From: Candidatus Odinarchaeota archaeon
GTDB lineage: Archaea > Asgardarchaeota > Odinarchaeia > Odinarchaeales > Odinarchaeaceae
DNA length: 32,000 bases
Assembly (NCBI GenBank): GCA_016839265.1
Contig: JAEOUO010000003.1
Coordinates: 30,001 to 62,000 of the forward strand
Reading direction: 5' to 3'
Under the pieces are notes generated by a model that saw only the letters and a list, made by a program, of their open reading frames with translations, did no database searches and was not told the DNA's origin. Position 1 is the first letter of the stretch; each line of letters opens with the position of its first letter. The position numbers were made by a program, and so were the translations under genes. Of the stretch, positions 1-32,000 are shown piece after piece.

Positions 1-140
1 GCTATAAGCCAGATTACAGGTCCAGGAGTATTAGATTTCACTTCAACTGTTATAATATTCCGTTGAATAAGAAGAGAAGACGCTTTAGGAAGATTGATAA
101 TGCTTATTTTAATCTTGTTAACCGGATTAGTAGTTGACAT
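1..140 (-). CDS. 5' part of a CDS running off the window start; possibly succinylglutamate desuccinylase/aspartoacylase (M14-like) family
   Basis: My translation from ATG at 140 gives MSTTNPVNKIKISIINLPKASSLLIQRNIITVEVKSNTPGPVIWLIA, open to the window edge. 'PGPVIWLIA' resembles the strand preceding the HGDE motif of AstE/AspA proteins, but that motif lies outside the window. Confidence 0.4.
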   Translation of the reverse strand, partial: MSTTNPVNKIKISIINLPKASSLLIQRNIITVEVKSNTPGPVIWLI

Positions 141-172
141 AGAAATCATTAAACATAGTAATAATAAATAAG

Positions 173-700
173 TTAATAGTCTAAACCTTCAATAGTTTCC
201 CTGTCATGTTTATAGTGATGATGAATCTCCTTCATCTCAGTTATAATATCTGAAATATTTTTCACTTCATCAGTTATTTTACCACCTGTTAAAATCACGT
301 GCATATCACCGCGTCTACTGAGAATTTCTAAAAGCTTTCTGGTAGAGACCATATTATATTCTATAGCGTATAGGATTTCATCTAAAATAAGCATATCACA
401 TTTATTATTTTTAATAATTTCCTCTATCTGGCTCATGCAATTTTCTATATCCTCGATGTAAGGTTTAGGATCGCTTCCAGGTATGAAAAATTCAGGTCTC
501 CCGCATAAGTGAACTTCAATATTATCACAGTTTCGTTGAAAATAAATGTACTCGCCTACATTTTTACGTCCTTTAAGAAAATGAAAGATGATAACTTTCC
601 GGTCCTGACCGGCTGCTCTCACAGCATGCCCTAAAGCAGCGGTGGTTTTACCATCCCCCTCCCCATAATAGGTTATTACTCTGCCCCCGCCGTTTCTCAT
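173..700 (-). CDS. cobA: ATP:cob(I)alamin adenosyltransferase, CobA/CobO/BtuR family
   Basis: Inverted P-loop YYGEGDGKTTAALGHAVRAAG, LILDEI motif, and C-terminal HVILTG...SDIITEM...H...G-DY pattern typical of BtuR/CobO. Start abuts the nrdJ stop (700/701). Confidence 0.9.
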   Translation of the reverse strand: MRNGGGRVITYYGEGDGKTTAALGHAVRAAGQDRKVIIFHFLKGRKNVGEYIYFQRNCDNIEVHLCGRPEFFIPGSDPKPYIEDIENCMSQIEEIIKNNKCDMLILDEILYAIEYNMVSTRKLLEILSRRGDMHVILTGGKITDEVKNISDIITEMKEIHHHYKHDRETIEGLDY

Positions 701-3700
701 TCAACCGCACCTTCCGTAACCGCAACTAGGGCATATAATACACCCCTCCTGGTTAACAAGTTCACTTCCACAGGTAGGGCATCTCTCCGGTTTCACCTGA
801 GGCTGTGAAGAAGTCTCCTCTGGTAAAGGCTCTATGTTAAGAACCTGAGCTTCCCTGCTTCTATCCCGGTAAACGGTTATACCTTTACATCCTAATTCGT
901 AAGCTTTAAAGTATATCAGCTCCACATCGTGAGGTGTCGCGTTAAACGGTAAATTAACTGTTTTAGAAACAGCGTTATCCGTGTATTTCTGAAAAGCCGC
1001 CTGCATACGCACATGCCATATAGGGTCAATATCGTGAGCGGTAACAAATATACGTCGAACATCTTCAGGTATATTCTGAAACCTGCTTATCGAACCGTGT
1101 TTAGCGATTGTTTTCATAAGCTCATCGGAGTAAAATCCGCGTTGCCTTGCAACTCTCTCGAAAATCGGGTTTATTTCAATAAGTTCAGTGCCCTCCATAA
1201 CACGGCGAATATAGCTTATAGCGAATATAGGTTCAATACCGCTACTGCAACCTGCGATAATGCTTATACTACCTGTAGGAGCGATCGTGGTTACAGTAGC
1301 GTTTCGAATAGGAGGTTCACCTCTCTGATCGTATATGCTGCCTTTAAAGTTCGGGAAAGACCCGCGTTTCTCAGCTAAAGCTCTAGAGGCTTTATGACCC
1401 TCCTCGTTAATAAATTTCATAACCTGCTCCGCTACTTGTAAAGCTTCTTCACTATTATAAGGTATTCCAAGCTCGATTAACATGTCAGCGAATCCCATTA
1501 CCCCTAAGCCGATTTTCCGATTCGCTTTAGTCATTTTCTCTATTTCCGGAAGCGGGTATTTATTAATATCAATTACATTATCTAGAAAGTGGACGGCTTC
1601 CCAAACCGTTTCCTTTAAAGATTCGAAGTCTATTTTACCATCTTTAACAAATTTGGATAAGTTAATACTCCCTAAATTACAGCTTTCAAAAGGTAGTAGA
1701 GGCTGCTCACCGCAGTTATGAACGTAAAAACCATTTGCGTCAAAAGCGTTTATTCCAGGAATATTAACATCGTAAACTTCTTCTATACCGCTCGGCGTTA
1801 TCTCTTCTACTGTAACGATAAAACGTTCCCTATTCATTTTTCTCTTATAGGAGTTTATAGCTTTCTCAAGTTTCATCATTTTATCAAGGTTTCCAAATTT
1901 AATTCGCTCATAGTAATAGAGAATATTATCTTTAGAGATAATCAATTCATGTTTAGGTTTATGTAAACGTTCCTCTGATTTATTTTCTCCATTAAACGCT
2001 TTTGAAAACTTTACATTTCCTTGATTCACGTAAATTTTTGAGAATATACCAAGCCTTAAAAGAATACGTTGAACAGTTTTTAAAGTATCCAAATTATTTT
2101 TAGCCAACCGTATAGTAACACCTTTAGATGAATCACCCTGCACTGAGCCGTCTACGTCAAATAAAGCTTGAAGTAAACCTATGCAAAAATTTGATGAAGC
2201 GTTCTCCATTCTTTCTGTGATAGTTTTCATTTCAGGGTTAAATCCGAGCTCCAATGTTAATCTATCTAAGTAGTTGAAGGGTGTGAGATAACCTGTATTG
2301 TTTCCTGTTTTCAGCGAGTTATTGAACGCGGAGTCATCGGGGGGAGTGTTTACATAGGCGAAGGCTAAAGCGCTAATTGTTTTAAAATCTTTTATATCAC
2401 TCTGTGACATTGAATTCTCTTTATCTTCGCGAGTTAAGCTGTCAGCTAAAAGTAAGCCGATTAGATAACCGTCGCCTTTACTATATTTTCCCGTCCATCC
2501 GTTAAAATACCGGTGATTATTCAATAAAACTTTGTCACCCGGTTTCAGGTTTCCTATAGGCGTCCACACTGTTTCAACAGCATATTTCTTCACATCCTTC
2601 ACTTTCATAACAGGGTGATCTTTTGTAAGGTTTAATTCAAAGCCTTCTTTAGTTTTTAACCTATAAACAGGTTTATGCCCGGTGGAGAAGAATCCTTCTG
2701 CTGAAGAAAACCATTTTTCACCGTTAACGATAGCTGTGAATTTTCTACCGCAAAGATCTTTAACCTGCAGCGGTCCGTCACTTGTAGTAATCCATGTATC
2801 TGCGGTTACACACGGATTCGTACTCTCTATTTTACCTATATGCGGAGTAGGATTAAACTGGTTTATTCTGTCTATGAAAACCACTCCCGGCTCCCCGTTT
2901 TTCCAAGCCATGGTGACGATTAAATCAAAGACTTTTCTAGCTGGGAGAGTTTTAACAACTTTACCGGTTCTAGGGTTTATCAACGAGTATTCGCTATTGT
3001 TTTTAACAGCCTCCATGAACTCGTCTGTGATAGCTACGGAAATATTAAAATTATTTAACACATTGTTGCGTTCTTTAGCTGTGATGAATTCTAGAATATC
3101 AGGATGATCTACTCTTAGTATGCCCATATTAGCGCCTCTGCGTTTTCCACCCTGTTTCACAACATCTGTTGTAGCGTCGAAAACTCTCATAAAAGATAGA
3201 GGACCTGATGCGATTCCCCCCGTGGATTTAACTACATCCCCTTTAGGTCGAAGCTTTGAAAAAGAGAATCCGGTTCCGCCTCCTGAACGATGAATTAACG
3301 CCGTATATTTCACAGCGTCGAAAATACTCTCCATAGAGTCTTCAATAGGGATCACGAAACAGGCGGATAATTGGCCTAGCTCTAAGCCGGCGTTCATAAG
3401 AGTAGGCGAGTTAGGGAGAAAACGGAAGCTTGTCATTAAATTATAGAATTTTTCTTCAACAGTTTTTATATCAGCTTTTTTATCGTATAGTTTATCAGCT
3501 TCAGCTATTGCTTTCGCTACACGTCTGAAAAGCTGAGCTGTAGACTCTATAACACGCCCGTTTTCATCTTTACGCAGATATCTGTTAGCTAAGACTTTAA
3601 CAGCGTTTAAAGGAAGTTTAAGCTCGTCTGTGACGCCTAAAAGCATTTTAGCTTCTCGAAGCTCTTTTCTCTTTTGACGGTATAAAATATAAGCTTTAGC

Positions 3701-3943
3701 TGTTTTAGCCTGCCCCTCCTCTATGAGAACAAGCTCCACAATATCTTGAACATCTTCAACGTGAGGGATCCTAGTTTTAAAAGATTTTTCAAGTATTTCA
3801 ACAACTTTATCCGAAAGTTTTTGAGCTATCTGGTAGTCTCCCTCTCCGACAGCTTGCAGTGCTTTAAATATTGCGTTAGTGATCTTAGATTGATCGAATG
3901 GGACTTCTCTACCGTCTCGTTTTATAATCTTGCTTATAGGCAT
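701..3943 (-). CDS. nrdJ: Adenosylcobalamin-dependent (class II) ribonucleotide reductase with N-terminal ATP cone, one intein and C-terminal Zn ribbon
   Basis: ATP cone (IIKRDGREVPFDQSKI), FLPNSPTLMNAG, LSACFV, SGGGTG, GGKRRGANM, TNP|CGEQ split by the intein, CNLGSINL, TIAPTGSIS, SKTVN, and C-terminal CPTC...CPSC. Confidence 0.96.
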   Translation of the reverse strand: MPISKIIKRDGREVPFDQSKITNAIFKALQAVGEGDYQIAQKLSDKVVEILEKSFKTRIPHVEDVQDIVELVLIEEGQAKTAKAYILYRQKRKELREAKMLLGVTDELKLPLNAVKVLANRYLRKDENGRVIESTAQLFRRVAKAIAEADKLYDKKADIKTVEEKFYNLMTSFRFLPNSPTLMNAGLELGQLSACFVIPIEDSMESIFDAVKYTALIHRSGGGTGFSFSKLRPKGDVVKSTGGIASGPLSFMRVFDATTDVVKQGGKRRGANMGILRVDHPDILEFITAKERNNVLNNFNISVAITDEFMEAVKNNSEYSLINPRTGKVVKTLPARKVFDLIVTMAWKNGEPGVVFIDRINQFNPTPHIGKIESTNPCVTADTWITTSDGPLQVKDLCGRKFTAIVNGEKWFSSAEGFFSTGHKPVYRLKTKEGFELNLTKDHPVMKVKDVKKYAVETVWTPIGNLKPGDKVLLNNHRYFNGWTGKYSKGDGYLIGLLLADSLTREDKENSMSQSDIKDFKTISALAFAYVNTPPDDSAFNNSLKTGNNTGYLTPFNYLDRLTLELGFNPEMKTITERMENASSNFCIGLLQALFDVDGSVQGDSSKGVTIRLAKNNLDTLKTVQRILLRLGIFSKIYVNQGNVKFSKAFNGENKSEERLHKPKHELIISKDNILYYYERIKFGNLDKMMKLEKAINSYKRKMNRERFIVTVEEITPSGIEEVYDVNIPGINAFDANGFYVHNCGEQPLLPFESCNLGSINLSKFVKDGKIDFESLKETVWEAVHFLDNVIDINKYPLPEIEKMTKANRKIGLGVMGFADMLIELGIPYNSEEALQVAEQVMKFINEEGHKASRALAEKRGSFPNFKGSIYDQRGEPPIRNATVTTIAPTGSISIIAGCSSGIEPIFAISYIRRVMEGTELIEINPIFERVARQRGFYSDELMKTIAKHGSISRFQNIPEDVRRIFVTAHDIDPIWHVRMQAAFQKYTDNAVSKTVNLPFNATPHDVELIYFKAYELGCKGITVYRDRSREAQVLNIEPLPEETSSQPQVKPERCPTCGSELVNQEGCIICPSCGYGRCG
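1715..2812 (-). mobile_element. Intein (366 aa) with LAGLIDADG-type endonuclease region, inserted in nrdJ at NP|CGEQ
   Basis: Starts CVTADTWI (Cys1 codon 2812-2810) and ends NGFYVHN (Asn codon 1717-1715), followed by Cys+1. LAGLIDADG-like blocks are YLIGLLLADS and LLQALFDVDGSV. Confidence 0.93.
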
Positions 3944-3948
3944 CTTTT

Positions 3949-3954
3949 ACCTCC
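3949..3954 (-). promoter_or_regulatory. Shine-Dalgarno site of nrdJ
   Basis: GGAGGT lies 5 nt upstream of the ATG at 3943 on the minus strand. Confidence 0.7.
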
Positions 3955-4024
3955 GGTAATTATGATAATAAAAATAATAATAGTTCAGCGTATAATGTGT
4001 ATCGGATAAGTTATAAGTTTTTTC

Positions 4025-4729
4025 TTAAACAGTCTTAGATTTTTTCAAAGAAACTTTAAACTCACAGAAAGGTTTATCTTCACTTCTCCTGTTCATAATT
4101 AAAATATCTATAAAGCCGATGCGTTTTGCAATTTCAGCGATGTATACATCTGATAATATTCTGCAAATAGAGTCGAAGAAGGGGAGATTGTGTTCTAGAA
4201 AGGGACATGTATATAATCTTATAGTGAAAGAGTCAGCGGTTTCTTCGACAATCTCAGGCATTGGCGCATATTCTTGAAATCGTTCTAAGAAAACTCTTTC
4301 CTTTAAATCTTTTAAATCCCAGTTACTGAATTCTTTAATATTAAACCCTGATAAAAGAGTGTGAGCTAGTTGTTGAGCCATAAAATTATAAAATTCTAAA
4401 AGTTTGTTTGAATCCTTGAAAAAATCTTGAATAGATGTGAAAAAAATTTTTTGGAGAAACGCATAGTTTCTAGTTGTTAAAGATGTTTCTAAAATATCGG
4501 AGTTAACACCGTAGACAACGCTAGGCCGCCCCACTAAACTGAACCTGTTTAACCGTTTACAAACTAAACCTGAACGCTCCAGTTCGCTTATATGATGGCG
4601 AACAGTGATAGGCTTCAAATTAGTTAGTTTAGAGATTTCTTCAATAGACATTTGACGTTGACGGAGAAGATTATAAATATTATAACGGGTTTCACATGAT
4701 AAAGCTTTAAATTTTTCTACGATAGGCAT
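4025..4729 (-). CDS. ArsR/wHTH transcriptional regulator with C-terminal Cys-containing (V4R/SufR-like) ligand or metal-binding domain
   Basis: Likely start MPIVEKFKALSCETRYNIY (ATG 4729). HTH MSIEEISKLTNLKPITVRHHISELERSGLV, GRP motif, and C-terminal YTCPF...ICR...PFCEF. The ORF-track extension to 4930 overlaps a separate small gene. Confidence 0.75.
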   Translation of the reverse strand: MPIVEKFKALSCETRYNIYNLLRQRQMSIEEISKLTNLKPITVRHHISELERSGLVCKRLNRFSLVGRPSVVYGVNSDILETSLTTRNYAFLQKIFFTSIQDFFKDSNKLLEFYNFMAQQLAHTLLSGFNIKEFSNWDLKDLKERVFLERFQEYAPMPEIVEETADSFTIRLYTCPFLEHNLPFFDSICRILSDVYIAEIAKRIGFIDILIMNRRSEDKPFCEFKVSLKKSKTV

Positions 4730-4815
4730 TTTAACAAAGCCTCTAAGATTTTTATAATAATTATAATAGTAACTAGAATATAACCATTCAGTAAATCTGT
4801 AAATATTAAAATTAA

Positions 4816-4841
4816 TGAAAAGAATAAAAAATAAAAAAGAA
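4816..4841 (-). terminator. Oligo-T terminator-like tract after the RCKP-type gene
   Basis: Minus strand reads TTCTTTTTTATTTTTTATTCTTTTC immediately after the TAA at 4842. Confidence 0.45.
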
Positions 4842-4946
4842 TTAAGCTTTTCTAGAAATCTGTGTAGAACCGCAGTTTTCGCACTTTTTCGGCTTACACC
4901 GTGCTTCAAAAAGCGCACCACACTTATCACACACGAAAACAGCCAA
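4842..4946 (-). CDS. Small (34 aa) RCKP-type rubredoxin-like/Zn-ribbon protein, missed by the ORF track
   Basis: TTG start preceded by GAGGT. Translation MAVFVCDKCGALFEARCKPKKCENCGSTQISRKA contains CxxC, RCKP and CxxC. Confidence 0.8.
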   Translation of the reverse strand: MAVFVCDKCGALFEARCKPKKCENCGSTQISRKA

Positions 4947-5026
4947 TGAGATAACCTCTTTTAATTTTTATAACAGTTTTATATATACAAGATTTATATT
5001 TAATTTTATCAGTAGGAGGAAGCTCA

Positions 5027-5956
5027 TTGAATATTCTAGTAACAGGAGGCTGCGGGTTCATAGGATCGAATCTAGCTAATACTCTTATAAAAAAAGGTCA
5101 CACAGTTCATGTAATAGATAATTTATCAAACGGGAAACTAGAGAATATTAAAGAATCCGCGGATAAAATAATTTTCTGGAAAGGGGATATAACTGATAAA
5201 AACTATATAAATAAGATAATATCACAGGTTGATGCGGTATATCATCTGGCAGCTCAAATAAGCGTCACAGCTTCTATTAAAGATCCTTTAAAAGATGCGG
5301 CGGTTAATATAGGGGGAACTTTGAATATTCTACAAGCCGCTGCAACATACAGGGTTAAAAAAGTAATCTACTATTCATCTGCAGCCGTCTACGGTGAACC
5401 AGCCTACCTTCCAATCAATGAAAACCATCCTAAAAATCCTTCAAGCCCCTACGGGTTAAGCAAACTTACAGGTGAAAAATACGCGGAATTCTACAGTAAA
5501 TTCTACGGGCTGAACATAATTGTTATAAGACCGTTCAACGTTTACGGTCCTAAACAGGATCCACGTAACCCTTACACAGGAGTCATATCCACTTTTCTAA
5601 ATAAAGCTTTACAGGGCGAAGATATTCCAATCTACGGGGACGGCGGACAATCTAGAGATTTCATATATGTAGAGGATCTAGCAGAATTATCAATTAAAGC
5701 GCTTTCAAAGAATACACCCCAGTTAACTGTTTTAAACGGTGCCTGCGGTGAGAAAACTACGATAAAAAATTTAGCTGAAAAAATAAAAGAGTTAACAGGA
5801 TCCAGTTCAAAAATAATATTTCTACCGAGAAGAGAAGGAGAAATCTATGAAAGCTACGCGGATATATCTGCTGCAAAACAGCTTCTAGATTTTAAACCAG
5901 TTTATAAATTAGAAGATGGTTTAAAAAAACTTATAACCTATTTTAAAAGCGGATAA
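5027..5956 (+). CDS. NAD-dependent sugar-nucleotide epimerase (GalE/PelX-like UDP-hexose or UDP-HexNAc C4-epimerase)
   Basis: TGGCGFIG, HLAAQ, SSAAVYG, YGLSK (YxxxK), RPFNVYGP and RDFIYVED extended-SDR motifs; AGGAGG SD upstream. Confidence 0.9.
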   Translation: MNILVTGGCGFIGSNLANTLIKKGHTVHVIDNLSNGKLENIKESADKIIFWKGDITDKNYINKIISQVDAVYHLAAQISVTASIKDPLKDAAVNIGGTLNILQAAATYRVKKVIYYSSAAVYGEPAYLPINENHPKNPSSPYGLSKLTGEKYAEFYSKFYGLNIIVIRPFNVYGPKQDPRNPYTGVISTFLNKALQGEDIPIYGDGGQSRDFIYVEDLAELSIKALSKNTPQLTVLNGACGEKTTIKNLAEKIKELTGSSSKIIFLPRREGEIYESYADISAAKQLLDFKPVYKLEDGLKKLITYFKSG

Positions 5957-6004
5957 CTTTTATTAACTATTAAAAACTTATATTAGTATAGTAGAGGGGG
6001 GAAA

Positions 6005-7090
6005 ATGTACAGTTCTGAAGATTTAAATCAAGCGGAGAGCTTAGAATTAGAGAATATTTTAAACACAAGTCTAGATATAAAAATATACGATTACCTGGTT
6101 ATACACCGCCACGGTTATTCTATACTAAACGAGAAAATTACATCAACTAAAATAGACTTAGATTTAACATCAGGGTTAATTTCCGCAATAGTTTTAGCTG
6201 CAAAAGAGCTTTTCAACACAGGTAAAGGTTTAAAAACACTAGATTTCGGAAATAACAGCATCGTTTTAAGCTCAGGAGATTACCTGATAATCGGTGCAAT
6301 CACAGAGTTTATAACAAGCGATCTTAAAAAATACTTAAAAGATCTTTTAGAGTATATTGAACGGAAATATATGAATATGCTAGCCGCTTGGATGGGGAAT
6401 CTAGATGAAATCAAAACAGTAACAGATATTATTTCAAAGGCTTTAACCCCCTACATAATTAGCGAAATTAAGTTTAAAAAAGAGCTTAAACCGAAGGAAA
6501 TAAATGAAAACATGTTATTTAACATACGGGAACTTGATAAGATCACTATTAAAAATATCATCGAGTTAGCTGGAGACAGTCTACCTAGTAAAATAAATGA
6601 AGGTAAAATTCTTTCACTCTGCAGAGTTCTATGCAATGATGCGTTAAGCTTCACTGAATTAGAGAGTTTACTCAACATTAATAAAGATATTCTAAAAGAA
6701 GTTCTCTCACGACTATCCAGTTTAGGAGTTCTACGCGTTTATAAGAGAGTTAGTTTAAGGAAACTGTTAACACCTAAAACTAATATTAAAATCGCTACGT
6801 CATCAGATTACGCGTTGAATATTTCGAGAATAGAGAATAAAGATAAAAGAACAGAGGTTGATTTCAAACTCGTGTTAACAGATGATCTTAAAGCGGGTGG
6901 TGCTGTGATAGTCCCTGTTGTATTAGCGATGATTAAAAGCGGTGAAATAATTATCCCGTATTTCCTGAAGAATATTGAAAAATTAAGAGAGATAATCGGT
7001 AAAGATGTTTTAAAAGAAGTGATGAGCAGTCAAGATAACCGTGATATCACGCTTCTAAAAACTATAAAGAAAATGGATTCACTATGGTGA
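6005..7090 (+). CDS. Asgard-type longin/roadblock-like domain fused to a winged-helix domain
   Basis: N-terminal pattern LVIHRHGYSI...DLTSGLISAIVLAAKEL...LKTLDFGNNSIV...LIIGAI...LKDLLEYIERKY...W.GN matches my recollection of Asgard longin-like proteins. wHTH LSFTELESLLNINKDILKEVLSRLSSLGVL follows. Not checked by HMM. Confidence 0.6.
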   Translation: MYSSEDLNQAESLELENILNTSLDIKIYDYLVIHRHGYSILNEKITSTKIDLDLTSGLISAIVLAAKELFNTGKGLKTLDFGNNSIVLSSGDYLIIGAITEFITSDLKKYLKDLLEYIERKYMNMLAAWMGNLDEIKTVTDIISKALTPYIISEIKFKKELKPKEINENMLFNIRELDKITIKNIIELAGDSLPSKINEGKILSLCRVLCNDALSFTELESLLNINKDILKEVLSRLSSLGVLRVYKRVSLRKLLTPKTNIKIATSSDYALNISRIENKDKRTEVDFKLVLTDDLKAGGAVIVPVVLAMIKSGEIIIPYFLKNIEKLREIIGKDVLKEVMSSQDNRDITLLKTIKKMDSLW

Positions 7091-7102
7091 GCGGTGCTTT
7101 AA

Positions 7103-7501
7103 ATGCCTCAAGGAGTCCTCTTAATAGGTTGGAGTGTGGAGGAGGGGCCTGTGATAGAGGCGAAGTATCCGGATTGGCTTCCTGATTTAAGCAGGGAAGC
7201 GATTGCAATATATAATGCGCATAGCGCAGGTTGCAGAAAATGCGGAGCAATGTTTCTCAGCGCACCGAGTGTGAAAGTTGTAAGCTATTACACAGGGTTA
7301 CAGATAAATAAAGTTGTTTCAGTCCTATTGGATAGAGCTGAACGGCCTGATCCGTATATGGAGGCGCTTGAAGGAGTAATAAACGAGTATTTAAAAAATG
7401 GAATAGATTTTAAATATGAAATACTTCCTAAAATATATAGAAAACTTGAGAAAATCGGGAAAGCTCAAACCGCGGTTGATAAAATTATTAAATTATTCTA
7501 A
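7103..7501 (+). CDS. Small uDENN/longin-like Asgard protein
   Basis: Starts MPQGVLLIGWSVEEGPVIEAKYP, matching the 'W-x-x-x-x-GP-x-x-x-x-x-YP' signature of uDENN-like domains, and is the size of a single longin fold. Confidence 0.55.
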   Translation: MPQGVLLIGWSVEEGPVIEAKYPDWLPDLSREAIAIYNAHSAGCRKCGAMFLSAPSVKVVSYYTGLQINKVVSVLLDRAERPDPYMEALEGVINEYLKNGIDFKYEILPKIYRKLEKIGKAQTAVDKIIKLF

Positions 7502-7512
7502 GAGGTTTTTAT

Positions 7513-8241
7513 ATGAGTTTAACAACTGATAGTGTTCGCGTGAAAACCGGGATAAAAGGATTAGATGAGCTTATTAACGGCGGTTTTCCGACTGTAGGCA
7601 CATATCTTGTAACAGGAACCTCAGGAACAGGGAAAACACTTTTCGGAATCGAGTTTATTTATAAAGGTATAATGTTGTACGATGAACCGGGGATATTCAT
7701 TACAATGGATGAACCGCCAGACAAGCTTCGAGCGCATGTGAAAATGTCATTCGGTTGGAATCTTGAGAACCTTGAAAATGAAGGTAAACTAGCGATAGTA
7801 GACGCTATAAGCTCACGGGTTTCAGCTCCTTCAAACGAGAAATATATTCTCCGAAGAGGGGAAATAGATAGCTTACTATATAAAACAGCGAATATAATAG
7901 GAGAGTTAGGAGCTAAAAGAGTTGTACTAGATTCAATAGTATCTTTAGCATACCAGTATGATAGTATTTTCGATTTAAGAAGAGATATTCAAAGACTATG
8001 TTACGGGATAAGCCAGCTTAATTGCACGTTTCTCATAACCACTGAGGTTCCGAGCGGTTCAAACCGTTTAAGCAGATTCGACATAGAAGAGTTTCTAGTA
8101 GACGGAATAATCCTGTTAAAATTAGATAAAGAAAACGACGCTAACACTAGAAAACTGATGATCGTGAAAATGAGAGGAACAGATCATGATATGAAAGAGC
8201 ATATATTCAATATAACTAAAGATGGAATCATCTTAGAGTAA
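7513..8241 (+). CDS. Single-domain KaiC-like (RecA-superfamily) ATPase
   Basis: TGIKGLDELINGG, Walker A GTSGTGKT, Walker B RVVLDS, ITTE, EEFLVDGIILL and KMRGT. Confidence 0.9.
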   Translation: MSLTTDSVRVKTGIKGLDELINGGFPTVGTYLVTGTSGTGKTLFGIEFIYKGIMLYDEPGIFITMDEPPDKLRAHVKMSFGWNLENLENEGKLAIVDAISSRVSAPSNEKYILRRGEIDSLLYKTANIIGELGAKRVVLDSIVSLAYQYDSIFDLRRDIQRLCYGISQLNCTFLITTEVPSGSNRLSRFDIEEFLVDGIILLKLDKENDANTRKLMIVKMRGTDHDMKEHIFNITKDGIILE

Positions 8242-8260
8242 CACTCTATGGGGGTTATTA

Positions 8261-11200
8261 TTGGTTAAAAAACACAGCTTCACCATACTAATACTTGTTT
8301 TACTAATAGTACCACTCTTATTTCTACCAAGTGAAACCGTCAGTCAACCTATGGAAGGAGTCCCCTTCGAAGTTAAACCGGTTGGAATAGTTTTCAGTAA
8401 TTTAAGCTTAAGCTGGAAGCAAGTAAACTATAATAATTCTAATATTTCTGTGCCTGTTATAGTGCCATTCTACGTTGTTGAAAGCCATATTTACATGGCT
8501 GGTTTAAGATTCGAAATCATTCCGGAAGAGAATATAACAGGCAGCGAGATCTTAGAGAAATACTCGTGTATAATACTACCAGAGAACATGTACATGTCTA
8601 ATGCCAGCAGACTCGCATTACTAACCTATTATAAAGAATACTTGGAGAACGGTGGAAGCTTAATCGGATTCGGTTATATAGGTGTGAAAAATGAAAATGA
8701 CACCATTTTCCCCACGAATACAGATGTGTTCTGGAGAGAATTATTCAATATTAAAACCAACGGTTTTCTAAACGTAAACTACTCGATTACTACACTAGAA
8801 CACCCTCTTACAAAAGATTACGCGGAGAATACAACTATTCATAGTGGAGGCTTCGGCTTAGATAACATAACTGTGAACTCAACTTCAATAAATACACAAC
8901 CATTTCTTAAAGCGATAGATAATCAAACCGGCGATTTCATAACATATTGCGGATTCGCCTCTCAGATAGGAAACGGTAGAAGTGTGTTTATAAACGTTTA
9001 TGATCTCGGCTTGAACCCGTGGTTTGATAAAACCACGCTACTATTAAAAGCCTTACAGTGGTGTATCTTCCGCGACTATCCGGCTGTAGCCCTACAACCT
9101 ACACCTGGTAGGTTAACATGGATTTTCACCGTCGACCAGGATTGGTGTTTCGCCACAGCTAATACAACAGCTGCTTTAAGACGGCTGTTAACTTTAGCGG
9201 ATACATATTATTTCACATTCGGCTGGGCGATTATAAGCCAGGGACCTGTTAATCAATCCGATGAATACTATGGTTTCATAAATTGGAGTGCATGTAAACC
9301 ATTATTTCTAGAAGCATACAGTAAAGGAAACGATTTAGCGTCACACTCTGTAACCCATGTTTACTGGGATTTAACTCCTGTAAATGAAAGCAGGGTTTTA
9401 AATGAGTTAAATTTAAGCAAGTATCAGATTGAAGGAAACCTGAGTATACCAGTAACCGGTTTACAAGTGTGGGGACAAGGAATCTGGTTCAGCAGGTATA
9501 ATGCGTCAGTCTACCTGCCTCAAGTAGGATACCAGTATATAACAGAGTTAAGCGTAGAAGATTTCCCGTATTTAATGGGATGGGAGTTTTATTATTCAGG
9601 TGGAGAAAACATAGATTTTAATAAAACGGTTTTCGTTATATTCCGTCAATCTTATTCAGATCACAATTATTTCAGTCCAACTCAGATGAATCTTAACTGG
9701 AGTCAAGCGTGGGAGATAGAGAAAGCGAACTTTGATGACGCTTATTTAATCGGTAACGGTATGCCTTACACGCTTCTTTGGCATGATTACTCGATTGATA
9801 ATTCAAGTCGTCTACCGTTATTATATAATATTCTTGATTACGAACTCTGGCAGAGAAGAGACGTATACACTTGTACACCACGCGAGTATTATCATAGAAT
9901 TCAAGCACATGATAAAATCAAGTATAATGTAACATATTATTCGAATAATACTATTCAAATAATTTTAGACACCAGCAGCGTTGAAGATGAATACTTAGAG
10001 TATATTACCGGTCAAATGATAAGATTCGATAATCTCAGCTTATACGTGAAAAACGTGGAAATAGACGCTCAAAATTATCTCGCATACTCGAATAACACGG
10101 TGATACTGCCGAAACTTACTAAGGGTTCTCATACTGTAACAGTAACGTTAGACAGTCAACCGTCAAACCAGCCGCGTATTATCAGCTGTACGTTCGGCGG
10201 GCCTGTAGCCGCCTCTTACACCAGTGAAAAATTCACATTTAATTTTACAAGTCCTAACCAGAAAATTGGGCGAGTACTCTTAGAGTTAAATAATACACCG
10301 GTAACAATATTCGTGAATCGAACACTAACAGATAAATGGTATTATGAAGATAAAACACTCACATTAGCCTTAAACGCTTCAGGTAATACGCTTATAGATG
10401 TTTATTATTCACTCAGATTCACTGCTAACATAGCAGGTGTTGATAAAAGAGTATATTTTCCGAATGATCCTGTAATTGTAAACTATACTTTAAATAACAG
10501 TTATCCGTTCCCGTTAAATCTTAAAATTAAAGCAGTTATCTCAGCTTCGAATATAAGTTTAGGTGAAAGTGAAATAACTTTAACTATAGGCGCAGGTGAA
10601 ACATATACCAGTCATATAACTGTTCAACCTTACTCTACATGGCCTTCAGCTAATTTAAACGTTGAAATAAAGGTTATTTCAGGGTATGCTGTTTTATACG
10701 CTACTACCTCACTTGGAGGCGTATATGTTTACTGGTTTAACGGCGAGCTTTTAATCGCAACGCTAAGTCTCATAGCGGTTTTCACGGCAATAATCGCTTT
10801 CACAAACAAGTTTATCGCATCTGAAAAAATTAAGAAAATAGGCGGTTTCTTCACTAACGGTTTATTCGCAGCAAGCCCTATAATATTCAACTTAGGCTTC
10901 ATATTATTATTAGGCTATCACTACAGTCAAATATTAAACTTCACTGAAAGAGTTACGTTAACGTTAATTTACAGTATTACAATACCGGTGGCGTTCACAT
11001 TCTACGGTTTAGATTATTTAACAAGAAAATACACTTTAGAAGCAGCGTTATCAGAAGATTCAGCTCTTACAAAGAAATACGTTAAGCAGAGTCTTTTAAC
11101 AGGTTTTTATATTTCAGCAATAATTACAGGTGTACTTATATTATTCTCTGCAGTCAGCGGCGTAATCTCTCTAGAAATAGTTTTAACAGCTTTAACCTGT

Positions 11201-12157
11201 ATTATACCGAATATTTTTCTTTTATGTTTTATAGGAGCTTATAAAGCTTTAAATAAGACGCATATAATTGGAGTTGTTTATCTTACAGCTATGGCCTCAA
11301 CAATAGTGGTATCCTTATACACGTCTTATTATATAGGATTACTCGGTGTTATACTATGTTATAGTATAAGTCTTATCGTATCCTGTGTTATTCTATCAGG
11401 ATACTTATTTAACCGTGTTCTCAAAGCAGGAAGGCTACCGTTAGTTGAACCAGTATTCTATCAGAAGCTCTTCAAAGAATCTAAGTTTAATTTGAAAATT
11501 ATTATTTTAGGAGGGTTAATAATCAACCTTTTCATGTTAACAAGCTACCTGGTCTGGTTCAATTACGGGTGGAGTATAACAGGGTACAGTATACTCTTAA
11601 ACGCTCAGCTTCAAACACCTATAGTTATCTTCCAGTTAACGGTTTTCCCTGTAATAGGTATAGTCGGGCTTTTAACGCGAAACGTTGAAACATATCTTAA
11701 CGAGTTCAGCCGTCAAAAACTGTCTAAGAGAAGAATAGTAGAAGAAGCTTACAGTGACGTTTTAAAAACGTATAGAAAAATGATTATAGGAGGATTAGCC
11801 GCAGCGGTTATTATTATAACCCCTATCACATATTTTATGAGTGAAATCCTCTCATACTTCAATCTAACAGTAACCATTCCGTTGATAAATGCGATATTGC
11901 TAGCTGTAGGCTGGGTGATATTTCCAATTCTATTAGCTCAAATATTATTAGCAACTATAATCAGCTTGAAAGATAGTTGCATAAGTTTAACTATAGCGGT
12001 AGCGGTTACTCTTATAATATCATTCACGTTACCGTTAACAGGTTTCTTAAACCCTTATACGAGTATTTTAATCGCGTTCACAGTCGGTTTAATAACAGCT
12101 TTATTCTACTCCGCTGCTACTATGTTAAAAAGATTAAAACATGTTTCAAGATTTTAA
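8261..12157 (+). CDS. Large membrane protein: signal anchor, GATase/ThuA-like domain, CE4/NodB-like polysaccharide deacetylase, beta-rich/Ig-like domains, and a C-terminal polytopic PelG/flippase-like domain
   Basis: N-terminal hydrophobic helix. Deacetylase-like motifs FTVDQD (~9125), ASHSVTH (~9340) and LLWHD (~9775). About 30 N-x-S/T sequons counted by eye in the soluble part. From ~10740 there are roughly a dozen TM helices starting GLFAASPIIFNLGFILLLG...LTRKY, resembling the PelG N-terminus. Confidence 0.6.
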   Translation: MVKKHSFTILILVLLIVPLLFLPSETVSQPMEGVPFEVKPVGIVFSNLSLSWKQVNYNNSNISVPVIVPFYVVESHIYMAGLRFEIIPEENITGSEILEKYSCIILPENMYMSNASRLALLTYYKEYLENGGSLIGFGYIGVKNENDTIFPTNTDVFWRELFNIKTNGFLNVNYSITTLEHPLTKDYAENTTIHSGGFGLDNITVNSTSINTQPFLKAIDNQTGDFITYCGFASQIGNGRSVFINVYDLGLNPWFDKTTLLLKALQWCIFRDYPAVALQPTPGRLTWIFTVDQDWCFATANTTAALRRLLTLADTYYFTFGWAIISQGPVNQSDEYYGFINWSACKPLFLEAYSKGNDLASHSVTHVYWDLTPVNESRVLNELNLSKYQIEGNLSIPVTGLQVWGQGIWFSRYNASVYLPQVGYQYITELSVEDFPYLMGWEFYYSGGENIDFNKTVFVIFRQSYSDHNYFSPTQMNLNWSQAWEIEKANFDDAYLIGNGMPYTLLWHDYSIDNSSRLPLLYNILDYELWQRRDVYTCTPREYYHRIQAHDKIKYNVTYYSNNTIQIILDTSSVEDEYLEYITGQMIRFDNLSLYVKNVEIDAQNYLAYSNNTVILPKLTKGSHTVTVTLDSQPSNQPRIISCTFGGPVAASYTSEKFTFNFTSPNQKIGRVLLELNNTPVTIFVNRTLTDKWYYEDKTLTLALNASGNTLIDVYYSLRFTANIAGVDKRVYFPNDPVIVNYTLNNSYPFPLNLKIKAVISASNISLGESEITLTIGAGETYTSHITVQPYSTWPSANLNVEIKVISGYAVLYATTSLGGVYVYWFNGELLIATLSLIAVFTAIIAFTNKFIASEKIKKIGGFFTNGLFAASPIIFNLGFILLLGYHYSQILNFTERVTLTLIYSITIPVAFTFYGLDYLTRKYTLEAALSEDSALTKKYVKQSLLTGFYISAIITGVLILFSAVSGVISLEIVLTALTCIIPNIFLLCFIGAYKALNKTHIIGVVYLTAMASTIVVSLYTSYYIGLLGVILCYSISLIVSCVILSGYLFNRVLKAGRLPLVEPVFYQKLFKESKFNLKIIILGGLIINLFMLTSYLVWFNYGWSITGYSILLNAQLQTPIVIFQLTVFPVIGIVGLLTRNVETYLNEFSRQKLSKRRIVEEAYSDVLKTYRKMIIGGLAAAVIIITPITYFMSEILSYFNLTVTIPLINAILLAVGWVIFPILLAQILLATIISLKDSCISLTIAVAVTLIISFTLPLTGFLNPYTSILIAFTVGLITALFYSAATMLKRLKHVSRF

Positions 12158-13141
12158 AAAGTAACCGCAGTGCGGGCAATAATTATAATCGCGTTTCACA
12201 AGTCGAGAACATTTAACGCAGAGAAGATTAGGCAGTTCATTAAAACAGTAAGGGCAGATCTTCATGTGAGGCTGTATCATCGACTTACAGTTAAAACATT
12301 CAACAAGCATAGTAGTTTTCAAATTATCGGATTCTTTAATCTGAGATTTAATTTTTTTAATAATATTCGATTTCTTTAAACCGAGCTGTTTTCGAACTAG
12401 TTCAACAGGCACATTTTTAATCAACTGTAAATATATGAAGGTGTTTCTAAGTATTTGAGGGGTAATCTTATACGGAATACTACATGTTTCAGACAGGCGC
12501 TCTGTTATATTCTTGAATATAAAGTTTAAGGAAGCGTAACTTAACTTTCCGCGAGGGTTATTAACCCCTGTTGAGAAAATAAAATCATCTTCGTTTAAAT
12601 AGCTTTTAGAGTTAATATAATCTATAAGATATGTTTGAGCTGTATCTGAGAGGTTTAAAACTCTATAAGGGGGGAAAGGTGAAATTATAATCGACCGCTC
12701 GAAAAGATTTCTTCTACGGAGATTAATAAGCTCTGATGTTTTAATACCTGTCTCTGTGAATAATGAGATAATAGCCTTATCTCTTAGATCATTAGTACAC
12801 TCATATAACGCTTTAAGCTGGTCAACGCTGAGAAAGTGAAGATCTTTTTTAGGATAAAATTTAGGATATGTTACTTTTAAATTAACGTTAAATGATTTCA
12901 AAAAACGGTGAATGACACGAGTGTAACGTGTAACAGTGGAGGGTTTTTTACCCTGGTTTAAAAGGTTTATCTGCCAGTCTTGGATATCTACGTTTTCAAT
13001 CTGCTCAAGTTTTTTATCTTTAATTTTTTTCAAAAAAAGTTTTAAAATTTTAACTACACCATCAATCGTTGACTCTGATTTACCTTGCCTATTCAAAAGT
13101 TCAATGTATTTTTCAATGTAAAAGTTTTCTTTAAAAGACAT
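12146..13141 (-). CDS. XerC/D-like tyrosine recombinase fold lacking catalytic residues, fused to a C-terminal double zinc ribbon
   Basis: SAM-like core-binding N-domain (GKSESTI, GKKPSTV), LRDKAIISLFTETGIKTSEL, ITPQILRNTF and QLGLKKSNII, followed by CFNC/CPYC/CVKC/CPHC. Confidence 0.8.
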   Translation of the reverse strand: MSFKENFYIEKYIELLNRQGKSESTIDGVVKILKLFLKKIKDKKLEQIENVDIQDWQINLLNQGKKPSTVTRYTRVIHRFLKSFNVNLKVTYPKFYPKKDLHFLSVDQLKALYECTNDLRDKAIISLFTETGIKTSELINLRRRNLFERSIIISPFPPYRVLNLSDTAQTYLIDYINSKSYLNEDDFIFSTGVNNPRGKLSYASLNFIFKNITERLSETCSIPYKITPQILRNTFIYLQLIKNVPVELVRKQLGLKKSNIIKKIKSQIKESDNLKTTMLVECFNCKSMIQPHMKICPYCFNELPNLLCVKCSRLVKRDYNYCPHCGYFLKS

Positions 13142-13165
13142 GTTATTAAGATTAAACTGAAAACT

Positions 13166-14488
13166 TTAATAAATTTTAGGTTTCTCTAAAAGATTAAAGT
13201 ATACACTGCGGTAACCGTTTATAAACGTGTTTTCAGAGTAACAGTGAATTATTCTATTTCTAGCTTTTAAACCAGTTTCACGTTTAAGCTCCGGGTTACG
13301 TAAATAGAATAATATAGATTTAGCCATCAACTCGAATTCCCCAGGGTTCACAAGTAAACCGCAACCGTTCACAGGTTCAGGGACACCTCCAACTCTTGTA
13401 GCTACTACAGGTACCCCCGCGCTCATAGCTTCAAGTAAAGCTAAAGGCTGAGCCTCTGAAATACTTGAAAGCGCGAAAACATGAAATCTAGAATATAATT
13501 TTTCAGGAGTTTGTGTTTCCGGTAGAAAGTGAAAGTTGTTCTCTAATCCAAGTTCATCTACTAAAGCTAAACTTTTATTATAATAATCTAAGTCTTCTTT
13601 AGGACCGATAAACTCGAATCGAACGTTAGGCTGCTTATCTACAACAACGCGGGCTGCTTTAATCAACGTTTTAACATCTTTTATAGGGTTTAATCTAGCT
13701 ACAGTTCCGACAACAAACTCTTCATCATCCTCACCGTTCCCGACACTAGAGAAACTAGTGTAATCCACACCGTTAGGGATAGGTTTTATCCTCCCTGGGT
13801 CTGCGCCTAGTTTAAGTTCAAGCGGAATATGAGCTCCAGTGACAGGGGCGATAATATCAGCTGATTTAAAAGAGAATGATACAAGTTTACTTATAAATTT
13901 AAGAAGTTTGATCTGAGTATGATCCTCTGGTTTCAGTATTTTAGGATGCCGTAATTCATCAGGGAAATCGACTCTGCTGAGTCTGAGAACCCATTCTTTA
14001 TAGTAGGAGCCGTGTTCGGTGACTATCACAGGCTTATTATATATTCGTTTAGCTAACCCGGCGATTAAACCAGCGTAGCCAGCGTTTAAAGCATGATAAA
14101 TATCTGCTTCGGGTATCGGTATGTTGAAAACACGTTTTAAAGGTTTTATAAACCCTTCATTCAAATAAGAGTTTGATTGAAAGCTATCAGTTTCACTTTG
14201 AAAAAACTGTTTAATCTTTCTAGTTGAATCATTATCGCACGGTTGAACCGCCTGCTCACTTAAGTCAGAGTTAAAATCCTCCCATATAGGGTATAAATGC
14301 AGCGCTTTCACATTCGGAGGAGGCTTATAATTAAATTTTATTCTTCTATTCGGGGTTAGAGAGACGATTTCAAACTCTATATCAGGCATCTTAGATATTA
14401 AGGTATGAGTCCATTTACTAACCCCGCCTATTGAAAGCGGATAGGTGCCTTCTGTGATTAAACAAACTCGAGTCAAATAATACACCAT
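13166..14488 (-). CDS. pelF: GT4 glycosyltransferase of the PelF (DUF3492) type
   Basis: N-terminus RVCLITEGTYPLSIGGVSKWTHTL, plus DIYHALNAGYAG, TEHGSYYKE, IPNGVD, VARLNPIKDVKTLIKA and SSISEAQPLALLEAM. This is the PelF-characteristic pattern with the GT4 EX7E motif. Confidence 0.82.
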   Translation of the reverse strand: MVYYLTRVCLITEGTYPLSIGGVSKWTHTLISKMPDIEFEIVSLTPNRRIKFNYKPPPNVKALHLYPIWEDFNSDLSEQAVQPCDNDSTRKIKQFFQSETDSFQSNSYLNEGFIKPLKRVFNIPIPEADIYHALNAGYAGLIAGLAKRIYNKPVIVTEHGSYYKEWVLRLSRVDFPDELRHPKILKPEDHTQIKLLKFISKLVSFSFKSADIIAPVTGAHIPLELKLGADPGRIKPIPNGVDYTSFSSVGNGEDDEEFVVGTVARLNPIKDVKTLIKAARVVVDKQPNVRFEFIGPKEDLDYYNKSLALVDELGLENNFHFLPETQTPEKLYSRFHVFALSSISEAQPLALLEAMSAGVPVVATRVGGVPEPVNGCGLLVNPGEFELMAKSILFYLRNPELKRETGLKARNRIIHCYSENTFINGYRSVYFNLLEKPKIY

Positions 14489-14508
14489 TATGTAGTTATA
14501 CTACATAA
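14488..14508. promoter_or_regulatory. Perfect 9-3-9 inverted repeat TTATGTAGT-TAT-ACTACATAA at the pelF start; candidate operator
   Basis: Read directly from the sequence. It lies between a TATA-like TTTAAATAT (minus strand, ~14521-14529) and the pelF ATG. Confidence 0.55.
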
Positions 14509-14550
14509 CAGTATTCAAACATATTTAAAAACCTTGCGTTAGAAGAGGAA

Positions 14551-14772
14551 TTAGGAAGCGCAGCCGATAACCTCCCCAGGTTTATAAAGGTCGTTAAAAT
14601 AAATAGCATCGATTATAGTACTATCTAGATTTTCTGAATCATCAGGATCGATCGAAACGTTTATAGACGGAAGATAATTAGACATAAAACCTCTTAGTAT
14701 TAGACTCTTCTGTAAGGTTAAGGTACGTCTAACCTTTTCAAACAAATATTCGATTTCGTATTCTAGCGACAT
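14551..14772 (-). CDS. Small hypothetical protein
   Basis: Open frame of ~73 aa (MSLEYEIEYLFEK...) filling an otherwise empty gap, with an upstream TATA-like tract; no recognisable motif. Confidence 0.4.
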   Translation of the reverse strand: MSLEYEIEYLFEKVRRTLTLQKSLILRGFMSNYLPSINVSIDPDDSENLDSTIIDAIYFNDLYKPGEVIGCAS

Positions 14773-14852
14773 AATAATCATTATAAAGTTAGCAATAGGT
14801 TATATATAAATTTTTCTAAAATCACAAAATAAAAAATATAAAATTGCGAAAA

Positions 14853-15341
14853 CTATAAAATACCTGAATCCCGAATCATCCTCAAATGGTCAAAAGCCAG
14901 CTGCAGGCTAGAAATCTCTTCAACACTGAAAACACTTATTTCAGCAGCATCACTACTAGCCTTTAAAACACCGCTTAAAAACTCGCAGAGAAAACAAATA
15001 GAGACAACATGACCACGCGGATCACGATTCGGATTAGAGTAGACACCGACAAGCCGGTTAATTTTAACAGTTAAACCAGTCTCCTCCGCAATCTCCCTAA
15101 GCAACGCATCCTCCACAGACTCACCGTACTTTACTATACCACCAGGTAAAGCCCAGAAATCTTTAAAAGGCGGAAAACGCCGTTTAATAAGCACAATTTT
15201 ACCCGGTTCAAATAATATTATACTGTCAACGGCTAAAGTCGGTTGAGTTGAAAAACAAGGCTCATCCCAGCTTCCACCCTTAGGTTTCGCCTTATTTATA
15301 AGCTCAGTTATTTTATCTACAATATCATCACTACCAGTCAA
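14853..15341 (-). CDS. Nudix hydrolase (ADP-ribose pyrophosphatase-like)
   Basis: Nudix box GGIVKYGESVEDALLREIAEETGL, RDPRGH and LAFDH. Confidence 0.92.
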   Translation of the reverse strand: MTGSDDIVDKITELINKAKPKGGSWDEPCFSTQPTLAVDSIILFEPGKIVLIKRRFPPFKDFWALPGGIVKYGESVEDALLREIAEETGLTVKINRLVGVYSNPNRDPRGHVVSICFLCEFLSGVLKASSDAAEISVFSVEEISSLQLAFDHLRMIRDSGIL

Positions 15342-15369
15342 AACGAAAACCTCAACTAATAAAAAATTT

Positions 15370-17004
15370 TTAAGATAAGCCGTAAAATTTTTTATAAATC
15401 TCTGAGGAAGTTAAAGATTTAATATCACGTTTATAATAACCTTCTCTTAGTTTACGCCCTGTTTTAGCCTCCCATTCTTCAATGCTTAAACCATATTTCG
15501 GTTGAATAACATCTCTGTACATCATTGAAAGCGTGTTAAAAGCGCAGAACGGAATCAAACGATCATCAGGAGAAAGATAAATAATATTACACCGTTTCAC
15601 TCTATTCACGTCATAGTTATATAAGTCCATGAAATGCATCATACCTAAGAATAATGTTTTCATATGAAAATCGCCTAAAGCAGAGTAGTCGTGTTTCATA
15701 ATAATGCTTAAAAGCATTCTAGTAATCTTCAAACCTTTAGGTTTCTTGTCATTATCAATAAATCTCTTTAAATTATATAAAAGTTTTAAACCAACCCAGT
15801 ACTTACTCTTACCTTTTTCTAATTCATCCGCTTTCTCTGCAAGATATTCGAAGAATCCTTCAACATCAATAAACTGAGGGATAGGAATATACTTACCGCC
15901 ATCTAGAAAAACATATGTGGCTAACCCGCAGGCGAAGTGATTTGTAAAGTTTATTTGAGGCCGCTTAGTAATCGCTGAAATAATCCGACTGATCGCGCCC
16001 ACACATGGAACAGTATACCAGTCGTCTTTAGATATCTGACCTTCAGTCTGCTCCTCAATTTTTTGAATAACATCTGTGGAAGTGATTCTAAGCTTATCCC
16101 TTTCAGCTCTAGTTATCCTACCAGTCAGAGAGACAGGTTGAAAGTTAACCCCCCGCACTACATCCAAGTTTCTAGCAGCCACATCTATAATATTACCGAG
16201 ATCATGATCGTTAACAGAGTTGATAACAGTCGGCACAAAAACAATACCCATACGATTCGCTTCACGACAGTTTTGAACAGCGAAAGGGACCTCCCAGTGA
16301 TTTTTAGGATTAGTTTCAGGTGAAACACCGTCGAAACTTAAATAAACAGTGTTAACTCCAGCCGCTCTAATCTTTTTAGCAAAATCTTTATCCATAGCCA
16401 GTTTTAAACCATCCGTGTTAAATTGAATATGGCGAACACCCTCATCACGAATAGCTTCGATAACTTCAACAATATCATCACGTATAGAAGGCTCACCGCC
16501 GGTGATTTGAACCGCTAAACCAGGAACAGGCGTTACACTACGAAAATTTCTAACCATACGCCGGATTTCATCTATAGTAGGCTCGAAAACATAACCAGCT
16601 TTCTCAGCGAAGAAAAAGCAATACCAGCAGTTTAAATCACACCTGTTAGTGACAACAAGATTAGCTAAAGCTGGACCGCTTAAATGAATTTTACAGAAAC
16701 CGCAGCTTAAAGGACAAACAGGATTATCTGATTGATTATAAGGGTTACCTATACCGTAACCGTCTTGAGTGTATTTACGACTTTTCAAATATAAATCCAC
16801 GGAGCTCCAATAAATCTCTTCAATATCACCGTGAACATCACATTTTCTAGTAATATACACTTTCCCATCTTTAGAAATAATCTTAGCTGGAAGAATCTTA
16901 TAAACACCGTTAATCCAGCAATCAGGGCAAATAGACTCAGTTAAATCTAGAACATCTTCCTCGTTTAAGGTAGAGGATGAACTTAAACTTTTTTTAGCGA
17001 CCAT
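15370..17004 (-). CDS. tes: Tetraether lipid synthase (Tes/GDGT-MAS family radical SAM)
   Basis: N-terminal CPDC...KCDVHG, CPLSCGFCKIH, radical SAM motif NRCDLNCWYCFF, GVNFQPVS, HFACG, and C-terminal FMDLYNYDVNRVKRC...IPFCAFN. This architecture matches the Tes/MJ0619 family. Confidence 0.82.
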   Translation of the reverse strand: MVAKKSLSSSSTLNEEDVLDLTESICPDCWINGVYKILPAKIISKDGKVYITRKCDVHGDIEEIYWSSVDLYLKSRKYTQDGYGIGNPYNQSDNPVCPLSCGFCKIHLSGPALANLVVTNRCDLNCWYCFFFAEKAGYVFEPTIDEIRRMVRNFRSVTPVPGLAVQITGGEPSIRDDIVEVIEAIRDEGVRHIQFNTDGLKLAMDKDFAKKIRAAGVNTVYLSFDGVSPETNPKNHWEVPFAVQNCREANRMGIVFVPTVINSVNDHDLGNIIDVAARNLDVVRGVNFQPVSLTGRITRAERDKLRITSTDVIQKIEEQTEGQISKDDWYTVPCVGAISRIISAITKRPQINFTNHFACGLATYVFLDGGKYIPIPQFIDVEGFFEYLAEKADELEKGKSKYWVGLKLLYNLKRFIDNDKKPKGLKITRMLLSIIMKHDYSALGDFHMKTLFLGMMHFMDLYNYDVNRVKRCNIIYLSPDDRLIPFCAFNTLSMMYRDVIQPKYGLSIEEWEAKTGRKLREGYYKRDIKSLTSSEIYKKFYGLS

Positions 17005-17085
17005 AAAACCATCACTTCAAAAGTATAAGGTGATATAAATATTATAAATATTTTCCTACATTTTAACATATAAATAGTATATTTT

Positions 17086-17685
17086 TTAGAAACCCCCGTG
17101 CTTCTTACGATACCGGAAGAATCGTTTAATAACCGCGTACTGTTCATAATGAGTGATAGCAGCATGGTGATATTTACTCTCAATCTCTTTAACAGCATCA
17201 TCAGGATAGTAGCCTATATCAATAAGGTAGATTGCAAGCATTGTCCCAGTCCGGCCTAGACCGTTCCTACAATGAACTAGAACAGGTTTCCCCTGCGCAA
17301 GCATCAACCTAACAAAATGGAGGAAAAGTTTAATCTGACTTAAAGAGGGGACACGAACAATTGGGAGAAAGAGATAGTCGAAACCTAAGGCTTCAATAAA
17401 ATTCTTGTTAAGAGGCTCCAATCTTAAAGTAACAATACCTTTCACATTCATTCTATTCAACCAAGCTAACTCAGCTAAAGAATTTAACTGAGCGGAGCCG
17501 GCGATAATATCTTTAATCAACCATTTAAAGAGGGGGGGAGGGCGAAGCTCACCTTCAACTTTTTTAATCAGCTCATCCAAATCCACTTTCTCGTAACGAG
17601 AATAAACAGTTTCAAAAGGAACAATACCGGTATCCTTACGATCCTCACTATCTTTATCGCCGTCGATTCTCCAAAACTTGAACAC
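17086..17685 (-). CDS. Dual-specificity protein phosphatase (CX5R; CDC14/CDKN3-like)
   Basis: P-loop VLVHCRNGLGRTGTMLA. Confidence 0.85.
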   Translation of the reverse strand: MFKFWRIDGDKDSEDRKDTGIVPFETVYSRYEKVDLDELIKKVEGELRPPPLFKWLIKDIIAGSAQLNSLAELAWLNRMNVKGIVTLRLEPLNKNFIEALGFDYLFLPIVRVPSLSQIKLFLHFVRLMLAQGKPVLVHCRNGLGRTGTMLAIYLIDIGYYPDDAVKEIESKYHHAAITHYEQYAVIKRFFRYRKKHGGF

Positions 17686-17753
17686 TATACACCACTACTT
17701 AATAAATAAACACTGAAAAAATATAAAAGTAGCATATAAAAAGAGGTGGAGAA

Positions 17754-18938
17754 GTGAAAATCCTTATCATCGGATATAATACACGACCAGTCACCACAGC
17801 GATTAAAATATTAGGTTATAAAACATATGTAATAGATTACTGGGGAGACCTAGATATAAAACCTTACGCGGATAAACTGTTTATAATTAAAAAGAAAAAT
17901 AAGAACTGTGAAGTAAACATACAGGAACATGGATTAGAATTATTCTATAAAATAGTTAGAAAAAACCCTGACATAGATTACAGTATAATATGCAGCGGAT
18001 ATGATGACGACCCGCAGATATGGAAGCTAATAAATGAGAGAACACCGTTATTAAATATACCTGTATCAGAGCTTGAAAAAATAAGAGATCGGTTAAAATT
18101 TACGGCGAAGCTTGAAGAGAAAAAAATACCTCATATAAAAGTTGAGAAAGCGGCTACAGTGAATCAAGCGCTAAAAAAAGCGGGGAAAATAGGGTATCCT
18201 ATATTATTAAGGCCTTTAAAATCATCAGGAGCATACAAGTTGAAAACAGCTGAAACACCAAGCGAGCTAGAAGAATTAATCAAAGAAGATAAACCATTTT
18301 ACATCGAAAAATACTATAAAAATGTGAAAGCCAATCTAAGCCAGATAGTAAACACATATAACAGTGAATGCGTTATTCTTTCAACAAACATTCAGCTTCT
18401 AAAAGAACACAGTTTAGGACATCAAGCAATGCTCAGCTACGCTGGTAATATAACACCTTACATTAATCAACAGTTAACGGAGAAATTAACAGAAACAACT
18501 AGAAAAATAGTTAAAAACTACAAGTTGAAAGGAATAATCGGCATAGACTACATAGTAACTTTAAATAATAAAATATACCCTACGGAGATAAACCCTAGAA
18601 TACCTGGATCAATAGATACAGCTCAAATAACCACTTCAACAAACCTACTACAACATCATCTAAGAGTCTTCTTAAACGAAAAACTTTCCCAAGAACCTCA
18701 ACATAAAGGGTATGCTGCAAAGATAATTTTAAAAACAAAAATAAAATATAAAATGCCTCCGCTACCGGTAAACCTCCCTGTTTCAGACATAACACCACCG
18801 AATAATCTACTAGAACCAGGAACACCGATATGCACAATATGCACATATGACGTTTACAACCCCTACAACGCGTATATCAACGCTAAAAAAATAGCTAAAC
18901 TAATATACCTATTAAACTCGGAGAATAGAATTGAATAA
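17754..18938 (+). CDS. ATP-grasp fold protein (COG2232-like predicted carboligase)
   Basis: KILIIGYNTRP...IDYWGDLD N-domain, GYPILLRP, GIIGIDY and EINPRIPGS. Confidence 0.75.
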   Translation: MKILIIGYNTRPVTTAIKILGYKTYVIDYWGDLDIKPYADKLFIIKKKNKNCEVNIQEHGLELFYKIVRKNPDIDYSIICSGYDDDPQIWKLINERTPLLNIPVSELEKIRDRLKFTAKLEEKKIPHIKVEKAATVNQALKKAGKIGYPILLRPLKSSGAYKLKTAETPSELEELIKEDKPFYIEKYYKNVKANLSQIVNTYNSECVILSTNIQLLKEHSLGHQAMLSYAGNITPYINQQLTEKLTETTRKIVKNYKLKGIIGIDYIVTLNNKIYPTEINPRIPGSIDTAQITTSTNLLQHHLRVFLNEKLSQEPQHKGYAAKIILKTKIKYKMPPLPVNLPVSDITPPNNLLEPGTPICTICTYDVYNPYNAYINAKKIAKLIYLLNSENRIE

Positions 18939-20103
18939 TATGAAAATCAGCTTAATATATATCCCACCTGAAGAGGAAAGATATAATAGAAGCTACCCTT
19001 CTTTCCCACCTCTTGGAATAGGATACATAGCCGCCCTCCTAAAAAAGAAAAAACACGACATAAACGTGTACGATATTACTTTTGAAACAGACAACTGGCT
19101 TATAGAAGAAATACTAAAAGAGAATAATAGTATAGTCGGATTCTCAGTTTATCCTTGGAACAAAGAAACAGTTCTTAAAATAGCTGAGAAACTTAAAGAA
19201 AAAAATCCGGATATAAAAATAATATTAGGCGGGCCTGAACCCTCCTATAACCCGGAGAAATACGTTAAACAAACCGTAGTAGATGGAGTTTGCCGAGGAG
19301 AAGGAGAGAAAATATTTTTAAACCTCACAGAAGGGAACACCATTAACCTTTACACCAAAAATAATAAAACACGAATACAAATAGTTGAAAACCTTGAAGA
19401 AATCCCATCCCCATATCTTGAACAAATATTCAAAGTGAAAAAATACCATACTTTTTCTTTTCAAACCCATCGAGGATGCGCTTATACATGCAGATTCTGC
19501 CGATGGCAGTATCCGGGGTTGATAAGATATTATCCTTTAAACCAGGTGACCAGCGAGTTAGAATATTTAAGTCAAATAGAAAACCTATATGTTTTACAAT
19601 GCATAGACTCAGATTTTTTACATGACAACAATTACGCGAACCTGTTATTAAAAAACCTAATAGAGAAAAAAGTGAAATACCCTCAAGCTAACTTTGAAGT
19701 TTACTATGAAAATTTCAACATTAAAACAGGATTATTAATGAATAAAATAGCTGACAGTGTAATAGTCGCCTACGGTTTAGAAACAGCATCACAAAAGGTT
19801 TTAAAAGCCGCTGGTAAGAGAATAGATTTAAAAATATTTAAAAGAAAAATCAGAGAAACAAAAAATACCGGGTTAAAAGTACAAGTTAATCTTCTAGTAG
19901 GGTTACCTGAACAAAACTGGGAGACAATCGAGCAAACCCTCGAATACACGAAAGAACTTGACCCGGATAGAATAGTAGTCAACACAGTTCACCGCGCAAC
20001 AATTACACATAACAGAAAAACATCAGATTATAGTACCCTACCGGACAGTGAACTTAAAAAAATACAGGAAAAAGTTATAAGATATTTGAAAAAAGGTTTC
20101 TAA
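18931..20103 (+). CDS. Cobalamin-binding-domain radical SAM protein
   Basis: PPLGIGYIAA, IILGGPE, GEGE, RGCAYTCRFC, GLETAS and LLVGLP. Confidence 0.85.
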   Translation: MNNMKISLIYIPPEEERYNRSYPSFPPLGIGYIAALLKKKKHDINVYDITFETDNWLIEEILKENNSIVGFSVYPWNKETVLKIAEKLKEKNPDIKIILGGPEPSYNPEKYVKQTVVDGVCRGEGEKIFLNLTEGNTINLYTKNNKTRIQIVENLEEIPSPYLEQIFKVKKYHTFSFQTHRGCAYTCRFCRWQYPGLIRYYPLNQVTSELEYLSQIENLYVLQCIDSDFLHDNNYANLLLKNLIEKKVKYPQANFEVYYENFNIKTGLLMNKIADSVIVAYGLETASQKVLKAAGKRIDLKIFKRKIRETKNTGLKVQVNLLVGLPEQNWETIEQTLEYTKELDPDRIVVNTVHRATITHNRKTSDYSTLPDSELKKIQEKVIRYLKKGF

Positions 20104-20132
20104 AAGAATATAAGACTAAACAAGGTGGTTTA

Positions 20133-20471
20133 ATGTCTGAAAGTCAACCCGTTAAAGAAGAAGAGGAGAAAACTAAAAAACAAACTGAAAAACGCGAAGT
20201 ACTCGTAGTTAACAGCGAGCAATTATCCGGATACAACGATAATCTTGTAACAGATCTAGCAAACTATTTAAACGAGAAATTGAAGATTAAAGCTAAAAGA
20301 GACGGCACAGACATCCTCTTAGACATAAAAAACATACAGCTAAGCAAAACAGATCTAAGACTCTACATTAAAAAATTTCTAAGAAAAAACAACATCAATA
20401 ATATTTTCAAAATAATCTCACCTGCAGCTACAGGAAACAGTCTACTACTAGCTAAACAGAAAGAGATCTGA
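20133..20471 (+). CDS. rpl22e: Ribosomal protein eL22 (RPL22e) homolog
   Basis: LANYLNEKLKI...LSKTDLRLYIKKFLRKNNINNIFKIIS parallels eukaryotic eL22 'FLQERIKV...[27 protein letters not shown]'; GGTG SD upstream. Confidence 0.75.
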   Translation: MSESQPVKEEEEKTKKQTEKREVLVVNSEQLSGYNDNLVTDLANYLNEKLKIKAKRDGTDILLDIKNIQLSKTDLRLYIKKFLRKNNINNIFKIISPAATGNSLLLAKQKEI

Positions 20472-20511
20472 AAACAGTTCACAATATTTTAATAAACCGT
20501 GGAAAATAGAT

Positions 20512-21484
20512 ATGAGTATGCAGTATACTAACATAGCTTGTAAAGCTTTGATAGCTGCGCTTCTTGAAGTAGCCGGCTGGCCGAAACCTTGAATTAAAAC
20601 AAGGCGGCATACCCGGCAACATACATCGGACAGCTGATTACCTGAAAACACGATATGAGCATTACATAATAGGGTACATTCCTGTTTACGATTATTTTAT
20701 TAAAACCGTTAAAAAAACCAGGTTTCTAACACTTAGAAGAAAAGATTACAATAGTCTGCAATTAGGTAAACTAATCTATCTGTCAGCTAAAAAATCCTAT
20801 AACTGGCAAAGCGGGGGAAACATAAACTTAGGCGCATTAACCCTTCTGATACCTTTAATAGCCGCGTATACAGCATCAGAAGTTGAAAATATTAAAGACC
20901 AAGATAAGCTGAGAGAAAAACTACAAGAAATCTTGAAATCAACCACCGTAGAAGACGCTGTAAACTTTTATAAAACAGTGAACATAGTTAAACCAGGCGG
21001 TTTAAGTGAAACCAGCGAATACGATATAACTAAAAAATCTTTCCCGGAGAGAATCCGCCGCGACAGAAAAACATTATATGATCTTTTCAAAATAAGCGCT
21101 GAATGGGATAGCATATCAAAAGAATGGGTTACAGGATATCAAATCACATACACTATAGGTGAACCAACATTTACATCAACATTACATGAATCAAAAGACA
21201 TTAACACAGCTACAGTCCACACATTCCTAAAAATACTAAGCATGATACCAGACAGTTTAATTAAACGAAAAACAAATGAAAAAAAAGCGAGAGAAATCAG
21301 CTCTAAAGCACAGCAAGCCTTAAAACTTGGAGGCTTAAACACACCGGAAGGCAGAGAATACATAAAAAGATTCGACAGTGAACTTCAAAAAAGTAAAGGC
21401 TTGTTAAACCCAGGCAGCTCAGCTGATCTAACAGCAGCTTCAATAATGGCGGCGCTAAATAAAAAAGAACCACCATTATACTAA
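20512..21484 (+). CDS. citG: Archaeal CitG-family protein (triphosphoribosyl-dephospho-CoA synthase-like), split into two exons: 20512-20585 and 20611-21484, 315 aa after splicing
   Basis: Exon 1 encodes MSMQYTNIACKALIAALLEVAGWP. Exon 2 continues (K)PGNIHRTADY...RYEHY...GGNINLGALTLLIPL...STTVEDAVNFY...NPGSSADLTAA. Removing 20586-20610 joins them in frame. Confidence 0.85.
20586..20610 (+). other. 25-nt bulge-helix-bulge (BHB) intron in the citG-like mRNA
   Basis: Central 4-bp helix GCCG(20580-83)/CGGC(20605-08), 3-nt bulges AAA(20584-86) and ATA(20609-11), inner stem CCTTG/CAAGG with an 8-nt loop, and outer exon-exon stem GCCGG-(CT)-G/C-CCGGC. Confidence 0.85.
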
Positions 21485-21489
21485 CCTTA

Positions 21490-21525
21490 AAAAACAGCTT
21501 TAACAAAAATAAAAAATAAAAGTAT
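21490..21525 (-). terminator. Oligo-T terminator-like tract after the SDR gene (convergent with citG)
   Basis: Minus strand reads CTTTTATTTTTTATTTTTGTTAAAGCTGTTTTTT downstream of the stop at 21539. Confidence 0.4.
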
Positions 21526-21538
21526 AGAGAAATCACTT

Positions 21539-22339
21539 CTAAGATTTTTTAAACGGGTTCTCTCCCTTAGCTGGAAGATGATCTTTAACCATACCGCCGC
21601 GAGCTGTCTCCCCGTTATCCAGTATTAAACATGTTCCAACCGCGTGACTAGACTCATCACTGGCTAAAAATAACGCTCCATAAGCCATTTCTAAAGGTGA
21701 CGCCAGCTTACCCATATCCTCCCATTCTTTCTCAGGATCCGCTGAAGCGGCTACAGCTTTTCTAAGAAGCGGAGTATCAACATAGCCTGGGCATAAAGCG
21801 TTTATACGAATATTATACTTAGCATAATCTATTGCCATCGCCTTAGTCAACATAACCACACCGCCTTTAGACGCGTGGTAAGCCTCCCAGCCTGGTTGAG
21901 CTACAAAACCCCAGTTAGAAGCTGTGTTAACAATTACACCGCCACCCTGATTCTTCATAACAGGTATCACCGCCTTAGAACAATAGAATACACTAGATAA
22001 GTTAACCGCTAACACCTTATTCCATAAATCGACACTAGTAGACTCAGCGTCACCTACAGGGCCTATACCCGCATTATTATGTAAAATATCAACCCGCCCG
22101 TAAGTTTTAACAGCGAAATCTATAAGATTTTTACAATCCTCCCATTTAGACACGTCTGTTTTACAGAAAAACGCCTCCCCGCCTGCTTTCTTAATTTCTT
22201 CAACCGTCTTCAAAGCATCAACCTCATTAACGTCCCCTATAATTATTTTAGCACCCTCCTTAGCGAATAACTTCGCTGTTGCAGCTCCAATACCTGTAGC
22301 CGCCCCGGTTATAACAGCGATTTTACCTTTAAGTCTCAT
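21539..22339 (-). CDS. Classical short-chain dehydrogenase/reductase
   Basis: TGAATGIG, NNAG, NTAS, YHASK (YxxxK) and NALCPGYVDT. Confidence 0.93.
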   Translation of the reverse strand: MRLKGKIAVITGAATGIGAATAKLFAKEGAKIIIGDVNEVDALKTVEEIKKAGGEAFFCKTDVSKWEDCKNLIDFAVKTYGRVDILHNNAGIGPVGDAESTSVDLWNKVLAVNLSSVFYCSKAVIPVMKNQGGGVIVNTASNWGFVAQPGWEAYHASKGGVVMLTKAMAIDYAKYNIRINALCPGYVDTPLLRKAVAASADPEKEWEDMGKLASPLEMAYGALFLASDESSHAVGTCLILDNGETARGGMVKDHLPAKGENPFKKS

Positions 22340-22438
22340 TTAAAAACCTCTTTAAAACTTTATTTACAAAAAATAAAAGCAATTCAGATATAAAAATACA
22401 TAAATATGGAAACTACTAGTGTAATAAAAGGGAATAAA

Positions 22439-23191
22439 ATGAAAATAGTTTATGATCCTCGTTTTGAATTAGAGTATTCTGATGAGCCTGCAGCGGAGAG
22501 CGGGCGGATGCAAGTTATTTATGAGGCGCTTAAAGATCTATATGAGTTTGTTAAGCCTGAGCCTGCTTCTGAAGATGATCTCAGCCTCGTTCACACGAAA
22601 GCGCACATAGAGAGCATTAAAGGAAGCGGGTTATATGACATCGCTAGATTAGCAGCGGGAGGGGCGATTAAAGCTAGTGAAATAGCTTACAGCGGGGAGC
22701 CGGCTTTCGCATTAATAAGACCTCCAGGTCATCATGCTGGAGTGGATTTCTACTGGGGTTTCTGCTACTTTAATAATATTGCGGTATCAGTTCAAAAACT
22801 GAGAAAAGAGGGAAAAGTGAAAAAAGTGCTAATAGTAGATTTCGATCTTCACTATGGAGATGGAACAGCGAATATATTCGTAAATGAGTCTCAAGTCGCT
22901 TACTATCATCTTCTAAGAAGAGCGAAAACTCAACAGCTTTACACTCTCTCTAAATATCTTTCAAAACTTAAAGACTATGATATTGTAGCGGTATCCGCAG
23001 GATTCGACGCTCACGTAGAGGATTGTGGCAGATGGCTTGAAACTGAAGACTACAAGGAGATAGGGGTCTTGATAAAAGAATTCGCTGAACGTGAATGTCA
23101 GAGTAGAAGATACGCTGTTCTAGAAGGAGGGTACAACCAGAAAGTTTTAGGAAGAAACGTTAAAGCGTTTATCGAAGGCTTCAAAGACTAA
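22439..23191 (+). CDS. Histone deacetylase-family (AcuC/HDAC) Zn-dependent amidohydrolase
   Basis: RPPGHH, GFCYFNN, DFDLHYGDGT, SAGFD and LEGGY. Probable start is MKIVYD at 22439. Confidence 0.9.
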   Translation: MKIVYDPRFELEYSDEPAAESGRMQVIYEALKDLYEFVKPEPASEDDLSLVHTKAHIESIKGSGLYDIARLAAGGAIKASEIAYSGEPAFALIRPPGHHAGVDFYWGFCYFNNIAVSVQKLRKEGKVKKVLIVDFDLHYGDGTANIFVNESQVAYYHLLRRAKTQQLYTLSKYLSKLKDYDIVAVSAGFDAHVEDCGRWLETEDYKEIGVLIKEFAERECQSRRYAVLEGGYNQKVLGRNVKAFIEGFKD

Positions 23192-23286
23192 TAGAGTATA
23201 GTTTATTATAGAACTTTTAGCTTTATCAGTTAAAGATTTAAAAATAACTAGATATCCTATTATTGTCGAAGAAAAGAGGGGTTAAT

Positions 23287-24360
23287 ATGATAAAAACAGA
23301 ATATGATTTACACTCCCTGACTAGTTTTGAAAGCCCAGATTATGTTAGAACAAGTCTAGCAGCGGCTATGACGCTTAAACTTTTACCCGGCCGTTTTTAC
23401 AGAGGAGCTAAATTATATTGCATAAACTTATTACTCACATATTCAGAGGGGTGCGCTGCTAACTGCGCTTATTGCGGTCTTTCAAGAGGTCGTGGAGGTC
23501 AATGGGTTAAAAACAGTTTCATCAGAGTCGACTGGCCTACATACCCTTTAACCGAGATAATAAATAGAATGGATAAATATAAAAATGATATCAGGCGTGT
23601 ATGTGTTTCAATGATAACAAGACCTAAAGCAGTAGCTGACACCATAACTATAGTTAAAAAAATAAGAGAGAAACTAGATACACCGATATCCGCGCTTATA
23701 ACACCCACAGTGATGAATAAAAGAAACCTTGAAGAGTTGAAAGAAGCGGGCTGCGATCATATCGGCATAGCTGTAGACGCTGCTAAACCTGAACTGTTCG
23801 ATAAATATAGGGGTAGCGGAGTTAAAGGCCCTCATAAATGGAGTAAATATTGGGAGACTGTTAAACAAGCGGTTGAAGTCTATGGTGACGCTGTGGGAGT
23901 GCATTTAATAGTAGGCTTAGGTGAAACTGAAAAAGATATGATTGAAATAATTCAGTATGCTCAAGATTTAGGCGCCTCTACACATTTATTCTCATTCTAC
24001 CCTGAAGAGAACAGTCAAATGTCCAGTTATCAGCCACCGCCGATAGAGCAGTATCGTAGAATCCAAATAGCGCGTTACTTAATCAACGAAAAGATTAAAA
24101 CAATAAAAGACATGAAGTTTACATCCGAAGGGAAACTAGAAGCCGTCAACATTAATAGTGAAGAGTTTAATAAAATAGTGGACAGCGGTATACCGTTCAT
24201 GACAAGCGGATGCCCGGGGGTTGACGGTCAAGTAGCTTGCAACAGACCGTACGCGAATGAGAAACCTGGAAAATTAATAAGAAACTATCCGTTCAAACCA
24301 CTCAAATCAGATATAAAACTTATAAGAAAACAGTTAGAACTTAAAGTTCAGAGCTGGTAA
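23287..24360 (+). CDS. Biotin-synthase-related radical SAM (COG2516-like); probable LipS1/LipS2-type lipoyl synthase component
   Basis: SPDYVRTSLAAAMTL, NLLLTYSEGCAANCAYCGL, FIRVDWP, and C-terminal TSGCPG...ACNRP resembling the TxGCP...C(N/D)RP motif of LipS-type proteins. Confidence 0.7.
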   Translation: MIKTEYDLHSLTSFESPDYVRTSLAAAMTLKLLPGRFYRGAKLYCINLLLTYSEGCAANCAYCGLSRGRGGQWVKNSFIRVDWPTYPLTEIINRMDKYKNDIRRVCVSMITRPKAVADTITIVKKIREKLDTPISALITPTVMNKRNLEELKEAGCDHIGIAVDAAKPELFDKYRGSGVKGPHKWSKYWETVKQAVEVYGDAVGVHLIVGLGETEKDMIEIIQYAQDLGASTHLFSFYPEENSQMSSYQPPPIEQYRRIQIARYLINEKIKTIKDMKFTSEGKLEAVNINSEEFNKIVDSGIPFMTSGCPGVDGQVACNRPYANEKPGKLIRNYPFKPLKSDIKLIRKQLELKVQSW

Positions 24361-24361
24361 A

Positions 24362-25456
24362 TTGACGGCTAAAAAATATGATGCAGTGATAATAGGCGCG
24401 GGGCCAGCTGGCTGCGCAGCCGGATTAAAACTAGCCAACGAAGAGGTAAACACATTAATAGTTGAGAAAAAGAAGCTGCCTCGAGAGAAAGCCTGCGCGG
24501 GATTACTACCTGAAGCTGCAATCCAAGTTTTAGAAGATTATTTAAATCTGAAAATACCTGAAAAAGTTTTCGAAGAACCTTCAACCGTCGGACTAGTTTA
24601 TATACCGCCTTCAGGTGTTAAAAACGCTGTTTTAAAATTAAACTATAAGCTGTATAATATAAACCGTGTTAAATTCGACAGCTGGCTTACCTCTGAAGCT
24701 GAAAGTAAAGGTGTTAAAATACTTCAAAACACAAGACCTGAAAAAATCCTGTTCAAAAACAAAGAGATAATTTTAAAAACAACCAGCGGGGAAACACTTC
24801 ATACAAGTTATATAATCGGCTGCGATGGAGTTAAAAGCTGGGTTCGACATCAAATATTTAATAAAAACTTCCCACACGCCCCTGTATACCAGGAGTCCTA
24901 CCCTTTAAAAAAAGAGTATAACAATATTGTTAAACCGTATTTTTACATTTTCTTAAACAGTCAAGTATGCAACCTCTACTCATATATAATAAGAAAAAAA
25001 GATAAAATGATACTCGGAGTCGGCGACTTTAACAGTAAAAAAAATTCGAAAGAAATTGTTAACAAAATGACTGAGTTTAAAAAACTTTTAACAAAAGAAT
25101 TACCGGCTTTCACACAGATATTAAACAGTAACCCTGTAAGACAATTATGGTTCATACCCTTCTTCACCCCTGAAATAGGATTAGAAAATATTCTATTAGC
25201 AGGGGATGCAGCTGGATTCGTAAACTCTTTCAGCGGAGAAGGAATACGACTTGCAGTTGAAAGCGGAGTATACGCGGCTGAAGCTGTTAAAAAAAGCATA
25301 ATAGAAAAAGATCAAGCGTTAAAATATTACCAGAAAAATGTGGAGAACTTAATAGATTTCTGCAATAAAATACGCGATTACACAAATAATTTAACAGAGC
25401 ATAAAAGAGAAAATTATGTTAAAGACTTGAAAGCAATAATTAAAGTAGCACTATAA
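24362..25456 (+). CDS. Geranylgeranyl-reductase-family FAD-dependent oxidoreductase (possibly LipT-like)
   Basis: GAGPAG Rossmann motif, EKKKLPREKACAG, GCDG, LAGDAAGFVNSFSGEGI; starts 1 nt after the radical SAM stop. Confidence 0.82.
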   Translation: MTAKKYDAVIIGAGPAGCAAGLKLANEEVNTLIVEKKKLPREKACAGLLPEAAIQVLEDYLNLKIPEKVFEEPSTVGLVYIPPSGVKNAVLKLNYKLYNINRVKFDSWLTSEAESKGVKILQNTRPEKILFKNKEIILKTTSGETLHTSYIIGCDGVKSWVRHQIFNKNFPHAPVYQESYPLKKEYNNIVKPYFYIFLNSQVCNLYSYIIRKKDKMILGVGDFNSKKNSKEIVNKMTEFKKLLTKELPAFTQILNSNPVRQLWFIPFFTPEIGLENILLAGDAAGFVNSFSGEGIRLAVESGVYAAEAVKKSIIEKDQALKYYQKNVENLIDFCNKIRDYTNNLTEHKRENYVKDLKAIIKVAL

Positions 25457-25555
25457 AAGATAGTAGTAAAAAAATAATAATAGAAAGATAAATGTATACT
25501 AAATATGATTAAAAACGTAAAAGAGTAATTTTTGAAGTATTTCAATAGTTCTAAA

Positions 25556-27394
25556 TTATGTTTCAGTTGTCTTCTTCGTTTTTGTAATCATTTTGAGATA
25601 TAAGAATCCTGTTAAACCTGATATTAGTGAACCTAATAGAATACCTATTTTAGCCATATCTAACAGAATCTGGGAGGTGAAGGCTAGATTACTTATGAAA
25701 AGTGACATTGTGAAGCCGATGCCGCCTAGTAAAGCTGCTCCGTATATATGTTTCCAGTTAACTTCAGAGGGAAGGCTTGCCAATCCGAATTTAACTGAAA
25801 TATATGAGAAAAGTGTTATCCCTATTTGCTTGCCGAAAAACAAGCCGGCGACGATGCCTAGTGTTACAGGTTGAGTTAAAATAAATCCTACATCTAAACC
25901 TAAAAGATTAATTCCAGTGTTAGCTAAAATAAACAATGGAATTATAAGAAATGCAACCCAAGGGTGAATACTCTCTTGAAGCTTCACCATAAGCGGGACA
26001 GTCATATCACAAGCCTTATCGATTACGTTAACCGTTATATCCCTGTCAATATCTATTTCATTCCGTGAAAGGGGGACCTTCTTCTCTAATTGATTTAGCG
26101 ACGCGTAGCATACATCTAGAAACTCTGCTGACCCTAAAGCTCTTTTAGCAGGTATTACTAGAGCTAAAATTAACCCCGCTAAAGCCGGTTCAACCCCTGA
26201 TTCGAAGAAGCCGAACCATAAACCGACACCTAGTAGAGCGTATAATATCATATTTTTAGCTCCAAGATAGTTTATAGCAACAAGACTTGCTGCGAAAACA
26301 ACTATCACTATAAAGGCAGGTAGGTAAATCTTAGAAGGATAGAAGATAGCTATAGCGACAACCGCTCCAAGATCATCTATTATAGCAAATGAAGCGAGAA
26401 AAACCTTTAAACTATCAGGGATACCTCTACCGATTAATGTCACTATACCTAAAACAATAGCGATATCTGTCGCCATGGGAACCCCCCACCCTGTTATACC
26501 AACACCGCCCATGTTTAAAATAGAGTAGATTATTATCGGGAAGACCATGCCCCCTAAGGCTGCGAATAAAGGTAAAGCGAATTTTTTCAGAGATGTAAGT
26601 TCACCGACTAAAAACTCACGTTTAAGCTCTAATCCAACTAACAAAAAGAATATAGTCATAAGCCCTTCATTAATCCATAATCGTAAAGGTTCAGTGATTG
26701 AGAAAGACGCTATACTTAGAGTAATCTCCATCTCCCATAAATCAACATATAATGAACCTAAAATATTAGATAATACTAAAGCGATGGAAATACATAAGAG
26801 CAGTAATATACCGCTAGAGCTTTGCAGCTCTATAAACCTACGGAAAGGAGCGGTGAGCCTTTCAATAGGTTCAGTTCTCTTAAAAAATTTAAGCAGCCAG
26901 CTAGGTTTCCTACCCAGCTCTAAAACTTCTTTTATAGGTTTTCCTTTTAAAGACTCAGGTTTAAAAGTTTTAACAATAAAAGATTTAATCTCATCTCTCA
27001 TACGCCGAAAACTCTCTATATAAAGCTCCGGCTTATCTTCAAGTTGAAAACTAGCGTCAATACTTTTATGAATATATTTTTTACCGCCTGGAAAATACGG
27101 ACATGTTTCAAAAGCTTCATCACATAAGGTAACCACATAGTCGAAAATTCTCGTACCAATAATCTCATCTATACTTTTAGGTTTCTGCCCGGATATGTCG
27201 ATACCTATTTCCTGCATAACTTTAACAGCTAAAGGGTGAATGTCGGCGGGTTTTAAACCAGCACTGTACGCTTCATAGTAATCACCGTATAAATGATTCA
27301 ATAATGCTTCAGCGATCTGAGAGCGAACAGAATTAAATGTACTGATGAAAAGCACGCTCTTCTTTTCACTTTCACTCAAACAACCCACCGCCAA
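25556..27394 (-). CDS. nhaA: Fusion of an ArsC/LMW-PTP-like domain (degenerate active site) to an NhaA-type Na+/H+ antiporter
   Basis: N-domain FISTFNSVRSQIAE, SAG, SKPKS, VTLCDEAFETCPYFPG. NhaA motifs WINEGLM, GLELKRE, PMATDIA, AIIDDLGA, GKQIG and GIGFTMSLFI. Confidence 0.88.
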   Translation of the reverse strand: MAVGCLSESEKKSVLFISTFNSVRSQIAEALLNHLYGDYYEAYSAGLKPADIHPLAVKVMQEIGIDISGQKPKSIDEIIGTRIFDYVVTLCDEAFETCPYFPGGKKYIHKSIDASFQLEDKPELYIESFRRMRDEIKSFIVKTFKPESLKGKPIKEVLELGRKPSWLLKFFKRTEPIERLTAPFRRFIELQSSSGILLLLCISIALVLSNILGSLYVDLWEMEITLSIASFSITEPLRLWINEGLMTIFFLLVGLELKREFLVGELTSLKKFALPLFAALGGMVFPIIIYSILNMGGVGITGWGVPMATDIAIVLGIVTLIGRGIPDSLKVFLASFAIIDDLGAVVAIAIFYPSKIYLPAFIVIVVFAASLVAINYLGAKNMILYALLGVGLWFGFFESGVEPALAGLILALVIPAKRALGSAEFLDVCYASLNQLEKKVPLSRNEIDIDRDITVNVIDKACDMTVPLMVKLQESIHPWVAFLIIPLFILANTGINLLGLDVGFILTQPVTLGIVAGLFFGKQIGITLFSYISVKFGLASLPSEVNWKHIYGAALLGGIGFTMSLFISNLAFTSQILLDMAKIGILLGSLISGLTGFLYLKMITKTKKTTET

Positions 27395-27509
27395 AATTTT
27401 TTAAATTTTAGAGGGGAATAATGTAGGGAATCCATTATAAGATTTATAATTTATACTATTAAATATTTTGACAAACATTGACTTAAATAAATAGTTAATA
27501 TTTTAATAT

Positions 27510-28274
27510 TTATGAAAATCGTTTAAGAATAGTATGTTTGTGAATAGAAACCGCTACAATAAAAAATAAAACTCCAACGACAGCCAAAATTATTAAATCT
27601 AAATATAACGGATAATAATTCCCACCGCCGAGTGCAACCCTAGTTAAATCCACAAAATATGTTAACGGAGATATAGATGATAATATAATACCCCAACTTG
27701 GTAAAGCCGATAAAGGCGCGAACACCCCGCTGATAAATATCAACGGAAATCTGATAAGCGAAGTAAGCATCATAATAGTTGAAGGCATATCGGAAGGGGG
27801 ATAAGCTGAAAGTAGAATACTGAAAGCTGAAAAACACATTGTACCAAGGATTAAAACCCCCACTATGAGAAAATAGTTAATAAAAGCAACCTCTAAAATT
27901 AACCCTAAAATTAAAGGGATCAAAGATATTAAAAACCCGAAGAGGAAAGATGATAACACATCCCCTAAAAATATACTCCATAAACTAATAGGGGAACATA
28001 TTAATCGTTCAAGAGTTTTAAGACGGCTCTCCCATGGGGCAATCGTAGGACCTACAGATGTTGATGAGAAGAAAACAGTCATACCAAGCAAACCGGGAAA
28101 AGCTTCATGAAGTGAAATATTTCTACCAATAAAATAGGCTAAAAAAAGAAACATCGGTAAAACCACACCGAATATTATCACAGGCCCCTTACTATAGTAT
28201 ACTTTCACATTCTTTTTCACAATGAGAAGCGAACGTTTAAACTGATTTAAATAATAGCTTGAAGAATCACTCAT
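27510..28274 (-). CDS. ABC-2 type exporter permease
   Basis: Six hydrophobic segments, E...TLERL...P, FPLIFISGVFAP and PLTYFVD. Confidence 0.88.
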   Translation of the reverse strand: MSDSSSYYLNQFKRSLLIVKKNVKVYYSKGPVIIFGVVLPMFLFLAYFIGRNISLHEAFPGLLGMTVFFSSTSVGPTIAPWESRLKTLERLICSPISLWSIFLGDVLSSFLFGFLISLIPLILGLILEVAFINYFLIVGVLILGTMCFSAFSILLSAYPPSDMPSTIMMLTSLIRFPLIFISGVFAPLSALPSWGIILSSISPLTYFVDLTRVALGGGNYYPLYLDLIILAVVGVLFFIVAVSIHKHTILKRFS

Positions 28275-28279
28275 ATTTT

Positions 28280-29200
28280 TCAGCTCCCGGTTAATTTTAT
28301 AAACGCTTCTTCAAGAGAAGGAGACAAAGTATTCAAAGAAATTATTCTAATAGAATTATTCCTAGCGTAATCAACTATCCTATTAACTACACTGTCAACA
28401 TCCTCCACCACCACTCTTACACGCTCCCCGGAGACATTGAAATCACCGTTAACGGAGAGAGAAGCCAACTCTGTGAAGTCAGCGGCCTTATCAAAAATCA
28501 CTTCTAAAATTTTAAACCGTTCAGTTTTATCCCTTACATTATCCACAGTATCCGTTACAATGATTTTACCATGATGCATAATAGCCACTCGCTCGCAAAG
28601 CCTGCTAGCCTCATCCATATTATGAGTGGTTATGAATACGGTAACGCCGTTTTCATTCAATTTCTTTAAAACCTCTCTTATCAGGATAGTGCTCTCCACA
28701 TCTAACCCGGATGTAGGTTCATCTAATAAAAGCAAAATAGGCTCGTGGATTAAAGCCATACACACCAGCAGTCGCTGCTTCATACCCTTAGAGAATCCTT
28801 TAACAAGCTGGTTACGTCTATCAAAAAGCTTAAACTGTTTAAGAAGGCGCTCCCCCCTTTCCTCACATATCTTCTTAGGCACACCATATAAGCCGCCTAC
28901 AAGCATAAGATTATCCCAAGCGGATAAATCAATATAAGCATTAGACATTTCAGGCAGTATACCCATCAATTGTTTAGCTTTAATATGATCTCTAAGTATA
29001 TCCACACCGAATATTCTTATCACACCGCTATCAGGCTTAATTAAACCTGTGATCATACGCATAGTCGTTGTTTTACCCGCGCCGTTAGGACCGAGAAAAC
29101 CGAATATTTCACCCTCCTTAACGGTGAAAGAAACATTATCAACAGCTTTAATCGCGCCGAATGATTTACTCACATTTACAACTTCTATAGCGTTTCTCAT
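28280..29200 (-). CDS. ABC exporter ATP-binding subunit (DrrA/CcmA-like)
   Basis: GPNGAGKTT, FSKGMKQR, LLLDEPTSGLD, TTHNM and SLEEAF. ATG at 29200 is the likely start. Confidence 0.93.
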   Translation of the reverse strand: MRNAIEVVNVSKSFGAIKAVDNVSFTVKEGEIFGFLGPNGAGKTTTMRMITGLIKPDSGVIRIFGVDILRDHIKAKQLMGILPEMSNAYIDLSAWDNLMLVGGLYGVPKKICEERGERLLKQFKLFDRRNQLVKGFSKGMKQRLLVCMALIHEPILLLLDEPTSGLDVESTILIREVLKKLNENGVTVFITTHNMDEASRLCERVAIMHHGKIIVTDTVDNVRDKTERFKILEVIFDKAADFTELASLSVNGDFNVSGERVRVVVEDVDSVVNRIVDYARNNSIRIISLNTLSPSLEEAFIKLTGS

Positions 29201-29208
29201 AGTAATCA

Positions 29209-29236
29209 AATATCGATATTGATATCATATATATAA
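29209..29236 (-). promoter_or_regulatory. TATA box plus GATAT-N8-ATAT motif upstream of the ABC operon
   Basis: Minus strand TTATATATATGATATCAATATCGATATT; the same layout occurs upstream of padR. Confidence 0.45.
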
Positions 29237-29321
29237 GGCTTATGAAAATTAAAACATACAAGTAATAAAAGATTTAAATAGAATAAGAGAAAAGAATTTT
29301 AAAACTTAAAAGGTGATTTAA

Positions 29322-29693
29322 ATAGTAGATGACGAAAAAATTGCGATAATAGAATGCTCAGGCGCATCCAACACCGGGCAGATAACAAATGAAGTAGCTA
29401 AAAGACTACTCAAAGAATTTAAAAACTCTGTTCTAATATGCTTAGCAGCGGTGCCGTTGAAAGCTAAAAACACAATGGATAAAATAAGTCAAGCGGATAA
29501 AATCATAGTAATCGACGGCTGCCCTATTAAATGCGCCAGCCAGCTACTGGAAAAATACACTGATCGAAAACCAGATATAGAAACAAATATTATGGCAGAC
29601 TATAATGTTAAAAAGAATTCAGATCCCTTATCATATACCCAAGAAGACGTAGATAGAATAGTCCAAGATTTAATAAAACGTTTAAAAAGTTAA
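29322..29693 (+). CDS. DGC-domain putative Zn-binding protein; real 5' end is upstream of the ORF-track start and lacks an in-frame ATG/GTG/TTG
   Basis: In-frame upstream sequence reads DDEKIAIIECSGASNTGQITNEVA...ICLAAV, then IDGCPIKCA. An in-frame TAA sits at 29319-21, and an AGGTGA SD lies at 29311-16. Confidence 0.75.
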   Translation: MVDDEKIAIIECSGASNTGQITNEVAKRLLKEFKNSVLICLAAVPLKAKNTMDKISQADKIIVIDGCPIKCASQLLEKYTDRKPDIETNIMADYNVKKNSDPLSYTQEDVDRIVQDLIKRLKS

Positions 29694-29716
29694 AATAAGA
29701 ATTTTAAATTATTATT

Positions 29717-30844
29717 TCAACAATTATAGTTTACATCAGACAGATGCATATAATTGCCAACATCCACAATTTTACAACCAGAGCGGCGAACAGCCTCCAA
29801 ACATTGTAAGACATGACTTTTACTGGTTGAAGGTAAATCCATCGACTGGAAGCGAGGAGTAAAAGCGAGCAATCTGTATGGTATATCCGGGTTAACGCTA
29901 GCAATTAACACAGCTATCTGCTCAACTTCTTCAACAGACGTGTAGCCGGGGATTAACGGAGTGCTCACCATTATCAGAGGCGGCTTAGATCTATTCTTAA
30001 AAAACTTTGCAGCATACAAGAAACTACTGATAGCAGGCTTATTAGAAACCCCGCATAAAGCAAGGTTAAGCGGTTCACTATAGAATTTTAAGTCGAATTT
30101 CACGACTCCCCCGGATTTTAAAGCTAAACTAAGAATTGTTTTAAGTTGAGCGCGGTTCATTCCACCGTTAGTCTCCCAGCAAACTCTTAAAATCCGCCCC
30201 TCCCTTTCAGCCTTCTCTAAGGCTATGCGGCTGACAGCTATACTATGCGGTAGCTGCGGAGTTGGATCACCCCCGAAAAAACAGATGCAAGAAACTTTAT
30301 CATTCACTTGCCCAGCTAATTGTTCAGCGGATAAATATTTTCCTCCGCCGGTAACAGGTCGATGATGCCAGTTCTGACAGAATAAACAGTTAAAATTACA
30401 ACCCCTATAGAATACAGCTAGATTATAGTAACCGTATTCAGGTCCATTCCGGTAAGCGTACTTCGGGTAACCGCAACCTGTTCCAGCCGGACAGATAAAA
30501 TCAGCTACACAGTTAGTCGGTAAACTATCATAGTAAAAATCCAGTAACCCTTTACCAGGCGTCCCAGCTAATCTAACCAGGCGACCACCCCGGTTTTCAA
30601 ATAAACCACAGATACCTTTCTCTCCTCCACTGATTTTACAATGGTTTCCGCATCCGAAACATGTTAACCCCATCTTACTGGTAAGTTTACTCTCACCCAT
30701 ACTTAAGCGAAGAGCGTTAACTTTCTCAAAAATAATTTCCAGTGCTTCCTCCGGGGTTTTCAATATACACTCGCGGCAAACCCCGATACTACGGCTGACT
30801 GGAAGTCGATCCGAGCCACAGATACTACACTTCAAATCATCCAC
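29717..30844 (-). CDS. PflA/AmmeMemoRadiSam-like radical SAM protein
   Basis: N-terminal Cys clusters (CSIC, CREC, CFGCGNHC), YRGCNFNCLFCQNW, FFGGDP, WETNG and KFDLK. Confidence 0.82.
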   Translation of the reverse strand: MDDLKCSICGSDRLPVSRSIGVCRECILKTPEEALEIIFEKVNALRLSMGESKLTSKMGLTCFGCGNHCKISGGEKGICGLFENRGGRLVRLAGTPGKGLLDFYYDSLPTNCVADFICPAGTGCGYPKYAYRNGPEYGYYNLAVFYRGCNFNCLFCQNWHHRPVTGGGKYLSAEQLAGQVNDKVSCICFFGGDPTPQLPHSIAVSRIALEKAEREGRILRVCWETNGGMNRAQLKTILSLALKSGGVVKFDLKFYSEPLNLALCGVSNKPAISSFLYAAKFFKNRSKPPLIMVSTPLIPGYTSVEEVEQIAVLIASVNPDIPYRLLAFTPRFQSMDLPSTSKSHVLQCLEAVRRSGCKIVDVGNYMHLSDVNYNC

Positions 30845-31135
30845 CTATATCCTCCTACATTTAAAAATAACTGTGCCGCCATCAGTGTAAGGAGACCCAG
30901 GGTCCACGCATTGAAAATAATACACGCCAGGATTATCAGATGTAGTTAACCCTAGTTTAACAGGGTCAACACCCTCATTAATCGCTATAGCATAGTGTAA
31001 TATTACAGGTAACGCGTGAATACATAACGAGTTCGTTCTATCCAGAATAATTCTAGGAGGGTCAATAGTAATTCTGTCACCTGGTTTATAAACAGGGCAG
31101 CGGCCTTTAATTCTTTCAACTAAAACTTCAAACAT
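30845..31135 (-). CDS. TIGR04076-family small Cys-containing protein
   Basis: IKGRCPVYKPGDRI, LCIHAL and FQCVDPG...GGTVIF; abuts the radical SAM start. Confidence 0.75.
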   Translation of the reverse strand: MFEVLVERIKGRCPVYKPGDRITIDPPRIILDRTNSLCIHALPVILHYAIAINEGVDPVKLGLTTSDNPGVYYFQCVDPGSPYTDGGTVIFKCRRI

Positions 31136-31218
31136 CCTAGTTCACCTTTTAACAAGTAAATATTCGAATACTTGAAATAAAAGTTTAACATGATTTAAAG
31201 GAGAGTTTAATAATATGT

Positions 31219-31246
31219 TTATATATTAGATATCATGTTTAATATC
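31219..31246 (+). promoter_or_regulatory. TATA box plus GATAT-N8-ATATC inverted repeat upstream of padR
   Basis: TTATATATTAGATATCATGTTTAATATC read directly from the sequence. Confidence 0.45.
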
Positions 31247-31270
31247 AAATATGATAATAGAGGTATAAAA

Positions 31271-31822
31271 ATGTGCAATCCAAGACACTTCATCCATTGG
31301 AGCAGACATATAGCAACTGTTCCAAAAGGCTTCCTAAGATACCAAGTCCTGAAACTATTAGCTGAAAAACCACACTCAGGAAAAGAAATAATGGATAAAA
31401 TTCAACAACTAACAGAAGGAAAGTGGACCCCAAGCCCAGGCTCAATATACCCGCTACTAGCATTACTAGAAGACTACGGCTACATCCAACAGCTCCCAAA
31501 AGATGAAACAGGGAGAAAACCCTACCAGATCACAGAAGAAGGAAAAAAATTCCTCCAAGAACAAGAAAAACAACGAGAAGAATACAATCAAAACAGCATA
31601 GGATTATTCACACCATTCATATTCAACCACACCTGCCCGCAAATAAACCCTGAACAAGCCCTTAAAATAAAAGAAAACATAAAAAGAATATTCCAAACAC
31701 TATTCAAACTCAGAAAACACCTAACACAAAAACCAACAAACGAGAAAATCGAAAAAATAACCCAAATAATACAAAAAATAGCCGACACACTACAACAAGA
31801 AACAGAAAAACTAGAAGAATAA
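31271..31822 (+). CDS. PadR-family transcriptional regulator
   Basis: LRYQVLKLLAEKPHSGKEIM...WTPSPGSIYPLLALLEDYGYI...RKPYQITEEG. GAGGT SD precedes ATG 31271. Confidence 0.92.
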   Translation: MCNPRHFIHWSRHIATVPKGFLRYQVLKLLAEKPHSGKEIMDKIQQLTEGKWTPSPGSIYPLLALLEDYGYIQQLPKDETGRKPYQITEEGKKFLQEQEKQREEYNQNSIGLFTPFIFNHTCPQINPEQALKIKENIKRIFQTLFKLRKHLTQKPTNEKIEKITQIIQKIADTLQQETEKLEE

Positions 31823-32000
31823 ACTAAATATTCCAACTACAATCAAATCGAATAACCATGTATTCTTCCATATTCAGGTTTAATTCTAAGATAATAGAGA
31901 ACGGGGGTTCAAAATCTCGAAGCGCCTAGAATTATAATCGCTGATTTTCTCTTATTTTTACAAATAAATTTATGCACTCGAAATGTATAGAAAATTTTGA

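Follow-up and report, generated by a model that had tools for sequence, protein, structure and literature searches.

The window, by which we mean the whole 32,000-nucleotide stretch analysed here, carries a citG-like gene whose reading frame is broken early and resumes elsewhere (Table 1). Read from ATG 20512, which is followed by another ATG at 20518, the first frame runs to ...LLEVAGWPKP and then meets TGA 20590-92, and the continuation of the family sequence, ...PGNIHRTADY..., lies from position 20612 in a different frame that is open over 20573..21484. These sequence statements had been made in a preliminary description of the same DNA and are all correct, as is its attribution of the DNA to a probable Asgard archaeon, the source being a member of Odinarchaeia. 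The A/T-rich box 5' of the gene has equivalents at the same distance in orthologues from the same genus (TTTATAAA and TTTAATAAA). Its spacing would fit a leaderless or near-leaderless mRNA beginning near ATG 20518, and this second ATG is probably the conserved start; orthologue L116 has ATA where the window has the first ATG. Rfam, searched with 20300-20900 on both strands, returned no known RNA families, and the window contains no tRNA according to ARAGORN. Beyond the citG-like gene, on the minus strand, a hairpin (21511-21542) that comes after the complete SDR gene probably represents an element resembling a terminator.

Table 1. Features of the citG-like locus and of the predicted bulge-helix-bulge (BHB) structure, in window coordinates.
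Feature	Position	Strand	Sequence or remark
TATA-like box, A/T-rich	20484..20496	+	ATATTTTAATAAA; 5' of the start codon; read from sequence
Exon 1	20512..20585	+	M(SM)QYTNIACKALIAALLEVAGWP and bases 1-2 of a Lys codon
Outer (exonic) helix h, 5' strand	20572..20579	+	GCCGG(CU)G
Central 4-bp helix H, 5' (exonic) strand	20580..20583	+	GCCG, from the Trp and Pro codons
5' splice-site bulge	20584..20586	+	AAA; predicted cut 20585/20586
Intron (predicted)	20586..20610	+	25 nt, ACCUUGAAUUAAAACAAGGCGGCAU; holds the in-frame UGA 20590-92
Inner helix h'	20587..20604	+	CCUUG 20587-91 / CAAGG 20600-04, loop AAUUAAAA
Central helix H, 3' (intronic) strand	20605..20608	+	CGGC
3' splice-site bulge	20609..20611	+	AUA; predicted cut 20610/20611
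Exon 2	20611..21484	+	base 3 of the Lys codon, PGNIHRTADY... (290 codons), stop TAA 21482-84
Outer helix h, 3' strand	20612..20617	+	CCCGGC, Pro and Gly codons of exon 2

Deleting the 25 nt from 20586 to 20610 joins the two parts as UGG CCG AA|A CCC GGC and gives one protein of 315 aa (from ATG 20512) or 313 aa (from ATG 20518). That this removal yields an intact 315-aa protein had already been proposed, and the product, LLEVAGWPK|PGNIHR at the junction, indeed aligns without gaps with 17 intron-less homologues from Asgard archaea, Thermoproteota, Altiarchaeota and Halobacteria, all sharing the junction LLEV(A/S)GWPK|PGN(I/V)HR. The peptide encoded by exon 1 aligns with LLEVSGxPK, a motif at the N-terminus of CitG-family proteins whose genes have no intron. 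No more than two equivalent deletions restore the protein, and the BHB cut rule leaves zero free parameters at this junction. At the RNA level, the predicted join is that of ...UGGCCGAA to ACCCGGCAAC..., without 20586-20610, and the predicted tryptic peptide spanning the junction is ALIAALLEVAGWPKPGNIHR; trypsin leaves Lys-Pro bonds uncut.

The predicted intron ends coincide with a structure of the kind cut by the archaeal tRNA-splicing endonuclease. Two 3-nt bulges (AAA and AUA) lie on opposite strands and are spaced by a 4-bp helix (GCCG/CGGC), an inner helix stands beside the 5' bulge (5 bp in the window, 2-7 bp in orthologues), and cutting between the second and third bulge residues would produce a functional junction, WPK|PGN. 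The outer helix of the window consists of 1 bp, a 2-nt bulge and 5 bp. Folded without constraints, the region reaches -22.9 kcal/mol (z = -3.57), and none of 200 shuffled sequences folded equally well. The minimum free energy (MFE) structure pairs part of the window's 3' bulge (G20579-U20610 and U20578-A20611), so a strict 3-nt bulge on this side is a model rather than the MFE structure. While every element of the hBHBh' fold lies where the preliminary description had placed it, the part-paired 3' bulge and the imperfect outer helix suggest that the motif is relaxed rather than strictly hBHBh'. Such a relaxed motif has been described for most cbf5 introns, in which the cut likewise falls between the second and third bulge residues (PMC2738675).

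As for the protein, the match to the Pfam CitG family PF01874 begins at 20612 and covers profile positions 18-283 of 284 (E 5.7e-58; 197 bits vs a cut-off of 27). The NCBIfam equivalogs CitG TIGR03125 and MdcB TIGR03132 scored 35-45 bits against cut-offs of 272-477, with matches over the C-terminal third only, so the product is best described as a CitG-family protein of uncertain substrate and not as a demonstrated CitG; none of the four neighbouring genes checked encodes citrate lyase or malonate decarboxylase. Public Odinarchaeia CitG entries measure 168-284 aa rather than about 315, and the proteins delivered by gene callers are truncated at the N-terminus (272 aa in P0001, 284 in P0003 and P0031, 243 in P0005 and 188 in P0004). 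Taken at face value, these database lengths match a gene that works without exon 1, either through a shorter protein started within exon 2 or through a 26-residue peptide and an exon-2 product made separately. However, the exon-2 frame of the window holds no ATG, GTG or TTG for 107 codons after the junction, its first canonical start being TTG 20933, and these same 107 codons are conserved and match the CitG profile from position 18. Exon 1, in turn, has its own start codon and TATA-like box, and its conserved peptide completes the most conserved motif of the family, LLEVxGxPK-PGNxH, all of which makes independence from exon 1 very improbable. Exon 2 has no internal stops and shares 76-77% identity within the genus, about 51-54% with L115 and L117 and 44% with a second genus. 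Since it is open and conserved down to 44% identity, yet start-free for so long, the gene appears to be functional and to need exon 1.

An important line of evidence comes from the orthologues of Odinarchaeia. Our set comprised eight sequences, five from CitG-bearing genomes among seven Odinarchaeia species and three from further Odinarchaeia contigs, the latter reached via truncated database proteins. An insert occupies the same codon in all eight, that is, in every Odinarchaeia orthologue that was retrieved, and its lengths (window included) are 25, 25, 27, 24, 26, 27, 19 and 19 nt, or 1, 1, 0, 0, 2, 0, 1 and 1 modulo 3. Given that these lengths span all residues modulo 3, no fixed frameshift rescues the gene, and fixed +1/-1 frameshifting is ruled out. 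All unspliced readings of the eight run into a stop codon; read-through of that stop is excluded as well, as it would place 6-9 extra residues inside the most conserved motif. Outside the class, the insert is absent from 25 other Asgard orthologues, from further archaeal ones that were read and from 9 metagenomic ones, and more than 40 orthologues from other archaea lack it; a metagenome scan added a single Odinarchaeia copy, L100, which ends exactly at the junction.

The preliminary description had suggested aligning orthologues for the insert and for compensatory base pairs, and on both counts the outcome favours splicing: besides the eight inserts, the alignment reveals an invariant core, GCCG-AAA...CGGY-AWA-CC, and compensatory changes in the inner stem. 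The central helix is 100% paired in all eight sequences (pair 1 being G-C in four and G.U in four), its 3' strand reading CGGC or CGGU and pairing with GCCG every time. The 5' bulge is AAA throughout, and the 3' bulge is AUA in the window and AAA in the other seven. In the inner helix, 100% of the cells are paired and two pairs show two-sided changes (C-G to U-A and G-C to A-U). Pairing is lower in the outer helix (67% of the cells across the eight orthologues), where G20579-C20612, G20576-C20613 and C20574-G20615 are kept in all eight (the last as U.G in two) and the other pairs are not. A covariation score of 0.190, which comes from eight related sequences in an alignment fitted to the structure, was reached by none of 500 shuffles; with the first five sequences alone covariation was not significant (96/500 shuffles), and it became clear only with the three more divergent ones. 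Sliding the 3' partners by 1-3 columns lowered pairing from 86% to 22-42%. Finally, the Pro codon is CCG in 8/8 intron-bearing genes vs 4/24 intron-less ones, a usage which points to constraint on synonymous sites.

These comparisons also bear on whether the interruption is merely damage, be it a shared inactivating insertion, with the pseudogene inherited by all Odinarchaeia, or an assembly artefact. Every Odinarchaeia copy is formally broken by a stop or a frameshift, and two of the seven Odinarchaeia genomes (93% and 82% complete) gave no match, both of which speak for damage. On the other hand, the insert occurs in eight independent assemblies, including a closed 1.4-Mb chromosome, both exons are open and conserved to 44% protein identity without other stops or frameshifts, and a specific RNA structure has been kept while the length of the insert varies, which is not expected from neutral decay. 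We therefore find loss of function or misassembly hardly credible.

Another alternative is programmed translational bypassing of the T4 gene 60 or mitochondrial 'byp' type, which would yield the same protein as splicing from an uncut mRNA: the ribosome would take off at AAA (Lys) or at the next CCU (Pro), skip the hairpin and land on AAA/CCN before exon 2. Several features of the locus would suit such a jump, namely a stop closely after the take-off codon in six of the eight orthologues (KP* or KS*), a hairpin 3' of that codon and, in seven of the eight, an AAA directly before the exon-2 CCN. Yet the landing triplet of the window is AUA, not AAA, and a CCN-to-CCN jump does not work for L115 and L117, whose inserts begin with UCU, and is mismatched in L004 (CCG to CCU) and L005 (CCU to CCG), both of which lack a nearby stop; neither of the possible take-off and landing pairs (AAA to AUA and CCU to CCC in the window) is matched in all eight orthologues. 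Bypassing also assigns no role to the invariant pairing of CGGY with GCCG, nor to the exact 4-bp spacing of the 3-nt bulges, and two further inserts of this genome, in gatA and kae1, obey the BHB rule without matched take-off and landing codons. To our knowledge, bypassing is not known in Archaea, and we assign it only a very slight probability here.

Splicing would require suitable enzymes, and the genome encodes them. An EndA alpha subunit of 188 aa, encoded by ORF L031:1216-1782, carries the catalytic Y/H/K residues and aligns nearly gap-free with the alpha subunit of Aeropyrum pernix (3P1Z_B), including the loop around Lys44; a beta subunit of 193 aa, encoded by L032:1474-2055 on the minus strand, is without the catalytic His; and RtcB is encoded at C1:769620-770927 (E 3.3e-177). 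Together, these would make up a broad-specificity (alpha-beta)2 splicing endonuclease and its ligase, their activity being predicted from sequence. An (alpha-beta)2 EndA with a broad-specificity L1 loop has been described for Asgard archaea (PMC5829648). According to ARAGORN, most of the 35 tRNAs of this genome contain introns, and tRNA genes so heavily interrupted suggest that the BHB splicing system is active and permissive.

The citG-like gene is not alone in its interruption. In the same genome, gatA contains a 28-nt insert whose removal by the same cut rule restores GSDTGG|SVRQPA, and kae1, present in a single copy, contains a 30-nt insert with two TAA stops whose removal by this rule restores GPGL|GPCL. 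The cbf5 gene of this genome is uninterrupted (an open frame of 331 aa, no stops), and comparative evidence supports the proposal of a protein-coding intron in a gene other than cbf5. A genome-wide scan for BHB motifs at frame disruptions, another check that had been suggested, combined the motif with a test of the reading frames (open on both sides, broken when unspliced). Loose BHB motifs are very common in this A/T-rich genome (46,276 hits; 1.4e-4 per pair of position and length), motifs as good as that of citG much rarer (6.7e-7); at these rates per pair, a chance match at the citG junction is improbable. Counts in the correct phase were not enriched over the wrong-phase control (523 vs 524.5, 59 vs 58 and 31 vs 28.5), and the statistic, having no power, is not counted as support. 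The scan also recovered a radical-SAM gene and an adenosine-kinase-family gene. Two other hits within the window were dismissed as chance, one at 9597-9624 and one at 7495-7523, the latter lying between two tandem genes and including the ATG of the downstream gene.

Overall, we consider it highly probable that 20586-20610 is a genuine BHB pre-mRNA intron spliced by EndA and RtcB in a CitG-family gene. We picture a transcript whose fold would join GCCG, from the Trp-Pro codons, to CGGC at the 3' end of the insert. Each strand would then carry one 3-nt bulge, the two being separated by 4 bp and flanked by a hairpin within the intron and by a weak helix of exon sequence. The heterotetrameric (alpha-beta)2 tRNA-splicing endonuclease would then cut after the second nucleotide of each bulge, and RtcB would join the exons into ...UGG CCG AA|A CCC GGC.... 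Only the spliced mRNA would give the full 313/315-aa protein with LLEVxGWPK-PGNxHR intact, and unspliced RNA would give a peptide of 24/26 residues. We infer this cleavage and ligation of the citG-like transcript, and because seven relatives keep an insert at the same codon, the CitG-family protein is very probably made only after its mRNA has been cut and rejoined. The proposed role of the intron as a post-transcriptional switch is unsupported. A single gain in the ancestor of Odinarchaeia is the probable origin of the intron, which has been retained ever since, with drift in the sequence and length of its hairpin.

A broader implication is that the citG-like intron could belong to a set of mRNA introns that occur genome-wide in Odinarchaeia and are spliced by the endonuclease, a reading to which we lean with some reserve, and which draws on citG, gatA and kae1 as verified cases and on the radical-SAM and adenosine-kinase-family genes from the scan. 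Within such a set, the introns would prefer motifs of Gly and Pro codons, whose GGN and CCN triplets are able to form the exonic strands in the helices of a BHB. If this is true, mRNA splicing by the tRNA machinery would be obligatory for several genes, including essential ones, in one lineage of the archaea nearest to eukaryotes. Genes of this kind are truncated or split by gene callers, which biases both the metabolic reconstructions made from these genomes and the numbers of pseudogenes counted in them. The origin, spread and tolerance of introns in protein genes without a spliceosome would likewise become testable questions.

The closest known system is the BHB intron in the cbf5 pre-mRNA of Crenarchaeota (Desulfurococcales and Sulfolobales), covered by Yokobori 2009 (PMC2738675) and reportedly described by Watanabe in 2002 and by Yoshinari in 2006. 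Its splicing has been shown experimentally, whereas that of the citG-like transcript is predicted. Both introns are small, interrupt the coding sequence where it specifies a conserved motif for catalysis or binding, have a (relaxed) BHB at the exon-intron borders with cuts between bulge residues 2 and 3, occur in hosts with a hetero-oligomeric (alpha-beta)2 endonuclease of relaxed specificity, and are mis-annotated by gene callers. Both are also restricted to a clade, which argues for gain within a lineage. They differ in that the present gene encodes a CitG-family enzyme and not an RNA pseudouridine synthase, in that its host belongs to Asgard archaea (Odinarchaeia) and not to Thermoproteota, and in that this host has comparable inserts in several other genes (gatA, kae1 and more). 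In published work, the archaeal tRNA endonuclease is documented to splice coding sequence in one gene only, cbf5 of Crenarchaeota, with the 5'-UTR case of Haloferax beside it; a literature search without most subscription journals found no published description of protein-coding BHB introns in Asgard archaea or Odinarchaeia. The citG-like intron would add a new gene family and the Asgard archaea, the prokaryotic lineage nearest to eukaryotes, and the gatA and kae1 inserts agree with this.

Other systems share parts of the proposed pathway. The BHB intron in the 5' UTR of the Haloferax volcanii HVO_1309 mRNA, for which Schwarz et al. 2020 (PMC7714728) provide validation both in vivo and in vitro, likewise has an mRNA in place of a tRNA or rRNA as the substrate of an archaeal splicing endonuclease, as predicted for the citG-like transcript, but it lies in an untranslated leader, leaves the frame uninterrupted and occurs in a host with a different type of EndA. 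In Asgard archaea and Thermoproteales, non-canonical tRNA introns (PMC11291895; bioRxiv 10.64898/2026.10.13.758758) involve the same motif and enzymes but lie in tRNA genes, and protein-coding BHB introns are unmentioned in these two reports. In eukaryotes, the unconventional splicing of HAC1/XBP1 mRNA by IRE1 and RtcB (PMC8718801) resembles the citG-like case in using a structure-recognising endonuclease followed by a tRNA-type ligase and in removing a short intron that shifts the frame, and differs from it in relying on IRE1 (not EndA/TSEN), on twin stem-loops and on regulation by stress.

The 25 nucleotides that the preliminary description had read as a bulge-helix-bulge (BHB) intron splitting a citG-like gene are a real feature and, on the basis of homology and orthologues, were read correctly: they very probably constitute an intron that the tRNA splicing endonuclease (EndA) and RtcB splice out of a protein-coding mRNA in an Asgard archaeon. 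The break in the reading frame is as described. From ATG 20512 the frame encodes M-S-M-Q-Y-T-N-I-A-C-K-A-L-I-A-A-L-L-E-V-A-G-W-P-K-P and ends at TGA 20590-92, and the CitG continuation (PGNIHRTADY...) runs from 20612 in another frame, that of the stop-to-stop ORF 20573..21484, for 290 codons to TAA 21482-84. The exon-2 stretch matches Pfam CitG (PF01874) with an E-value of 5.7e-58, but no earlier than position 18 of the 284-position profile, and therefore lacks the N-terminus of the family. Translation probably begins at a second ATG, 20518, because one Odinarchaeia orthologue (L116) lacks the first, and a TATA-like A/T-rich box lies upstream of exon 1 at a distance conserved among the orthologues.

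Features of the citG-like locus (window positions) and of other interrupted or candidate genes in the source genome G000 (contig C1)
Feature	Position	Strand	Details
Lys/Glu-rich protein gene	20130-20468	+	directly upstream of citG-like gene
Exon 1	20512-20585	+	
BHB elements	20572-20617	+	GCCGG(CU)G / GCCG / AAA / CCUUG-AAUUAAAA-CAAGG / CGGC / AUA / CCCGGC
Predicted intron	20586-20610	+	25 nt
Exon 2	20611-21484	+	
Hairpin, rejected as intron	21511-21542	-	8-bp hairpin
Short-chain dehydrogenase (SDR) gene	21539-22339	-	
gatA (amidase PF01425) insert	G000 C1:628076-628103	+	28 nt; Pfam match split 1-153 / 154-445
kae1/tsaD insert	G000 C1:685347-685376	-	30 nt, in-frame; two TAA stops; single gene copy
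Candidate insert, radical-SAM gene	G000 C1:741919-741947	-	29 nt; motif scan; removal gives GCTFRCAY|CQNYD, CxxxCxxC motif
Candidate strict BHB, small gene	G000 C1:515580-515609	+	30 nt; motif scan; GGGG/CUCC, 10-bp inner and 9-bp outer helices

All the BHB elements previously described are present, and their order inward from the outer helix (3'-strand bulge, 4-bp helix, 5'-strand bulge, inner helix) is that of the archaeal BHB motif. The stretch folds with -22.9 kcal/mol (z = -3.57), a value that none of 200 shuffles equalled. In the minimum-energy fold, U20578 and G20579 are paired with two of the three 3'-bulge nucleotides, so that a strict 3-nt bulge on this side represents one among several near-equivalent local structures. 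Introns of cbf5 are cleaved between the second and third residue of each bulge (PMC2738675); applied to the window, this rule removes exactly the 25 nt and joins UGG CCG AA|A CCC GGC, yielding the intact protein that had been proposed, with a predicted 315 aa from ATG 20512 or 313 aa from ATG 20518. The product aligns without gaps across the junction, LLEV(A/S)GWPK|PGN(I/V)HR, with 17 intron-less homologues from other Asgard classes, Bathyarchaeia, Nitrososphaeria, Methanomethylicia, Thermofilaceae, Altiarchaeota and Halobacteria. The predicted junction falls within the motif that the CitG family conserves most strongly, and only two deletions, equivalent to each other, restore the protein.

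The genome (1.35 Mb, 6 contigs, 97% complete) belongs to the Odinarchaeia, which bears out its earlier tentative placement among Asgard archaea, and the database protein nearest to the product comes from Candidatus Odinarchaeum yellowstonii. Five of seven Odinarchaeia species genomes carry the citG-like gene, all five with the insert at the identical site, as do three more Odinarchaeia contigs reached via N-terminally truncated database proteins. Across these eight orthologues the insert measures 25, 25, 27, 24, 26, 27, 19 and 19 nt, covering all three residues modulo 3, and unspliced reading always meets a stop codon. The borders are kept in 8/8 (5' GCCG-AAA, 3' CGG(C/U)-A(A/U)A-CC), with a hairpin of varying length and sequence between them. 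The orthologue comparison proposed earlier also uncovered compensatory changes: in a model-guided alignment of the eight related sequences, itself fitted to the structure, every cell (100%) in the central helix and in the inner one is paired, two pairs of the inner stem are exchanged on both strands (C-G to U-A; G-C to A-U), and one pair of the central helix is G-C in some sequences and G.U in others. For these related sequences in their structure-fitted alignment, the covariation score is 0.190, which 0/500 shuffles reached, and covariation was not significant with the first five sequences alone; sliding the partners by 1-3 columns reduced pairing across the eight from 86% to 22-42%. The exonic outer helix is poorly conserved (67% in the eight). 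Synonymous sites point the same way as the conservation of RNA structure, as the Pro codon contributing to the central helix on its exonic side is CCG in 8/8 intron-bearing genes versus only 4/24 intron-less ones. The insert is absent from 25 orthologues of other Asgard families, and from the genome-collection orthologues examined and nine metagenomic ones; the simplest history is that the intron was gained once, on the stem of the Odinarchaeia.

The gene is alive: exon 2 is open and stop-free in all copies, even where protein identity falls to 44%, and the exon-1 peptide, with its own start codon, is conserved where the CitG family is conserved. A shared pseudogene or an assembly artefact is thus an extremely unlikely explanation: both exons and the RNA structure are conserved, which contradicts the former, and the insert occurs in eight independent assemblies, a closed chromosome among them, which excludes the latter. 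Public annotation implies that exon 2 by itself encodes a truncated protein, the Odinarchaeia entries being N-terminally truncated (P0001, 272 aa; P0003, 284; P0004, 188; P0005, 243; P0031, 284) versus about 315 aa for the spliced product. We regard such a protein as very improbable, given that it would have no start codon (the earliest ATG, GTG or TTG in frame is TTG 20933, 107 codons past the junction) and would lose conserved sequence; gene callers miss the intron.

The suggestion that further genes in such genomes may be intron-split finds support in two internal controls from the same genome, gatA and kae1, whose inserts obey the same cut rule. Removing the gatA insert (BHB GCGG/CUGU, 3-nt bulges UAA and AAG, 8-bp hairpin) would restore GSDTGG|SVRQPASFCG, in which GSDTGG|SVRQPA is the amidase signature, and removing that of kae1 (8-bp outer helix, 7-bp inner stem, three G.U pairs in the central helix GGGU/GCUU) would restore GPGL|GPCL. 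Translational bypassing would yield a protein identical to the spliced one, yet it does not fit these two inserts, offers no role for the invariant CGGY strand or the 4-bp spacing, and would land in the window on AUA rather than AAA, while in four orthologues a jump from Pro to Pro would either fail or involve mismatched codons; we therefore hold it to be very unlikely. The three introns interrupt Gly/Pro-rich conserved motifs (WPK|PG, GG|S, GL|GP), whose GGN and CCN codons supply G+C-rich exonic BHB strands in an otherwise A/T-rich genome (36% G+C), and such motifs may constrain where introns of this type insert or persist. Candidates recovered by a motif scan lie in a radical-SAM gene and an adenosine-kinase-family gene.

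Loose BHB motifs are common in the genome (46,276 instances, 1.4e-4 per position-length pair); motifs as good as that of citG are rare (218 instances, 6.7e-7). The genome-wide scan for BHB motifs at disrupted reading frames, proposed in the preliminary description, gave no excess of correct-phase matches over a wrong-phase control; it is therefore powerless and lends no support, and the case for the citG intron rests on homology and orthologues. One match, downstream of the citG-like gene, was rejected as an intron: the short-chain dehydrogenase is already complete, and this hairpin, just past the end of the SDR gene and between convergent genes, is therefore probably a terminator-like element.

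The genome encodes RtcB and two EndA paralogues. The 188-aa paralogue retains the catalytic residues Tyr, His and Lys and aligns almost without gaps with the Aeropyrum pernix alpha subunit 3P1Z_B, including the loop around Lys44; the 193-aa paralogue lacks the catalytic His and matches the N-terminal half of fused enzymes and beta-subunit models. The pair is accordingly predicted to form an (alpha-beta)2 enzyme, an architecture that in Asgard archaea carries an L1 loop conferring broad specificity (PMC5829648) and that has been associated with the recognition of relaxed motifs in contexts other than tRNA (PMC2738675). Of the 35 tRNA genes that ARAGORN reports on contig C1, most have introns; several odd calls (a tRNA-Stop, a 479-nt intron, misplaced anticodons) suggest multi-intron genes beyond the resolving power of the program.

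As for the product, the citG-like label stands at the level of the Pfam family and no further, with scores far below the NCBIfam equivalog cut-offs. The neighbours checked (a B12-binding radical-SAM protein, an L22e-like protein, a short-chain dehydrogenase and a deacetylase) hold no pointer to citrate lyase or malonate decarboxylase. The Lys/Glu-rich protein directly upstream, a neighbour shared with L116, weakly matches eukaryotic-type ribosomal protein L22e (PF01776, E 8.8e-6).

In the literature searched, cbf5 of Crenarchaeota is the sole documented case of BHB introns in coding sequence. Protein-gene introns go unmentioned in papers on Asgard tRNA introns and on the closed Odinarchaeum genome, the BHB intron of Haloferax lies in a 5' UTR, outside coding sequence (PMC7714728), and according to the 2009 cbf5 paper, earlier predictions of introns in further protein genes were unconfirmed (PMC2738675). 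A role for the citG intron as a post-transcriptional switch is speculation. The intron joins the kind founded by cbf5, in a different gene, as had been anticipated: cbf5, the one gene known to be interrupted in this way elsewhere, is uninterrupted in this genome.
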